A stretch of 64,000 bases of DNA from an uncultured Eubacteriales bacterium (lineage in GTDB: Bacteria > Bacillota > Clostridia > Oscillospirales > Acutalibacteraceae), in NCBI GenBank assembly GCA_934486455.1, contig CAKSPR010000004.1:2283-66282 (forward strand), read 5' to 3'. Under the pieces are notes generated by a model, which searched no databases, was not told where the DNA came from, and worked only from the letters and a program-made list of their open reading frames with translations. Every line of letters starts with the position of its first letter. Positions within the stretch are counted from its first letter, which is position 1. Shown piece after piece: positions 1 to 64,000 of this stretch. The translations under genes and the position numbers were made by a program.

Positions 1-752
1 ATCTTGCCGACCCCTCCCCCACAAGCGTTTTGGTCATCTATTTTATCGGAAAAGGGATCGGAAATACCTCGGCCTCGAAAAAGCTCATGTCTCTTGCCGA
101 AAAACGCGGAAGTCTCTTAAAGCTCGGACGCCTTTCCCGAAGCGATCTGATAAAGCTTTTGTGCAAGGGCGCGGCAAATCGCGGTTGCTCCATGTCGACG
201 GGAGCGGCATCGCTGCTTATAGACTATTGCGGAGACGATTTGAACGCCTTAAACCGCGAGCTTGAAAAGCTTTGCGCCTACGCCGGCAACCGACAGATAG
301 CCGACGGTGACATAAAACTGCTCTGCCCGAAAAGCATAACCGAAGACGCCTTTGATATGATAAGGGCCATAAATTCCGGCAATATAAGCGGTGCTTTGAC
401 GGTGCTCGGATGCCTTTTCACTGCACGGGAAGAGCCTCAGGCCATTTTCGGTGCACTGGTTTATTCCTATATCAATCTTTTCAGGGTTGTATCGGCGAAA
501 AAGAGCCGCATAAGCCTTGATGAGGCGGCAAAAAGGTTTAACATGAAAAGCGCCTATCCCCTTATAAAATCGAAAAGAGAGGCTGAAAGCCTCGGCACAG
601 ACAAGATAAAGCAGTGTCTGCTCACCCTCGATCTTTGCGACAAAAGTCTCAAATCCGCCGCCGACAGCCGCCTGCTTCTTGAAGAGACCCTTGTAAAGCT
701 TTACCGCATTTCCACGGGAAAGGACAGCGAAAAAAGCGGTGGAGCGGTATGA
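1..752 (+). CDS. holA: DNA polymerase III delta subunit (HolA), C-terminal part. The gene is 5'-truncated by the window edge and the frame is open back to position 3.
   Basis: 240 aa ORF open to the window start. C-terminal helical domain composition is typical of HolA domain III. No start context is visible. Confidence 0.55.
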   Translation, partial: LADPSPTSVLVIYFIGKGIGNTSASKKLMSLAEKRGSLLKLGRLSRSDLIKLLCKGAANRGCSMSTGAASLLIDYCGDDLNALNRELEKLCAYAGNRQIADGDIKLLCPKSITEDAFDMIRAINSGNISGALTVLGCLFTAREEPQAIFGALVYSYINLFRVVSAKKSRISLDEAAKRFNMKSAYPLIKSKREAESLGTDKIKQCLLTLDLCDKSLKSAADSRLLLEETLVKLYRISTGKDSEKSGGAV

Positions 753-1351
753 TAAAGCTTAAAGAGGCAATAATTGTCGAGGGGAAATACGATAAAATAA
801 AACTGTCGTCCATTGTCGACGGACTGATAATCACCACCGACGGCTTCGGCATTTTTAAAGACAGGGAAAAGCGGGAGCTTATAAGGCTTTTGGCAAAAAA
901 GCGGGGTATAATAATTCTCACAGACAGCGACAGCGCGGGATTTCTCATTCGTTCCCATATCAAGGGCTTTGTAACCGAGGGAGAAATAAAAAATGTCTTT
1001 GTCCCCGATATTTTCGGAAAGGAAAAGCGCAAAACCGCTCCCTCAAAGGAAGGGAAGCTGGGAGTTGAGGGCATAAGCCGAGAAATCCTTGAAAGCGCCC
1101 TTGAAAAAGCGGGCGTCATAAATCGGCAGGAGCAAAACAAAGGGCTAAGCGATCAACCGAAACAACGGCAGGTCACAAAAACCGACCTTTTTGAGGACGG
1201 ACTTTCGGGAAAAGCCGACAGTAAGGCAAAACGCGCCCTGCTTTTATCGCAGCTGGATCTTCCCGAGCACATGAGCACAAACACCCTTCTCGAAGCAATA
1301 AACGCCCTTTATTCTTATGAGGAATATAAGCAGGCTCTTTCCCGCATATAA
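749..1351 (+). CDS. Toprim-domain protein, RNase M5-like (5S rRNA maturase family)
   Basis: The N-terminal IIVEGKYD and TDSDSAGFLIR motifs resemble the RNase M5 Toprim core (IVVEGKDD / TDPDFPGEKIR). The start overlaps the holA stop by 4 bp. Confidence 0.55.
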   Translation: MIKLKEAIIVEGKYDKIKLSSIVDGLIITTDGFGIFKDREKRELIRLLAKKRGIIILTDSDSAGFLIRSHIKGFVTEGEIKNVFVPDIFGKEKRKTAPSKEGKLGVEGISREILESALEKAGVINRQEQNKGLSDQPKQRQVTKTDLFEDGLSGKADSKAKRALLLSQLDLPEHMSTNTLLEAINALYSYEEYKQALSRI

Positions 1352-1385
1352 CAGACAACCGATTACCCTCCCCCTTAAACCATCT

Positions 1386-1417
1386 CCCGCCGTTCGATCT
1401 TCGGCGGGTTTTAATTT
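1386..1417 (+). terminator. Rho-independent terminator after the Toprim gene
   Basis: Hairpin cccgccg-ttcgatct-cggcggg followed by ttttaattt. Confidence 0.6.
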
Positions 1418-1429
1418 AATACTGTTATT

Positions 1430-1465
1430 AAAAAAACCGGCGTTTCGTCAAAAGCGAAACGCCGG
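1430..1465 (-). terminator. Rho-independent terminator of the PFOR gene
   Basis: 11-bp stem ccggcgtttcg / cgaaacgccgg, with an A7 run on the plus strand that gives a U-run on the minus transcript. It is convergent with the previous terminator. Confidence 0.65.
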
Positions 1466-1496
1466 TTTAATATTATGAGAAAGCCTTTACGGGAAA

Positions 1497-4400
1497 TTAT
1501 TTGCCCTCGCTGAGCTTAACGAGATGCTCGTATTTCTCCTTGGCGGTTGCCTCTGCCTCGGCAAACAGCTCCTTGGCGCGCTCGGGGAAGGCTCTTTCAA
1601 GGGAGGTGTAACGAACCTCGCCGTGAATAAAGTCGTCGTAGGAAGCGGAGGGAGCCTTGGAATCGAGGTGGAAGGGATTTTCGCCCTTTTCGGCCTTGCG
1701 GGGATCATAGCGGAAGTTAAACCAGTATCCTGCCTGAACAGCAGCCTTTTCCTCGGCCTGACTTGCGCCCATGCCCTTGCGGATACCGTGGTTGATGCAG
1801 GGAGCGTAAGCAATGATAATGGAGGGGCCGTGATAGCTCTCGGCCTCGTGGAAGGCCTTGAGGCACTGGTTGTAATCGGCGCCCATTGCAACCTGAGCAA
1901 CATAAACATATCCGTAGCTCATTGCGATTGCGGCAAGATCCTTCTTCTTGACCTGCTTACCTGCGGCGGCAAACTGTGCCACTGCGCCGGTAGGAGTAGA
2001 CTTGGAGGCCTGTCCGCCGGTGTTGGAATAAACCTCGGTATCGAATACGAGAATGTTAACATCCTCGTTCTGAGCGATAACATGGTCGAGTCCGCCGAAG
2101 CCGATGTCGTAAGCCCAGCCGTCGCCGCCCAAAATCCACATGGATTTCTTGGCGAGATAGTCGGAATTTTCTTTAAGCTCCTTAACGGCTTCACACTTGC
2201 ATTTGCTCTTTGCAAGCTCGGCCTTGAAGGCCTCTGCGGCGGGTGCGTTCTTAACGCCGTCGTCCATTGTATCAAGCCATTCCTTTGCGGCGGTTTTAAG
2301 ACCGTCGTTGTCGGAGTTTTCAATGACATACTGAGCATGGCGTGCAAGACGCTCGCGGAGGGTCTTGTTGGCAAGCATCATGCCGAAGCCATACTCGGCG
2401 TTATCCTCAAAGAGGGAGTTTGCCCATGCGGGACCGTGGCCCTTTTCGTTTACGGTGTAGGGGGTAGAGGGAGCAGAACCGCCCCAAATGGAAGAGCAGC
2501 CGGTGGCGTTGGCAATATACATTCTGTCACCGAAAAGCTGGGTCGCAAGCTTGGCATAGGGAGTTTCTCCGCATCCCGCACAAGCACCCGAGAACTCGAG
2601 AAGGGGCTGTTTGAACTGGCTGCCCTTAACAGTAGTGTCGGCAAATTTTGCGGCGACCTCTGCCTTTTTGGGCAGCTTCTGACCGTAATAGAAGTTTTCC
2701 TGTTCCGAAAGCTGGGTGTCCAGCGGCTCCATTTCAAGAGCCTTGTTGCCCTTCATGCTGGGGCAAACCTGGGCGCAAACACCGCAGCCGGTGCAGTCGA
2801 GAGCAGAAACAGTCATTGCGAATTTCATGCCGGCAAGACCGGTCATGTCCTTTGTCTTCATGCCTGCGGGAGCCTTTTTGGCCTCCTCCTCGGTCATGGC
2901 AACCGGACGGATTACGGCATGGGGGCATACATAGGAGCAGAAGTTACACTGGATGCAGTTTTCGGGAATCCACTTGGGAACATTAACGGCGATTCCGCGT
3001 TTTTCAAGAGCGGCGCTGCCCAGGGGGAATGTACCGTCGGCCGACTCCACAAAGGTGGAAACGGGAAGCTTGTCTCCGCGCTGTGCATTAACGGGGGTAA
3101 GAATTTTTTCCTCGTATTCTTTAAGAACGGGAGTCTCGGCAAGCACTGTCTTTTCAACAGCCTCGTCGACAGCGGTCTTCCAGGCGGCGGGAACAGTAAC
3201 CTTGGAGAAGCCGTTGATTCCGCGGTCGATGGCGGCATGGTTCATGGCAACGACCTTTTCACCCTTCTTGCCGTAGGACTTGGTTGCAGCCTCCTTCATA
3301 AGGGTAACTGCCTTGTCGGCGGGGATGATTTTGGAAAGGGCAAAGAATGCGGCCTGGAGAATGGTGTTGGTGCGGTTTCCGAGACCCAGCTCCATTGCAA
3401 TGTGGGTAGCGTCGATGGTGTAGAATTTAATGTTGTTCTTGGCAATGTACTGCTTCATCTTGGCAGGGAGATGCTTGTCAAGCTCTTCGCCGGTCCATGA
3501 GCAGTTGAGCAGGAAGGTGCCGCCCTTTTTGATGTCCTCAACAATGTCGTATTTGTCGACATAGGAGGGGTTGTGACAGGCGACAAAATCGGCCTGGTTG
3601 ATGTAATAGGTGGAGGTTATGGGCTTTTTACCGAATCTTAAATGGGAGATGGTAACGCCGCCCGACTTTTTGGAGTCGTAGGCAAAATAGCCCTGAGCAT
3701 AAAGGTCGGTGTTGTCGCCGATAATTTTGATGGAGTTCTTGTTTGCGCCGACGGTGCCGTCCGAGCCGAGTCCCCAGAATTTGCAGGATGTCGTTCCCTT
3801 GGGGGTGGTGTCGGGACGCTCTTTTTCTTTAAGAGAGAGCTTGGTAACATCGTCCTCAATGCCGATTGTGAAGCGCTTTTTGGGGGACTTTGCGTCCATG
3901 TTGCGGTAAACAGCGATAATCTGGGAAGGAGTGGTGTCCTTGGAGCCGAGACCGTAACGGCCGGTGTATACCGGAACATCGGCAAACTTGGTGTCCTTAA
4001 GAGCGGCAACAATATCAAGATAAAGGGGCTCGCCGATGGAGCCGGGCTCCTTGGTGCGGTCGAGAACGCTTATCTTCTTGACGGTCTTGGGCATAGCGGC
4101 AAGCAGATGCTTAACCGAGAAGGGACGGTAAAGATGAACCTTGATAAGTCCGACCTTTTCGCCGTTTTTATTGAGATAGTCAATGGTCTCCTCAATGGTA
4201 TTACATACCGAGCCCATGGCGACAATAACCTTTTCGGCATCTCTTGCGCCGTAGTAGTTAAAGAGCTTATATTTTGTGCCGAGCTTTTCGTTAACGGCCT
4301 TCATATAATCCTCAACAACACCCACAGCTTTGTCATAGTAGACATTGGAGGCTTCTCTTGCCTGGAAGAAAATATCGGGGTTCTGAGCGGTTCCGCGCTG

Positions 4401-5042
4401 TACGGGATGCTCGGGGTTAAGGGCGCGACGGCGGAAGGCATTTACGGCATCGTGGTCGAGCAGCTCATCGAGATCCTTATAATCCCAAACGGAAATTTTC
4501 TGAATTTCGTGGGAGGTACGGAAACCGTCGAAGAAATGGAGGAAGGGCACTCTGCCTTTAATGGCCGCAAGATGAGCCACGGCGCCGAGATCCATAACCT
4601 CCTGGGGGTTATTGGAACATAGCATTGCATAACCGGTCTGACGGCAGGCATAAATATCCGAATGATCGCCGAAAATCGAAAGTGCATGACTTGCGAGGGC
4701 ACGCGCCGAAACATGAATTACGCCGGGAAGCAGCTCGCCCGCCATTTTGTACATGTTGGGGATCATCAAAAGAAGTCCCTGAGACGCAGTGTAGGTGGTG
4801 GTCAGAGCGCCTGCCGCAAGAGAGCCGTGTACGGCGCCGGAAGCACCGGCCTCGGACTGCATTTCCGAAACCTTAACCTCTTGACCGAAAAGGTTTTTCT
4901 GACCGGCCGCCGACATTTTATCGGTTTCCTCAGCCATATTGGACGAGGGGGTTATGGGGTAAATAGCAGCGACATCGGTAAAAGCGTATGATACATACGC
5001 GGCAGCGCTGTTACCGTCCATAGTTTTTGTTTTTCTGGACAT
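1497..5042 (-). CDS. nifJ: Pyruvate:ferredoxin (flavodoxin) oxidoreductase, PFOR (~1181 aa)
   Basis: The N-terminus MSRKTKTMDGNSAAAYVSYAFTDVAAIYPITPSS, the TPP-binding GGDGW...GFGG motif and two 4Fe-4S CxxCxxCxxxCP motifs are all recognisable. The RBS GAGAGGAAG lies 7 nt upstream of the ATG at 5042; the ORF track's upstream extension is not used. Confidence 0.95.
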   Translation of the reverse strand: MSRKTKTMDGNSAAAYVSYAFTDVAAIYPITPSSNMAEETDKMSAAGQKNLFGQEVKVSEMQSEAGASGAVHGSLAAGALTTTYTASQGLLLMIPNMYKMAGELLPGVIHVSARALASHALSIFGDHSDIYACRQTGYAMLCSNNPQEVMDLGAVAHLAAIKGRVPFLHFFDGFRTSHEIQKISVWDYKDLDELLDHDAVNAFRRRALNPEHPVQRGTAQNPDIFFQAREASNVYYDKAVGVVEDYMKAVNEKLGTKYKLFNYYGARDAEKVIVAMGSVCNTIEETIDYLNKNGEKVGLIKVHLYRPFSVKHLLAAMPKTVKKISVLDRTKEPGSIGEPLYLDIVAALKDTKFADVPVYTGRYGLGSKDTTPSQIIAVYRNMDAKSPKKRFTIGIEDDVTKLSLKEKERPDTTPKGTTSCKFWGLGSDGTVGANKNSIKIIGDNTDLYAQGYFAYDSKKSGGVTISHLRFGKKPITSTYYINQADFVACHNPSYVDKYDIVEDIKKGGTFLLNCSWTGEELDKHLPAKMKQYIAKNNIKFYTIDATHIAMELGLGNRTNTILQAAFFALSKIIPADKAVTLMKEAATKSYGKKGEKVVAMNHAAIDRGINGFSKVTVPAAWKTAVDEAVEKTVLAETPVLKEYEEKILTPVNAQRGDKLPVSTFVESADGTFPLGSAALEKRGIAVNVPKWIPENCIQCNFCSYVCPHAVIRPVAMTEEEAKKAPAGMKTKDMTGLAGMKFAMTVSALDCTGCGVCAQVCPSMKGNKALEMEPLDTQLSEQENFYYGQKLPKKAEVAAKFADTTVKGSQFKQPLLEFSGACAGCGETPYAKLATQLFGDRMYIANATGCSSIWGGSAPSTPYTVNEKGHGPAWANSLFEDNAEYGFGMMLANKTLRERLARHAQYVIENSDNDGLKTAAKEWLDTMDDGVKNAPAAEAFKAELAKSKCKCEAVKELKENSDYLAKKSMWILGGDGWAYDIGFGGLDHVIAQNEDVNILVFDTEVYSNTGGQASKSTPTGAVAQFAAAGKQVKKKDLAAIAMSYGYVYVAQVAMGADYNQCLKAFHEAESYHGPSIIIAYAPCINHGIRKGMGASQAEEKAAVQAGYWFNFRYDPRKAEKGENPFHLDSKAPSASYDDFIHGEVRYTSLERAFPERAKELFAEAEATAKEKYEHLVKLSEGK

Positions 5043-5096
5043 ATTTATCTTCCTCTCTATAATAATAAGTTGTAACATAGAATAAGACCAAATGAT

Positions 5097-5125
5097 ATAA
5101 TACCATTTTTCTGCTCGGTTGTAAA
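5097..5125 (-). promoter_or_regulatory. Sigma-A-type promoter of PFOR: TTTACA, 17-nt spacer, TATTAT, with a TG-extended -10
   Basis: On the minus strand the sequence reads tttacaaccgagcagaaaaatggtattat, which leaves a leader of about 45 nt to the ATG. Confidence 0.5.
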
Positions 5126-5261
5126 TAGTTTTGGGCGATTTTTTTGCAATAAGGTGCAGAAAAAAGTCGGCTCAAAACCCTCAACCGACAAGGGTCGAAT
5201 TCCCCACGCCTTTTTCTCCCCTTCGGTTTATTGCCGCAGTCTTAAATGCTTTCTCCCCACC

Positions 5262-5400
5262 TCCGCAGCCCGTTCGCTTTTTCGCTTTTCTTTTTTCGAA
5301 TTTTTCGCCTTTCCCGCTTTTTCGGCTTTTGATTTTTCGGATTTTTTGCCTTCCCCGTTTTTTCGGTTTTTGATTTTTCGCTTTTCCCGTTCACAAAAAA
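5262..5400. repeat. Degenerate short tandem repeat array: about 11 units of 8-17 nt, each ending in TTTTTCG(G), with units such as CTTTTTCGG and CTTTCCCG
   Basis: Direct reading of the sequence between the PFOR promoter and the dockerin-protein terminator. On the minus strand the units read as CCGAAAAAG-like. Confidence 0.7.
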
Positions 5401-5450
5401 ACGGAACAAACCCGAAAAGCTCGAATTTGTCCCGTTTTTGGCTGCGAGCA
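5401..5450. terminator. Hairpin aaacggaacaaa...tttgtcccgttt: a 12-bp stem with 1 mismatch and a 15-nt loop, flanked by an A-run and a T-run. It is a bidirectional terminator-like element.
   Basis: Inverted repeat seen directly in the sequence. Confidence 0.4.
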
Positions 5451-5476
5451 GCTTTACAAAGGCTCTTTAAAATAAC

Positions 5477-5510
5477 AAAAAAACTCCCGCGAAAGTTATT
5501 TTCGCGGGAG
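5477..5510 (-). terminator. Rho-independent terminator of the dockerin-peptidase gene
   Basis: Perfect 11-bp stem ctcccgcgaaa / tttcgcgggag with loop gttat. An A7 run on the plus strand gives a U-run on the minus transcript. Confidence 0.75.
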
Positions 5511-5591
5511 GCTTAAAGCTTTAACCTTTTCAATTTTTACAACTCAGAAGCAAACCTCTTTTGCAGCGTCTTAAAGCAAACTTAATCCGGC

Positions 5592-7055
5592 CTACCCCGC
5601 GCCCACGACCAATTGAAGGATCGTTAAAGCGTCGCCTGAGGTGATAATTCCGTCGCCGTCGGCGTCGGCGCACTGTATGTCGATTTGGGAAACGGGGGTC
5701 AATCCCACAATGTACTGAAGAAGGACAAGGGCGTCGCTTGAGGAAATCTGACCGTTACCGTCCACATCTCCTACCGCGCGTCCGCTGTCGATATGATCGG
5801 CGTAGTCGAGGCATATATACCCCGCCTGTCCGTTATGATCTATCTTGCCCCAGTTGCCTACCGTCTCATAAACCGTGACCTCAGTCCCGTTTGAAAGACC
5901 GCCGATTACATCCGACTCGGTTGTCGGCTGCAGACGCACATTTATGCCGTTGCTCGAGCGCACCGAGTATTTCCCGAGCCTGTATCTCGATTCTCCGTTG
6001 ACCTGAACATCAAAGCTCGCCGAAAATCCCCACATGGAAACGGTTATGGTGCGCGTACCGGGAGAGGAGCTGTAGCCCGACAGCTCAAATCCCGAGGAAA
6101 AAAGCTCGCTTGTGCCGTCGGAATAGTTCATTCTTATTACAAGACCGCTTCCGTCGAAGCTTTCGCCCTGCTCATACACGGTTTTATCGGGAGGCGAGAT
6201 GATCTCCATGCTGAGGGTATAGACCCTGTCGGCTATTTTATTTGTATATTTGAGACATATCCATCCGTCGGCTCCGTTATAGGAAACTTTTCCCCATTCT
6301 CCCGAAATCTCGCTGACATCCACCTCCGCGCCGTTTGCTATCCATCCTATTCTGCCGTAATCGGTGGAGGGGCCGCTTCGCAGATTGACCCCGTCGGAGG
6401 ATTTTATGGAATACCGTCCGGCAGTATATCCGTTTTCACTGCTGTTTCCGCCGCCGCCCGCGCCGTGAGGGCCTTTATATACGATTACATTTGCGCCGAC
6501 CCCAGCCTCGTCGTAATAAAAGAGGTCGGTAATATCGTTTGAAGCGGGATCCATGACATAAACCTTGCCGTTTTCCACCTTTTCGACCGCCACATAGTGG
6601 CCGTAATATTTAACCGAGCATACCACCATACAGCCGCTGTCGAGAAAGGCTTTTATCTGAGAGATTTTCTCGTCCTTTGTTCCCGAAACATTCGTCCATT
6701 TTTCCAGCGTAAAATTTGAGACATATTCGCAGGGCTTGCCCCAGTATATATCTCCCGATGAGGTGAACCCCCCGTGGGATTTAAGGTAGTTGCAAAGCAC
6801 CCCGGGATTGAAAACCGAGGTATCCCTCGACACCGCTCCCGAGTATGCCATAACCTTGGCCACCGAGGTCAGGGCACATCCCACCCTTGCCACGGTGTAG
6901 CTGTCGTTATATCCAAAGCCGATAGAACCCCAGCGGGAATCGGTCTGAAGCCAGGTTTTATAGTTATCATCACTTGCAAGGGCGGCGGTTGAAAGGCCGA
7001 CAGTCATAATAACAAGCGCCGTTAAAAAGGCTATGATTCTTTTTTTCAACTCCAT
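5592..7055 (-). CDS. Secreted multidomain protein: signal peptide, a peptidase C39-like (papain-fold) cysteine peptidase domain, two bacterial SH3 domains, an Ig-like domain and a C-terminal type-I dockerin
   Basis: The signal peptide is MELKKRIIAFLTALVIMTVGLSTAALA, with RBS AAGGAGGG before the ATG at 7055. The C39-like motif is WLQTDSRWGS...VARVGCALTSVAKVMAY. SH3b-like segments include GRYSIKSSDGVNLRSGPS...WGKV. The dockerin duplicated Ca-binding repeat is DVDGNGQISSSDALVLLQYIVG...DADGDGIITSGDALTILQLVVG. Confidence 0.75.
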   Translation of the reverse strand: MELKKRIIAFLTALVIMTVGLSTAALASDDNYKTWLQTDSRWGSIGFGYNDSYTVARVGCALTSVAKVMAYSGAVSRDTSVFNPGVLCNYLKSHGGFTSSGDIYWGKPCEYVSNFTLEKWTNVSGTKDEKISQIKAFLDSGCMVVCSVKYYGHYVAVEKVENGKVYVMDPASNDITDLFYYDEAGVGANVIVYKGPHGAGGGGNSSENGYTAGRYSIKSSDGVNLRSGPSTDYGRIGWIANGAEVDVSEISGEWGKVSYNGADGWICLKYTNKIADRVYTLSMEIISPPDKTVYEQGESFDGSGLVIRMNYSDGTSELFSSGFELSGYSSSPGTRTITVSMWGFSASFDVQVNGESRYRLGKYSVRSSNGINVRLQPTTESDVIGGLSNGTEVTVYETVGNWGKIDHNGQAGYICLDYADHIDSGRAVGDVDGNGQISSSDALVLLQYIVGLTPVSQIDIQCADADGDGIITSGDALTILQLVVGAG

Positions 7056-7449
7056 CCCTCCTTTGACCGTAATAACACGGATGACATTGCAATAACACGG
7101 GATGACAGGATGACGCCTGTGACTTATCAATTCATCTCAATCCCATTGGTTACAATAATGTTACCCATATATTTTAAACGCTGTTTTGACGAAAGTCAAG
7201 GGATTTTGCCGTTTTTCCTTACATTGCCACGGTTTGTATACAATAAGAGCGGCAAAAACCGAAAAGGGCGGCAAACAACGTGAATGTGTTTCAATTTTTC
7301 GGGCGTTTTTTGAAAAAGCGGCCTTTATCGATTGTTAAACGCAAAAAATATCATAAAAAAACAACTTTACCATTGATTTTTTTAACCAAATGTGATATAA
7401 GGTAAACGATAAGCGACTTTATATAAGTCTGTTAAAGGATGTGTAACCA

Positions 7450-9435
7450 ATGGCATTAAATCACAAAACAACAAAAGAGGATATGGAAACCCGTATGGGC
7501 ATTCTTCCTTACCGCACACGTAAGGACATTCCCATTTCCTTTGTCTACGACGGCAAAAAATACGAGGGCTTTTCCGACGACATGAACCCGAGAAAGTGTT
7601 TCCGCCGTCTCGACAGCAACCTGACCCTCACCACCGTCACCGCAAATCTCGACTGCCTTGAAATCCGCGTTGAATACATAGAATACAAGGATTTCCCCGT
7701 AACCGAGTGGGTGGCATTCTTCGAGAACACCTCAAAGGAAAAATCAAAAATTCTTTCCGACTTCCGCATCGGCGCAGGCGTTGTCAAAACCGACGACGAT
7801 GTTGCCCTGACCTACTCCAACGGTGACGACGGAAGCAACATGGGCTATGAATATTTTGAAAATGACCTTAAAGCCCCCTTTGTCCTTCATCCCAACGACA
7901 CCGGTTGCTCCTGCGCCGGCGCATCTCCCTTTATGAGACTGCACGGCAGCACCGGCGGCATAAATATCGCCGTAGGCTGGACCGGCACATGGATAGCCGA
8001 ATTTGAAAAGGTTGAAGGCGGCGTAAAGGTGGCCTTCGGCCAGAAGCGCTGCCACATGGTGCTTAATCCCGGCGAGGTTATGAGAACTCCCCGCGTCAAC
8101 TTCGAAGGCTATGTGGGAGACGAAGCCCATGGAAGAAATATGTGGCGCCGCTTCTTTATGAAGCACATCTGCGTTAAGGATCCCGACGGCCACACCCTTC
8201 CCCCCAAGCTTTGCATGCATGTTTTCAACGCCGACGGCTTCCCCGAGTTCACCGGAGCCACCGAAGAAAACCAGCTCAGAGGTATCCGCTCTTACATTAA
8301 GGAGGGCGTCAAGCCCGATATTTGGTGGATCGACGCAGGCTGGTATGTCTGCGGAGACCACGACTGGCCGCTTATCGGCACATGGGAGGTCAACAAGGCT
8401 AACTTCCCGAGCGGCCTTGCTCCCATCGGCGAGGAATGCAAAAAGAACGACATTCAGCTGCTGCTTTGGTTTGAGCCCGAGCGCGTTGTAGCAGGCACAT
8501 GGCTCGAGCAGAACCATCCCGAGTGGCTGCTTCACCGCGCCGATCCCAACGACCCCAACATTCTCTTCAACTATGCCAATCCCGAGGCTCTCGAATGGAT
8601 GACCGAGCGCATCAACAAGATAATCAAGGAGTCGGGCGTTAACATCTACCGCCAGGATTTCAACTACGATCCCCGTCCCTCCTGGGAATTCCACGAGACC
8701 GAGGACAGAATCGGCGCAATCGAAAACCTTCACATTCAGGGATATTACAAGCTTTGGGATGAGATCATTCTCCGCAATCCCGGTCTGTGGATAGATTCCT
8801 GTGCCTCGGGCGGCCGCAGAAACGACCCCGAGACCCTTCGCCGCGCCGTTCCGCTCCACTATACCGATGTTGAATACGGTGTACATCCCGTTAAGCAGAA
8901 GCAGCACCGCTATATGTTCGAGTGGATTCCCTATTTCCGCGCCCACAACATGAGCTGGGACAATCCCGAGGGACTTTATTATCAGCCCAATGCAGGCCGT
9001 CCGGTGGACGAATTCGCATATCAGGCCGCCATGGCTCCCGCTCTTACCGACATGATCGAATGGAATGCCCCCGAGGAGTCCTTCGACCTTGCCCGCCATA
9101 TGCACCCAATTTGGCGCAGAGCGGCCGCAATCATGACCAAGGCCGACTACTATCCCCTCACCGTCTGCCGCAAGAATCCCGAGGATTATTATGCCATGGA
9201 ATTCTATAATCCCGACGAGTGCAGCGGGTTCTTCCAGGTGCTTCGCAACACCCAGGTAAAGGAGCCTTCCTTCACCGCCAAGCTCGTTCTCGACGAGACC
9301 AAGGACTACAAGGTTGAAAACACCAAGACCGGCGAAACCAAGGTCATTTCGGGCAAAGAGCTTGCAAACGGCATCGAGATCACCCTCGACAAGCGCTCGG
9401 CCGCCGTTGTTTTCTTCGAAGCAATCAAAGACTGA
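7450..9435 (+). CDS. GH36-like (clan GH-D, melibiase/alpha-galactosidase-type) glycoside hydrolase, paralog A. It has no signal peptide.
   Basis: WWIDAGWY, LLLWFEPERV and IYRQDFNYD parallel the GH36 DDGWF, LWFEPEMV and KWDMN motifs. DSCASGGRRNDPE parallels the GH36 CSGGGGR-D acid/base region. Confidence 0.65.
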   Translation: MALNHKTTKEDMETRMGILPYRTRKDIPISFVYDGKKYEGFSDDMNPRKCFRRLDSNLTLTTVTANLDCLEIRVEYIEYKDFPVTEWVAFFENTSKEKSKILSDFRIGAGVVKTDDDVALTYSNGDDGSNMGYEYFENDLKAPFVLHPNDTGCSCAGASPFMRLHGSTGGINIAVGWTGTWIAEFEKVEGGVKVAFGQKRCHMVLNPGEVMRTPRVNFEGYVGDEAHGRNMWRRFFMKHICVKDPDGHTLPPKLCMHVFNADGFPEFTGATEENQLRGIRSYIKEGVKPDIWWIDAGWYVCGDHDWPLIGTWEVNKANFPSGLAPIGEECKKNDIQLLLWFEPERVVAGTWLEQNHPEWLLHRADPNDPNILFNYANPEALEWMTERINKIIKESGVNIYRQDFNYDPRPSWEFHETEDRIGAIENLHIQGYYKLWDEIILRNPGLWIDSCASGGRRNDPETLRRAVPLHYTDVEYGVHPVKQKQHRYMFEWIPYFRAHNMSWDNPEGLYYQPNAGRPVDEFAYQAAMAPALTDMIEWNAPEESFDLARHMHPIWRRAAAIMTKADYYPLTVCRKNPEDYYAMEFYNPDECSGFFQVLRNTQVKEPSFTAKLVLDETKDYKVENTKTGETKVISGKELANGIEITLDKRSAAVVFFEAIKD

Positions 9436-9533
9436 TTTTTTTACACTGCCTTAACCCTTCGGCAGAGTGTTAAAAGGGCAGTTTTGCAGTTTCACAGCTT
9501 TAAAAATTTTTAATGCAAAAGGCAAAAAATGAA

Positions 9534-9560
9534 GCAAGGCAGTTGCCTTGCAAGGCTTTT
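9534..9560 (+). terminator. Intrinsic terminator between the two GH36-like paralogs
   Basis: Perfect 8-bp stem gcaaggca-gt-tgccttgc followed by aaggcttttt. Confidence 0.5.
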
Positions 9561-9615
9561 TGACAAAAGCACAAGGAATTTTTATGCGAGAAACCAATAC
9601 TGCTCTTTGAACGCA

Positions 9616-9638
9616 CTGCCCCGGTTGGGGCAGTTTTT
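9616..9638 (+). terminator. Second hairpin terminator or attenuator, about 12 nt before the RBS of paralog B
   Basis: ctgcccc-ggtt-ggggcag followed by TTTTT, then AAGGAG and the ATG at 9652. Confidence 0.5.
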
Positions 9639-9651
9639 AAAAGGAGAAAAA

Positions 9652-11643
9652 ATGAAAATTACAGATCATAAAACCACCGCCGCCGATATGGCCGCTCTTT
9701 ACGGCAATCTGACCTATAAGGGAATTTACGACATTCCATTAAGCTTTTGCTACGGCGGCAAAAATTACCGCGGATTTTCCGAGGACATGAATCCCGAGGA
9801 AAGCTTTCGCAGAATCGATTCAAACCTTACTTTAACCTGTGTTACCGCCCGCCTCGACGGGCTTGAGATACGGGTGGAATACAAAGAATATAAGGACTTC
9901 CCCGTGACCGAATGGGTGGCCTATTTCGAAAACATATCGGGTGAAAATTCAAAGATCCTTTCGAATATACGCATTGCAAGCGGAGTCCTTTGCGGCAACG
10001 ACCTTTCGCTGACCTATTCAAACGGCGACGACCTGAGTGTTCAGGGATACAGCTTTTTTGAGCATGACCTTTCGGAAAAATTCGAGCTTTGCCCCAACGC
10101 AAGCGGCACCCCCTGCGCCGGTGCGGCTCCCTACATGAGACTGCACGGCAGGGAGGGCGGATATAACATTGCCGTCGGCTGGAGCGGTCGGTGGACGGCC
10201 GATTTTGAAAAAACCGATGACGGCGTTAATGTTGCCTTCGGTCAAAAAAGATGCAACCTGTATTTAAAGCCGGGCGAAATCTTCCGCACCCCAAGGGTAA
10301 ACATCGAAAGCTATGTCGGAGATGAGCATCACGCCCGCAATATGTGGAGAAGATTTTATATGAAACACATTCTCCCGAAGGACCGCGACGGCAGCGTGCT
10401 TCATCCGAAGCTCTGCCTCCACCTTTTCGGCGAGGGCGGCAAGCCTGAATTTTCCGGTGCAACCGAGCAGGGACAGCTCAAGGCTCTGCACACCTATCTC
10501 GAAAAGGGTCTTAAACCAGATATATGGTGGCTTGACGCGGGATGGTATCCTTGCGACTATCACTGGGATCACACGGGCACATGGGAGGCAAATCCCGTCA
10601 ACTGGCCGAACGGCATCGAGGTGCTGGGAGAAGAATGCGAAAAGCAGGGCATCGATTTTCTGCTGTGGTTTGAGCCGGAAAGGGTCAGGGCAGGCTCGTG
10701 GCTTGACGAGCATCATCCCGAATGGCTTCTTAAAAACGGCAATCCCGACGATGCGAACCGCCTGCTCGACTATTCGAATAAAGAGGCTCTCAACTGGCTC
10801 ATCAACCACATCGACGGCCTTATAAAAAAATTCAAGGTAAAGATATACCGCCAGGATTTCAACTTCGATCCCATGCCCTGCTGGGAAAACAACGAAACCG
10901 AGGATCGGCTGGGGGCACTTGAAAACTTCCATATTCAAGGATATTATCACTACTGGGACGAGCTTATCAACCGCAACCCCGGTCTTTGGATGGATTCCTG
11001 CGCCTCGGGCGGGAGGAGAAACGACCCCGAGACCATGCGCCGCGGCGTACCCCTTCATTATACCGATGTGGGCTACGGCGAACACGCCATAAAGCAAAAG
11101 CAGCACCGCTATATGTTTGAATGGATTCCCTATTTCCGCGCCCACAACCGCAGCTGGGATGTTAACGGCGAGATGGTGTGGTTTTCGGACGATCCCTTCT
11201 GTAATTTCCATGTGAACGATTTCTGCTATCAGCTTGCCTGCGCCCCCGCCCTCACCGATATAATCGTATACGACGCCGACGACAAGAGCTTTGAAATTGC
11301 AAGAAGAAATCATCCCATATGGCGCAGAGCGGCAAAGTTTATGACAAAATCCGACTACTATCCCCTTACCGAGCCCCGCTTTAACCTTGAAGATTTTTAT
11401 GCCATGGAATTTTACGAGCCCAAAACCAAGAGCGGATTTTTCCAGGTGGTTTCAAATATCAAGGTCAAAGAGCCCTCATTTACGGCCGGGCTGACCCTCG
11501 ATGACAGCATAGACTATAAGGTGGAAAATTCGGCCACGGGAGAAGCCCGCATTATAAGCGGAAAGCAACTGTCAGAAGGACTTGAAGTTGCCCTTTCTCC
11601 CCGCACGGGAATAATTTTCTTTTTTGAGCCTGCGGAAAAATAA
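9652..11643 (+). CDS. GH36-like glycoside hydrolase, paralog B. By eye it is about 60% identical to paralog A.
   Basis: It carries the same motif set as paralog A (WWLDAGWY, LLWFEPERV, IYRQDFNFD, DSCASGGRRNDPE). RBS AAGGAG lies 6 nt upstream of the ATG at 9652. The ORF track's 41-codon upstream extension has no RBS and overlaps the terminators. Confidence 0.65.
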   Translation: MKITDHKTTAADMAALYGNLTYKGIYDIPLSFCYGGKNYRGFSEDMNPEESFRRIDSNLTLTCVTARLDGLEIRVEYKEYKDFPVTEWVAYFENISGENSKILSNIRIASGVLCGNDLSLTYSNGDDLSVQGYSFFEHDLSEKFELCPNASGTPCAGAAPYMRLHGREGGYNIAVGWSGRWTADFEKTDDGVNVAFGQKRCNLYLKPGEIFRTPRVNIESYVGDEHHARNMWRRFYMKHILPKDRDGSVLHPKLCLHLFGEGGKPEFSGATEQGQLKALHTYLEKGLKPDIWWLDAGWYPCDYHWDHTGTWEANPVNWPNGIEVLGEECEKQGIDFLLWFEPERVRAGSWLDEHHPEWLLKNGNPDDANRLLDYSNKEALNWLINHIDGLIKKFKVKIYRQDFNFDPMPCWENNETEDRLGALENFHIQGYYHYWDELINRNPGLWMDSCASGGRRNDPETMRRGVPLHYTDVGYGEHAIKQKQHRYMFEWIPYFRAHNRSWDVNGEMVWFSDDPFCNFHVNDFCYQLACAPALTDIIVYDADDKSFEIARRNHPIWRRAAKFMTKSDYYPLTEPRFNLEDFYAMEFYEPKTKSGFFQVVSNIKVKEPSFTAGLTLDDSIDYKVENSATGEARIISGKQLSEGLEVALSPRTGIIFFFEPAEK

Positions 11644-11650
11644 AAAACTC

Positions 11651-11679
11651 TTGACAAAAAGGGACAGAGATTATATAAT
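11651..11679 (+). promoter_or_regulatory. Consensus sigma-A promoter for yceD-rpmF: TTGACA, 17-nt spacer, TATAAT
   Basis: The sequence is ttgacaaaaagggacagagattatataat. Confidence 0.65.
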
Positions 11680-11750
11680 AACCTTTGCCTATTCGGTGAA
11701 ATCGGGCTTTTTGAGCTACGATTTTGAAAAACGCGAAGGGAGAAAATGCG

Positions 11751-12242
11751 ATGCTTCTTAATCTTTCCGGTGTTTTTGCCGGGAGCGAGTCTCTACCATT
11801 CGAGTACGAAATGGATCTGTCGGATCTTGAGTTCTCGGGATACTCGTCCTTAAAAAAGCCGGTTAAGATAAAGGGTGCGGCTAAAAACCGTGCCGGCGTC
11901 GTGTTTATCGAGCTTGTCGCCGAATATACAATCTCTGCCCCCTGTGACCGCTGTGCCGCCGACATCGAGCGCAAGGAATCGCTCCCACTCACCTATGTCG
12001 TGGTTCAGGAAACAGAGGGAGAGGATACCGAGGATTTTGTTGTTGCCGAGGATCAAAAGGTCGATCTCGACCCCCTTGTAAGGGACGATATCGTCATTCG
12101 GTACCCTTCAAAGCTGCTTTGCAGTCCCGATTGCAAAGGCCTTTGCCCAAATTGCGGTAAAAACCTTAACGAAGAGGATTGCGATTGCAAAAAGGAACAG
12201 ACCGATCCGAGACTCGACGCTCTCAAAGCCTTTTTTGATTAA
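11751..12242 (+). CDS. yceD: YceD/DUF177 family protein, the large ribosomal subunit accumulation factor usually found upstream of rpmF
   Basis: A C-terminal CxxC...CxxC motif and the position directly upstream of rpmF. RBS GAAGGGAG precedes the ATG at 11751. Confidence 0.75.
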   Translation: MLLNLSGVFAGSESLPFEYEMDLSDLEFSGYSSLKKPVKIKGAAKNRAGVVFIELVAEYTISAPCDRCAADIERKESLPLTYVVVQETEGEDTEDFVVAEDQKVDLDPLVRDDIVIRYPSKLLCSPDCKGLCPNCGKNLNEEDCDCKKEQTDPRLDALKAFFD

Positions 12243-12280
12243 GTTTTAAAAGATTATTTTTATAAAGGGAGGTGCCGGAA

Positions 12281-12460
12281 ATGGCAGTGCCGGCAAGAAG
12301 AATTTCCAAAACAAGACGCGACAAGAGACGCTCCAATGTATGGAAGCTTGACGCTCCTACTCTCGTAAAGTGCCCTCAGTGCGGCGAATACAAGCGTCCT
12401 CACAGAGTATGCCTTTCCTGCGGTCAGTACAACGGCCGTCAGGTTCTCAAGAACGACTGA
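12281..12460 (+). CDS. rpmF: 50S ribosomal protein L32
   Basis: [23 protein letters not shown]...[29 protein letters not shown] precedes the ATG at 12281. Confidence 0.9.
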
Positions 12461-12588
12461 TTGCGTCTGAAGAAAAATGCAGTTGTGCGGGTGTATTTTA
12501 TACGATACGCCCGTTTTGCTGTACAAAAATTCGGGTCGGTGTCCGTTGCCGAAACTGTCGGCCGACGGCTCTGCCCTATTAAGTAAAA

Positions 12589-12630
12589 GCGGTTTTCGGC
12601 CGGCAAACCGAAGCCGCCTTTATTCTTTTT
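12589..12630 (+). terminator. Probable intrinsic terminator after rpmF
   Basis: GC-rich imperfect stem gcggttttcgg...ccgaagccgc followed by ctttattcttttt. Confidence 0.5.
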
Positions 12631-12677
12631 ACCTGTGTTATTTTTTGCTTTCAAATATGTTTTAAGGAGGGCCTCCC

Positions 12678-13982
12678 GTGTCGGTTAAAATTTCTTCGGT
12701 GGATAAACACTCCCCCGCCGAAAAATGCGGAATAAGAAGCGGCGATATGCTTCTTTCGATCAACGGAAACGAAATCGAAGATGTACTCGACTTCCGCTTT
12801 TACATGACCGAAAAGCGGCTTAATATCGTGTTCGAGCGGGACGGGCAAACCTTAAAAGCCCTGCTGAAAAAACGCGGCGAATACGACGAAACGGGCATGG
12901 AATTCGACACCTATCTGATGGACAAGCAGCATTCCTGCAAAAACAAGTGCATTTTCTGTTTTATCGACCAGTTACCCAAGGGACTTCGTCCGTCGCTATA
13001 TTTTAAGGACGACGATTCCCGCCTTTCCTTTCTTTTCGGAAACTATATCACCCTAACCAATCTCACCGAGCACGAGATCGAGCGGGTCATTAAAATGCAT
13101 ATAAGCCCCGTTAACATCTCGGTACACACCACCAATCCCGAGCTTCGGTGCAAAATGATGAAAAACCGCTTTGCGGGGAAGGCGCTGTCGGCGCTCTATC
13201 GGTTTGCAGAGGCGGGAATAAAGCTCAATACCCAGCTTGTGCTTTGCCCGGGATATAATGACGGCAAGGAGCTTGAAAAGACCCTTGAGGATTTAGGAGC
13301 GCTGTACCCTGCCGTTCAAAGCATCTGTGCCGTGCCGGTGGGACTGACAAAATACCGTGAGGGGCTTGAGCCTCTCGAGCCTTTCAACAAAGAAACGGCG
13401 GGAGCCGTTGTCGACACAATGGAGCGGTTCGGCGATGAATTTCTTAAAAAGCACGGCACGCGGCTGTGCTTCCCCTCCGACGAGTTTTATCTCACCTCCG
13501 GGCGGGAAATTCCCGACAGCTCTTTTTACGAGGATTTTTTGCAGATTGAAAACGGGGTCGGAATGTGGGCGTCGCTGCGGGACGACTATCTCGCCGCCCT
13601 TGAGGACGCCGAGGCCGACGGCAAAAAACGCAGCTTTTCAATTGCCACCGCCTCTCTGGCCGCGCCGCTTATGGAATTTCTGATGAAAAAAACCGCCGAG
13701 AAATTCCCGGGGCTTGATTATAAAATATATACCATCCGAAACGACTTTTTCGGCGAAAAGATAACCGTTGCAGGTCTGCTGACGGGGCAGGATATTATAA
13801 GTCAGCTTAAAGGGCAGGATCTGAAGGGAAGGCTTCTTCTCCCTCCCGGTGTGCTTCGAAGCGAGGGGGATCTTTTCCTCGACGACACCCATATCAACGA
13901 TCTTCAAAAGGCGGTGGGCGTTCCCGCCGATTGCGTCCCCGGTGACGGATATGAGCTTTGCGATTTTATTTTGTCGCTGTAG
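12678..13982 (+). CDS. PDZ-domain radical SAM protein, DUF512 family
   Basis: An N-terminal PDZ-like segment (GIRSGDMLLSINGNEI) and a CxxxCxxC motif (CKNKCIFC). GTG start with RBS AAGGAGG 7 nt upstream. Confidence 0.65.
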   Translation: MSVKISSVDKHSPAEKCGIRSGDMLLSINGNEIEDVLDFRFYMTEKRLNIVFERDGQTLKALLKKRGEYDETGMEFDTYLMDKQHSCKNKCIFCFIDQLPKGLRPSLYFKDDDSRLSFLFGNYITLTNLTEHEIERVIKMHISPVNISVHTTNPELRCKMMKNRFAGKALSALYRFAEAGIKLNTQLVLCPGYNDGKELEKTLEDLGALYPAVQSICAVPVGLTKYREGLEPLEPFNKETAGAVVDTMERFGDEFLKKHGTRLCFPSDEFYLTSGREIPDSSFYEDFLQIENGVGMWASLRDDYLAALEDAEADGKKRSFSIATASLAAPLMEFLMKKTAEKFPGLDYKIYTIRNDFFGEKITVAGLLTGQDIISQLKGQDLKGRLLLPPGVLRSEGDLFLDDTHINDLQKAVGVPADCVPGDGYELCDFILSL

Positions 13983-14063
13983 CCGCTTCATTGGGTAAGA
14001 GGTATTTACCCTTAAAACACCTTTCCCCGCCCGATATATCAAAAGCACTGTAAAAAGCAAGGG

Positions 14064-14095
14064 CCTCGGTTCAAAAATGAACCGAGGTCTTTTTA
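14064..14095. terminator. Bidirectional intrinsic terminator shared by the DUF512 gene (plus strand) and galE (minus strand)
   Basis: Perfect 10-bp stem cctcggttca-aaaa-tgaaccgagg with T/A runs on both sides. Confidence 0.75.
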
Positions 14096-14118
14096 TAGGT
14101 TATAAATCTCTGCGGGTT

Positions 14119-15135
14119 TTAGTCGTCAAAACCGTTGGGATTGTTTTTCTGCCAGTTCCAGCTGTCCCTGCACATCTGCTCGATGTCCCTTTTGGCCTCC
14201 CAGCCGAAAAGCGCCTTGGCCTTTGAAGCGTCGGCATAAACCTCATCGGGGTCGCCCGGTCGGCGGGGATCTATAACATAGGGAATTTCCACTCCCGAGG
14301 CCTTTTCGAAGGCGGCGCGAAGCTCAAGCACGCTGACGCCTCTGCCGGTCCCGAGATTATATTCTCCGCAGCCCTCGTGGGTCAGCAGATAATCGAGAGC
14401 CTTGGCATGACCCTCGGCCAGATCCATAACATGAATATAGTCGCGCACGCCGGTCCCGTCAACCGTGTTGTAGTCGTTGCCGAAAACATGAAGCTTTTCA
14501 AGCTTGCCTACCGCCACCTGAGTTATGTAGGGCATGAGATTGTTGGGAATCCCCTTGGGATTTTCGCCGATGGTCCCGCCCTCGTGGGCGCCGATGGGAT
14601 TGAAATAGCGAAGCAGAGCCAGCGACCAGGTATTATCGGCCTTATAAAGGTCCCGAAGGATTTCTTCGATAAAAAGCTTTGTGCGACCGTAGGGGTTTAT
14701 GGCGCTTATGGGCATGCCCTCTTTAAGGGGCATTTCCTTACTCAGACCGTAAACAGTGGCAGAGGAGCTAAAGACCAACTTTTTGACTCCGTGATCCCGC
14801 ATTGTTTCGAGAAGCACAAGGGTGTTTATAAGGTTGTTATCGTAATATTCAAGAGGCTTTGCCACCGATTCGCCCACCGCTTTAAGCCCTGCAAAATGGA
14901 TGACGGCGTCTATTTTGTTCTCCTCGAATATTCTGTTCATGGCTTGGCGGTCGCGGACATCCTCTTTATAGAACTTTATAGGCTTGCCGGTTATTTTTTC
15001 AACTCGGGGGAGGGATTTTTCGCTGGAATTGTCCAGATTGTCCACCACGATAACATCATAACCCGACTGCTGTAATGCAATGCAGGTGTGACTGCCTATG
15101 TAGCCGGCGCCGCCGGTAATAAGAATTGTTGCCAT
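14119..15135 (-). CDS. galE: UDP-glucose 4-epimerase
   Basis: ILITGGAGYIGSH Rossmann motif and the catalytic Y-x3-K motif (YGRTK). RBS AGGAGG precedes the start. Confidence 0.9.
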   Translation of the reverse strand: MATILITGGAGYIGSHTCIALQQSGYDVIVVDNLDNSSEKSLPRVEKITGKPIKFYKEDVRDRQAMNRIFEENKIDAVIHFAGLKAVGESVAKPLEYYDNNLINTLVLLETMRDHGVKKLVFSSSATVYGLSKEMPLKEGMPISAINPYGRTKLFIEEILRDLYKADNTWSLALLRYFNPIGAHEGGTIGENPKGIPNNLMPYITQVAVGKLEKLHVFGNDYNTVDGTGVRDYIHVMDLAEGHAKALDYLLTHEGCGEYNLGTGRGVSVLELRAAFEKASGVEIPYVIDPRRPGDPDEVYADASKAKALFGWEAKRDIEQMCRDSWNWQKNNPNGFDD

Positions 15136-15147
15136 AATTTTTTCCTC

Positions 15148-16551
15148 CTATCTTTCGGACGAATAAAGAGCCTCAACGGCCTTAAAGGTCATATAAAGGT
15201 CAAGCTTGGATATAACTTCAAAGGGAGCGTGCATGGAAAGCACCGGAACGCCGAGATCGATGACATCGACATTAAGCTCGGCCACATATTTCGCAACCGT
15301 TCCGCCGCCGCCGAAATCGACCTTGCCAAGCTCGCCGGTCTGCCATACCACATTCTTTTCGTCCATAATGCGGGATATTTCTCCCACAAATTCCGCTCCT
15401 GCGTCGGAGGTGGAGGACTTTCCCCCGGCGCCCGTGTATTTGGTAAGCACGGCACCGTAGTTTATAAAGCTTGCATTGCTGCGCTCGAAGGGCTCGGCAA
15501 AGGTGGGGTCAAAGGCGGCGTTGACATCGGCCGACAGGCAACGGCTGTTTGACAGCACCCATCTGCCCTTGCTGCCCATGTTTTCGGCAATATCCTCGAT
15601 GAAATATTTCATATAGGCCGAATGAAGACCCGTATTTCCGTCGGAGCCGATCTCTTCCTTGTCGGTGAGCACGGCTATGGCGGTTCTCTTAGGAGCCTTG
15701 CAGCCGATTATAGCCTCAAGAGTGGGATAGGCGCAGCAGCGGTCGTCGTGGCCGTATGCCCCGATAAGCGAGCGGTCAAAGCCGATGTCGGTGGGCTTTG
15801 CGGCGGGAACGGCTTCAAGCTCGGCGGTGACAAAATCCCTGTCGGTTATGCCGTATTTCTCATTTAAAATGTTGATTATATTAAGTTTGACCCTCTCCGA
15901 CTCGGGATCGCCGTTAAAGGGACGGCTTCCGAGAAGAATGTTAAGCTCCTCGCCCTTTATTCCTTCCGAAAGAGGGCGTTTAGACTGCTCCCTTCCGAGA
16001 TGGGGAAGCAGGTCGGTAACCACAAACTGCGGATCGCCCTCGTTTTCGCCGATGTTGATTTCAACCTTCTCACCGTCGGCGCGGACGATGACTCCGTGGA
16101 GCGACAGGGGCACGGTCGACCACTGGTATTTCTTTATTCCGCCGTAATAGTGGGTTTTAAAAAGGGCAAGCTCACTGTCCTCATAAAGGGGATGCTGTTT
16201 TAAATCGAGGCGCGGAGAATCGATGTGTGCAGCGGCAATGTCCACACCCTTTTCTATGTCTTCGCTGCCGATAACGGCCGCCATAACAGCCTTTCCGCGG
16301 TTGTTGACATACACCCTGTCCCCTGCTTTAAGGGGCTTTTTGGGATCGAATTTTTCAAATCCCGCCGATACAAGAGCCTTTTCGGCGAAGGAAACAACCT
16401 CCCGCTCGGTTTTGCACCTGGTCATAAAATCCATATATCCCTCGGCGAAATCATATATCGCCTTATGATCGTTTTCGCATACTCTGTCCCAGCCGTTTTT
16501 CGCGGCGGGCATAAGCTCTTCTTTTTTTTGTGCTGCTTTGGTTTTTTCCAT
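15148..16551 (-). CDS. M18-family aminopeptidase (aminopeptidase I / aspartyl aminopeptidase-like)
   Basis: Length and overall pattern match the M18 family, for example the HIDSPRLDLKQ motif. RBS AAAGGTGA precedes the MEKTK start at 16551. Confidence 0.75.
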   Translation of the reverse strand: MEKTKAAQKKEELMPAAKNGWDRVCENDHKAIYDFAEGYMDFMTRCKTEREVVSFAEKALVSAGFEKFDPKKPLKAGDRVYVNNRGKAVMAAVIGSEDIEKGVDIAAAHIDSPRLDLKQHPLYEDSELALFKTHYYGGIKKYQWSTVPLSLHGVIVRADGEKVEINIGENEGDPQFVVTDLLPHLGREQSKRPLSEGIKGEELNILLGSRPFNGDPESERVKLNIINILNEKYGITDRDFVTAELEAVPAAKPTDIGFDRSLIGAYGHDDRCCAYPTLEAIIGCKAPKRTAIAVLTDKEEIGSDGNTGLHSAYMKYFIEDIAENMGSKGRWVLSNSRCLSADVNAAFDPTFAEPFERSNASFINYGAVLTKYTGAGGKSSTSDAGAEFVGEISRIMDEKNVVWQTGELGKVDFGGGGTVAKYVAELNVDVIDLGVPVLSMHAPFEVISKLDLYMTFKAVEALYSSER

Positions 16552-16588
16552 AAAGATCACCTTTCATAAGATCCCTTAATGGGGAGAA

Positions 16589-17224
16589 TTATATAAATTT
16601 CATCCGCTCCTCTGCCGAACGGATGAGAAATAGCATATCAGAATATTTTTCTTTGTATTTTTCGGAAAACTGATGGCTTGAAAGCCGCATCGCATCGGGA
16701 TCGGCGATGGGAGGAAATCCCGCCGTCTGTCCGTTTACGGCGCAGCTTATGCTCACCTCGGCAACCTGCATTGCGGCGTCGGCCATAGCCCTGTATGTGT
16801 GGTGAGAGACCTCAAAAACCGTCGCTTCGCCCTCTCTGCTTTCGCACATAACCCTCAAAATGCGGTATATGGCAAGCATAAGAAAGCTCCAGACCTCCCT
16901 TTCAAACTGTTCGCTGCCGGAATTTTCGATAATGTCGAATATTATTTCAAGAGAATTGGAAAGAGCCTTTTTTTCGGGCAATATTTCCGGCTCGGGCTGT
17001 TTTTCGGGAAGCTCGTTTTTGCCCAGCAGTATGTCGCAGGGCACCTCGTAAAACTCCGACGCCTTTAAAAGGAAATCAAGGCCGCATTCTCTGACCCCTT
17101 TTTCGTAATGGGAAAGGAGCGCCTGGGAAACTCCCAGCTCGGCAGCCGCCTGTTTTTGGGTTATTCCTTTACGGTGTCTCAGTTCGGTTATAGTTTTGGC
17201 AAATTTATTTTTCATATTCTTCAT
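16589..17224 (-). CDS. XRE-family (Cro/C1 HTH) transcriptional regulator with a C-terminal domain of unknown function
   Basis: N-terminal HTH ITQKQAAAELGVSQALLSHYEKG. The start codon is uncertain, either 17224 or 17215. Confidence 0.7.
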   Translation of the reverse strand: MKNMKNKFAKTITELRHRKGITQKQAAAELGVSQALLSHYEKGVRECGLDFLLKASEFYEVPCDILLGKNELPEKQPEPEILPEKKALSNSLEIIFDIIENSGSEQFEREVWSFLMLAIYRILRVMCESREGEATVFEVSHHTYRAMADAAMQVAEVSISCAVNGQTAGFPPIADPDAMRLSSHQFSEKYKEKYSDMLFLIRSAEERMKFI

Positions 17225-17243
17225 CGCCGCTTCAAAGATTTTT

Positions 17244-17272
17244 CTTGAATTTATACACCCTGTATATTATAA
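17244..17272 (+). promoter_or_regulatory. Sigma-A promoter: TTGAAT, 17-nt spacer, TATAAT
   Basis: The sequence is ttgaatttatacaccctgtatattataat. Confidence 0.6.
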
Positions 17273-17307
17273 TACTCCTAAAGACATTTGTAAAGAGGGA
17301 TATTTCG

Positions 17308-17904
17308 TTGAAAACATATAAAATTCATCTCATCCGCCACGGCCTTGAAAAGCCCGAAGGGGTCATAAGATATGTGGGAAAGACCGATCTCCCGCTCACC
17401 GCAAGGGGAAAGGAACAGATAAAGGCTCTTGACGAGCAGGGAATTTATCCTTATGCACAGCGCCTTTATTCAAGTCCCCTTAAACGCTGCGTAGAAACCC
17501 TTGAAATAATATACCCCGAAAAGGAAATAGCCACCGTCCCCGGGCTTTGCGAATGTGACTTCGGAAAATTTGAAAACAAGACCGCCGAGGAGCTTAAAGG
17601 CGATCCCGCCTTTTCGGACTGGCTGTCGGGAGGATGCCCTCCCGGGGGAGAAAGCACCGACGACTTTGTAAAGCGGTCGGTTGTGGCCTTTGCAAAAACG
17701 GTGGAGGACATTATGAAGGAAGGCGTGACCGACTGCGCCTTTTGCCTCCATGGGGGAAATATAATGGCAATTCTGTCGGTCTGCGGCCTGCCCGAGCTTC
17801 CCTTTAACGAATGGGTATGCGCCCCCGGCCGGGGATATACCCTGAGAATTACCCCCTCAATTTGGATGAGAGGCTACAAGGCGGAAGTGCTCGGGGAGAT
17901 ATGA
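17308..17904 (+). CDS. Histidine phosphatase superfamily protein (phosphoglycerate mutase-like)
   Basis: The RHG catalytic motif (IHLIRHG). TTG start with RBS AAGAGGGA. Confidence 0.7.
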   Translation: MKTYKIHLIRHGLEKPEGVIRYVGKTDLPLTARGKEQIKALDEQGIYPYAQRLYSSPLKRCVETLEIIYPEKEIATVPGLCECDFGKFENKTAEELKGDPAFSDWLSGGCPPGGESTDDFVKRSVVAFAKTVEDIMKEGVTDCAFCLHGGNIMAILSVCGLPELPFNEWVCAPGRGYTLRITPSIWMRGYKAEVLGEI

Positions 17905-17956
17905 CCGATAAAACATTATTAATATGTAATAATAAAACCACACAGCAAAAGGGCGC

Positions 17957-17987
17957 GGCAGATTTAACCTGTCGCGTCCTTTGTTTA
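17957..17987 (-). terminator. Imperfect GC-rich hairpin with a U-run, a candidate terminator for spoVAD
   Basis: On the minus strand: ggacgcgacagg...ctgccgcgccc followed by ttttgc. Confidence 0.35.
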
Positions 17988-18078
17988 TTCGGCGGCAACG
18001 GCCGTCGGTTATTTTTTTATAAACAGTGAACATTTTTTTAAGCCGTGCGGCGGTCGGACATTTTTCGTTTATAAAACA

Positions 18079-19089
18079 TCATTTTACCGAAAGCCAAATC
18101 GCGTGGGCTATGGCGGGAATGGGCTTTTTCTGAAAGACCGTCACGGGAGAATGAAGAGCGCCGGTAGCGCAAAACAGTACATTTTTATATTTTTTCTCCG
18201 AAAGCTCGCGGAGTATTCTCGAGCAAAGCACGCTTGCCGAACAGCCACACCCCGATCCCCCTGCATTGACATCCTGATCCTCAAGATAGAATATATTAAG
18301 CCCGCAGTCGGAATGAACGGCCGAGATGTCGTGACCCTCCTCCTTCATCAAAGTGAGTAACAGCTCGCTTCCCACCCTTCCGAGATCCCCGGTCAGTATT
18401 AAATCAAAATCCTCGGGGCGGCGTTTTGTATCCTCAAAAAATTCGCAAAGGGTCCTTGCCGCCGCAGGGGCCATCGCCGCACCCATGTTGTTAACATCGG
18501 TAACGTTGTAATCGGTTATTCTGCCGAAGGTGGCCGATTTTATTTCGATATTGCCGCAATCCTTGCCCACCATAACCGCTCCCGAGCCGGTCACCGTCCA
18601 CTGGGCAGAGCCGGTGCGCTGGCCGCCGTACTCAAGCGGTAATCTGAACTGCCGCTCCGACGCACAAAAATGGGAAGATGTTACGGCCACGGCGTTTTTT
18701 GCATATCCCGCGTCCACAAAAACGGCCGCAAGACCGAGACTTAAGGCCATTGTCGAACAGGCTCCGTAAACTCCCACATGGGGTATTCCGAAATTTTCAG
18801 CGCCGAAGGTCGATCCGGCACACTGATTTAAAAGATCCCCCGCAAAAAGAATATCCACCTCATCGGCGGGCATATCGGTTTTTTTAAGAAGGGTCTCCAC
18901 CGCCGCTTCAACAAGGCGGCTTTCGGCCTGCTCGAATGTATCCTCTCCGCTGTATTCATCTTCAAATATCACATCAAATTCCTTGCCCAAAGGGCCCTTG
19001 CCCTCGGTCTTTCCCGCCACCGAAGCAAATCCGCGGATCCGCGGGCTGTTTGAAAAAACAATTGTATTTTCCCCGTTTTTATTTAACAT
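18079..19089 (-). CDS. spoVAD: Stage V sporulation protein AD homolog
   Basis: SpoVAD-like sequence with a thiolase-like fold and a conserved CGCSASVLC region. RBS GAGAGG precedes the ATG at 19089. Confidence 0.8.
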   Translation of the reverse strand: MLNKNGENTIVFSNSPRIRGFASVAGKTEGKGPLGKEFDVIFEDEYSGEDTFEQAESRLVEAAVETLLKKTDMPADEVDILFAGDLLNQCAGSTFGAENFGIPHVGVYGACSTMALSLGLAAVFVDAGYAKNAVAVTSSHFCASERQFRLPLEYGGQRTGSAQWTVTGSGAVMVGKDCGNIEIKSATFGRITDYNVTDVNNMGAAMAPAAARTLCEFFEDTKRRPEDFDLILTGDLGRVGSELLLTLMKEEGHDISAVHSDCGLNIFYLEDQDVNAGGSGCGCSASVLCSRILRELSEKKYKNVLFCATGALHSPVTVFQKKPIPAIAHAIWLSVK

Positions 19090-19170
19090 AAAAAACACCT
19101 CTCATCGGTTTTATTTTTCCCGAAGAAAAGTGTTTTTATAATCATTTATATTGTATTTGCATTTTTTAAA

Positions 19171-19530
19171 TCAAATGTTTCTGTTGGTGATCTCAACTTC
19201 TTTTGTGGTGATTATATCTCTTATGGTCACATTCCCTATCGGGTAATCGAGAGTCCCTTCGGCGGTTTTATAAATCTTTTCACTTTCCTCACAGCTCAGT
19301 GCCGATACGCTAATGCCATCGTCGCAGAAGAATATTCCGTATTCAACACCTTTGTATATAAATGTAACCTCTCCGCCCCTGAGCACCACCTGGACAAACT
19401 CGTCTAAGGATTCAAAGCTTAAATCGGATTCTCCGCTGCAATAGTATGTTGTCACCTTATCGGCTTTTGGCAACGAGGTAAGCAACTCTGACACGGTTTC
19501 AAAATTAAGATTGTCTTTATCTTTATTCAT
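19171..19530 (-). CDS. Hypothetical cytoplasmic protein (~119 aa)
   Basis: An ORF with RBS AAAGGAG and a TTGACA-17-GATAAT promoter upstream. I recognise no family. Confidence 0.45.
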   Translation of the reverse strand: MNKDKDNLNFETVSELLTSLPKADKVTTYYCSGESDLSFESLDEFVQVVLRGGEVTFIYKGVEYGIFFCDDGISVSALSCEESEKIYKTAEGTLDYPIGNVTIRDIITTKEVEITNRNI

Positions 19531-19726
19531 GTTTGTTTTTTCTCCTTTGCCATCTATTTCCGGGACATTTCCGCACAAGTAAATATAACGGCAACAATTG
19601 TATAAACCTTTCTTTTTAAAATGTCGTTTTTATAACGGTTGATTTATAGTTCATATTATCTCATCAAAAACAAATTTTGTCAACAAGGGCGTAAAAAAAC
19701 GACCTGCTTTTGGCAGATCGCTTTTG

Positions 19727-19802
19727 TGGTGACCCATTGGCGATTCGAACGCCAGACACCTTGATTAAAAGTCAAGTGCTCTACCGGCTGAGCTAATGGG
19801 TC
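19727..19802 (-). tRNA. tRNA-Lys (anticodon UUU) with an encoded CCA
   Basis: Cloverleaf folded by hand: acceptor stem GACCCAT/ATGGGTC, D-arm GCTC...GAGC, anticodon stem CTTGA/TCAAG with loop CTTTTAA, and T-arm TGGCG-TTCGAAT-CGCCA. Confidence 0.9.
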
Positions 19803-19829
19803 ATAAGCCGTTAAATTGACAGCTCATAC

Positions 19830-19858
19830 ATTATAACAACTTGCAGGGCAGTTGTCAA
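19830..19858 (-). promoter_or_regulatory. Perfect consensus promoter (TTGACA, 17-nt spacer, TATAAT) that drives the tRNA-Lys
   Basis: On the minus strand the sequence is ttgacaactgccctgcaagttgttataat. Confidence 0.65.
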
Positions 19859-19887
19859 CATATTTTTTCGGAAATTTTACCTTCGCT

Positions 19888-20685
19888 CTATTTTTCTTTT
19901 CTGTGCAAAAAACCGAAAAGGCCGTTTTTCTTTTTCACGCCCTTGCCCTTTTCATTCCTGCCTTCTCCGCAAGGCTCCGACTTTTCCCCGACTTCCTCCG
20001 ATTTGGCTTCTTCGCAGCATTCGGTATCCTTCTCATCGGCCGGCTCGGGCTGCTCGGTTTCCCCGCCATGCTCCTGTTCAGATGCTTCTTCAAGCTCTTC
20101 AAGCTCTTCCGCATCGCCGAATTCTTCGAAAAACTCCTCCGAAGCGGCCCGCTCTGTTCCCTCGGCCTGCTCGTCCTCGATAACTATTCTCAAAGCGTTC
20201 GAAAAACATTCGGCCGGCACAAAAATATCGTAAAGTTCCTCCCCCTCAAGAGCCTCGTCGCAAAGGGCGGAAAACTCGGCTTCATAATCCTCGCTCTCTT
20301 CCCAACCGTCGATTAATTCAAGCTCTTCACCTTCAAAGTCGTTGTCACATTCCTCGTCTGCGGTGTGCGCCTGCGCCTCTTTTTTCATAGAGGGAACATT
20401 GTTTTGTTCAAGCAACTCCATAATCCTTGCGGCCTCATCCTCTCCGATAACGGTTATGAGAAGCTTGGGCTCGCCGTCGAAAAGCATTTCCGCATAGAGG
20501 GAATTTTCAGAGTCCTTCGCTGCGGTTTCGGATTGCTCGCTTTCGCCCTGCGGTTCGTTTGAAAGAAAAAGCACATCATCACCGTCGTTTTCGACAATGG
20601 GGGTATAATCCTCAAGCTTCTGTCCGCACTTTTCGCAGGTGTCGCTTTCGGTATCATAAAATTTATTACATTTTCGGCACCACAT
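19888..20685 (-). CDS. Acidic low-complexity protein with an N-terminal zinc ribbon (CxxC-x12-CxxC)
   Basis: MWCRKCNKFYDTESDTCEKCG, followed by about 200 aa rich in D and E. Confidence 0.5.
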   Translation of the reverse strand: MWCRKCNKFYDTESDTCEKCGQKLEDYTPIVENDGDDVLFLSNEPQGESEQSETAAKDSENSLYAEMLFDGEPKLLITVIGEDEAARIMELLEQNNVPSMKKEAQAHTADEECDNDFEGEELELIDGWEESEDYEAEFSALCDEALEGEELYDIFVPAECFSNALRIVIEDEQAEGTERAASEEFFEEFGDAEELEELEEASEQEHGGETEQPEPADEKDTECCEEAKSEEVGEKSEPCGEGRNEKGKGVKKKNGLFGFLHRKEK

Positions 20686-20903
20686 AAATTATGCTCCTTT
20701 GCATTTAAATTACTACCTGTTTTAATTACTGCCTACTGTTTAGATGTATTTCTTCATATAATATAACATCAAAAGAGGATTTATTCAACAATTTGCGAAA
20801 ATATTTACACGATTATACTAACGGTATATTATATTATTGTTTTTTTCAATTTTCTTTGGTTATTTTAACGCAAAATTTAACTGAGAGGTATTATTTATTC
20901 TAT

Positions 20904-20932
20904 TTGACAAATTATATTGCAGGGAGTATAAT
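20904..20932 (+). promoter_or_regulatory. Consensus promoter (TTGACA, 17-nt spacer, TATAAT) for the livK-like binding-protein gene
   Basis: The sequence is ttgacaaattatattgcagggagtataat. Confidence 0.6.
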
Positions 20933-20945
20933 CTTAACCAAGATA

Positions 20946-20965
20946 AACAGAGCGCATGCTCTGTT
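20946..20965. promoter_or_regulatory. Candidate operator: an 8-bp inverted repeat AACAGAGC-gcat-GCTCTGTT between the -10 element and the RBS
   Basis: Perfect palindrome arms. The position overlaps the predicted transcription start and early leader. Confidence 0.4.
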
Positions 20966-20980
20966 AAGGAGGAAAAGATT

Positions 20981-22141
20981 ATGAAAAAAAGCTTAAAGGT
21001 TCTTGCACTTGTGCTTTCGGCCGCTCTTATAGCTGCTTGCTTCGCCGGTTGCGGCGACAGTAAAGACGCCAAGTCCGACACCATCAAAATCGGCGGCATC
21101 GGACCTATCACCGGCGGTGCTGCGGTTTACGGACAGGCTGTTAAAAACGCTGCCGAGATGGCTGTTGAGGAAATCAATGCCGCAGGCGGTATTAACGGAA
21201 CTTCTCTTGAGTTTAATTTCCAGGACGACGAGCATGACCCCGAAAAATCGGTCAATGCCTACAACAACCTCAAGGACTGGGGTATGCAGGCTCTTATGGG
21301 CACCGTTACCACCGCTCCCTGCCTTGCCGTTGTAGAAAAAACCTATCAGGACAATATGTTCCAGCTCACTCCTTCTGCTTCTGCTACCGGCGTTATCAAA
21401 TACGACAACACCTTCCAAATGTGCTTTACCGATCCTAACCAGGGCACCAAATCCGCCGACTACATCGCAGAGAACAAGCTTGCCACCAAGGTTGCGGTAA
21501 TCTACAACAGCTCGGACGCTTATTCTTCGGGCATTTACAGCAACTTTGCCAAGGAAGCCAAGGAAAAGGGCATTGAGGTCGTTTCGGCTGAAGCCTTCAC
21601 CGACGACTCCAAGACCGACTTCTCGGTACAGCTCAACAAATCCAAGGCATCGGGTGCAGAGCTTGTATTCCTTCCCATCTATGCACAGGAAGCCTCCCAA
21701 ATTCTTGAGCAGGCCAACTCCATGGGATACCAGACCACCTTCTTCGGCTGCGACGGTCTTGACGGAATTCTCACCATCGACGGCTTCAACAAGTCTCTTG
21801 CCGAGGGCGTAATTCTTCTGACCCCCTTTGTTGCCGGCGACACCAAGAGCCAGGCCAACGTTGACTTCACCAACAAGTATAAGGAAAAATATAAAGATAC
21901 CCCCAACCAGTTTGCCGCCGACGCTTATGATGCCATCTACGTCATAGCCGAGTGCATGAAGAACGGCAATGTTACCGCCGACATGAGCGCTTCCGACATC
22001 TGCGACATCATGAAGACCCAAATGACCAAGGTTAAATACGACGGTCTTACCGGCGACGGCATCACCTTTGCCGCTGACGGATCGGTCAACAAGTCTCCTA
22101 ACGCCATGAAGATTCAGGACGGCAAATATGTTGCTATGTAA
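20981..22141 (+). CDS. livK: Branched-chain amino acid ABC transporter substrate-binding lipoprotein (LivJ/LivK family)
   Basis: Lipoprotein signal with lipobox AACFAGC. The family motif IKIGGIGPITGGAAVYG is present. Confidence 0.8.
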   Translation: MKKSLKVLALVLSAALIAACFAGCGDSKDAKSDTIKIGGIGPITGGAAVYGQAVKNAAEMAVEEINAAGGINGTSLEFNFQDDEHDPEKSVNAYNNLKDWGMQALMGTVTTAPCLAVVEKTYQDNMFQLTPSASATGVIKYDNTFQMCFTDPNQGTKSADYIAENKLATKVAVIYNSSDAYSSGIYSNFAKEAKEKGIEVVSAEAFTDDSKTDFSVQLNKSKASGAELVFLPIYAQEASQILEQANSMGYQTTFFGCDGLDGILTIDGFNKSLAEGVILLTPFVAGDTKSQANVDFTNKYKEKYKDTPNQFAADAYDAIYVIAECMKNGNVTADMSASDICDIMKTQMTKVKYDGLTGDGITFAADGSVNKSPNAMKIQDGKYVAM

Positions 22142-22185
22142 GGGATTATATCCTTCTGAAATACTTTTAGGTTGATTTAATTGAT

Positions 22186-22221
22186 TCCCGCCGCCCGAGC
22201 AATCGGACGGCGGGATTTTTT
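22186..22221 (+). terminator. Intrinsic terminator of the livK-like gene
   Basis: tcccgccg...cggcggga followed by tttttt. Confidence 0.6.
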
Positions 22222-22256
22222 CGTGCCTGTACCTGCCCTTCATCAAGGCACTTACA

Positions 22257-22300
22257 CAAAAAAGCGGGTCTGCCGCGTTCCGTCGGAACGCGGCAGACCC
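22257..22300 (-). terminator. Intrinsic terminator of cysS
   Basis: Perfect 16-bp stem gggtctgccgcgttcc / ggaacgcggcagaccc with a U-run on the minus transcript. Confidence 0.75.
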
Positions 22301-22369
22301 CTTTATCAACGGTTATTTAGCTTTTTCAAAAGTGCACTGCGACTGTCGGCAGCGGGAAGATTTCAAAGC

Positions 22370-23776
22370 TTATGCCTTGTGCCACTTAATACCCTGGGGA
22401 GTGTCCTCAAGAATTATGCCCATGTCCTTTAGCTTGTCGCGTATGGCGTCGGCAGTGGCAAAATCCTTTGCCTTTCTCGCTGCGGTGCGCTGTTCTATAA
22501 GGCTATCCACCTGAGCGTCAAGATCGTCGTCCTCTTTCTTTACATAAACAAGTCCGAGCACATCGGCAAGCTCGAAAAATCTTTCCTTTGCTATTCTGCA
22601 AAGCTCGGCCGAGGGGTCGTTCCTCAAAGCGGTGTTAATGTCTCTGACCAGCTCGAAAAGCGCCGAAAGACCGTCGGCCGTGTTAAGATCGTCGTCCATT
22701 GCGGCGATAAACTGTTCTCTGCGGCCGTCAAAGCTCTTGATGATCTCGGCCTCTCCCTCTTTAAGCTTTTCGCAGGTTGCGTTTTTCTCGGCAAAATCCA
22801 TATTGTCGCGGCAGGAGTAAAGCCGTTCAAGGGAGCGGACATTGGATTCGATAACATCCACGCTGTAATTGATGGGGCTTCTGTAATGGGAGGAGATCAT
22901 CAGGTAACGAATAGGCTCATAGCCGTATTTTGCGGCCACATCACGCACCGTGAAGAAATTTCCCAAGGATTTTGACATTTTGCGATTGTCGACATTTATA
23001 TAGCCGTTGTGCATCCAGTAGTGGGCAAACTCGCAGCCGTTGGCGCATTCCGATTGGGCGATCTCATTTTCGTGATGGGGAAAGATAAGATCCTGACCGC
23101 CGCAGTGAATGTCGATGGTCTTGCCGAGATATTTGCCCGACATTGCCGAGCACTCAATGTGCCAGCCGGGACGACCCTTACCCCAGGGAGACTCCCAAAA
23201 CGGCTCTCCCTCCTTTGCCGCCTTCCAAAGTGTAAAGTCCATGGGACTTTCCTTTTGCTCTGCCGAGGCTCCCCGCTCGCTTGCTCCCTCTTTAAGCTCG
23301 TCAAGAGGCTGATGGGAAAGCTTTCCGTATTCCTTGAATTTTTCGGCGCGGAAGTAAACGTCTCCACCCGACGGATAGGCATATCCCTTTTCCGCAAGGC
23401 GCTCGATGATTTTTATGATTTCGTCAATATTTTCGGTTGCTCTCGGATGAACGGTGGCCTTTCGGACATTAAGTCCCTCGGCGTCTGTCCAAAATTCCTT
23501 TATATACCGCTCGGCAACCTCCTTAACGGTGGTGCCCTCCTCGTTGGCCTTGTTTATAAGCTTATCGTCGATGTCGGTGAAATTCTGAACGAAATTGACC
23601 TTATAGCCTCTCCACTCAAGGTATCTTCTGAGCACATCAAAAACGCAAAGCGGGCGGGCGTTTCCGATGTGAATATAGTTATAGACGGTGGGGCCGCAGG
23701 CATAAATTTTCGCCTCCCCCTCTTTTATCGGAACAAACTCCTGTTTCTCTCGGGTCAGGGTATTGAAAATTTTCAT
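22370..23776 (-). CDS. cysS: Cysteine--tRNA ligase
   Basis: HIGNARP (HIGH) and KMSKSLGN motifs. Confidence 0.95.
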   Translation of the reverse strand: MKIFNTLTREKQEFVPIKEGEAKIYACGPTVYNYIHIGNARPLCVFDVLRRYLEWRGYKVNFVQNFTDIDDKLINKANEEGTTVKEVAERYIKEFWTDAEGLNVRKATVHPRATENIDEIIKIIERLAEKGYAYPSGGDVYFRAEKFKEYGKLSHQPLDELKEGASERGASAEQKESPMDFTLWKAAKEGEPFWESPWGKGRPGWHIECSAMSGKYLGKTIDIHCGGQDLIFPHHENEIAQSECANGCEFAHYWMHNGYINVDNRKMSKSLGNFFTVRDVAAKYGYEPIRYLMISSHYRSPINYSVDVIESNVRSLERLYSCRDNMDFAEKNATCEKLKEGEAEIIKSFDGRREQFIAAMDDDLNTADGLSALFELVRDINTALRNDPSAELCRIAKERFFELADVLGLVYVKKEDDDLDAQVDSLIEQRTAARKAKDFATADAIRDKLKDMGIILEDTPQGIKWHKA

Positions 23777-23795
23777 TTTAAAAAGTCCTTCCTCT

Positions 23796-24440
23796 CTATA
23801 ATTTCATAAGCAGAGCCTCAAGCTCGGCCGCATTTTTCACAATATAATCGGCACCTTGCTCAAGCTCGCCTTTTTCGGCAAATCCGTAGGCAACACCCAC
23901 TGTCAAAATGCCGTTTTGCTTTCCTGCCTGCACATCAAAAATTCGGTCTCCCACCATAACGGCGGTTTTTTTATCAACATTATAGTCGGAAACAATGTCC
24001 TTAACGGTATCGGTTTTTGATTTATGAAGGTCGGAAAGTTCGATTCCGTAAACGGCGGTGAAATATTCCGAAAGAGAAAAATGCTCCACTATCTGTTTTG
24101 AAAAGACCGTGGGCTTTCCGGTGGCGATAAAAAGCCTTTTCCCTGCCGATTTAAGCCTTGAAAGCATTTGCGGAATTCCGCTGTAAACCTCATTTTCAAA
24201 AATTCCCGTAGGCGCAAAATATTCCCGATATTTTTCCACGGCAGCTTTGGCCTGTTCCTCCGAAAAGCCGTAATACTTCATAAATGTTTCGCCCAGCGGC
24301 GGGCCGATGAAGAATTCAAGCTCGCGATTGTCCCTAACCTCGATTCCGAAGCTTTTAAGGGCATATTGAACCGATTTTGTTATACCCGTCATTGGATCGG
24401 TCAGGGTTCCGTCAAGATCGAAAAGTATATCCTTTATCAA
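23796..24440 (-). CDS. HAD-family hydrolase (phosphoglycolate phosphatase-like)
   Basis: DLDGTL motif I near the N-terminus and GD motif IV near the C-terminus. It overlaps the cysE stop by 4 bp. Confidence 0.75.
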   Translation of the reverse strand: MIKDILFDLDGTLTDPMTGITKSVQYALKSFGIEVRDNRELEFFIGPPLGETFMKYYGFSEEQAKAAVEKYREYFAPTGIFENEVYSGIPQMLSRLKSAGKRLFIATGKPTVFSKQIVEHFSLSEYFTAVYGIELSDLHKSKTDTVKDIVSDYNVDKKTAVMVGDRIFDVQAGKQNGILTVGVAYGFAEKGELEQGADYIVKNAAELEALLMKL

Positions 24441-25087
24441 TTTTCGTCCTCCGGCTTTTTGAGCTTTTCAAGCTCCCTCTCCATAAAATAAAGCTTGGAT
24501 TCCAGCATGCATATTTTTTGAGCCACGGGGTCGGGAATATGCACCTGATCGAGGCTTTCGCATATTTTTTCTCCCCCTTGGCGTACCACCCTTGCGGGAA
24601 CGCCCACCGCCGTGCTGTCGGGCGGTATCTCGTTAAGCACCACCGCTCCCGCGGCGATTCTTGCGTTATCTCCCACCTTAAAGGGGCCCAGCACCTTTGC
24701 GCCCGCACCGATAAGCACCCCATTTCCGATGGTTGGATGGCGCTTGCCGGTGTGATGTCCCGTTCCGCCCAAAGTAACCCCCTGGTAGATGGTCACATCA
24801 TCGCCGATTATGGCCGTTTCGCCGATAACAACACCCGTTCCGTGGTCGATGAAAAGCCGCTTGCCGATGGTGGCGGCGGGGTGTATCTCGATTCCGGTTT
24901 TTCTGACCGCCCGTTGGGAAATCTGGCGGGCAATGAACTTTCTGCCGTGGCGGTAAAACCAGTTGGCACGGCGATACATTCTGACAGCCTTGAGCCCGGG
25001 ATAGAGAAAGAATATCTCAAGGGAGGAGCGGGCCGCAGGGTCTCTGGCCTTAACGGCGTTTATATCTTCTTTAAGTCTTTCAAACAT
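24437..25087 (-). CDS. cysE: Serine O-acetyltransferase
   Basis: MFERLKEDI N-terminus and hexapeptide repeats. The ATG at 25087 is chosen over the track's TTG-extended start. Confidence 0.85.
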   Translation of the reverse strand: MFERLKEDINAVKARDPAARSSLEIFFLYPGLKAVRMYRRANWFYRHGRKFIARQISQRAVRKTGIEIHPAATIGKRLFIDHGTGVVIGETAIIGDDVTIYQGVTLGGTGHHTGKRHPTIGNGVLIGAGAKVLGPFKVGDNARIAAGAVVLNEIPPDSTAVGVPARVVRQGGEKICESLDQVHIPDPVAQKICMLESKLYFMERELEKLKKPEDEN

Positions 25088-25100
25088 AAATTCACCTTTT

Positions 25101-25691
25101 TTATTTATTTGGGTCGACAAAGGTCTTGTTTTTTACGAGATAGTTGATTCCCGAAACCACTGTCAGCACCGCCGAAAACCACAGCACAATGTTATACGCC
25201 GTTCTAAGCACCGCGCCGACAATCAAAAGGGTCGGGAACAGCGAGATAAATCCCTCAAAGGCGAGAGCCATTATTATCCCCACCATCTGTATGACTGTTT
25301 TTATCTTTCCCCATTTGTCGGCGGCAACCACCTTGCCCGAGGCGGCGGCAATCATACGTATCGAGCTTACCGAAAACTCTCTCATAAGGACGATAACCGT
25401 TATCCACGCCGTTCCGAAGCCTATTCCGAGACTGATAAATCCCAAAAAGGCGGCGGTGGTCAGCATTTTGTCGGCAATGGGGTCGAGGAACTTGCCGAAA
25501 TCGGTTATCAGCCCTCTCGACCGGGCTATTCTGCCGTCGAAAAGGTCGGTAAGCGACGCGGCGACAAAAACCGCAAGAGCGACAAAATAATGAAGGGGAA
25601 ACTGCCACAAAAGCAGCATCAGAAATATCGGTACCGCCGCAATCCTTGCGAGGGTCAGCCGATTCGGAAGATTTATTTTGCTTTGCTTCAA
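25101..25691 (-). CDS. pgsA: CDP-diacylglycerol--glycerol-3-phosphate 3-phosphatidyltransferase
   Basis: CDP-alcohol phosphotransferase motif DGRIARSRGLITDFGKFLDPIADK. Confidence 0.85.
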   Translation of the reverse strand: MKQSKINLPNRLTLARIAAVPIFLMLLLWQFPLHYFVALAVFVAASLTDLFDGRIARSRGLITDFGKFLDPIADKMLTTAAFLGFISLGIGFGTAWITVIVLMREFSVSSIRMIAAASGKVVAADKWGKIKTVIQMVGIIMALAFEGFISLFPTLLIVGAVLRTAYNIVLWFSAVLTVVSGINYLVKNKTFVDPNK

Positions 25692-27016
25692 TCCGCTTCC
25701 ACTCCCATCAAATCCATATCCATGGTGTCGGTTATCTTTACCTTGACGAAATCTCCCGCCGAGGGTCTTTTCTTTGATTTAAAGAAAATCTTGCAGTCAA
25801 TATCGGGAGCGTCGGCCGGCGTTCTTCCGTAAAAATGCTTTATGTAGGTGTCGTACCCTTCCACAAGCACTTCGGTCACGGTGCCGATTTTTTTCTTACA
25901 AAGCTCATCCGAAATAAAGCTTTGCTGCTCCATAATAACCTCGGCGCGCCGAAGCTTTTCCTCCTCGGGGATCTGATCTTCAAACTCGGCGGCGGGAGTG
26001 CCCTCCTCTGCCGAATACGCAAAACAACCCAGCCGCTCGAACTTCATTTGCTTTACAAATTCCGAAAGCTCACAGAACTGCTGCTCGCTTTCTCCCGGGA
26101 ATCCCGCGATGAGGGTGGTCCTTACGGTTATATCGGGTATTTCTTTTCTGAGTTTATTTACGGTTTGTTCAAGGCTCCTGCGATCGCCGGGACGATTCAT
26201 CCTTTTAAGCACATCCCCGCAGCAATGCTGTATGGGAAGGTCGATATATTTAACGATTTTAGGCTGATTTTTGATGACGGCGATAATGTCGTCGGTCAGA
26301 CGGTCGGGGTAGGCGTAAAGCAGGCGTATCCAGTGTATTTTTTCGATTTTGCAAAGCTCGTTTAAAAGCTCGGCAAGTCGGCACTGCCCGTAAATATCTT
26401 CGCCGTATCTTGTGGTGTCCTGCGCCACAACAATAAGCTCCCTTACCCCGTTTTCCGCAAGGGTGTTTGCTTCTTCAACCACCGATTCGACGGTACGGCT
26501 GCGAAGTCCGCCGCGAATGGACGGAATGGCGCAATATGTGCAGCGGTTGTTACACCCCTCGGCGATTTTAATGTAGGCATAGTAAGGCTCGTTTATAAGC
26601 ACCCTGCCCCCGCAAAGAGGAAGCCGTTCCTTTTCTCCGAAGCGGTCGTCGGTTTCGCCCGAAAGAGCCTGCCCGATTATATCTGCAATTTCGTCGTTTC
26701 GGCCGATGCTTACCACCGTGTCGATCTCGGGTATCTGCTCCTTTAGCTGTTCCCGATAGCGCTCGGCAAGACAGCCGGTAACGATCAGGAGCTTGAGGCT
26801 TCCCTCTTTTTTTAGCTCGGCAAGGTCGAGAACGGTGTCGATGCTTTCCTGCTTTGCCGATTCGATAAATCCGCAGGTGTTTACGATTATGACCTGCGCC
26901 TCCTGCTCATAGGGGGTTATTTCATAGCCTTTATCCTTTAGCTTTGAAAGCATGATCTCGGCGTCGACCTGGTTTTTCGGACATCCGAGAGATGCCATTC
27001 CGATTTTTATCATCAA
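25688..27016 (-). CDS. rimO: Ribosomal protein S12 methylthiotransferase
   Basis: MiaB-like N-terminal domain, radical SAM CNNRCTYC motif and C-terminal TRAM domain. It overlaps the pgsA start by 4 bp. Confidence 0.8.
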   Translation of the reverse strand: MMIKIGMASLGCPKNQVDAEIMLSKLKDKGYEITPYEQEAQVIIVNTCGFIESAKQESIDTVLDLAELKKEGSLKLLIVTGCLAERYREQLKEQIPEIDTVVSIGRNDEIADIIGQALSGETDDRFGEKERLPLCGGRVLINEPYYAYIKIAEGCNNRCTYCAIPSIRGGLRSRTVESVVEEANTLAENGVRELIVVAQDTTRYGEDIYGQCRLAELLNELCKIEKIHWIRLLYAYPDRLTDDIIAVIKNQPKIVKYIDLPIQHCCGDVLKRMNRPGDRRSLEQTVNKLRKEIPDITVRTTLIAGFPGESEQQFCELSEFVKQMKFERLGCFAYSAEEGTPAAEFEDQIPEEEKLRRAEVIMEQQSFISDELCKKKIGTVTEVLVEGYDTYIKHFYGRTPADAPDIDCKIFFKSKKRPSAGDFVKVKITDTMDMDLMGVEAD

Positions 27017-27032
27017 AAACTACCTCTGAAAA

Positions 27033-27647
27033 TTATTCTCCGTTTTTTACCCGCAAAAGCGCCGTTTTTATGTCGCCGTAGCCGTATCCCATTCGGGCAA
27101 GGCCGGCATAAATGCGCTGATATTTTTTTTCGTCCTCGGGAAGCGGACAATATTTTTTCTCTATAACTCGGACGATGCTCTCAACCGGATCCTCGTCCTC
27201 ATATTGGCAAAGAACACTGTCGATAATGTCCCTGTCAACGCCTTTTTTTGAAAGCTCAAAGGCCACCCTCCGTTTGCCGAAGCCCTTTCTTTTAAAAAGC
27301 TCCTCGGCAAAATCCTCGGCAAAGGCTCCGTCGTCGCAAAGACCCAGTTGCTCAATGCGGGAAAGGGCGTGCTCGCAGACATCGGCGGGAAAAACCGCCC
27401 TGAGCTTTGTGAAAAGCTCCTTTTTGGTGTGCGCCCGATATTCGAGCAGATAAAGCGCCTTTTCATAGGCGCGGTTGCGCTGCGCCTCACACTTTAGCTC
27501 CTGCCAATCCTCCTCGGAAATGTCGCTTCCTTCATGAAATCCCGACATCAAAAGAGTCTCGCTGTCGACAGTCTCGGCCTCGCCGCAGTTTTCAAAGTAG
27601 ACTGCCGTAAGCCTGTGGCGCCGCTGCTTTAATGCGATTATTTTCAT
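27033..27647 (-). CDS. recX: Regulatory protein RecX
   Basis: RecX-like helical repeats. It sits immediately downstream of recA with a 1-bp overlap. Confidence 0.75.
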   Translation of the reverse strand: MKIIALKQRRHRLTAVYFENCGEAETVDSETLLMSGFHEGSDISEEDWQELKCEAQRNRAYEKALYLLEYRAHTKKELFTKLRAVFPADVCEHALSRIEQLGLCDDGAFAEDFAEELFKRKGFGKRRVAFELSKKGVDRDIIDSVLCQYEDEDPVESIVRVIEKKYCPLPEDEKKYQRIYAGLARMGYGYGDIKTALLRVKNGE

Positions 27648-28792
27648 CAGTCGACGGTCACATCAATGTCCACCTTGGGGGCGGGCTTTTCGTTTTGTTC
27701 GTCCTTTTGGACGGCGGCTTCGGGAGCGGCTGCGGGCTCGGCATCGGCGCCCTTTTTGCCCTTGGGGGCTTTTTTAAGCAGAATGTCGGAGGATGTGGTT
27801 CTGATCTTCTGCTCAAGCTCGCTTGCAAGCTCGGGGTTTTCCTTTATGTACTTCTTGGTATTTTCGCGTCCCTGACCTATACGGTCGCCGTTATAGGAAA
27901 ACCATGCGCCGCTTTTCTGGATAATTCCCGCCTTAACGCCGAGATCGAGTATTTCTCCCTCTCTCGAGATACCTTCACCGTACATAATGTCAAACTCGCC
28001 CTCCTTAAAGGGGGGAGCGACCTTGTTTTTAACCACCTTTGCTCTTGTGTGGGAGCCAACCATTTCGGTGCCGTTTTTAAGGGTCTCGACCCTGCGGATG
28101 TCTATTCTGACCGAGGCATAATATTTAAGCGCCTTGCCGCCGGTGGTGGTTTCGGGGCTGCCGAACATAACGCCTATCTTATCTCTCAGCTGGTTGATGA
28201 AAATAACAATGCAGTTGGTACGGGAAATGGCGCCGTTGAGCTTACGCAGAGCCTGGGACATAAGTCTTGCCTGAAGTCCCATGTGGCTGTCGCCCATGCT
28301 GCCTTCGATCTCGGCCTTGGGCACGAGAGCCGCCACCGAGTCGACCACCACAACATCCACCGCGCCCGAACGAACAAGGGCTTCGGCGATTTCAAGGGCG
28401 TCCTCGCCCGCATCGGGCTGGGAAACGAGAAGCGCGTCGATGTCGATCCCCAGAGCCGCCGCATAAACGGGATCGAGGGCATGCTCAACATCAATAAAGG
28501 CTGCGGTGCCGCCCTGCTTTTGGGATTCGGCCACAACATGGAGGGCAATGGTGGTTTTACCGGAGGATTCCGGTCCGTATATCTCAACGATTCTTCCCTT
28601 GGGAAGTCCGCCTATTCCGAGAGCCATATCAAGGGAAAGAGAGCCGGTGGAAATGGCCTCGACATTCATATTTGTGTTTTGTCCGAGGCGCATAACCGCA
28701 CCCTTGCCGAAATCTTTTTCGATTTGGGTAAGCGCCGTTTCAAGGGCTTTTTTGCGGTCTTCCGCCTTTTTGTCAATCTTTTTGTCTGCCAT
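27647..28792 (-). CDS. recA: Recombinase A
   Basis: Walker A motif GPESSGKTT and extensive conserved RecA sequence. Confidence 0.97.
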
Positions 28793-28966
28793 TGTTTTTA
28801 CCTCTCTTTTTTAAATTTATTTTTTTACGGTATTATCTGTCGCGCCGCCGAAAAAGCGGCGATTATTTGTTTGTTTGTCGGCTGCTCCCTTACCGCGACT
28901 TCCCCGTGTTCAATCACCCGACGGCGGGCTGACAAACGGTTATTATGCCTGCCCCGGGGCGGTCGG

Positions 28967-29869
28967 TTATCGGTTTGATGCAATAACCGCTCTGTCGTTT
29001 CCCGAAAGGTCGGTGACACACCCGACATTTTTAAAGCAAGATTTGAAGATTTCAACGACCTCTTGCTTCTGGTCAAAGCCTATTTCAACCATTATTTGAC
29101 CGTTTTCATTAAGAAGGTCTTTAAAGTTGCTGCATATGGCCTTATAAAATATTAACCCGTCTTTTCCTCCGTCAAGAGCCTCCCGCGGCTCGTTTTTCAC
29201 CTCTTTTGAAAGGGTGTCTATAACCGCCGAGCGTATGTAGGGAGGATTTGAAACTATCAGGTCGAAATTTCCGAAATCGTCGGACATCTCCTTCTCGCAA
29301 AACCCGTTGCCGTTAAAGCATACCGCCTTAAAGCTTTTTGTTCCTTTAAGCACATCGCCCCGAATAATATGAATGTCCGAAAGGCCGTTGAGCCTTGCGT
29401 TTTTTTCCGTAAATTCAAGGGGGCGGTCGAAAAGGTCAACCGAGAAAAGCCTTGCACCTTTAAGGTTTTTGGCTATGGCCGTCCCGACGCATCCGCTTCC
29501 GCAGCAAAGGTCGAGAACTTTGGGGTTTTCTTTGCCGCTCAGTGCATTTATTGCCTGCTGCACAAGTGTCTCGGTATCGGCCCGCGGGATGAGCACTCCC
29601 TCGCCCACAAAAAATTTAAGAGAATAAAACTCCCAGAATCCGAGGATATACTGGAGGGGCGTTCCCGCCATTCTTTGCTCGATATACCCTTCGAATTCGG
29701 CCGTTTTCTGCGGGTCGGCGGTCTTGCCCCGCTCAAGCAAAAAGCTGTCCTTGGTTATGCCGAAGGCCTTGTATATAAGCTCGGCGGCCTCAAAATCGGG
29801 GCAGTCCGAGACCTCGGAAAGCCTTTTTGCTCCGAGCGCCTTTAATCCCGAAAGGGTCATTTCCCCCAT
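28967..29869 (-). CDS. prmC: Release-factor glutamine N5-methyltransferase
   Basis: NPPY motif and SAM-binding motif LDLCCGSG. RBS AAGGA precedes the start at 29869. Confidence 0.8.
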   Translation of the reverse strand: MGEMTLSGLKALGAKRLSEVSDCPDFEAAELIYKAFGITKDSFLLERGKTADPQKTAEFEGYIEQRMAGTPLQYILGFWEFYSLKFFVGEGVLIPRADTETLVQQAINALSGKENPKVLDLCCGSGCVGTAIAKNLKGARLFSVDLFDRPLEFTEKNARLNGLSDIHIIRGDVLKGTKSFKAVCFNGNGFCEKEMSDDFGNFDLIVSNPPYIRSAVIDTLSKEVKNEPREALDGGKDGLIFYKAICSNFKDLLNENGQIMVEIGFDQKQEVVEIFKSCFKNVGCVTDLSGNDRAVIASNR

Positions 29870-30876
29870 ATGTCGTCCTTGGGGTCTTCGGGAATGACCT
29901 CGTTAAGGGCGGCGATGGCCACCTCGATCATGTCGTCCTCCGGCTCCTTTGTGGTAAGCCTCTGCACCCACAGTCCCGGTGCCGCAACGATTTTAGAAAG
30001 AAGGTTGTTGTGCTTTCCGCAAAAGCGGATGAGCTCATATCCGACGCCCATAATGAGCGGTATAAGCAGAATTTTAACGATTATCCACACCCATGTGACC
30101 GTTTTGAGGGCAGGGAATATTTTAAGCACAAGGCTTGAAACCAGTATGCTGACCACAAGCACAAGCACCAAAAAGGATGTTCCGCAGCGAGGGTGAAATC
30201 TTATCTGTTTTCTGACATTTTCCACCGTCAGCGGCAAACCCTTTTCATAACAGAATATTGATTTGTGCTCGGCTCCGTGATACATATATGTTCGTTTGAT
30301 GTCCTTCATAAGCGCTGTAAGGGCGATATATCCGAGGAAAATGATTATTTTAAGTACACCCTCAAAAACGCCCTTCCAGGAATCCAGCACGCCGTTTTCC
30401 ACCGCCTTTACGGGGAAGGAGACCGCCGCCGAGGGGGTGACAATACCGTTTACAAGATTGAATATAACCGTCGGAAGCCACATAAAAAGCACAAGAGCAA
30501 GAGCCACGCCCAGCACCCCCGCCACGGCTCCCACCGCGGCCATGAGCTTTTCGCCGAACACCTTATAAAGCCAGCTGTCCTTGACTTCTTCGTCGTCCTC
30601 GTCTATTCCCAGCTTTTCGGCCGACTTCATAAGAGCCTTGTATCCCATAATAAGCGATTCGATCATATTTACCGAGCCTCTTATTATCGGCCATCCGAAG
30701 GGCTTGAATTTGTCTCTGACATGCTTTTCGTGAAGCTGCTCGATGTCTATGGTCTTATCGGGCAGGCGGGTGGCCATGACAGTTTTGTGGGGTCCCTTCA
30801 TCATTATTCCTTCAAGCAGGGCCTGACCCCCTATGGAGGTCATTTTGCAGCCCCTTTTATCGCTTTTATCGCTCAT
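29857..30876 (-). CDS. DUF1385-family membrane-associated protein (YqhQ-like)
   Basis: IGGQALLEGIMMKG N-terminal signature and the usual genomic partnering with prmC. An alternative start is the ATG at 30843. Confidence 0.6.
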   Translation of the reverse strand: MSDKSDKRGCKMTSIGGQALLEGIMMKGPHKTVMATRLPDKTIDIEQLHEKHVRDKFKPFGWPIIRGSVNMIESLIMGYKALMKSAEKLGIDEDDEEVKDSWLYKVFGEKLMAAVGAVAGVLGVALALVLFMWLPTVIFNLVNGIVTPSAAVSFPVKAVENGVLDSWKGVFEGVLKIIIFLGYIALTALMKDIKRTYMYHGAEHKSIFCYEKGLPLTVENVRKQIRFHPRCGTSFLVLVLVVSILVSSLVLKIFPALKTVTWVWIIVKILLIPLIMGVGYELIRFCGKHNNLLSKIVAAPGLWVQRLTTKEPEDDMIEVAIAALNEVIPEDPKDDIWGK

Positions 30877-30889
30877 TTTCTCTTTCCTT

Positions 30890-32329
30890 TCAGTTTTCGC
30901 TTCTTGGCTTTTGGGGAAGCATTATCGAAACGGTGGTGCCGATGTTTTCGGTACTTGATATTTCCAGCCTGCCTCCGTGGTTTTTAACGATTTCGTCGGC
31001 CAGAGCAAGCCCTATTCCCGAGCCTCTGACCGATCCCTCGGCTTTGTAGAATTTTTGCTTGACCTTGTCGAGATCGGCCTCGGGTATGCCTCTGCCGTTG
31101 TCGCTGACCATAATGAGAACATAGCCGATCTCTTCCTTTACATCAACAAGAATATGGCCTCCCGCCGATGTATATTTTAATGCGTTGCTTATTATGTTTA
31201 CGAAAACCTGCTGCATACGACCCGCGTCGGCCACAACGGTGGGCATTGATTCAGGCTCGGTATATTCGAGAAAAACTCCCTGCTTTTTGGCGGTGTCGGT
31301 AAGGGTCATGACCGCTTCGGACACCTCGGCCACAATGTCGCAGGATTCCATATTATATTTAAGATTTCCGCTTTGCATTCTCGAAAAATCGAGAAGATCC
31401 TCAACAATGACCGAAAGCCGCTCGGCCTCGCTGATTATAACGTCGATTCCCTTTTTGGTTATGGTGGGATCGTCGATTGACGAAAGCACCGTTTCTCCCC
31501 ACCCCTTAATGGCGGTAAGCGGAGTACGAAGCTCGTGGGACACCGAGGAAATAAACTCGTTTTTCATTTTTTCGGTCGAGCCGAGCTCGCTTGCCATATA
31601 GTTTATGGTTTCGCCGAGCCTGCTTATTTCGTCGTCCTTCGGGTTTTCCGAAGGCTCTATCCTCGCGTCGAAATCTCCCGCCGCGATCTGGCGGGCGGTC
31701 TTGTTTATCCCGGCTATGGGATTAACTATGGAGCGTATAAAGTATGTCCCCGAAAAAACCATGACAAGGAACATGACAAGCCCCACCCCGATACCGATGA
31801 GCACGATAATGGTATATTGCCTTGATGTATCCGAAAGGGATACAATTATCCGCACGGCGCCGAGGGTTATGTCGTCGCTTTGCTTGGATTTTATGGCGGT
31901 GGCGGCGGTCATGACCTCCTCGCCGCTGGAAAGGCGCCCCTGTTTCAGGGTCACTCCGCCGAGATCTGTCCCCACCCCGTCGTAGCTTTCGTTTTTATCG
32001 GGTAAAAATCCGTTTGTGGACATGATGACATTTCCGCTCGGTCCGATTATCTGAACCTCCATTTTATCCCGCTCGTTAAAGCCCTCGACATACTGGCGGG
32101 CGCCAAGCTCGAAATCGGAATATGAGCCGGCCGAATAGGAGGAAAAGGAGGCGGTTATGGCCGACATTTTATTTTCGAGGTATTGCCTGACGGTGGAAAA
32201 ATAATATTCGTGAACGGCAAAGATAAAAACCGTCTCGGCCACCGCGATGGTTGCGGCTACCACGCTTAAAATGTTGATTGCCCAGCGCCGAGCAAGTCCC
32301 TGCTGCTTGGGCTTTTTTATTTTTCTCAT
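30890..32329 (-). CDS. Sensor histidine kinase with two transmembrane segments, an HAMP domain, a HisKA domain and an HATPase domain
   Basis: H-box SHELRTPL, plus N, G1 and G2 boxes. Confidence 0.85.
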   Translation of the reverse strand: MRKIKKPKQQGLARRWAINILSVVAATIAVAETVFIFAVHEYYFSTVRQYLENKMSAITASFSSYSAGSYSDFELGARQYVEGFNERDKMEVQIIGPSGNVIMSTNGFLPDKNESYDGVGTDLGGVTLKQGRLSSGEEVMTAATAIKSKQSDDITLGAVRIIVSLSDTSRQYTIIVLIGIGVGLVMFLVMVFSGTYFIRSIVNPIAGINKTARQIAAGDFDARIEPSENPKDDEISRLGETINYMASELGSTEKMKNEFISSVSHELRTPLTAIKGWGETVLSSIDDPTITKKGIDVIISEAERLSVIVEDLLDFSRMQSGNLKYNMESCDIVAEVSEAVMTLTDTAKKQGVFLEYTEPESMPTVVADAGRMQQVFVNIISNALKYTSAGGHILVDVKEEIGYVLIMVSDNGRGIPEADLDKVKQKFYKAEGSVRGSGIGLALADEIVKNHGGRLEISSTENIGTTVSIMLPQKPRSEN

Positions 32330-32497
32330 CCGCCGGACACTCCCTTCGCGTTTTTTGCGGGCTAAGCTTTTTGGTCAACGGCTTTTTCATAATGCTGCTC
32401 TCAGGCGCAGCGTCTCGTGCGTTGGGGCTGAGCTTTCAGACCTGCCGTCGGTCTGCATTTAAGAAGTCCCTGCGCCCTGCGCGGTCGGGTTTTCGGG

Positions 32498-33196
32498 TCA
32501 GCTTATCCACTTATATCCCCGTCCCCAAACGGTTATGATGTGTTTGGGCTCGGAGGGCTCCTGCTCGATCTTCATTCTAAGTCTTCTTATGTTTACATCG
32601 ACGATCTTTTCCTCGCCGTAATATTCCGCTCCCCACACCTTTGCAAGTATCTTTGAGCGGTCTATGGGCTGGCCGTAATTTGAAAAGAGATATTCCATAA
32701 TGTTAAACTCCACCTGGGTAAGCTCAATGCTCTTTCCCTCGGGTGTTTCAAGGCAGCGGCGGCGTATGTTAAGGGTATATTCGCCGTGGGTTATGCTGTC
32801 GGAAGAGCCGTCGTTCTTTGCAGAACTCACTCCCATTCTGCGGCAGAGAGAATTAACTCTTGCCACAAGCTCGGAGGGGCTGAAGGGCTTGGTCATATAA
32901 TCGTCGGCGCCGCTTGAAAGGCCGCTTATCTTGTCGCTTTCCTGGGTGCGGGCGGTCAGCATGATAATGCCCACCCTGTCACTCTTGCTTCTCAGCCTTT
33001 TGCAAACCTCTATCCCGTCAATACCGGGAAGCATAAGGTCGAGAAGGGCAATGTCAAAGTCGCCCTGTTTTTCAAAAAGGGACACAGCCTCTTCGCCGGT
33101 GGCAGCTTCGGCAACCTCAAAGCCTGACTTTTGAAGATTTAAAACCACAAATTCCCTTATGGCCGCCTCATCTTCACACACAAGAATTTTTCTCAT
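32498..33196 (-). CDS. OmpR-family response regulator
   Basis: Receiver domain (DLMLPGIDG) followed by a winged-helix C-terminal domain. RBS AAGGAG precedes the start. Confidence 0.9.
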   Translation of the reverse strand: MRKILVCEDEAAIREFVVLNLQKSGFEVAEAATGEEAVSLFEKQGDFDIALLDLMLPGIDGIEVCKRLRSKSDRVGIIMLTARTQESDKISGLSSGADDYMTKPFSPSELVARVNSLCRRMGVSSAKNDGSSDSITHGEYTLNIRRRCLETPEGKSIELTQVEFNIMEYLFSNYGQPIDRSKILAKVWGAEYYGEEKIVDVNIRRLRMKIEQEPSEPKHIITVWGRGYKWIS

Positions 33197-33347
33197 AATT
33201 AGCTCCTTAATAAATCAACAATAGATCGGTAAAATATGTCCTTATAATCGCATGGATATATCTGTCTGAAACGCGGCGGTCGCAGCTTTGCAAAGACCCG
33301 CCGTCTTTAGCTTCCGATGCGTGCGGGTGAAAGCCGAGCCTCGGGCG

Positions 33348-34703
33348 TCAGTCGACAATAAATTTGAATTTTGCCTTCAGCTGTTCGTATGTCACCGAAT
33401 ATTCGCCGCTGTAGTCGGTAAATTTAACCGCGAAGGTCCTGTTGTCCGAAACGGCAAGGGCGATATACCCCACCGTCGAAACCTCCTCGGAATTTTCCGA
33501 TTCCGGGGCGTTTTGACCGTTTTCTCCCGAAAATTTATCCGAATCGAATATGGCTATGCGGAAAATTTCGCTTCCGGCCGTTTTGCTTTGACTGTTCCAC
33601 CTGCAAAAAACCGCCGTTCCCTTTTCGGAGTCGAAAATTACCGTAACTCCGTCCTTCCAGGACTCGTCGAGGATAAGATAATATCCTTCGCTCGTACAAT
33701 ACCAGGCCGACATAACGCTTTTAAACTCTTTTCCGTCATAATACGACCAATCGGTATAAAATCCCGCCCCGCCGACAAGGTTATATCCCGCAATGGGCTT
33801 TGCAAGGGGGATGTCGATCTTTCCGTCGCCGTTTACGTCCTTACACCTTCTGCCGCTTCGTCTGGCGGTGAAGGTGTTTTGGGCATATTCCCCCTCCGCG
33901 AAGGGATTGAAAAGAGCGCCGTTTTCGTAGTATATAAGCTCGGTTATCATAACATCGGAGGATTTAAGCCCGTCGAGATATACGGCCGTTTTTCCTCCCG
34001 TTTCCGAGGCGATAATGTTGACATATTCGGTGACTCCGCCGTCCAGCATAATGCTCGACTCGGTTTTAAAGGTGTTGTTTTCAAAATCGTTAAAGGTGAG
34101 ACTGGCTTTTTTGCTTTGAGAGTCGATGACCGCAATTCCCACATCGTCCCGTCCGTTGTTGTCTATGTCGCAAATGACAAAGGCATTGTAGGTTTCGTCG
34201 GCGCGCTGTACAAGTCCGCCGCCCTCCATTTTATAAATGATCAGCTGATTTGTTTTTGCGGTGGAGATTTGCCAGCCGGTAATTATCTCATAGGCTCCGT
34301 CCAGGTCGAGATCGGAAATTTCGGCCTCGATAAGCTCTCTGCCCACGGGATTGAGATCCTGCACCGATTTCCAGTTTCCGTTTTCCCATGAAAGGAGATT
34401 CATTCTTGTGACCGCGCTTTCGCCCTTTTTCTGATAAAAGGCCAGCACCTCGTCCTTTCCGTTTCCGTCGAAATCTCCCGAGCAAAAGGCCGAATGGTTA
34501 GCACCGACCTTGGGATATTTAAGCACAATATCGTTTCCGACTGCCTGCTCGAGCGCCTTTTGAACGCCGGCATAATATCCGGTGGCTCCCGGCGCCTTTA
34601 TGGTATCCTCCGGCGAAAAGCCCTTCATACTGCACCCCGAAAGAAGCACAAGGGCAACCGCTGCCGCGCAGAGCTTCAGTACCTTTTCAATTGTCTGTCT
34701 CAT
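33348..34703 (-). CDS. Lipoprotein with FG-GAP/VCBS-like Ca-binding repeats, predicted to form a beta-propeller
   Basis: Signal peptide plus lipobox LLSGCS. Repeated D-x-D/N-x-D-G motifs include DFDGNGKDEV, DLDLDGAYEI, DIDNNGRDDV and DVNGDGKIDI. Confidence 0.6.
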   Translation of the reverse strand: MRQTIEKVLKLCAAAVALVLLSGCSMKGFSPEDTIKAPGATGYYAGVQKALEQAVGNDIVLKYPKVGANHSAFCSGDFDGNGKDEVLAFYQKKGESAVTRMNLLSWENGNWKSVQDLNPVGRELIEAEISDLDLDGAYEIITGWQISTAKTNQLIIYKMEGGGLVQRADETYNAFVICDIDNNGRDDVGIAVIDSQSKKASLTFNDFENNTFKTESSIMLDGGVTEYVNIIASETGGKTAVYLDGLKSSDVMITELIYYENGALFNPFAEGEYAQNTFTARRSGRRCKDVNGDGKIDIPLAKPIAGYNLVGGAGFYTDWSYYDGKEFKSVMSAWYCTSEGYYLILDESWKDGVTVIFDSEKGTAVFCRWNSQSKTAGSEIFRIAIFDSDKFSGENGQNAPESENSEEVSTVGYIALAVSDNRTFAVKFTDYSGEYSVTYEQLKAKFKFIVD

Positions 34704-34812
34704 TGCCCGTCGTCTCCTTTCCCCGATTTTGTTAATTCAATCTGTCGGCTGCTCACCCGATATTCCTGACGGGCAAGCCTCCTCCGTTTAATCGGTCTGC
34801 CGTTTTGTCGGG

Positions 34813-36183
34813 TTAATCGGTACACACATTGTCGGTGTTTATCCTTTGTATGTCGCCCTCACCGCTTATAAGCCTGTCAAGGCCGTCGGCGTCGATGTCG
34901 AAAAGGTCGAGCTTTTTGATTTTAACGCCGTCAAGCAGCTTTATGAGATTTCCGCCCTTCACATCCGTCCTGACAATGTTGACATTTCTCAGACACAGGC
35001 GGTTTATATTGCTGTGCTTTATCTCCACAAAGCTCATTTCCCCAAGCTCTTTACAGTCCTTTTGATTCTGCAGAACCTCCAGACCGTCCAAAAGCAAACT
35101 GCCCACCTCGGTTTTGTTGTGCTCGCCCACATGGGCGTCGTCCTCGGCCTGCCAGCCGAGCTGTATAAGCGCTCTGGCATCGTTTGGCCTAACCGAATAG
35201 ATGTTTCTGAGGGTTATGTGGTCAATGTGTCCGCCGAGACGGAAAAGGAAGTTGTCGGTGTATGTGTAATCCACCTCGGTTTGATGAAGGTTTACGGTGT
35301 CAAAAATTATATCCCCGTATCCTCCCCTTTTTGTTACCCCGTCGGGGAAAAAGGGATTGATGAAAAATCCGAAGGAGCGATAGGTTCCGTCAACATTTTT
35401 TACGGTCACGCGGTCGAGCCGTCCGTTTTTGTGTACGAGCAGTCTTATGCCCTGGTCGGCGTCCTCAAGATGAATTCCGTCTATCATGACATCGGAAATA
35501 TCGGAAACTCCGTCGGCCTCATCGGGAGCGATTGCCAAAAAGTCGTCTCCCGCGTTTCCGCTGAGATTATGTATGTTAAGATACCTTCCCGGGCCGAAGA
35601 AATGAAATCCGTCCTGATTCTGATAGTGCTCCTTATGGGGCAGGGAAATATGCACGCTGTCGATGTTAACCCGCTCCCAGTTGACAAAAAGGCCGGTAAA
35701 GGTTCTCTGGTCGATTATGTTTACATCGCGAATAAGCAGGTTTCTTATTCCCACAAACCAAAAGGCCACGGTGAAATCGCACCCGCCCTCGGGACGGGGC
35801 ACATCGTGCTTCTGCCCTCTGCAATTGTGGTTGTATGTTCCGCCTACAAGGCTGATGTTCTGATCCTCAATATCGTCGTAGGAATATTTGCCGTCGGCAT
35901 GCCGCTTTGTCATATTGGCATTGGAAACTATGGCGCAGTCCGAGCCGTCGGCAAGGAAAAAACCGCAGGAGGATGTCGGACACTCTATGACCGTATCCGA
36001 ATAAACCTTTATCCCGGTTATAAGAGCCGCTCCGTCCACAACAAGGTGTACTCCCACCCCGTCTTTTTGCGCCATGTCAAGTATTTTCTGTATGGCGGCG
36101 GTATCGTCGGTTCCCCCGCCGCTGTGCACATCGCTGTCGAGTACGGCGCCGCACTGACTTGCCACATATTTTTTCACTGTCAC
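34813..36183 (-). CDS. Right-handed parallel beta-helix protein of the pectate-lyase superfamily (GH28/GH55-like). It has no signal peptide.
   Basis: GTDDTAAIQKIL is an N-terminal motif typical of Pectate_lyase_3-type proteins. The remaining sequence has a repetitive beta-helix character. Confidence 0.5.
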   Translation of the reverse strand: MTVKKYVASQCGAVLDSDVHSGGGTDDTAAIQKILDMAQKDGVGVHLVVDGAALITGIKVYSDTVIECPTSSCGFFLADGSDCAIVSNANMTKRHADGKYSYDDIEDQNISLVGGTYNHNCRGQKHDVPRPEGGCDFTVAFWFVGIRNLLIRDVNIIDQRTFTGLFVNWERVNIDSVHISLPHKEHYQNQDGFHFFGPGRYLNIHNLSGNAGDDFLAIAPDEADGVSDISDVMIDGIHLEDADQGIRLLVHKNGRLDRVTVKNVDGTYRSFGFFINPFFPDGVTKRGGYGDIIFDTVNLHQTEVDYTYTDNFLFRLGGHIDHITLRNIYSVRPNDARALIQLGWQAEDDAHVGEHNKTEVGSLLLDGLEVLQNQKDCKELGEMSFVEIKHSNINRLCLRNVNIVRTDVKGGNLIKLLDGVKIKKLDLFDIDADGLDRLISGEGDIQRINTDNVCTD

Positions 36184-36191
36184 AAAATCAC

Positions 36192-36980
36192 CTATCTGAT
36201 AATAATTTGCTCTGCCTGCAAGGCCTTTCCGCTCGCCTTGTCGACCTCAAAAACCGTTCCGCACAAAAAGCATTCTCCGTCGGCCGTTAAAAATCTTGCG
36301 GGAAGCTTATCCTTCATCATGGCCACGGTAAGCTCCGCCTTCACACCAAGCACCGAGTCTTCGGGCCCGGTCATTCCGAGATCGGAAATGCAGACGGTTC
36401 CGTTTTTTGTGACCCTGAGGTCGGCGGTGGGGACATGGGTGTGTGTCCCCAAAAGAGCGGTCACCCTCCCGTCGAGATAATGGGCGAGAGAAAGCTTTTC
36501 CCCGGTAGCCTCGGCATGAAAATCCACGATTTTTATTTTGCAGCCCTGTCGGTCGGCCAGCTTTATCATACGGTCGGCAGTGTCAAAGGGCGATTCGAGG
36601 GTGGGGGACATATAAACCTGCCCCATAATGCTTATGATCGCCGCCTTGTATGAGCCCTTGTCGACGACGCACATTCCGCATCCCGGGGCACTGTCCGGAT
36701 AATTGGCCGGCCTTATGCAAAAGGGCGAAGAGGCTAAATAGTCGTATATTTCCCTTCTTCGAAAGGTGTGGTTGCCGCCGGTGATAACATCGGCGCCGCT
36801 TGCGAAAATATGGTCGGCGGAAAACGGGGTTATACCGTTCCCTTCGGCGGAATTTTCTCCGTTAACGACGGTAATGTCGATGCCGTACCTTTTTTTGAGG
36901 GCAGGCAGCCTTTTCCTTAAAAATTCACAGCCCGGTTTTCCCACAACGTCGCCCACGGCCAATATTTTCACTCCCGTCAC
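36192..36980 (-). CDS. ymdB: YmdB-family metallophosphoesterase (2',3'-cyclic-nucleotide 2'-phosphodiesterase-like)
   Basis: MTGVKILAVGDVVGKPG...GENSAEG...GGNHTF, the calcineurin-like metal-binding motifs of TIGR00282-type proteins. Confidence 0.8.
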   Translation of the reverse strand: MTGVKILAVGDVVGKPGCEFLRKRLPALKKRYGIDITVVNGENSAEGNGITPFSADHIFASGADVITGGNHTFRRREIYDYLASSPFCIRPANYPDSAPGCGMCVVDKGSYKAAIISIMGQVYMSPTLESPFDTADRMIKLADRQGCKIKIVDFHAEATGEKLSLAHYLDGRVTALLGTHTHVPTADLRVTKNGTVCISDLGMTGPEDSVLGVKAELTVAMMKDKLPARFLTADGECFLCGTVFEVDKASGKALQAEQIIIR

Positions 36981-37084
36981 CTCCCGAAAGGTTCCGCCGG
37001 GACGCCTGCGGAAATACGCTTGTTGGCACCGTCAAAACGCCGTCGGACACACTTATAGTATTATAGATTATCATTATAACTCAT

Positions 37085-37300
37085 TTACATTAAAAGGTCA
37101 ATTGAAAACGGACAAAAAATTAAAAAAACATAGGGTTTCAAAAAGGACAAATTTTCAGAGGATAACAGCCCCGAAGTCAAAAGAAAAAACACAAAAACCA
37201 CGATTTTGAAAACGGACAAAACGCAGTCCCGAAGGACGCAAACCCCAACGCTTCGCGCCCCCGAAAAATCCAAAGCACTTCCCCGAAAAATCCGCAAAAA
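37085..37300. repeat. A-rich intergenic region with GAAAACGGACAAAA repeated at about 37097 and 37205, and CCCCGAAAAATCC repeated at about 37254 and 37282
   Basis: Direct repeats read directly from the sequence. Confidence 0.6.
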
Positions 37301-37324
37301 AAACACAGCCCGAAAAGGCTGTGT
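37294..37324 (-). terminator. Intrinsic terminator of rpmB
   Basis: acacagcc-cgaaaa-ggctgtgt stem with an A8 run on the plus strand, which gives a U-run on the minus transcript. Confidence 0.7.
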
Positions 37325-37345
37325 TTTTCATGCAGTGCATAAAGG

Positions 37346-37534
37346 TTATATAGCTCTGGTTACCTTACCGGAACGCAGGCAACGGGTGCAGGCGTTGATC
37401 CGGCACGGAGTACCGTCCACGATTGCCTTGACGCGCTGTACATTGGGCTTCCAAGCACGGTTGGATCTTCTGTGAGAGTGAGAAACCTTAATACCGAAGG
37501 TAACACCCTTGCCGCAAATATCGCATTTTGCCAT
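37346..37534 (-). CDS. rpmB: 50S ribosomal protein L28
   Basis: MAKCDICGKGVTFGIKVSHSHRRSNRAWKPNVQ. RBS AAGGAGG precedes the ATG at 37534. Confidence 0.9.
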   Translation of the reverse strand: MAKCDICGKGVTFGIKVSHSHRRSNRAWKPNVQRVKAIVDGTPCRINACTRCLRSGKVTRAI

Positions 37535-37640
37535 ACTCTGCACCTCCTTAAACTTTCAAAAAAATTTCGTTGCAAAACAACATCGTGCAAACTATAATAA
37601 CAGACTTTAAGCAAAAATGCAAGTCTTTTTTTTATTTTTT

Positions 37641-38906
37641 TTACTCAAGACCGTTCATAACCAGCCCCGTGATGAGCTTGGGATAAAAATATGTGGATTT
37701 CTGAGGCATTTTTTCTCCGTCCAAGGCAACATTTTTTATCTCCTCCACCCTTGTGGGATTGAGTATAAAAGCACACTGAGCCGCCCCGCTGTCCACCGCC
37801 TGCTCGGCTTCACTTTCCGAGCGTGTGTAGGTGAGGTTTATCTGCTTCGCCATGTTTTCCCTGTCTATGCCCATGATCTTTTCGAGGACAAGCGAATGAA
37901 GGATGCTGACATCAAGACTTCTGAGCGACTCGCTCCCCGCAAGAAGCTTTTCGGGAACGGCCGAAAGCTTTGAAACAAGCAGGTCGTAGCCGTCTGCGGT
38001 ATAAAGCAAAAATGCCGCCTGTTTTTTCTCATATGCCGATTTAAGCCGACATTCGGCGTCTTCCTTTGAAAGATTTCTTGTTATATCAAAGCTCTGCTCG
38101 CAAAGAGAAAGAAGGCTTTCCCTGTCAAAGCGCTCAAGATCCCTGACGATTCTGTGGGTGGGAAGCACCAAAAGCCCGTCCTGCTCCATGTCGGCGAGGA
38201 ACATCATGATATAGTCGGCGTTTTCGCTGTGCTTTCCGATTTGTTTCAGATAATCGCGATAGTTAAGCGCCGTTTCATATCTGTGGTGGCCGTCGGCGAT
38301 GTAAAGCTTTTTGTCCTCGAAGCTTTTTTCAACCTCGCTTATAAAATCGCGGTCGGTAACAATCCAAAGCCTGTGTATAAGACCGTCTCTGTCCTTTGCC
38401 TCGACATCGGGGACACGCTCCTTCTGCCTCCTGCAAAGGCCGCTGACCTTTCCGCCGTCGAGATAAAGAGAATATACCTGGCTGAAGTTGCAGTTTGTGG
38501 CCTTCATAAGGTCAAAGCGATCCTGCTTGGCCTTTGAAAGCGTCTGCTCATGGGGAAGAACCACACCCTTGGAGAATTCCTCAAGTCCCACTCTCGCCAC
38601 AAGTCCCGAGACGGTCATTTTTCTGCCGTCGGCGGCAAACTCTATCTCGTATATGTAAAAGCCTGGCTGCCCGTCAAAAGCAAGCTTCCCCTGCTTTTTC
38701 AGTTCACCGAGCACCCTTGCCGCCTCGGCATAAGGGTCGGTTCCGTCCTTGGGCAGCTCAAGTCTTATTATGTTGCAGGGATTTTTCTCTATATACCGCC
38801 GCCGTTCGTCCTCGCTTATGATGTCGTAGGGCGGGCAGATAAGCTCGCTTATATCTCCTGCCTTTTCGGTAAATCTCAGCCCTTTAAAAGCTTTTACGGT
38901 TGCCAT
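37641..38906 (-). CDS. DUF1015-family protein
   Basis: ADGHHRYETAL motif and a length of about 420 aa, both typical of DUF1015. Confidence 0.6.
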   Translation of the reverse strand: MATVKAFKGLRFTEKAGDISELICPPYDIISEDERRRYIEKNPCNIIRLELPKDGTDPYAEAARVLGELKKQGKLAFDGQPGFYIYEIEFAADGRKMTVSGLVARVGLEEFSKGVVLPHEQTLSKAKQDRFDLMKATNCNFSQVYSLYLDGGKVSGLCRRQKERVPDVEAKDRDGLIHRLWIVTDRDFISEVEKSFEDKKLYIADGHHRYETALNYRDYLKQIGKHSENADYIMMFLADMEQDGLLVLPTHRIVRDLERFDRESLLSLCEQSFDITRNLSKEDAECRLKSAYEKKQAAFLLYTADGYDLLVSKLSAVPEKLLAGSESLRSLDVSILHSLVLEKIMGIDRENMAKQINLTYTRSESEAEQAVDSGAAQCAFILNPTRVEEIKNVALDGEKMPQKSTYFYPKLITGLVMNGLE

Positions 38907-39000
38907 ATTATCAAATCCTTTAGCTTTGGTTTTATGTTAAATAAGCTTTTTAAACTTAAAATTTTAAAATTCAATCCGCATGCTTTGCCAAGACCCGGCC

Positions 39001-39858
39001 TTATTTTGCGGAGTTTCTCTTTCCCTCGTCGGGATTTATGTGTATGTCAAGCTGGTCGAAGGGTATCTGAATATTTTCCTGGGCATAAATATCCTGGGTT
39101 ATGCCGAGAAGAATTCTTCTTGCAAGGCGGTGATTTTCCGGCGGACACACCGTTTTTATGAGATAGGAAATACTGCTGCTTCCGAATTCGTTTGTCCCGA
39201 GGAACTCACAGTCCTCAATGCTCTCCCGCTTTTCGGCCTCCCTGCAGATTTCCTCCATTATCCTTCTCATGCGGTCGGCCGGCTCGGTATAGGGAGCGGG
39301 AATATTGACATAGAAGTTGTCAGACAGAACGGTCATCTCGGAAATATTGCGGTTGCTGACGGTCAGCACGTCTCCGGTGCAGATGTCCTTTATGCGGGTG
39401 ACCCTTATGTTGAAGGAAATTACCTTTCCCACAACATCTCCGTATTTAACGGTGTCTCCCACAACAAAAAAGTGGTCGAGCATGATGTTATTGCCCATGA
39501 CAAAGTCCTTTAAAACATCCTGTAAGGCAAATCCCACCACAATGCTCATGACGCCGAGGCCCGTCACAAGCCCCGAGACATTGACCCCGTTTATTTCGAG
39601 AACGGTTATAAAGGCAATAAGGAAGACAACATATTTTGCCGCAGAAAAGACAAAACGGGCGTTGGTCTCCTTTTTTCCGTCGATATGGGTGCTGCCCACC
39701 ACGCGGCTTTTAAATTTCTTTAAAAGCAAAGCCGCCAAAAGGGCAACGGCCACGACAACTATGCTTCCCCAGAATCTTCCCGATGTAAAAAATTCGGTCA
39801 GTTTTTCCAAAACCGCCCTCCCCTTTCCGAAAAGGTCGTCGCTAAAAAAGCCTTTCAA
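39001..39858 (-). CDS. mscS: Small-conductance mechanosensitive channel (MscS family)
   Basis: Transmembrane N-terminus and an MscS beta-domain pattern. TTG start with RBS GGAGGTG. Confidence 0.8.
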   Translation of the reverse strand: MKGFFSDDLFGKGRAVLEKLTEFFTSGRFWGSIVVVAVALLAALLLKKFKSRVVGSTHIDGKKETNARFVFSAAKYVVFLIAFITVLEINGVNVSGLVTGLGVMSIVVGFALQDVLKDFVMGNNIMLDHFFVVGDTVKYGDVVGKVISFNIRVTRIKDICTGDVLTVSNRNISEMTVLSDNFYVNIPAPYTEPADRMRRIMEEICREAEKRESIEDCEFLGTNEFGSSSISYLIKTVCPPENHRLARRILLGITQDIYAQENIQIPFDQLDIHINPDEGKRNSAK

Positions 39859-39872
39859 AAAAGCACCTCCAC

Positions 39873-39901
39873 ATTATATCATTACATCCCGCTTTTATCA
39901 A
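39873..39901 (-). promoter_or_regulatory. Promoter of mscS: TTGATA, 17-nt spacer, TATAAT
   Basis: On the minus strand the sequence is ttgataaaagcgggatgtaatgatataat. Confidence 0.5.
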
Positions 39902-40026
39902 TATGTTTATTAAAAAAAGGACGGCGAAATTCTTATGCCGCCGTCAAAAAAGTCCGCTCTGTTTCAAAAAAACGCTCTTTATCTTCTTTTTGCTCAAAAA
40001 AAATCACAATTTTTTGCTTAAAAGAC

Positions 40027-40055
40027 TTGAAAATTTTTTCCCGATTGTGTATTAT
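40027..40055 (+). promoter_or_regulatory. Promoter of the PucR/CdaR-type regulator gene: TTGAAA, 17-nt spacer, TATTAT
   Basis: The sequence is ttgaaaattttttcccgattgtgtattat. Confidence 0.5.
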
Positions 40056-40124
40056 GTATAATGTCTAAGGTTATTGGAAACAGAAAATCGTCATTTTAAT
40101 GGCAAGGATAAGGAGAATAACAGA

Positions 40125-41210
40125 ATGTCAAACAGACTTTTTCAGGGAATCGTTCATCAAATGAGCCAGTCCATCGAGCGCACCATCGGCATCATAGATG
40201 AAACCTCCGCCGTAATAGCCTCCAGCGACCTTTCAAGGGTGGGGGAAACGGTGGACATTGATTTTGCGGAGCTTGTTGCCTCGGAAATTCCGGTGGTCAT
40301 AGGCGACTATACCTATTTCGGCTTTGGCACTATGGGACACAACGAATATGCCGTGTGCGTCGAGGGAAACGACGCTCAGGCCTCCAAATATGCATCGTTG
40401 CTTTCTGTTTCTCTTTCTTCGGTAAAGCAGTATTACGACGAAAAGCACGACCGCGCCAACTTTATCAAAAACGTCATACTGGACAACATTCTTCCCGGCG
40501 ACATTTACCTTAAATCCCGCGAGCTTCACTTTGTGGCCGAGATTTCCAGAGTGGTCATGCTCATCAGAATAGTCAGCCGCAACGACGTTTCGGTTTACGA
40601 GGTGGTTCAAAAGCTCTTCCCCGACAAGCACAAGGATTTTGTCATCAACATCAACGAGACCGACATTGCCCTTGTTAAGGAAGTGCCCGAAGAGATCGAA
40701 ACCAAGGATCTCGAAAATCTCGCCCGTTCGATAGTCGATACCCTTTCAAGCGAATTTTATACCCACGCCGTGGTCGGAATCGGCACCAAGGTCACCGGCG
40801 TTAAGGATCTTGCCCGCTCCTTTAAGGAGGCCAACGTGGCTCTTGAGGTCGGCAAGGTATTCGACAACGAAAAGGCCATCGTAAGCTGTGAAAGCCTCGG
40901 CATTGCCAGACTTATCTATCAGCTTCCGACCACCCTTTGCGAATCCTTCCTTCGTGAGGTATTTAAAAAGGATTCCATCGAAAGCCTCGATCAGGAGACC
41001 CTTTTCACCATTCAGCGGTTTTTCGACAATAATCTCAATGTTTCCGAAACCTCAAGAAAGCTGTTTGTCCACCGCAACACCCTTGTCTACCGTCTTGAAA
41101 AGATCAAAAAGCTCACCGGCCTCGACCTGAGAGAGTTTGACCATGCCATCGTCTTTAAAATCGCCCTTATGGTCAACAAATACCTCAGCGCCAACCCGGT
41201 TAAATATTAA
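40125..41210 (+). CDS. PucR/CdaR-family transcriptional regulator (sugar-diacid regulator-like)
   Basis: C-terminal PucR-type HTH (LNVSETSRKLFVHRNTLVYRLEKI). RBS AAGGAG precedes the ATG at 40125. Confidence 0.75.
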   Translation: MSNRLFQGIVHQMSQSIERTIGIIDETSAVIASSDLSRVGETVDIDFAELVASEIPVVIGDYTYFGFGTMGHNEYAVCVEGNDAQASKYASLLSVSLSSVKQYYDEKHDRANFIKNVILDNILPGDIYLKSRELHFVAEISRVVMLIRIVSRNDVSVYEVVQKLFPDKHKDFVININETDIALVKEVPEEIETKDLENLARSIVDTLSSEFYTHAVVGIGTKVTGVKDLARSFKEANVALEVGKVFDNEKAIVSCESLGIARLIYQLPTTLCESFLREVFKKDSIESLDQETLFTIQRFFDNNLNVSETSRKLFVHRNTLVYRLEKIKKLTGLDLREFDHAIVFKIALMVNKYLSANPVKY

Positions 41211-41277
41211 TTTGACCACGCATTTAAAATTCTTCAAAAGAATTTTTACCGACCTGTTTATTTCGCAGTTCCAAAAA

Positions 41278-41313
41278 GCCCCTGTTGACAATCAGGGGCT
41301 TTTGTGATATTCT
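41278..41313 (+). promoter_or_regulatory. Terminator hairpin gcccctg-ttgacaat-caggggc with a U-run that overlaps a TTGACA, 17-nt spacer, TATTCT promoter
   Basis: The hairpin loop contains the -35 hexamer. This element would terminate the regulator gene and start the ftsE leader. Confidence 0.55.
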
Positions 41314-41574
41314 ATTGTTACAAAGTTGTAACCGTAACTTGTGCTCTTTTTCGCACAATTTTCTTAACCATAACGCACACATACAAACACGGTTCCGGCG
41401 GAGAAAATTTCTTCGGTCCGAATGTGCGCGGTAGTGAAGAATTTTCGGTGAAAAGGAGCTCACAAGGCTTTATGCCGCTGTGCGGCGACAATCCGAAAAG
41501 CACCGTAGGCAGGCCGTTTCAGGCGTGTTCCGATATGTGTGTTACGGTTAAAATCCGAAGGGATAGTGATTTTT
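41314..41574 (+). ncRNA. Long (~260 nt) GC-rich 5' leader of ftsEX. It is a candidate cis-regulatory RNA of unknown class.
   Basis: There is no ORF with an RBS in this stretch. Several internal complementarities are visible by eye. Confidence 0.3.
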
Positions 41575-42801
41575 ATGCCAAGCAATTCTTCCTCTGCTCC
41601 ACTTATAGAATTCCGCGGTGTTTACAAGGCCTACGACAACGGCACAAAGGCCTTAAATGATGTCAACCTTAAAATAAACAAGGGCGAGTTTGTTTTCGTC
41701 GTGGGCGCATCGGGCGCCGGTAAAAGTACCTTTATCAAAATGATAATGCACGAGGAAAAGCCCAATGCCGGCGAGATTGTGGTGGGAAAATATAAAATGT
41801 CCCGCCTTAAAGCCAAGGATGTTCCCAAGCTTCGCAGAACCATGGGAATTGTTTTTCAGGATTTCCGCCTTATAAAGGAAAAGACGGTGTTTGAGAACGT
41901 CGCCTTTGCCATGCACATCATGGGCGCCTCCAAAAGAGAAATCAGACGCAGGGTTTCCTACACGCTGAACATCGTGGGGCTGACCGAAAAGGCCAGATGC
42001 TACCCCACCGAGCTTTCGGGCGGCGAGCAGCAGCGTGTGGCTCTTGCCAGAGCCCTTGTAAACAACCCCGCCATGATACTGGCCGACGAGCCTACGGGAA
42101 ATGTTGACCCCAACATGTCTTACGAGATCGTTTCCCTGCTCAACGAGATAAATAAGCGGGGCACCACCATTATTATGGTCACCCACGAGCATCATCTCGT
42201 CCGCGACTTCGGACACAGGGTCATTATGATAGAAAACGGCTCGATAGTGGCCGACAACGAGATCGAGCCCGTTATCGTCAACCCCGAGGACATCGCAGAA
42301 AAGGCCTCCATGTTCACCAAGGACGCCGCCTCGTCCATACACATTCCCTCGGGAATTATCATGGACGACGCAGCAGACGATGTCTTTGATTCCGCCGACG
42401 GTGCCGGCGAAAACGAATTTGCTTCCCCGTCTCCCGACAGTCAGGGCGGCAGCGAGGGGTATCGTTCAAGCGAACAGGACATAATGTCCTTTGCAAAGCC
42501 CCGTTCCGTCGTTTCTTCGGAAGACGGAGCAGATGTCGGCTTAAACGACAGCATAGATGAGATTTTAAGACAGGCTCTCCCTAAAAAAGACGACGGCAAG
42601 GCGGGCGACACCGACGAGGGCTCTGCCTCCGCAATTGGCGCAAGACCCGCAGCCGCCGCAGACAGTGCGGAGGATCGACCCGCCGCAGACAGCGCCCGCG
42701 GGGAAAACAGCGGCGACGACGAGGCTCCGATGCTTTCCTTCGCCGATGCAATCAGCGCCTTTGCCGAAAACGCAAACAAAAACGAGGAGGGTGACCGATA
42801 A
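41575..42801 (+). CDS. ftsE: Cell-division ABC transporter ATPase FtsE with a ~190 aa acidic, low-complexity C-terminal extension
   Basis: Walker A motif GASGAGKST, ABC signature LSGGEQQRV and Walker B motif ILADEPTGNVD. The frame stays open through a D/E/S/A-rich tail up to the ftsX overlap. Confidence 0.85.
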   Translation: MPSNSSSAPLIEFRGVYKAYDNGTKALNDVNLKINKGEFVFVVGASGAGKSTFIKMIMHEEKPNAGEIVVGKYKMSRLKAKDVPKLRRTMGIVFQDFRLIKEKTVFENVAFAMHIMGASKREIRRRVSYTLNIVGLTEKARCYPTELSGGEQQRVALARALVNNPAMILADEPTGNVDPNMSYEIVSLLNEINKRGTTIIMVTHEHHLVRDFGHRVIMIENGSIVADNEIEPVIVNPEDIAEKASMFTKDAASSIHIPSGIIMDDAADDVFDSADGAGENEFASPSPDSQGGSEGYRSSEQDIMSFAKPRSVVSSEDGADVGLNDSIDEILRQALPKKDDGKAGDTDEGSASAIGARPAAAADSAEDRPAADSARGENSGDDEAPMLSFADAISAFAENANKNEEGDR

Positions 42802-43721
42802 TGAAACTGAGAACCTTCCGTTACCTTCTTTCCGAAGGCTTTAAAAATGTGTGGTCCCACCGTCTTATGTCGGTGGCTTCCTCGGGCGTGCTTATGGCCT
42901 GTATGCTCATGATCGGAATTGTTTTTTCCATTTCGGCAAATATAGACAACTATGTTTCGGAAATACAGAAAAACGCCGTCGTAATGGCCTTTTTCAAGGA
43001 TGATGTTTCGAGGGAGGACGCTTTGGCGGCCACCGAATCCATAAAAAATCTCGACAACATAAGCAGTGTTAAATTCATTTCCAAGGAAGAGGGTCTTTCG
43101 AACCAGGAGGACTCCATGGGCGAGGAATACAAAGAGATTTTCGCCATTCTTCAAAACGACAATCCCCTTCCCGACGGTGTTCAGATAACCATTTCCGACC
43201 TTGAACAGTACAATCAAACGGTGGAATCCATACGGGCCGTAAACGGAATAGACATCATCCGCCAGCGGGGAGACTATGTTGACCGGCTTGTGGCCATTCG
43301 CTCGGTCATCAGCATAATCGGCACGGGAGTTATTCTGCTGCTGCTCATCATTTCATTGGCCATTGTTTCAAACACAATCAAGATAACAATGTTCACCCGC
43401 AAGCTTGAGATAAACATTATGAAGGCGGTGGGAGCCACCAATCGGTTTATCCGCACCCCCTTTGTTATAGAGGGTATGCTTCTCGGCATAATCGCGGGCG
43501 TCGTCTCAACAGGCTTTCTCTACTTCATCTATAAGCTTGCGGAACAGACCCTCACGAGCTCCTTCTCGGGGCTTGGCGCGTTTGTGCCCTTCACCAAATT
43601 TGCTTTCCCGCTTCTCGGAGCGTTCATATTAATGGGTGCCCTTGTGGGGTCTATCGGAAGCGCCATTTCAATCGGAAAATATTTAAGACACGAAGGGAGC
43701 GAGTTCAATGCAATCTTCTAA
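42801..43721 (+). CDS. ftsX: Cell-division permease-like protein FtsX
   Basis: FtsX topology with a large extracellular loop and three C-terminal transmembrane segments. It overlaps the ftsE stop. Confidence 0.85.
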   Translation: MKLRTFRYLLSEGFKNVWSHRLMSVASSGVLMACMLMIGIVFSISANIDNYVSEIQKNAVVMAFFKDDVSREDALAATESIKNLDNISSVKFISKEEGLSNQEDSMGEEYKEIFAILQNDNPLPDGVQITISDLEQYNQTVESIRAVNGIDIIRQRGDYVDRLVAIRSVISIIGTGVILLLLIISLAIVSNTIKITMFTRKLEINIMKAVGATNRFIRTPFVIEGMLLGIIAGVVSTGFLYFIYKLAEQTLTSSFSGLGAFVPFTKFAFPLLGAFILMGALVGSIGSAISIGKYLRHEGSEFNAIF

Positions 43722-44916
43722 GTTAAATTCGGGCAAACTGAAAATTGTGAAAACGGCCGTTTCTTTTATTCTGACTCTTTCGCTTGTAATGACCTGCTTT
43801 TCGGCGAATTTTCTTTCGGCCGGGGCCGCAAGCTACCGCGAAAAGATAAACGAGCTTGAAGGCAAGCAGGCCAAGGTTAAGGAGCAGATAAACAGCCTTA
43901 AAAGCGACATAAGCGACCGGGAAAAGCTTAAAGACGCACTTCAGCAGGAGATCGACACGGTGCAGGCGCAGATCGATGTTTATAACGGTCAGCTTACCGA
44001 GGTTGAAAACCGCCTTTCTCAGATCGAGGCTCAAAAGGTGCAAAAGCAAAACGACCTTGAAAGCACAAAGCAGACCTTTATGACCCGCCTTCGCGCCATG
44101 TATGTGTCGGGAGACAATTCCATGCTCAACGTGCTTCTTTCGGCCAACGATTTCGGCGATTTTCTTTATCGCGATCAGCTTCTTTCCAGCGTTACCGATC
44201 ACGACAACGCCATTATGGAACAGCTCAAGGCCGACATAAAGTCGGTTGAGGAGCTGGAAGCTCAGGCAAACGAAGAAAAGCAGGAAATACAGTCCATTAA
44301 ATCCGAGGTCGACGCAAAGCGTTCCGAGCTCGGCGACCGTATGAAGGAAATGAACGCGGTTATCTCCGACCTTGAGGGTCAGAAATCCGGCCTTGAGGAT
44401 CAGCTGGACGAATATGCCGCCGCCATCGACGAATTTGAGGCCAAAATTCAGGCCGAAGCCGCCGCGGCAGCAAAAAAGAACAACAGTTCTTCATCCCAAA
44501 GCCCGTCTTACAGCGGAGGCTCTCCCAATGCAGGCGGATGGGTGTGGCCCTGCCCCGGATTTTACTACATATCCTCTTATGTGGGTCCCCGCTGGGGAAG
44601 AACCCATAACGGCCTTGACATTGCCGGAGGAAGCATATACGGAAAGCCCATTGTTGCAGCCCGTGCCGGAACGGTCATCGACGCAGGCTGGAACAGCGGC
44701 GGATACGGCAACTATGTCATGATAAACCACGGCGACGGATTCATCACAATATACGGCCATATGTCAAGCGTTGCCGCCTATAACGGCCAGTCGGTTTCGG
44801 CAGGGCAGGTTATAGGATATGTGGGCAATTCCGGCCGCTCTACCGGTCCTCATCTTCACTTTGAGGTAAGGCTCAACGGCAGTGTGGAAGACCCTCTCAA
44901 CTATGTCAGCCGCTGA
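43708..44916 (+). CDS. Coiled-coil M23-family peptidoglycan metalloendopeptidase (EnvC/PcsB-like partner of FtsEX)
   Basis: Signal peptide, a coiled-coil segment of about 230 aa, then an M23 domain with HxxxD and HLHFE motifs. Confidence 0.8.
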   Translation: MQSSKLNSGKLKIVKTAVSFILTLSLVMTCFSANFLSAGAASYREKINELEGKQAKVKEQINSLKSDISDREKLKDALQQEIDTVQAQIDVYNGQLTEVENRLSQIEAQKVQKQNDLESTKQTFMTRLRAMYVSGDNSMLNVLLSANDFGDFLYRDQLLSSVTDHDNAIMEQLKADIKSVEELEAQANEEKQEIQSIKSEVDAKRSELGDRMKEMNAVISDLEGQKSGLEDQLDEYAAAIDEFEAKIQAEAAAAAKKNNSSSSQSPSYSGGSPNAGGWVWPCPGFYYISSYVGPRWGRTHNGLDIAGGSIYGKPIVAARAGTVIDAGWNSGGYGNYVMINHGDGFITIYGHMSSVAAYNGQSVSAGQVIGYVGNSGRSTGPHLHFEVRLNGSVEDPLNYVSR

Positions 44917-45031
44917 GCGAAAACAGCAAAAATCCGCAGTAGAAGTTTTTTGACTTTCCGCTTGTGATTTTTGGTAATTTGCCGAAAGGCATTTGCAAAA
45001 ATCTGATTTTTGCCGATATTTTAAATGAAAT

Positions 45032-45096
45032 ATTACCGACAGTATTAATTTCCTCGATTTTTCGATGCGCAATTTGACTGTCGGTAATTTTTTTTG
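45032..45096 (+). terminator. Perfect 12-bp inverted repeat ATTACCGACAGT...ACTGTCGGTAAT with a 33-nt loop, followed by T8. It is a terminator of the ftsEX-M23 operon and possibly also a regulatory site.
   Basis: Seen directly in the sequence. A third CCGACAG copy lies at about 45165. Confidence 0.55.
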
Positions 45097-45116
45097 AATT
45101 TTTTGTGACTTCCCCG

Positions 45117-45145
45117 TTGTATTTCGGCGGTGATTATGATATAAT
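45117..45145 (+). promoter_or_regulatory. Promoter of livHMGF: TTGTAT, 17-nt spacer, TATAAT
   Basis: The sequence is ttgtatttcggcggtgattatgatataat. Confidence 0.55.
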
Positions 45146-45198
45146 CCCTTTATATAAAAATGTCCTGTTATCCGACAGACAAACAGAGGTGTATACAT

Positions 45199-46080
45199 TT
45201 GGATTTCTTATCAAATCTCATAAACGGCCTGAGCCTCGGAAGTATATATGCGGTTATCGCCCTTGGTTACACAATGGTTTACGGTATTGCAAAAATGCTT
45301 AACTTTGCTCACGGCGATGTTATAATGGTGGGCGGATACATAGTTTTCTCGGCCACTTCATATGCGGGACTCAACCCATATGTGGCGGTGCTCATCTCGA
45401 TTATCTTCTGTACGCTCCTCGGTATGACCATCGAGCGGGTGGCTTACAAGCCGCTGAGAAATGCCTCTCCCCTTGCGGTGCTTATAACCGCCATCGGAGT
45501 GAGCTACCTGCTTCAAAACCTTGCTCTTCTCGTTTTCGGCGCACAGCCCAAGAACTTTACTTCGGTGGTTCCTCTCGAATCCATAAAGCTTTTCGACGGA
45601 CAGCTCGTCATCTCGGGCGAGGCCATTGTCACAATTGCCGTAACGGTCATCATAATGATTGCGCTTGTACTGTTCATAAATAAAACCCGTCCCGGCAACG
45701 CCATGCGGGCGGTTTCGGAAGACAGAGGCGCCGCTCAGCTTATGGGCGTTAATGTTAACGGAACCATTGCTCTCACCTTTGCCATCGGCTCGGGCCTTGC
45801 GGCTGTGGCCGGCGTGCTGCTCTGCTCGACCTATTCAAACCTTTCTTCCACAACCGGCGCAATGCCCGGAATCAAGGCCTTTGTCGCGGCGGTTTTCGGC
45901 GGCATCGGTTCTATTCCCGGCGCCATGATAGGCGGCGTGCTCATCGGTATAATCGAAATTCTGGGCAGAGCATACATTTCTTCTCAGATGGCCGATGCCA
46001 TAGTTTTTGCCGTGCTGATAATCGTTCTGGTGGTCAAGCCTACCGGTATTCTCGGCAAGAAAATTGACGAAAAGGTTTAA
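45199..46080 (+). CDS. livH: Branched-chain amino acid ABC transporter permease
   Basis: LivH-like N-terminus (M)DFLSNLINGLSLGSIYAVIALG. TTG start with RBS AGAGGTG. Confidence 0.85.
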   Translation: MDFLSNLINGLSLGSIYAVIALGYTMVYGIAKMLNFAHGDVIMVGGYIVFSATSYAGLNPYVAVLISIIFCTLLGMTIERVAYKPLRNASPLAVLITAIGVSYLLQNLALLVFGAQPKNFTSVVPLESIKLFDGQLVISGEAIVTIAVTVIIMIALVLFINKTRPGNAMRAVSEDRGAAQLMGVNVNGTIALTFAIGSGLAAVAGVLLCSTYSNLSSTTGAMPGIKAFVAAVFGGIGSIPGAMIGGVLIGIIEILGRAYISSQMADAIVFAVLIIVLVVKPTGILGKKIDEKV

Positions 46081-46094
46081 GGAGGTCGGAAGTT

Positions 46095-47189
46095 TTGAAA
46101 AGCAAACTGTTAAAGCCATATACCAAAAGCAACTTCATCACCTACGGCATCCTGCTTGCGGCCTTCGTGATAATGCAGACCCTTTATTCAACCGGCAATC
46201 TTAAAAGCATGACCAAGGGACTTCTTGTTCCCATTTGTATGTACATCATTCTTGCCGTCTCCCTTAATCTGACGGTGGGTATCCTCGGAGAATTGAGCCT
46301 CGGCCACGCAGGATTTATGTGTATCGGCGCTTATACCAGCTCGATTTTTTCGGTGGTTATGCAGCATTCCATCCCCGAAAGCTACATCAGATTTCCCCTT
46401 GCACTGCTTATCGGCGGAATTTTCGCCGCCGTTTTCGGCGTGCTCATCGGAATCCCCGTTCTCCGTCTTAAGGGCGACTACCTTGCGATTGTTACCCTCG
46501 CCTTCGGAGAAATTATTCAGAACTTTGCAAAATCCATCTATCTCGGCTATGATAAAAACGGCATACATGCCTCTCTGACCTCGGCCACCGACATGGGTCT
46601 TGACCCGGTGGACGGCACCCTTCTGATAAACGGCCCCCAGGGAATTGAGGGCACCCCCCACGATTCAAACTTTATCGTTGGATTTATTCTCGTATTTCTC
46701 ACCGTAGTGATTTGCCTCAACTTTATCCATTCCCGCTCGGGACGGGCGGTCATGGCCATCCGCGACAACCGCATTGCGGCCGAATCAATCGGTATAAATG
46801 TCGCCAAATATAAGCTCATTGCCTTCTCTCTTTCGGCATTCCTTGCCGGAATCGCCGGTGTTCTTTATTCCCACAACCTAAGCATTTTGGCCGCATCCTC
46901 CAAAAACTTCGGCTATAATATGTCGATAATGATACTGGTCTTTGTGGTGCTCGGCGGAATGGGAAATATCCGCGGTTCGATAATCGCCGCAACCATTTTG
47001 ACCGTACTGCCCGAGGTGCTTCGCGAGGTGGCCGACTACCGTATGCTTATCTACGCTTTGGCTCTCATCATTATGATGATATTTACCTCAAACGAAACAC
47101 TCATCGGCTATCGCCGGAGAGTCTTCGGGGCGGTTAAAAAAATCTTTGCAGGAAACAAGAAGGAGGCGGCTGATAATGTCAATGCTTAA
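46095..47189 (+). CDS. livM: Branched-chain amino acid ABC transporter permease
   Basis: LivM-like transmembrane protein. TTG start with RBS GGAGG. Confidence 0.8.
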   Translation: MKSKLLKPYTKSNFITYGILLAAFVIMQTLYSTGNLKSMTKGLLVPICMYIILAVSLNLTVGILGELSLGHAGFMCIGAYTSSIFSVVMQHSIPESYIRFPLALLIGGIFAAVFGVLIGIPVLRLKGDYLAIVTLAFGEIIQNFAKSIYLGYDKNGIHASLTSATDMGLDPVDGTLLINGPQGIEGTPHDSNFIVGFILVFLTVVICLNFIHSRSGRAVMAIRDNRIAAESIGINVAKYKLIAFSLSAFLAGIAGVLYSHNLSILAASSKNFGYNMSIMILVFVVLGGMGNIRGSIIAATILTVLPEVLREVADYRMLIYALALIIMMIFTSNETLIGYRRRVFGAVKKIFAGNKKEAADNVNA

Positions 47190-47934
47190 GATAACAAATT
47201 TGGGCATTTCTTTCGGCGGTCTTCGCGCGGTAGACGACTTTAATGTCGAAATTGAAAAGGGTGAGCTTTACGGTCTCATCGGCCCTAACGGAGCGGGAAA
47301 AACCACCGTTTTCAACCTGCTTACCGGTGTTTACAAGCCCACCGACGGCACAATAATTCTTGACGGCAAGAACATAACCGGCAAATCCACCGCCGAAATA
47401 AACCACGAGGGCATCGCCCGCACATTCCAAAACATCCGTCTGTTCAAACAGCTTTCGGTAATGGACAATGTTAAGGCGGGACTTCACAACCGCTATAAAT
47501 ACTCGGTGGCCACCGGGGTATTGCGTCTGCCTAAATTTTTTAAAACCGAAAAAGAAATGGACAGAGCGGCCATGGAGCTTCTGAAGGTGTTCGATCTCGA
47601 TAAAGAGGCCTCCTACCTTGCCTCCAACCTGCCCTACGGTAAACAGAGAAAGCTTGAAATTGCCCGTGCCCTTGCCACAAACCCAAAGCTTCTTCTGCTC
47701 GATGAGCCGGCCGCCGGCATGAACCCCAACGAGACCCAGGAGCTTATGGACACCATCAGATATATCCGCGACAAATTTGACATGACCATTCTGCTTATCG
47801 AGCACGACATGCGCCTTGTCAGCGGAATTTGCGAAAAGCTGACCGTGCTCAACTTCGGTCAGGTGCTGGCCACCGGAACCACATCCGAGGTTCTTTCGGA
47901 TCCCGCGGTCATCACGGCATACCTGGGCGAATAG
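47176..47934 (+). CDS. livG: Branched-chain amino acid ABC transporter ATP-binding protein
   Basis: Walker A motif GPNGAGKTT and the LivG-specific insertion. RBS AAGGAGG precedes the start. Confidence 0.9.
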   Translation: MSMLKITNLGISFGGLRAVDDFNVEIEKGELYGLIGPNGAGKTTVFNLLTGVYKPTDGTIILDGKNITGKSTAEINHEGIARTFQNIRLFKQLSVMDNVKAGLHNRYKYSVATGVLRLPKFFKTEKEMDRAAMELLKVFDLDKEASYLASNLPYGKQRKLEIARALATNPKLLLLDEPAAGMNPNETQELMDTIRYIRDKFDMTILLIEHDMRLVSGICEKLTVLNFGQVLATGTTSEVLSDPAVITAYLGE

Positions 47935-47947
47935 GAGGAGAGAAATT

Positions 47948-48658
47948 ATGGCTATGCTTGAAGTAAGAGACCTTGAAGTCTACTATGGCGTTATCAAGGC
48001 CATTAAAGGAATCTCCTTTGATGTTAACGAGGGTGAAATAATCGCCCTTATCGGTGCAAACGGCGCCGGAAAAACCACCATTCTCCACACCGTTACCGGC
48101 CTTATCACCCCTAAGCACGGATCGATAACCTTTTCCGGTCACAATCTTCTTAAAACCCCCGCCCACAAGATTGTTTCGCTGGGAATGGCTCATGTTCCCG
48201 AGGGACGAAGGGTTTTTGCCCAGCTTTCGGTGCTTGAAAACCTGAAGCTCGGCGCATATACCCGCAGGGACGCCGACGAGATTGCCGACAGCCTTAAAAT
48301 GGTTTACAAGCGCTTCCCGAGACTTGAGGAGCGTAAAAATCAGTTGGCCGGAACCCTTTCGGGCGGCGAACAGCAGATGCTGGCCATGGGACGCGCACTT
48401 ATGTCCCGCCCCAAGATCATCCTTATGGATGAGCCTTCAATGGGTCTTTCGCCCATTCTGGTCAGCGAAATATTCAGCATAATTGAGGATATAAGCAAGG
48501 CCGGCACAACGGTTTTGCTTGTTGAACAAAATGCAAAAAAGGCCCTTGCCATTGCCGACCGCGCCTATGTTCTTGAAACGGGCAACATCACCCTCGAGGG
48601 CGATGCTCACGAGCTTGCGGACAACGACTCAGTTAAAAAGGCATATCTGGGCGAATAA
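47948..48658 (+). CDS. livF: Branched-chain amino acid ABC transporter ATP-binding protein
   Basis: Walker A motif GANGAGKTT and signature motif LSGGEQQM. Confidence 0.9.
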   Translation: MAMLEVRDLEVYYGVIKAIKGISFDVNEGEIIALIGANGAGKTTILHTVTGLITPKHGSITFSGHNLLKTPAHKIVSLGMAHVPEGRRVFAQLSVLENLKLGAYTRRDADEIADSLKMVYKRFPRLEERKNQLAGTLSGGEQQMLAMGRALMSRPKIILMDEPSMGLSPILVSEIFSIIEDISKAGTTVLLVEQNAKKALAIADRAYVLETGNITLEGDAHELADNDSVKKAYLGE

Positions 48659-48694
48659 TTTTATTAACTATATTTTCGGAAAGGTGGATGTTTT

Positions 48695-49318
48695 ATGACA
48701 AAGAATGTTATTACCATTTCGAGAAAATACGGCAGCCTCGGCAGAGATATGGGAGTTGCCCTGTCTGAAATTTACGGAATCGAATATTACGACAAGGATC
48801 TCATAAAAATCGCGTCGGAAGAAACCGGAGTTCACGAATCTCTTTTCGGCAAGGCCGACGAGAAAATCAACGGCTCCTTCTTTATCAAGCGAAGCGGCGC
48901 ATATAAAGGCACTGTCGAGCCTCCCACAAGCGCAGACTATACCTCCGACAAAAATATCTTCAGCCTCCAGGCCGAGGTCATCAAGCGCTTGGCAGAGCGG
49001 GAATCCTGCATCATTATCGGACGCTGCGCCGGTTATGTTTTAAAGGATTTCGATAATGTCTGTAACATCTTTTTATACGGCTCGGAGGAATTTTGCGTCA
49101 ACAACATCGCAAAGCGCTATGCCCTTTCGAAAAAAGAAGCCGAAAGGCTTTCGGAGCAGGTCACAAGACAGCGTTCCCAATACTATAAATACTACACCGG
49201 CAAAGAATGGATGGACGCCGACAACTATGACCTTTGCGTAGACATAAGCCGCATGGGCTTTGACAAGGCCGTTGAGCTTATAAAATCCTACCTCGAAATT
49301 GTTGGATTTAAAAAATAA
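48695..49318 (+). CDS. Cytidylate kinase-like family protein (AAA_33 / Cytidylate_kin2-like)
   Basis: ITISRKYGSLGRDMG P-loop-like N-terminus. Confidence 0.6.
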   Translation: MTKNVITISRKYGSLGRDMGVALSEIYGIEYYDKDLIKIASEETGVHESLFGKADEKINGSFFIKRSGAYKGTVEPPTSADYTSDKNIFSLQAEVIKRLAERESCIIIGRCAGYVLKDFDNVCNIFLYGSEEFCVNNIAKRYALSKKEAERLSEQVTRQRSQYYKYYTGKEWMDADNYDLCVDISRMGFDKAVELIKSYLEIVGFKK

Positions 49319-49322
49319 AAAC

Positions 49323-49364
49323 AGCTCCGTAGCTTGAGGTCTGCATGCCTAAACTACGGAGCTT
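49323..49364. terminator. Bidirectional terminator with stem agctccgtag / ctacggagct
   Basis: Perfect 10-bp stem with a 22-nt loop. A T-rich tract follows on the minus side. Confidence 0.5.
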
Positions 49365-49383
49365 TAATTAACTTTTACGGTTA

Positions 49384-49707
49384 TCAATAATTGATGACCA
49401 TACACATAGCCGCCGTGATGATGTAAAGGGCTATGCTGACAAACTTGAATATCTGATATTTTGTTATGGAAATTCCGTCGTCGTTAACGGTGGCAACCGC
49501 CTTGACATATGTCACGAAAAGGAATATGTAAAAGGGCGCAAAGATGAAGCAGAGGTAGCCGTTAATGCTCGGGATGAACATTATGGCCACATTTATGGCG
49601 ATAATAATGGCCTGAAGAACCATTGTTACGGCAAAAGCCTTGCGCCGCTTGCCGTTCATCGTAGTTTCCTTTTCGATAATGGGATCTCCGTATTTATCAT
49701 ATTTCAT
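49384..49707 (-). CDS. Small hypothetical membrane protein (~107 aa, 2-3 transmembrane segments)
   Basis: RBS GGGAG precedes the ATG at 49707. The sequence is hydrophobic and no family was recognised. Confidence 0.45.
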   Translation of the reverse strand: MKYDKYGDPIIEKETTMNGKRRKAFAVTMVLQAIIIAINVAIMFIPSINGYLCFIFAPFYIFLFVTYVKAVATVNDDGISITKYQIFKFVSIALYIITAAMCMVINY

Positions 49708-49770
49708 TTTAATCAACTCCCGAAGGACAATATAACATACAGATTGAAAAAAATCAATCCCGAGGTGTAT

Positions 49771-50463
49771 ATGAACGCGAAAAAACTTTCAAGCCGTCTT
49801 GCTCTTGCCGCCGATTTTGTGACCGAAAATGCCGCCGTCGCCGACATCGGTACCGACCACGGCAGCCTTCCCATATTTCTTGTGAGCAGCGGAAAATGCC
49901 CAAAAGCCATTGCTTCCGACCTGCGGGAGGGTCCCCTTGCGTCGGCAAAAAGCAACATAAAAACGGCGGGACTATCAAATGTCATTGAAACAAGGCTTTC
50001 GGACGGACTGAAAAGCATAAAAAAGGATGAATTCGACGAGGCGGTCATGGCCGGAATGGGTGGAATACTCATCTGCGAAATACTTGAAAGCTGCCCTTAC
50101 AGAGAAAGCAAGGCCTTTATACTCCAGCCCATGTCCGACCCCGACATTTTGCGGCGGTGGCTTTACAAAAACGGCTTTGAAATAACAAGGGAACGGGCGG
50201 TTTGCGAGGGCAAGCGGGTATATGTGGTCATGCGGGCCGAGTACAGCGGAAAGAGTCGGAAACTAACCGATTATGAGGCCTTTGTCGGCACTCTTTGCAA
50301 AAGCCCCAAGTGTGCGGAATTTGAATATTTCAAAAAGCTTTCGAGAACTCTTGAAAAGCAGATAAGGGGGCAAAGCGGCACCGGCGCCGACACTTCGGCT
50401 CTTAAATCGCTGAAAGAACAAATCGACAGCCTGATAAACGACGGTGCAAAAAGCCGGGCCTGA
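49771..50463 (+). CDS. trmK: tRNA (adenine22-N1)-methyltransferase
   Basis: DIGTDHGSLPIFL motif, which is TrmK/YqfN-like, and the adjacent Nif3-like gene. Confidence 0.75.
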   Translation: MNAKKLSSRLALAADFVTENAAVADIGTDHGSLPIFLVSSGKCPKAIASDLREGPLASAKSNIKTAGLSNVIETRLSDGLKSIKKDEFDEAVMAGMGGILICEILESCPYRESKAFILQPMSDPDILRRWLYKNGFEITRERAVCEGKRVYVVMRAEYSGKSRKLTDYEAFVGTLCKSPKCAEFEYFKKLSRTLEKQIRGQSGTGADTSALKSLKEQIDSLINDGAKSRA

Positions 50464-50572
50464 CCCGACAAGCAACCGACGAAATTCCGGCAAAGCAATC
50501 GAACAAACGGCGGCAGTAAGGCTCTCTGCGCCGAAGCATAAAAAGCACAACATAAAAATATGAGGTGAAAGT

Positions 50573-51334
50573 ATGAAGGTTATTGACATTTTGGAATTTA
50601 TAGATTCCTTTGCCCCCTTTAATACCGCCCTGCCCTTCGACAATGCGGGACTGCTTGTGGGGGACGGGCAAAGAGAAATAAACAAGATCGGTGCGGTGCT
50701 TGATGTCACCGCCCAAGCGGTGGAATATGCCGTCCAAAACGGCATTGACCTGATAGTCAGCCACCATCCCGTTATTTTTAATCCCCTCAAACGGCTTCAG
50801 ACCGACAGCGTGCCCTACCTTCTTGCCAAGCACGACATTGCCGTCATCTCGGCACACACCAACCTCGACGCGGCAAGGGGCGGAGTAAACGACGCGCTGG
50901 CAAAGGCACTGGAGCTTGAAAACATCGCTCCTCTCGCCGAAAACGACGGTGACGACTTTCCCCCAATAGGCAGAACTGGCACATTAAAGCGGCCCATGTC
51001 CGACCGCGATTTTGCGAAATTCGTTGCAGAAAAGCTCTCAACAAAAGCAAAGACCGTGCTAAGCGGCAAGGAAATAGCCAAGGTTGCTCTTTGCGGCGGC
51101 GCAGGGGAGGATTTCATTACCCCCGCCCTTAAAGCCGGCGCAGACGCCCTTGTCACCTCCGATGTAAAGCATCATAATCTGCTGCTTGCAAAGTCCCTCG
51201 GCCTTTGCCTGATAGACGCGGGACATTTTGAAACCGAGAATGTCGTTGTCCCGATCTTGGCCGAAAAGCTGGCCGCCTTCTCGGCCACCGAAACGGTCAT
51301 CATCCCCCAGTTTCCCCCCGCCGTGTGGTTTTGA
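50573..51334 (+). CDS. Nif3-like dinuclear metal-centre protein (YqfO family)
   Basis: Family-typical length and a trmK-nif3 gene pairing. RBS GAGGTGA precedes the start. Confidence 0.75.
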   Translation: MKVIDILEFIDSFAPFNTALPFDNAGLLVGDGQREINKIGAVLDVTAQAVEYAVQNGIDLIVSHHPVIFNPLKRLQTDSVPYLLAKHDIAVISAHTNLDAARGGVNDALAKALELENIAPLAENDGDDFPPIGRTGTLKRPMSDRDFAKFVAEKLSTKAKTVLSGKEIAKVALCGGAGEDFITPALKAGADALVTSDVKHHNLLLAKSLGLCLIDAGHFETENVVVPILAEKLAAFSATETVIIPQFPPAVWF

Positions 51335-51382
51335 TTGTTAAGCTGTCACCCGGTAATTTTTGATTTAATTTGACAAAAAAAA

Positions 51383-51414
51383 GAGGACTCGCAGTGAGTC
51401 CTCTTTTGATTTTT
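51383..51414. terminator. Bidirectional intrinsic terminator shared by the Nif3-like gene and tal
   Basis: agaggactc-gcagt-gagtcctct with an A8 run upstream and a T-run downstream. Confidence 0.75.
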
Positions 51415-51423
51415 GTGCTTTGA

Positions 51424-52071
51424 TTATTTAGGAACCTTTTCCCAGTCCTTGAGGAAGCCTTCAACGGCTCTGGCGGAGTTGGGGTTGGTAGCCATCTGCA
51501 TAACAACCTTGAAGGGCATGGTGGCAATGTCGGTGCCCATTCTGGCAAGCTCGGCAACGTGACCGGGATGACGGACCGATGCGGCAACGATCTTGGTGTC
51601 GATGCCCTGAGCGTCGAAGATCTCGCGAATCTCGGCAACGAGGTTAAGTCCGTTTTCGCCGATGTCGTCCATACGGCCGACGAAGGGAGCAACATAGGAA
51701 GCGCCTGCGTTGGCGGCAAGAATAGCCTGGCAGGAGGAGAAAACAACCGTGTTGCAGACGGTGATACCCTCGGAAGAAAGGGTCTTAACGGCCTTGAGTC
51801 CTTCGGGGATCATGGGGATCTTGACAACGATGTTCTTGCTCTTTGCGGCAAGCTTTCTGCCTTCTTCGATCATTCCCTCGGCGTCAACGCTGAGAACCTC
51901 GGCAAAAACGGGGCCGTCGGTAATGATTGCGGTGATGTCGGTGAGAAGATCGTCAAACTTTCTGTTTTCTCTTGATATGATCGAGGGGTTGGTGGTTACA
52001 CCGGTGATGGCGCCCATATCATAAGCGGTTTTGATCTGCTCGATATTTGCGCTGTCGAGAAAGATTTTCAT
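51424..52071 (-). CDS. tal: Transaldolase / fructose-6-phosphate aldolase family protein (~215 aa)
   Basis: MKIFLDSANIEQIK...TTNPS motif. RBS GGAGG precedes the ATG at 52071. Confidence 0.85.
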   Translation of the reverse strand: MKIFLDSANIEQIKTAYDMGAITGVTTNPSIISRENRKFDDLLTDITAIITDGPVFAEVLSVDAEGMIEEGRKLAAKSKNIVVKIPMIPEGLKAVKTLSSEGITVCNTVVFSSCQAILAANAGASYVAPFVGRMDDIGENGLNLVAEIREIFDAQGIDTKIVAASVRHPGHVAELARMGTDIATMPFKVVMQMATNPNSARAVEGFLKDWEKVPK

Positions 52072-52154
52072 TTTAATTTCCTCCAATATTACAATTGACC
52101 TTTTCCCGCTTTAAGGGCCGGCCTTTTTTTCGGGAAAGGCTTAATTTAAACAAA

Positions 52155-53423
52155 TCAGTCGATGGACTTGGCATTTTCGAGAAGATATTTCTCGGCGTCA
52201 TAGCACCACAGTCCGTTGTTTTCGGCCACGATCTCGGCAAGCTTTTTGAACATGGGATCGGTTTCTCCCAGCTTTTCGAAATCGGCAATGGCGGTGAGAG
52301 GCATGGAAATGTGGGTGTAGATGAGCTTTTTGCCGCCCTTGATGTTGGGAAGGTTAAGGGTGGTTTCCACAACGCTGTCAAGGCCACCCACATGTGTGAT
52401 CATGGACGCGGGGTTGACCTTGCCGCTTCCCATCATGGAAATGACCTCTACCACATCGTCGATATTGCTGCCCGAATCGCCGGCAATGTGCGTGGTATCG
52501 TAATGGACATTATAGAAATTAAATTCGGCCGAAAACTCGGTCTTGGTGGGGCCTGCGAAGAAATTGAGGCATCCGTCGTGACCGAGGATTGCGCCGCCCT
52601 GCTCCACAACCGGTTTAACGGGAGCGAAAACAAAAACATCATCAAAGCCCTTGCCGCCGGTAAGGCCGCGGAGCACGCCCACGGGATCGTCGCAGGCGGT
52701 GTTTACATAGTGAAGCTCAACGCCGAATTTCTTGGCATCCTCGGGAGTGTATATGGATGCGGCGCGGGCAAGTCTTGCGTCGTCCACATCGGTGACAACC
52801 AGAAGGGAGGGATGAACATCGCGGTGAATGGCATAGTCGATTGCACCCAGTCCCATGGGACCCGCACCGGCGAGAATGGCCATTTTACCGTTTTGGACGA
52901 TGTCCATTTTATGAGCATAGTGGTGGCCGGGAACGTTGTGCCAGGAGGTGTGAAGTCCGCCGGCAATACATGCCATAGGCTCGGAAAGGGAGCCGTAGAA
53001 GAAGGCGTCTCCGGTGTAGTTCAGAAGGCATCCAAGCTCCATAACCTTGTTGGGAACGATAACATAGGTGGCGTCGCCGCCGATGTATCTGAAGGAATAG
53101 CCGGGAGCGGCATAAATGTCCTCGGGGTCGTTAAGAGCCGGCTGAATGGAAACGCGCTGACCCTCTTTAAAGTCGTTTGCCCATTTGCTTCCCACCTTGA
53201 CGATTTCGCCGCAGAACTCGTGTCCTACAATGGTGGGGTTTTCGGCCACGTCGTTGGGCACGCGCTTATGCTTTGCACCCTGGATGGCGGCCTTGTAGGT
53301 GGACATGCAAATGCTGTCGGATACCACCTTGAGCAGTATCTCGTCCTCCTGCATCTCGGGAAGCTCGAACTCCTCAAGGCGCAAATCGTTTTCACCGTAA
53401 ATTCTTACTGCTTTTGTTTTCAT
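52155..53423 (-). CDS. Zinc-dependent alcohol dehydrogenase family protein (sorbitol/polyol dehydrogenase-like). At 422 aa it is unusually long.
   Basis: GHEFCGEI zinc-ligand motif and GAGPMGLGA Rossmann motif. Confidence 0.75.
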   Translation of the reverse strand: MKTKAVRIYGENDLRLEEFELPEMQEDEILLKVVSDSICMSTYKAAIQGAKHKRVPNDVAENPTIVGHEFCGEIVKVGSKWANDFKEGQRVSIQPALNDPEDIYAAPGYSFRYIGGDATYVIVPNKVMELGCLLNYTGDAFFYGSLSEPMACIAGGLHTSWHNVPGHHYAHKMDIVQNGKMAILAGAGPMGLGAIDYAIHRDVHPSLLVVTDVDDARLARAASIYTPEDAKKFGVELHYVNTACDDPVGVLRGLTGGKGFDDVFVFAPVKPVVEQGGAILGHDGCLNFFAGPTKTEFSAEFNFYNVHYDTTHIAGDSGSNIDDVVEVISMMGSGKVNPASMITHVGGLDSVVETTLNLPNIKGGKKLIYTHISMPLTAIADFEKLGETDPMFKKLAEIVAENNGLWCYDAEKYLLENAKSID

Positions 53424-53572
53424 TTTGAAGACCTCTTTAAAAATTAATTTTTAAATTTGGTATGACGGACGGTTGGCGGGAATCCGTTTTGAGAAACCTG
53501 CGGCGGCAGACTTAACCGCACCGCCCTTTAAGTTTAAAACGGGTTGCCGCTCCGCAATTTGACTTAACGGAA

Positions 53573-54169
53573 TTATCCGATGGTTATAACGGGATCGTTG
53601 AATGTGGGATGAAGCTCGTTGGAGTTTTCATCGCAGCAGCTGGGGCAGGAGATGTTGAGCTTGGTCTCGCCCGATGCGCCTGCCTTGGGTTTAAAGGTGA
53701 GCTTTCCAAGCTCGACGGCATCGCTTATGGATTTGGCGGTGCTGCTCATCATGGCGATACGGATAGTGCCCTTTTCAGGCTCGTTATCGGCCGAAAGGAA
53801 GGAGTCCTCGTTGGCGGCAAAATCTATATATTCAAGCTTGTCGGTGTCGTAAGAAACGGTCAGATCAATGGCGGCAATGGTTGAGCCGGCCGAAACCTCG
53901 AGAGGTATCGTGATTTCCTCGCCTGCCTTGGCGGTCTTGGCCCCCGAGCCGACGGTAAATTCGGGAGCGACAAAGGTTGCCGATTCTCCGCCGTCGGTGC
54001 TGCTTTTACCGTTCTGTGTGGCCGACTTTAAAGCGTCTGCCGCCGAAGCGGAGGTTGTTGTCGAAGCTCCGCCGTCAGACTGAACGTCGGTGCCTTTGTC
54101 ACCCTTCTTTTTACAGGCCGAAAATGCCGTAAGCATAAGAACCGCAAGAATAAGTGCTGTTATTTTTCT
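53573..54169 (-). CDS. Small lipoprotein with a cohesin domain
   Basis: Signal peptide plus lipobox AFSAC. The cohesin-like core is AGEEITIPLEVSAGSTIAAIDLTVSYDTDKLEY...GTIRIAMMS...AVELGKLTFKPKAGASGETKL. RBS AAGGAG precedes the ATG at 54169. Confidence 0.6.
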   Translation of the reverse strand, partial: RKITALILAVLMLTAFSACKKKGDKGTDVQSDGGASTTTSASAADALKSATQNGKSSTDGGESATFVAPEFTVGSGAKTAKAGEEITIPLEVSAGSTIAAIDLTVSYDTDKLEYIDFAANEDSFLSADNEPEKGTIRIAMMSSTAKSISDAVELGKLTFKPKAGASGETKLNISCPSCCDENSNELHPTFNDPVITIG

Positions 54170-54219
54170 CATTACATTCACTCCTTTTGTCCAAAAAAGA
54201 TTATACACCATTTTTACTC

Positions 54220-55197
54220 CTAAAGCAATTGCTTTTTAGATTTTTTTATTTTGATTTTTTCGTCGGGTATCTGAGCCAGCAAAATGGCCGCAAACATAAG
54301 CACACAGCCGATAATTTCCCTTGCTCCCATGGCGTCTCCCAAAATGATCCACCCCGAAAGCACGGCGAAAACCGATTCCATGCACATTATAAGCGAAGCA
54401 ACCGTCGGGTCGGTGTATTTTTGGCCGACTATCTGCAGGGTATAGGCAACGCCGCTGCTCATAACGCCCGAATAAAGTATCGGCAAGGCGGCCGAAAGTA
54501 TACCTCTTAAGGAGGGCTGTTCGAATATGAACATACACCCTGCCGACAAAAGCCCGCCCACAAAAAACTGAATACATGACAGCCACACCCCGTTTACCAT
54601 GGGTGAAAAATGATCTATCACGAGAATGTGGCCGGTAAAGGCCATGGCACAAAGGAGGGTTATAACATCACCTATACATATGGCGTTCCCTTCTCCGGTT
54701 TTGACGCAGAGCAGGTAAAGCCCCGTCACCGCAAGCACAATGCCTATCCAAACGGTTTTTTGGGGTTTTCTTTTAAGAAAGATGCTGACAATGGGCACCA
54801 TAACCACATAAAGGGCGGTTATAAACCCAGATTTGCCGGCGGTTGTGCCGTTTTCGATTCCGAACTGCTGCAGATTTGCCGCCACAAAAATGACAGCGCC
54901 GCACACAAGTCCTCCGATAACCACCGTTTTGTTGGGCTTGCGGTGTCCCACGGGGCCGTCGGCCGCATTTTTGGGCGTGCGCGAGGATATAAGCGCCACC
55001 GGCAGTATACAAGCCGAGCCGATGAGCATCCTCACTCCGTTAAACGTGAACGGCTGGACCAGTCCCACGCTTTCGCTCTGGGCCACAAAGGAGGTGCCCC
55101 AAATAAAGGCGGCAAGGGCAAGAAGGATGTTGCCCAGCATTTTTTTTGCAGATGCGGTAGATATAACAATTCCTCCCGTATGTTTTTTTAATCTCAA
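54220..55197 (-). CDS. DMT-superfamily (EamA-like) transporter
   Basis: Ten predicted transmembrane helices with two EamA-like repeats. The start at 55197 overlaps the PHP stop as ATGA; an alternative ATG lies at 55140. Confidence 0.7.
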   Translation of the reverse strand: MRLKKHTGGIVISTASAKKMLGNILLALAAFIWGTSFVAQSESVGLVQPFTFNGVRMLIGSACILPVALISSRTPKNAADGPVGHRKPNKTVVIGGLVCGAVIFVAANLQQFGIENGTTAGKSGFITALYVVMVPIVSIFLKRKPQKTVWIGIVLAVTGLYLLCVKTGEGNAICIGDVITLLCAMAFTGHILVIDHFSPMVNGVWLSCIQFFVGGLLSAGCMFIFEQPSLRGILSAALPILYSGVMSSGVAYTLQIVGQKYTDPTVASLIMCMESVFAVLSGWIILGDAMGAREIIGCVLMFAAILLAQIPDEKIKIKKSKKQLL

Positions 55198-55922
55198 AAA
55201 TTCTGCGGATAGCTCTTTTCGCTTCCGTCAAAAAGGGTATAGGGTCGACGGTTTAAGAGGGTGTCCATATAATCGAAAACCGTTTCAAAGGGCTTTTCGA
55301 CCCCGATGCCGCCGCCCAGCATGTTTATATCGTGATTGTCGCTCCCCGCCGTTTGGGGAAGATTATATTTCTCGGCATATTTGACGGCGTCGATGTCAAA
55401 CTGCGGAACACTTTGAGGCTTGCGGCAGTGGGGATTGGAATGGGAGGCGTTGCGACTTTCGACCGCGTCGACAAGCCCGGGATAAAGCCTTACCTCATCC
55501 ACAATGCCCTTGACAATCCTGAAGGGATGGGCATGAACCACCATTCCGCCTGCGTTTTTGATTATTTTATACTGCTCCTCCACCGAGTCGGTCTTTATCT
55601 CGGGGTGGTTTATAAGCCACTGTTCATCGATACCGTAAACGAGAAATTCTGTGGCCTTAAAATTGGTCTCCAGTCCAAAAAACACCGAAAGGCCTATTTT
55701 GTCGCCCTCCTCCTTGGCTGCGCGGTATCCCGCACAGTATCCTCTTACCCACTGCTCCCAGGGCAGGCTTTGGTCGACACAGTTGTTGCCCCGCCAAAAG
55801 TGGTTTGTAACCATTATACCTGCATAGCCGCCGGCCTTATACGCCCTTGCCATCTCGGCACCGGAATTTACGGCACAGGCGCTGGCTTCGTTTGTATGAC
55901 AGTGGGTTTCATAAAGATACAT
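55194..55922 (-). CDS. PHP-domain metal-dependent phosphoesterase
   Basis: ETHCHT N-terminal His motif and later HAHP. RBS GGAGGG precedes the start. Confidence 0.7.
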   Translation of the reverse strand: MYLYETHCHTNEASACAVNSGAEMARAYKAGGYAGIMVTNHFWRGNNCVDQSLPWEQWVRGYCAGYRAAKEEGDKIGLSVFFGLETNFKATEFLVYGIDEQWLINHPEIKTDSVEEQYKIIKNAGGMVVHAHPFRIVKGIVDEVRLYPGLVDAVESRNASHSNPHCRKPQSVPQFDIDAVKYAEKYNLPQTAGSDNHDINMLGGGIGVEKPFETVFDYMDTLLNRRPYTLFDGSEKSYPQNF

Positions 55923-56027
55923 AGCTTTCCCTCCAAAGAAACTCTTTAAAAAACATACATATAATAAGACATTTTGCCCTTCAAGTCAATGGAAAAGGGC
56001 AAATTTCGGCGGTGGGGATAATTTTTC

Positions 56028-56056
56028 TTGACAAAAGCTCCCGTTTATGTTACACT
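56028..56056 (+). promoter_or_regulatory. Promoter of rplU-prp-rpmA: TTGACA, 17-nt spacer, TACACT
   Basis: The sequence is ttgacaaaagctcccgtttatgttacact. Confidence 0.55.
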
Positions 56057-56059
56057 AAC

Positions 56060-56165
56060 AAAGCCGCTTGTTACGGGCGGTGGTTTTTGCTGTGCAAAAA
56101 TCACCATAAAGAGAAGTTTTTCCGCCCCGACTGACAGCGAGTCTATTGTATTGGAGTTTTAAAAA
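56060..56165 (+). ncRNA. Probable L21 ribosomal-protein leader, the autoregulatory 5' UTR of rplU
   Basis: A structured leader of about 105 nt in the position where Firmicutes carry the L21 leader. No database search was done. Confidence 0.4.
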
Positions 56166-56480
56166 ATGTACGCAATCATTGAGACCGGCGGAAAGCAGTA
56201 CAAGGTATCTAACGGCGACGTTATTTACATCGAAAAGCTTAATGCCGAAGCAGAGGAAACCGTAAAATTCGACAAGGTTCTCGCCTTCTGTGACGACAAC
56301 GGAGTTCAGGTCGGCGCCCCCACCCTCGACATTTCCGTTGAAGGCAAGGTGGTTAAAAACGGCAAGGGCAAGAAGATCACCGTTTTCACCTACAAGCCCA
56401 AGAAAAACGAAAAGAGAAAAATGGGTCACCGTCAACCCTACACCAAGGTTGAAATCGTTTCCATCAACGGCGTTAAATAA
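56166..56480 (+). CDS. rplU: 50S ribosomal protein L21
   Basis: [14 protein letters not shown]. Confidence 0.95.
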
Positions 56481-56812
56481 TGACCACCGCAGTTTTTTCC
56501 AAGGAAAACGGGCTTTTTAAGGGATTTGCCCTTTTCGGACACGCAGGCCGCGGAGGCGAAGGCAACGACATTGTCTGTGCGGCGTTGTCCTCAGCCGCCT
56601 ATCTTGCGGCGAACGCCCTTTCCCTGGACAATAAAAACGCAAAAATAAATATAAGCGAAGGCAAAATGACCGTTTATATCGGAAATGACAGCGAGCTTTC
56701 CGAAAAGGTGCTTACCGCCCTTGAATTTCAGCTGACCGACATACAGCGCCAGTATCCGAAAAATTTTCGCCTTTGCAGTTTAACTTTAACAGGAGGAAAA
56801 AACAATGTTTAA
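56480..56812 (+). CDS. prp: Ribosomal-processing cysteine protease Prp
   Basis: DUF464-type sequence with the GHAG...C catalytic dyad context. It lies between rplU and rpmA. Confidence 0.85.
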
Positions 56813-57089
56813 TGTAAATATTCAGCTTTTCGCTCATAAAAAGGGCGTTGGTTCGACCAAGAACGGCCGTGATTCGGAATCCAAGCGTCTCGGTCTTAAA
56901 AAGGGCGACGGCCAGTTTGTTACCGCCGGTAACATTCTTATCCGTCAGAGAGGCACCCACATCCATGCAGGCGAAAATGTCGGCCGCGGTTCGGATGATA
57001 CCCTTTTTGCCCTCATCGACGGAAAGGTTAAGTTCGAGCGCGTCGGTCGTGACCGCAAGCGCGTCAGTGTTTACGCTGTCGAACAATAA
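56805..57089 (+). CDS. rpmA: 50S ribosomal protein L27 with a Prp-cleaved N-terminal extension
   Basis: [24 protein letters not shown]. Confidence 0.95.
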
Positions 57090-57173
57090 TTTTTGTTGTG
57101 TAAGCTTTGGGCGAAAAAAAGGGGGTTCCCTTGTATTTTCGCCCTTTTGTTTTGCCCGAAAGGTAAATAAAAA

Positions 57174-58436
57174 ATGTTTATAGATATTGCAAAAATCAAG
57201 ATCCGCGCAGGGGACGGCGGCAACGGTGCAGTCTCCTTCCGCAGGGAGAAGTATGTTGCGGCGGGAGGCCCCGACGGAGGAGACGGCGGAAAGGGCGGAA
57301 ACATTGTTTTTCTCCCGGACGACAACCTTTCGACCCTTGCGGATTTTCGCTACAAAAGAAAATACATCGCCGAAAACGGCCAGCCCGGCGGCGGAAAACG
57401 CTGCTTTGGCAAAAACGGCGCCGATCTTATAATACGCGTGCCCCGTGGCACCCTTGTCAAGGATGCAGAGAGCGGTCGGCTTCTTGCCGATGTGTCGGAC
57501 GATACCCCTGCCGTAGTCGCAAGGGGCGGGCGAGGCGGCTGGGGAAACAGCCATTTTGCCACTCCCACCCGTCAGGCTCCCCGTTTTGCCAAAAGCGGAG
57601 TGGTCGGTGAGGAAAAAGAGGTGCAGCTCGAGCTCAAGCTTCTTGCCGATGTGGGGCTTATCGGCTTCCCAAATGTGGGGAAATCCACCCTTGTTTCGGT
57701 GGTCAGCGAGGCGAGGCCGAAAATCGCCAACTACCATTTTACCACCCTATCCCCGGTGCTCGGAGTGGTCAGGATAGCCGAAGGCTCATCCTTTGTTATG
57801 GCCGATATTCCCGGCCTGATTGAGGGCGCGGGCGAGGGCGTGGGACTCGGACACGAGTTTTTGCGCCATGTGGAGCGTTGCAGAATGCTTCTTCACATTG
57901 TTGATGTATCTGGGAGCGAAGGGAGAGATCCCTGTGAGGATTTCGATGCCATCAACCGCGAGCTTGCGGTTTTCAGCGAGGATCTGGCAAAGCGCCCGCA
58001 GATCGTGGCAGGCAACAAATGCGACCTTGCCTCACCCGAGCAGATCGAGCGTTTCAGAAATTATGTCGAGCAAAAGGGCTACGAGTTTTTTGAGCTTACC
58101 GCTCCCATTTGCGAAGGCACAAAGGAAATTATAAACAGGATAGCGGCCATGCTTTCCACCCTGCCTCCCGTTGCCCGTTTCGAGCCCGATCCCGAGCCCG
58201 AAGCCGAAATTTCCCGCAACAAATTCGAAATAACAAAAGAAGGCGAGATTTATGCGGTCGACGCCCCGTGGCTTGAAAAAATCATGTCGACCATCAACCC
58301 CGAGGATTACGAATCCCTTCAGTATTTCGAACGCGTGCTCAGGGAAAGCGGCATAATCGACGAGCTAAGAAAAATGGGCATCGAGGACGGAGACACTGTT
58401 TCGATCCACGGCATGGAATTTGATTTTGTCAATTGA
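57174..58436 (+). CDS. obg: GTPase Obg
   Basis: Obg fold with a glycine-rich N-terminus, the G domain motif GFPNVGKST, and a C-terminal TGS-like OCT domain. Confidence 0.95.
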   Translation: MFIDIAKIKIRAGDGGNGAVSFRREKYVAAGGPDGGDGGKGGNIVFLPDDNLSTLADFRYKRKYIAENGQPGGGKRCFGKNGADLIIRVPRGTLVKDAESGRLLADVSDDTPAVVARGGRGGWGNSHFATPTRQAPRFAKSGVVGEEKEVQLELKLLADVGLIGFPNVGKSTLVSVVSEARPKIANYHFTTLSPVLGVVRIAEGSSFVMADIPGLIEGAGEGVGLGHEFLRHVERCRMLLHIVDVSGSEGRDPCEDFDAINRELAVFSEDLAKRPQIVAGNKCDLASPEQIERFRNYVEQKGYEFFELTAPICEGTKEIINRIAAMLSTLPPVARFEPDPEPEAEISRNKFEITKEGEIYAVDAPWLEKIMSTINPEDYESLQYFERVLRESGIIDELRKMGIEDGDTVSIHGMEFDFVN

Positions 58437-58574
58437 TTTTTCCAAATAAGCTTTCGGCTTCACGGCATTTTTTCATTCCGTCGGCTTTTCGCGGATTTCC
58501 CGCCGACACCCGTCGACCCTTCCGACCGTTTACCGACCCGTGCAGAGCTTTCGTCCGATTTAAAAGGAGATTTT

Positions 58575-58964
58575 ATGAGACTTTTAGGTGAAAACTGCAA
58601 TCCCGACAATTTAAGCCCTCTTACCCTTGCCTTTGTGGGCGACGGGGTTTATGAGCTTTTTGTGAGAGAGCATCTTGCCTGCCTCGCCAACCGCCCTGCC
58701 GGAGAGCTTAACTCCCGCAAGGTGCAAATGGTGAAGGCGGCCTCTCAGGCCGAAGCCTTCAGAAAAATTTCCGATTTTCTTTCGGAAAAGGAGCTTTCAA
58801 TCTTTAAACGGGGCAGAAATGCCCACCCTCCCCATTCGGCCAAAAACGCCTCGTCGGCCGATTACCATGCGGCTACGGGACTTGAGGCACTTTTCGGATG
58901 GCTCTACCTTTCGGACATGAAGGACAGGGCTGCCGAGCTTTTCAGAATAATAGCAAAGGACTAA
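58575..58964 (+). CDS. mrnC: Mini-ribonuclease 3
   Basis: LAFVGDGVYEL RNase III-like signature and a length of 129 aa. Confidence 0.8.
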   Translation: MRLLGENCNPDNLSPLTLAFVGDGVYELFVREHLACLANRPAGELNSRKVQMVKAASQAEAFRKISDFLSEKELSIFKRGRNAHPPHSAKNASSADYHAATGLEALFGWLYLSDMKDRAAELFRIIAKD

Positions 58965-58969
58965 TTTAT

Positions 58970-59902
58970 ATGTGGTTTATACTTGCGCTTGTCGCAATAT
59001 TCTTTTGGAGCGGTTCCGATCTTTTTACCAAAATGGGATCGGACAAAAACGAAAAATATACCCAGTGGAAGATCGTCGTGGCGGTAGGCCTTGTCATGGG
59101 AATCCACGCGGGAGTTGAGCTTTTGCGGGGGGCGGAATTTAAGCTTTCGGATATGATAACATATCTCCCCGCCTCAAGCATGTACATACTTTCCATGATT
59201 ATCGGCTACATAGGGCTTCGTTACCTTGTGCTGTCGGTTTCGACCCCCATATGCAACTGCTCGGGAGCGGTTGCGGCAGTCATGTGCTATCTTTTCCTCG
59301 ACCAAAAACTGACCGTCCTGCAGATAGTTGCCGTAGGCTTTATCATGGCCGGAATAATCCTGCTGTCGGTGCTCGAGCGCAAATATGAAAAGCAGGACCG
59401 ACTTTTGCAGGGTCAAAAAATCGAGAAAAAATACACCCACAGCTTTATCGCCATCTTCCTGCCCATTACCTACTGTATAATCGACGCTCTCGGCACCTTC
59501 TTCGACGGCATGCTTCTCATTGAAGAGGACGACGCGGGAAATGTCATTTCGGGCGTGCTTTCTGAGGAAAGTGCCAACATAGCCTACGAGCTGACCTTCC
59601 TTTTGATGGGACTTATATGCTTTATATTTGTTTTTGTCATAAAAAAGGAACGGTTTTCGATCAAAAACGAGAAATTCCGCCTTACCGGTGCGGTTTGCGA
59701 AACGGCCGGTCAGTTTGCCTACATTTACGCCATATCGGGCAACACCATCGCCGCCGCCCCCATGATCTCATCCTACTGCCTCTTCTCGGTGGTATGGGCA
59801 AGACTTATTCTTAAAGAAAAGCTCACCCTTATACAATACATTTCCATCGTCCTCGCAGGCATAGGTATTGTGCTTATGGGCGTTTCGGAGGGAATGGCAT
59901 AA
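58970..59902 (+). CDS. DMT/EamA-like membrane transporter (~310 aa)
   Basis: Multi-pass membrane protein with an N-terminus like MWFILALVAIFFWSGSDLFTK. The ATG at 58970 follows the mrnC stop. Confidence 0.6.
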   Translation: MWFILALVAIFFWSGSDLFTKMGSDKNEKYTQWKIVVAVGLVMGIHAGVELLRGAEFKLSDMITYLPASSMYILSMIIGYIGLRYLVLSVSTPICNCSGAVAAVMCYLFLDQKLTVLQIVAVGFIMAGIILLSVLERKYEKQDRLLQGQKIEKKYTHSFIAIFLPITYCIIDALGTFFDGMLLIEEDDAGNVISGVLSEESANIAYELTFLLMGLICFIFVFVIKKERFSIKNEKFRLTGAVCETAGQFAYIYAISGNTIAAAPMISSYCLFSVVWARLILKEKLTLIQYISIVLAGIGIVLMGVSEGMA

Positions 59903-59919
59903 AAACAATCTGAAATTTT

Positions 59920-59961
59920 GCTTCAACCTTTAGGTCATCTTTAGGTTGAAGCTTTATTTTT
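59920..59961 (+). terminator. Intrinsic terminator of the EamA-like gene
   Basis: gcttcaacc...ggttgaagc followed by tttattttt. Confidence 0.65.
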
Positions 59962-59964
59962 ATA

Positions 59965-60299
59965 ACAGAAAATGCAGCAAAGACCGAGCCCCGTAAGAAA
60001 AGCTTTGCAAGGCCGCTGTCTGTTTTGTCGGGCGTATTTCTTATTGCCTCGGTCTGTCCCATAACGGCCAAGGGCGGAGCATATGCTTTCTTCGGCTAAA
60101 GAGACAAGCTCTTTTAAACTCCGAGGACAACGCGGCAAGGGCGTCCGCTGCGGATTTTAACAGGACCGCTGCATCAGGCGGCGCCCCTGCTCATACTTCG
60201 GTATCCGGTATCAAAAATCACATCTTTTTGATGCAATTTTTCCTTCATTCGGCGACCCGACAGGACTTTTAAGGTTTTGTCGGGTCGTTTATTGATTTT
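59965..60299 (+). ncRNA. Candidate small structured RNA, or a long regulatory leader, bounded by two plus-oriented intrinsic terminators. The 3' hairpin lies at 60255..60299.
   Basis: No ORF with an RBS is present. Long-range helices are visible, for example aagaccgag/ctcggtct, ggac...gtcc and gcgg...ccgc. The terminal hairpin gacccgaca...tgtcgggtc is followed by a T-run. Confidence 0.3.
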
Positions 60300-60320
60300 A
60301 CAAAAAATATGTGGTAAAAT
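60292..60320 (+). promoter_or_regulatory. Promoter of the SPFH gene: TTGATT, 17-nt spacer, TGgTAAAAT (extended -10)
   Basis: The sequence is ttgattttacaaaaaatatgtggtaaaat. Confidence 0.5.
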
Positions 60321-60462
60321 GTATTTGCAGAAAATTTCCACCCTTGCCGTGCCCTTTGCCAAAGTCTTCCGTCCCATTGCCCAAGCTCCAAAGCAGTCCC
60401 CGCAAGGGGGTCGGCCGCACGGTAAAGGCAAGGCACAGCGCAAATAAAAAGGAGAGAAAAAA

Positions 60463-61449
60463 ATGGACATCGCAATCGAAACCATCCTACTCATAGCGGC
60501 GGCGCTGATAATGCTCATACTGCTGCTTGTCAACATCCGCATTGTTCCCCAGGCCTCGGAGTTCGTAATCGAACGGCTGGGAAAATACAAGCACACCTGG
60601 GGTCCCGGAATCCATGTTAAAATTCCTTTTTTCGATCGCATTGCAAAAACCATTACCTTAAAGGAGCATGTGCTCGATTCGCCGCCCCAGCCGGTCATAA
60701 CCAAGGACAATGTCACCATGCAGATCGACACGGTGGTTTATTACACCATTTTTGATTCTAAGCTTTTCACCTACGGCGCCGTAAATCCCATAAGCGCCCT
60801 TGAAAACCTTACCGCCACCACACTTCGCAACATCGTCGGTGAGCTTGAGCTTGACGGCACCCTTACCTCCCGCGACATCATAAACGGCAAAATGACCTCC
60901 ATTCTCGACGAGGCCACCGACAAATGGGGTATCAGGGTCAACCGTGTCGAGCTTAAAAACATTATTCCCCCAAGCGAAATTCAAAACGCCATGGAAAAGC
61001 AAATGAAGGCCGAGCGCGACAAGCGCCAGACCCTGCTCGAGGCCGAGGCGCACAAGGCTGCGGCCATTACCCGTGCCGAGGGCGACAAGGCGGCCATGAT
61101 ACTTGCCGCAGAGGGCGAAAGAGACGCCAGGATTGCAAGGGCAGAGGGTGAAGCCAAGGCCATTAAGCTGGCTAAAGAGGCCGAGGCCGAGGGACTTCGC
61201 ATGTTGAAGGAATCCTGCCCCGATGCGGCGGTTTTGGAGCTTAAAAAATATGAATCTCTCATAAAGCTTTCAGACGGCAAGGCGGCAAAAATTATAATTC
61301 CCACCGACGCGGTAAACGCCGTTAAAACAAATGTGCTTTTTTCCGAAACTACAGGTCTCGGAAACACCACCGTCCCCGCTCCCGAGGCTGAAAAGCCTCC
61401 CAAAACCGACGATTGCTGCGAGAGGCTTGAAAGCAAAGGAAAATTCTGA
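60463..61449 (+). CDS. SPFH/band-7 (stomatin/flotillin-like) membrane protein
   Basis: N-terminal transmembrane segment, an SPFH domain (IRIVPQASEFVIERLGKY) and a coiled-coil AEAEA-rich tail. Confidence 0.8.
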   Translation: MDIAIETILLIAAALIMLILLLVNIRIVPQASEFVIERLGKYKHTWGPGIHVKIPFFDRIAKTITLKEHVLDSPPQPVITKDNVTMQIDTVVYYTIFDSKLFTYGAVNPISALENLTATTLRNIVGELELDGTLTSRDIINGKMTSILDEATDKWGIRVNRVELKNIIPPSEIQNAMEKQMKAERDKRQTLLEAEAHKAAAITRAEGDKAAMILAAEGERDARIARAEGEAKAIKLAKEAEAEGLRMLKESCPDAAVLELKKYESLIKLSDGKAAKIIIPTDAVNAVKTNVLFSETTGLGNTTVPAPEAEKPPKTDDCCERLESKGKF

Positions 61450-61507
61450 TTAAGAAATATCAATCAAATCTTCAGACATTACACCAATCAGTTAAACGGT
61501 ATAAAAA

Positions 61508-61546
61508 ACCGAGGATCGCATTTTTCCGTGATCCTCGGTTTTTGTT
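61508..61546. terminator. Bidirectional intrinsic terminator shared by the SPFH gene and folC
   Basis: accgaggatc...gatcctcggt stem with T-runs on both sides. Confidence 0.75.
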
Positions 61547-61641
61547 TAACATGTTTTATTAATTCCGTCGCGGCCGCATTCCCCATCGGGGCAGAAAGAA
61601 GACAAAACGGAAACTTCGCCGTTTTTAAAGGCCGTAAAGCC

Positions 61642-62901
61642 TCAGCCGAAATATTTATAGATTTCTCCCGCAAGATAAAGGGACCCAAAAATGACTATCG
61701 GCCGCCCGTTTGCCGCCTCCACGGCTCTTTTTATAAGGCCGCCGTCCACCGCCGAGGGGTACACCTTTTTAACCTTGCCTTTAAGACAATCGGCCAGTTC
61801 CTCGGCCGAAAGGGCACGGGGATTTTGCGGGGTCACGGTAATTATTTCGTCAAAAAGCGGGGTGAGACGGGACAGGGCTTTTTCATAGTCCTTGTCCCTC
61901 AGCATTCCGCAAATGCCGAAAAAACGCTCATTCGGGAAATAATTTTCAAGGGACTGCGCCAGTGCCCTTGCACCGCCGTCGTTGTGGGCTCCGTCTAAAA
62001 TTATGAGCGGCGACCTTGAGACCACCTCAAACCTTGCGGGATGCTTTACCTTTTCAATGCCCTTCAGAATTGTTTCGTCGGAAATGTCGGGAAAGGCGGT
62101 TTTTGCGGCCTCGACGGCAAGACAGGTGTTTTCGGCCTGAAAGCTTCCCGCAAGGGGCTGATGTATGCTTATGCCCTTATACATAAGATCGATGCCGAAT
62201 GCCGTGTCGAAAAGCACATTTATGTCCTCTTGCTTCACCTTTTTCAGGGGTGCGCCGAGCTTTTGGGCAGTGTCTTCTATGACCGCCATTGCCTCGGGCA
62301 GTTGAGAATCGCAGGTAACAACGGGGCAGCCTTTTTTTATGATTCCGCATTTTTCGGCGGCAATTTTTTCTGTTGTATCTCCAAGCACGGCGGTATGGTC
62401 GGTAGAAATCGAGGTAATGACCGTGCAAAGGGGGGCTTCAAAAACATTGGTGGAGTCAAGTCTTCCCCCCAGTCCCGTTTCAAGTACAACCACATCGCAG
62501 TTCGTTTTTGAAAACCACAGCAGCGCGGCGGCGGTTACAAATTCAAACTCGGTGGGATGAAGGCTTTTGTCAAGACTTTCGGACGCTTTTCTGACCTCGC
62601 TTGCGACCTCGGCATAATCCACCTTTGAAATGAATTTGGAGTTTATCTGCATGCGCTCTCTGAAATTCACAATGTAGGGAGAGATAAAGAGGCCCGTTTT
62701 AAGCCCCTTCTGTTCAAAAAGCTTCGCAAGACAGACGCAAACCGAGCCCTTACCGTTTGTTCCTGCAACATGCACTGCCGCAAGTTTTTTTTGCGGACTT
62801 CCAAGGGCGCAAAGCAGGGCGTTTATCCTTTCGAGCCCGGGGCGGCTGCCGAACCTAAGCAGCGAATGAGTATATTCGATAGCGGTATTGTAATCCATCA
62901 T
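61642..62901 (-). CDS. folC: Bifunctional folylpolyglutamate synthase / dihydrofolate synthase
   Basis: Mur-ligase P-loop VHVAGTNGKGS. Confidence 0.9.
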   Translation of the reverse strand: MMDYNTAIEYTHSLLRFGSRPGLERINALLCALGSPQKKLAAVHVAGTNGKGSVCVCLAKLFEQKGLKTGLFISPYIVNFRERMQINSKFISKVDYAEVASEVRKASESLDKSLHPTEFEFVTAAALLWFSKTNCDVVVLETGLGGRLDSTNVFEAPLCTVITSISTDHTAVLGDTTEKIAAEKCGIIKKGCPVVTCDSQLPEAMAVIEDTAQKLGAPLKKVKQEDINVLFDTAFGIDLMYKGISIHQPLAGSFQAENTCLAVEAAKTAFPDISDETILKGIEKVKHPARFEVVSRSPLIILDGAHNDGGARALAQSLENYFPNERFFGICGMLRDKDYEKALSRLTPLFDEIITVTPQNPRALSAEELADCLKGKVKKVYPSAVDGGLIKRAVEAANGRPIVIFGSLYLAGEIYKYFG

Positions 62902-63839
62902 TTTTCCTCCGCCGATGAAAATATTTCCCTTTTGGCGGTTATGAGCTGCTCGATAAACATCTGATCAAGCTTTGTCAGCTTATAATCCTCCCGCCGAATG
63001 AGCAGATCCTTATAAATACGGCTGTTGTCGGTGCAGGAAACGGTCACAAGGCCGTACCGTTCGAGCAAATCCTTCGGAACCTCCGACACCCACATGAATG
63101 TATCGGGATTTTTACAGAGCAGCTCAAACTGGCTTGCGCGTTCAAAAACAAAGATACGACGGCCGAAAGCATCGGGAAGCTCCTCCTTTTTGACCTCCGA
63201 AAGAGGGAGGTAGGGCACATATGGGTCGGCGTGGGCAATTTCGGTGTGACGGCGGAGATCGTCGGTGGTCAGCTCCGCAAGCCTTGCAAGAGGGCTTTGT
63301 CTGCTCATAAGCACCTTAAAGGTAAATTCGCAGACAAGCTCGTATGCCAGCCCCTTTTCCTCCATCATATCCTTATAATATTTATCAAAGCTTTGGGCAT
63401 AGCGGATTATGCCCAGCTTCGAGCTGTCCGAAAGCACATTTTTGACCGTCGTCATGGAATTTGTCTCGGTATAATATATTTCAGCGTCCCTGTCCTTTTC
63501 AAGAAGGGTGGTAAACGCGGCGAAAGCGTCGGCCACATAGCTTGCCCGGGGAACCGAGACGGAAAATCTTTGCTTGTCGGTTCTGCCCTGAGAAAACATG
63601 GTTTCGATGTTATCAACCTGTTTAAGCACCGTCTTTGCGTAATGAACAAAAAGCTGCCCGTCGGGCGTGAGCGTCATGCCCTTACTGCTTCGTTCAAAAA
63701 GGGTGACTCCAAGAGTGCTTTCAAGCTCCTTAATGGCGCGGCTGAGCGCCGATTGGCCGACATAAAGGGTCTCGGCCGCCTTGTTGAGAGAATTGGTTTT
63801 TGCTATCTCAACGGCATATTTCATATGAAGCAGGTTCAT
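62898..63839 (-). CDS. LysR-family transcriptional regulator
   Basis: N-terminal LysR HTH (KAAETLYVGQSALSRAIKELE). Its stop overlaps the folC start. Confidence 0.85.
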   Translation of the reverse strand: MNLLHMKYAVEIAKTNSLNKAAETLYVGQSALSRAIKELESTLGVTLFERSSKGMTLTPDGQLFVHYAKTVLKQVDNIETMFSQGRTDKQRFSVSVPRASYVADAFAAFTTLLEKDRDAEIYYTETNSMTTVKNVLSDSSKLGIIRYAQSFDKYYKDMMEEKGLAYELVCEFTFKVLMSRQSPLARLAELTTDDLRRHTEIAHADPYVPYLPLSEVKKEELPDAFGRRIFVFERASQFELLCKNPDTFMWVSEVPKDLLERYGLVTVSCTDNSRIYKDLLIRREDYKLTKLDQMFIEQLITAKREIFSSAEEK

Positions 63840-64000
63840 GCTTTCTCCTCCGCTTAATTTACTGTGTAATATCTTTATATTGTCTTTGGAATGATATGTT
63901 TGTCGGTGCGGTAGATGTATACATATATTTTATCACAAAGCACCTATAAAATCTACAAAAACGACCCGCCGAAGCAAAAACTTTCGGCAGGTCGAAAAGG

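What the first reader, a model, noticed from the sequence alone, without database searches (positions are those of the whole stretch)
53573..55922. Lipobox-anchored cohesin module in an operon with a DMT transporter and a PHP phosphoesterase
The small protein at 53573-54169 has a signal peptide with a lipobox and a domain that matches the cohesin core pattern: G-x-x-V-x-V-P, then YD...LE, then GTIxIAMxS, then a F-K-x-K strand. Cohesins are normally carried on sortase- or SLH-anchored scaffoldins, so a lipoprotein cohesin co-transcribed with a membrane transporter and a PHP metallo-phosphoesterase is an unusual context. The ATGA overlaps suggest a single transcript. Together with the dockerin protein about 47 kb away at 5592-7055, this points to a non-canonical cohesin-dockerin pairing.
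Basis: partly seen in the sequence, partly recalled or inferred. Interest (0 to 1): 0.6.

Follow-up and report, generated by a model that had tools for sequence, protein, structure and literature searches.

The report
Lipid-anchored single cohesin surface protein
An uncultured human-gut Ruminococcaceae bacterium encodes a small protein that is very probably fixed to the cell membrane by a lipid tail and carries one cohesin module, so it most likely holds dockerin-tagged secreted proteins at the cell surface; this is a modest new variant of a known system, and its link to the neighbouring transporter and phosphoesterase genes is weak.

Summary
The minus-strand gene 53573-54172 (199 aa; the finding's start is 3 nt short) matches Pfam Cohesin at 61.8 bits (cut-off 24.1). 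It is predicted to fold as a compact type-I-like cohesin beta-sandwich. It begins with a lipoprotein signal (MRKITALILAVLMLTAFSA|C) whose Cys is invariant even in distant relatives.

There are no ATGA overlaps. A conserved promoter-like motif (TTGCTT-17-TATAAT) lies directly upstream of the cohesin gene. The neighbours that stay with the cohesin across all four lineages sampled are the downstream polyol-type dehydrogenase and fructose-6-phosphate aldolase, not the PHP and DMT genes.

The cohesin is the fastest-evolving gene at its locus: 43-68% identity where neighbours are 87-100%. The only dockerin protein in the window (5592-7055; C39-like peptidase, SH3b, Big_3, dockerin) shows the same pattern, and its dockerin is its most diverged module. 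This fits a co-evolving cohesin-dockerin pair, but binding was not tested.

Single-cohesin surface anchors with SLH, sortase or transmembrane attachment are already described. I found no description of a lipobox anchor. Verdict: real, a new variant of a known kind, moderate interest.

The parts
53573..54172 (-). Cohesin lipoprotein CDS (199 aa plus stop)
   Evidence: ORF and sequence. Pfam Cohesin 61.8 bits. Homologues all start at the equivalent MKK/MRK.
54113..54172 (-). Lipoprotein signal peptide with lipobox (AFSA|C) and the lipid-acceptor Cys20
   Evidence: Pattern matches. Cys20 is one of only 4 invariant columns across 12 diverse lipobox cohesins. Predicted helix at residues 3-22.
53963..54112 (-). 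Ser/Thr/Gly/Ala/Lys-rich disordered tether of about 50 residues (residues 21-70)
   Evidence: Composition. pLDDT below 50 for residues 23-65. 30-54% identity to same-genus relatives.
53576..53962 (-). Cohesin module (residues 71-199), compact and type-I-like
   Evidence: All-beta model with pLDDT about 90. Foldseek best matches are type I cohesins: 4ums at E 1.1e-11 and 6kgc with target-normalised TM-score 0.78.
54200..54228 (-). Conserved promoter-like motif: TTGCTT (54228-54223, overlapping the last two EamA codons), a 17-nt spacer, then TATAAT (54205-54200). The GGAG ribosome-binding site is at 54184-54181.
   Evidence: Read. Conserved in L001, L005, L007, L008, L009, L010, L023, L024 and in L017, which lacks EamA. 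The consensus scan did not report it, because the -35 matches only 3 of 6 positions.
54220..55197 (-). EamA/DMT transporter (TTG start at 55197, or ATG at 55140)
   Evidence: Pfam EamA at E 2.6e-35, two stretches. Below cut-off for every NCBIfam equivalog.
55194..55922 (-). PHP-like metallo-hydrolase, 242 aa, no signal peptide
   Evidence: PHP_C 24.9 bits against 21.3; PHP 15.8 bits, below its cut-off. CehA/McbA domain 25.1 bits against 80. No PDB sequence relative.
55961..55989 (-). Promoter-like site upstream of the PHP gene (TTGACT-17-TATTAT)
   Evidence: 10 of 12 positions match.
52155..53423 (-). Zn-dependent polyol (sorbitol)-type dehydrogenase, 422 aa, directly downstream of the cohesin gene in every member of this subfamily
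   Evidence: best PDB hits are sorbitol dehydrogenase and ketose reductase. Synteny.
51424..52086 (-). Fructose-6-phosphate aldolase (FSA/TalC)
   Evidence: TIGR00875 at 287 bits against a cut-off of 246.
51379..51407 (-). Strong terminator-like hairpin that closes the co-directional cluster
   Evidence: 12-13 bp stem followed by a T-run, on both strands.
5592..7055 (-). Candidate partner: a secreted protein with a C39-like peptidase domain, SH3b, Big_3, SH3b and a dockerin (dockerin module at about 5595-5789)
   Evidence: Pfam. It is the only dockerin found in the window by two pattern scans. Orthologues all keep a two-repeat dockerin.

Best explanation
The gene encodes a membrane-tethered docking site.

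Inferred from sequence: the precursor is exported. Cys20 is lipid-modified and the signal peptide is removed by signal peptidase II. The mature protein therefore hangs from the outer face of the cytoplasmic membrane on a disordered tether of about 50 residues, ending in one compact type-I-like cohesin module.

Inferred by analogy with all characterised cohesins, and not tested here: the cohesin binds the calcium-dependent dockerin of one or a few secreted proteins of the same bacterium and keeps them at the cell envelope. The best candidate in this window is the protein at 5592-7055, which combines a C39-like peptidase domain, SH3b, Big_3 and a dockerin. Its SH3b domains suggest that it acts on or at the cell wall.

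The cohesin gene appears to have its own promoter. It may be co-transcribed with the downstream dehydrogenase and aldolase genes. The upstream PHP and DMT genes are neighbours rather than demonstrated functional partners.
For: - Cohesin identity: Pfam hit well above the cut-off; cohesin fold with type I cohesins as best matches, including the single-cohesin anchors OlpA and OlpC; the closest PDB sequence is the non-cellulosomal NagJ cohesin.
- Lipid anchor: the lipobox fits in 47 of 50 homologue sequences tested. Cys20 is invariant across 12 diverse small cohesins while the rest of the N-terminus varies. All nine short (<350 aa) relatives among the 148 retrieved top hits have a lipobox-type N-terminus by pattern or by inspection. 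Two other lipobox proteins occur in the window.
- No other anchor, no second module and no dockerin in the protein.
- A dockerin partner exists: the secreted protein has Dockerin_1 above cut-off, and the dockerin is retained in all orthologues down to 34% identity.
- Parallel fast evolution: the cohesin is 43-68% identical where flanking genes are 87-100%, with dN 0.20-0.51 against 0.00-0.08 for all flanking genes except prp (0.07-0.23). The dockerin protein is 65% identical where its flanks are 92-95%. Its dockerin module is 43-52% identical where the catalytic domain is 83-94%.
- Relatives carry other dockerin genes close to the cohesin: L001/L025, L007 and L015.
- Own promoter.
Against:
- The genome-wide numbers of cohesins and dockerins in this organism are unknown, so the partner cannot be assigned.
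- The dockerin of the Cthe_2159-type protein next to the cohesin in a sister species resembles the window's dockerin at the predicted recognition positions more than the sister-type C39 orthologues do. The pairing may therefore be more complex than one cohesin to one dockerin.
- Fast evolution is common to surface proteins and is not specific evidence of co-evolution.
- dN/dS is 0.2-0.3, not above 1.
- Lipidation is predicted, not shown.
Confidence: 0.6

Rival explanations
1. One reading: PHP, DMT transporter and cohesin form one functional operon. In this reading the lipoprotein cohesin serves the transporter, for example by holding a dockerin-tagged enzyme next to it or by capturing its substrate.
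For: - The genes are co-directional with short gaps, and no terminator-like site lies between EamA and the cohesin gene.
- The PHP-EamA-cohesin order is kept throughout the genus.
- In the distant locus L022, EamA overlaps a two-cohesin lipoprotein gene by 7 nt, in otherwise different surroundings.
Against: - There are no ATGA overlaps.
- A conserved promoter-like motif lies between EamA and the cohesin gene.
- EamA is missing in L017 and PHP is missing in L022.
- Other lipobox cohesins lie next to HIT, VanY or DUF308 genes.
- The whole region, including the rplU-prp-rpmA-obg genes, is syntenic in the genus, so conserved order there says little about function.
- To my knowledge, DMT transporters are not known to use extracellular lipoprotein partners.
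Confidence: 0.1
2. The protein has a cohesin fold but does not bind dockerins. It would be a fast-evolving surface lipoprotein with another role, for example an adhesin, a glycan binder, or a target of phages or host immunity.
For: - Divergence is exceptional relative to neighbours, and dS is also raised (about 1.0 against 0.08-0.6), which suggests old alleles or exchange at this locus.
- There is a subfamily-specific Cys motif (C176-x-x-C179-C180, with invariant H188) that was not seen in the cohesin modules of the multi-cohesin relative P0050.
- Only one dockerin protein lies within 64 kb.
Against: - The Pfam Cohesin match covers the whole model at full length, and the fold is compact and type-I-like.
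- Dockerin proteins occur in this genus and sometimes next to the gene.
- Every cohesin tested so far binds a dockerin or a dockerin-like module (established knowledge, not tested here).
Confidence: 0.2
3. The N-terminus is an ordinary secretion signal or an uncleaved membrane helix rather than a lipoprotein signal.
For: A 2026 preprint describes membrane-attached single cohesins in Ruminococcus species as anchored by a transmembrane helix. No lipidation data exist for this protein.
Against: - The Cys at +1 is invariant, whereas Phe at -3 does not fit the small-residue rule for signal peptidase I.
- The signal has the classic layout: a K/R n-region, a 13-residue hydrophobic core, then the lipobox.
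Confidence: 0.07

Closest known systems
OlpA and OlpC of Acetivibrio (Clostridium) thermocellum: single type I cohesin surface anchors
   Same: One type-I-like cohesin on a cell-surface anchoring protein that can hold individual dockerin-bearing proteins directly at the cell. Structures 3ul4 and 4dh2 are among the best fold matches.
   Different: OlpA and OlpC attach through C-terminal SLH domains to the wall or S-layer. This protein attaches through an N-terminal lipobox to the membrane. Sequence identity is only about 17%. The organism shows no cellulosome context.
ScaE (Ruminococcus flavefaciens) and Sca2/Sca5 (R. bromii): sortase-anchored cohesin proteins
   Same: They come from the same bacterial family, are cohesin-bearing cell-surface anchors, and bind dockerins on non-glycosidase proteins as well, including peptidases.
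   Different: They are linked covalently to peptidoglycan through LPXTG, and ScaE has a type III cohesin with insertions. This protein has no LPXTG motif and a compact cohesin. A canonical sortase-type single cohesin next to a dockerin gene and a sortase gene is seen in L011.
Membrane-attached single cohesins reported in Ruminococcus sp. HUN007, JE7B6, zg921/zg924 and R. difficilis (bioRxiv 10.64898/2026.02.05.704116)
   Same: Single cohesin proteins predicted to be attached directly to the lipid bilayer in gut or rumen ruminococci.
   Different: They are described as anchored by a transmembrane helix, and the word lipoprotein does not occur in that text. I could not test whether they are homologous to this family.
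Non-cellulosomal cohesins of Clostridium perfringens (NagJ/GH84C, NanJ) and Archaeoglobus fulgidus
   Same: NagJ is the closest solved relative by sequence (2jh2, E 1.5e-4). These are cohesins used outside plant cell-wall degradation.
   Different: In C. perfringens the cohesins are internal modules of large secreted enzymes, not small lipoproteins.

Membership tests
Cohesin domain (Pfam PF00963) | Profile match above the curated cut-off over most of the model | tested here: met
   61.8 bits against 24.1, model positions 6-139 of 139.
Cohesin domain (Pfam PF00963) | Nine-stranded beta-sandwich (jelly-roll) fold | tested here: met
   The AlphaFold2 model is all-beta over residues 73-198 with pLDDT about 90. 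The first 49 Foldseek PDB matches are all cohesins, with target-normalised TM-scores up to 0.79.
Cohesin domain (Pfam PF00963) | Calcium-dependent binding of a cognate dockerin | not testable with these tools
Type I cohesin (as opposed to types II and III) | Compact module without the helix and beta-flap insertions of types II and III | tested here: met
   The module is 129 residues with no helix in the DSSP string. Type I structures rank first; type II and III matches align with longer targets and lower scores.
Bacterial lipoprotein (signal peptidase II substrate) | Positively charged n-region, hydrophobic core, lipobox ending in Cys within the first 35 residues or so | tested here: met
   M-RK-ITALILAVLMLTAFSA-C fits PROSITE PS51257; the same N-terminus with its Met (P0003, P0004) also fits the G+LPP pattern.
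Bacterial lipoprotein (signal peptidase II substrate) | Conservation of the +1 Cys among homologues | tested here: met
   Invariant in alignments A1, A2, A3 and A4, and one of only four invariant columns in the diverse alignment A3.
Bacterial lipoprotein (signal peptidase II substrate) | Actual lipidation, and presence of Lgt and LspA in the genome | not testable with these tools
   The genome beyond the 64-kb window is not available. No dedicated predictor (SignalP or LipoP) is offered.
Cellulosomal or amylosomal scaffoldin | Several cohesins and/or a CBM/X module, with an SLH or sortase anchor | tested here: not met
   There is one cohesin and no other Pfam domain, and the C-terminus ...VITIG has no LPXTG or SLH.
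Cellulosomal or amylosomal scaffoldin | A set of dockerin-bearing glycoside hydrolases in the same genome | tested here: inconclusive
   The window holds only one dockerin protein, and it is a peptidase-like protein. A sister species has a Cthe_2159-dockerin protein. A whole-genome census was not possible.
   No ATGA overlaps. A conserved promoter-like motif precedes the cohesin gene. EamA or PHP is absent in L017 and L022 respectively.

The most novel reading that the evidence does not exclude
A minimal, species-specific cohesin-dockerin pair is used for cell-envelope work rather than for polysaccharide breakdown. A lipid-anchored cohesin beneath or within the wall would capture a conserved peptidase that carries a C39-like domain, SH3b and a dockerin (and a few other dockerin proteins). 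The two interacting modules would co-diversify rapidly between sister species of an abundant, uncultured human-gut genus.
Probability: 0.3. Interest if true: 0.6.

Novelty: new variant of a known kind. Interest (0 to 1): 0.4.

Why it matters
Cohesin-dockerin systems are usually discussed as wall-anchored machines for fibre or starch degradation. A lipid-anchored, single-cohesin protein in common but uncultured human-gut Ruminococcaceae adds a fourth way of attaching cohesins to the cell, beside SLH domains, sortase and transmembrane helices.

It also points to a use of the system for tethering a peptidase-like wall-binding protein. The strong and parallel divergence of the cohesin and the candidate dockerin between sister species would make this a compact natural model of how binding specificity evolves.

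The family is small: about 50 clusters at 90% identity, and a handful of related small lipobox cohesins. It is unnamed in the databases searched, so experimental characterisation would be new. The conceptual advance would still be incremental.

Tried and rejected
- A search with the 69-aa dockerin module alone found only one weak hit and gave no census of dockerins.
- The AlphaFold-database fold library was unavailable, so no organism names or annotated structural relatives were obtained.
- The broad alignment of lipobox cohesins (A3) was too divergent for a metagenome scan. The narrower scan (A4) returned mostly same-genus loci plus unrelated multi-cohesin scaffoldins, and added no new distant contexts.
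- The cluster look-up gave no names or accessions.
- I could not match cohesin variants to dockerin variants species by species, because the two genes lie about 47 kb apart and only 10 kb of flank can be fetched.
- Literature searches for lipobox or lipoprotein cohesins found no description. The hits mentioned lipoproteins in other contexts.
- Rfam found no RNA element near the cluster.
- Rejected: that the upstream in-frame ATG at 54211 is the start. It lies within the promoter-like motif, just upstream of the -10 hexamer, and homologues begin at the MKK/MRK position.
- Rejected: positive selection as a demonstrated fact. dN/dS is 0.2-0.3.
Full report
**What is at the coordinates.** On the minus strand, 55922-51424 holds five co-directional ORFs:
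- a PHP-like hydrolase (55922-55194, 242 aa);
- an EamA/DMT transporter (55197 or 55140 to 54220);
- a small cohesin protein (54172-53573);
- a 422-aa zinc-dependent dehydrogenase of the polyol/sorbitol type (53423-52155);
- a fructose-6-phosphate aldolase (52086-51424).

A promoter-like site precedes the PHP gene (55989-55961), and a strong hairpin terminator follows the aldolase gene (51379-51407). The ribosomal rplU-prp-rpmA-obg genes run the other way from 56166.

**The cohesin.** The small protein matches Pfam Cohesin at E 1e-16, 61.8 bits against a curated cut-off of 24.1, over essentially the whole model. An AlphaFold2 model built from 11 homologues has three parts:
- an N-terminal helix (residues 3-22);
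- a disordered stretch (residues 23-65, pLDDT below 50);
- an all-beta domain (residues 73-198, pLDDT about 90).

Against the PDB, the first 49 matches are cohesins. Type I modules rank first: Pseudobacteroides cellulosolvens ScaB Coh7 at E 1.1e-11, C. acetobutylicum CohA2 with TM-score 0.78, and the single-cohesin anchors OlpA and OlpC of A. thermocellum. By sequence, the nearest solved relative is the non-cellulosomal cohesin of C. perfringens NagJ. The module is compact, with none of the helix or flap insertions of type II and III cohesins.

**The lipoprotein signal.** The true start is the ATG at 54172. A GGAG lies 8 nt upstream, and all homologues begin at the same MKK/MRK. The finding's coordinate 54169 is the second codon.
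- MRKITALILAVLMLTAFSA|CKKK fits the PROSITE lipobox pattern; the identical N-terminus of P0003 and P0004 also fits the Gram-positive G+LPP pattern. 47 of the 50 homologue sequences tested fit PROSITE; the three failures are single-residue variants or truncated sequences.
- In an alignment of 12 diverse small cohesins (25-81% identity), the Cys is one of only four invariant columns.
- Phe at -3 does not fit a signal peptidase I site.
- The window also encodes two other lipobox proteins.

Lipid anchoring is therefore very likely, but it remains a prediction.

**Family and distribution.** The word-indexed search found only 49 clusters, all single-cohesin proteins of 140-212 aa. The exhaustive profile search found 1,756 cohesin proteins. 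Among the 148 retrieved top hits, every short one (<350 aa) has a lipobox-type N-terminus, by pattern or by inspection. These include separate 50%-identity clusters P0058, P0064, P0073 (two cohesins), P0128, P0134 and P0144. The genome scan places the close relatives in uncultured Ruminococcaceae or Eubacteriales MAGs from the human gut. One variant (P0016) occurs on 273 contigs. No source gives the protein a name.

**Is it an operon with PHP and DMT?** The ATGA overlaps do not exist.
- The PHP stop and a possible TTG start of EamA share TTGA. The first in-frame ATG is 57 nt further on.
- EamA and the cohesin gene are 47 nt apart.
- That gap, together with the last two EamA codons, holds TTGCTT, 17 nt, TATAAT, about 30 nt upstream of the ATG.
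- The motif is identical in every relative examined although neighbouring genes have dS above 1. It is also present in L017, which has no EamA gene.

The cohesin gene therefore most likely has its own promoter. Read-through from upstream cannot be excluded, because no terminator-like site intervenes.

Downstream, the gap to the dehydrogenase gene is only about 35-40 nt in L001 and L005, and 149 nt in the window, where it is structured (z -2.4). Co-transcription of cohesin, dehydrogenase and aldolase is therefore plausible.

Gene order in relatives:
- In the genus, the order PHP-EamA-cohesin-dehydrogenase-aldolase is constant, but so is everything else around it.
- L017: PHP-cohesin-dehydrogenase-aldolase, without EamA.
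- L022: EamA-(two-cohesin lipoprotein)-dehydrogenase-aldolase, without PHP, in different surroundings.
- L014: cohesin-dehydrogenase.
- More distant lipobox cohesins lie next to HIT, VanY or DUF308 genes.

The stable neighbours are the two downstream metabolic genes, not PHP and DMT. I treat this as shared transcription or slow decay of gene order, not as evidence of a joint function.

**Evolutionary rate.**
- Against L007, the flanking proteins are 92-100% identical (apart from prp at 83%) and the cohesin is 68%.
- Against L001, the flanks are 86-99% (apart from prp at 70%) and the cohesin is 43-47%.
- dN is 0.20-0.51 against 0.00-0.08 for flanking genes other than prp. dN/dS is 0.22-0.31 against about 0.01-0.2 (0.27-0.31 for prp).
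- The cohesin's dS (about 1.0 against L007) also exceeds that of its neighbours.
- The cohesin module itself, not only the tether, is diverged: 70% against L007 and 51% against L001.

**The candidate partner.** The protein at 5592-7055 has a signal peptide, a C39-like peptidase domain, two SH3b domains, a Big_3 domain and a Dockerin_1 domain at 41.2 bits against 22.9. It is the only dockerin detected in the window by two pattern scans, and the lipoprotein is the only cohesin.
- Its orthologues (98, 91, 83, 71, 66 and 65% identity) and a wider family down to 34% identity all keep a two-repeat dockerin.
- Module by module, the dockerin is the most diverged part: 43-52% where the catalytic domain is 83-94%.
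- In the syntenic locus L036, the flanking PFOR and melibiase genes are 95% and 92% identical, but this protein is only 65%.

The pattern mirrors the cohesin's and fits a co-evolving pair. However, surface proteins often evolve fast, and I could not pair the variants by species.

Relatives also carry other dockerin genes close to the cohesin:
- a Cthe_2159-dockerin protein in L001-L004 and L025;
- a remnant of it with one dockerin repeat in L007;
- a 469-aa dockerin protein two genes upstream in L015.

The corresponding slot in the window (59903-60460) is empty.

**Comparison with what is known.**
- Single-cohesin surface anchors are established. I know OlpA and OlpC to be SLH-anchored (their cohesin-dockerin structures appear). 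ScaE of R. flavefaciens and Sca2/Sca5 of R. bromii use sortase.
- A 2026 preprint reports single cohesins attached to the bilayer by transmembrane helices in several Ruminococcus species, and never uses the word lipoprotein.
- Dockerins on peptidases are known in R. bromii.
- Four literature searches found no description of a lipobox-anchored cohesin.

I therefore file the protein as a true cohesin and a predicted lipoprotein, not as a scaffoldin. It is a new variant of a known kind.

**Verdict.** The operon reading is weak. The cohesin-dockerin pairing is plausible, has circumstantial support, and is untested. Interest is moderate (0.4).

Noticed in passing
window 53573-54172 against L007, L001 and other relatives: The cohesin gene has raised dS as well as dN relative to its neighbours (dS about 1.0 against 0.08-0.6 versus L007). 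This hints at old allelic lineages or recombinational replacement at this one gene.
   Followed up: partly
window 53636-53647 and 53609-53611 (residues C176, C179, C180 and H188): A subfamily-specific Cys motif S-C-x-S-C-C-D followed by an invariant E-L-H-P-T-F. C179 is nearly invariant across diverse lipobox cohesins, and some distant members instead have a second Cys about 13 residues downstream. It could be a disulfide or a metal site, and was not seen in the cohesin modules of the multi-cohesin relative P0050.
   Followed up: no
window 59903-60460; L001:1-289; L025:947-2298; L007:146-535: The slot beyond the second EamA gene holds a Cthe_2159-dockerin gene in one sister species and a remnant of it (N-terminus plus a single dockerin repeat) in another. 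It holds nothing in the window, although a non-coding block just upstream of the SPFH gene is conserved.
   Followed up: partly
window 5592-7055 and orthologues P0211-P0216: The orthologues are mosaics. P0213 shares a 100% identical signal peptide and a 94% identical catalytic domain with the window protein but only a 52% identical dockerin. P0211 (98% overall) has a 68% identical signal peptide. This suggests module-wise recombination.
   Followed up: partly
window 56480-56812: The ribosomal-processing protease gene prp is much more diverged between species (46-85% identity) than the flanking rplU and rpmA genes (83-100%).
   Followed up: no
window 53424-53572: The 149-nt spacer between the cohesin and dehydrogenase genes folds more stably than shuffled sequence (z -2.4). 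It is partly conserved in L007 but reduced to about 35-40 nt in L001 and L005. It has no Rfam match and no clear terminator.
   Followed up: partly
window 20981-22141 (+) and 33348-34703 (-): Two further predicted lipoproteins, with lipoboxes FAGC and LSGC.
   Followed up: no
window 19730-19802 (-): A tRNA gene, the only Rfam match in the window at gathering score.
   Followed up: no
L036:5751-9758 against window 7450-9435: The GH36 melibiase gene next to the dockerin protein is duplicated in tandem in a sister species (92% and 62% identical copies) and single in the window.
   Followed up: no
L011:2923-11333: A textbook minimal system for comparison: a 1654-aa dockerin protein, then a single cohesin with an LPKTG sortase signal, then a further secreted protein and a sortase-like gene, in an uncultured Clostridia MAG from rabbit gut.
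   Followed up: no
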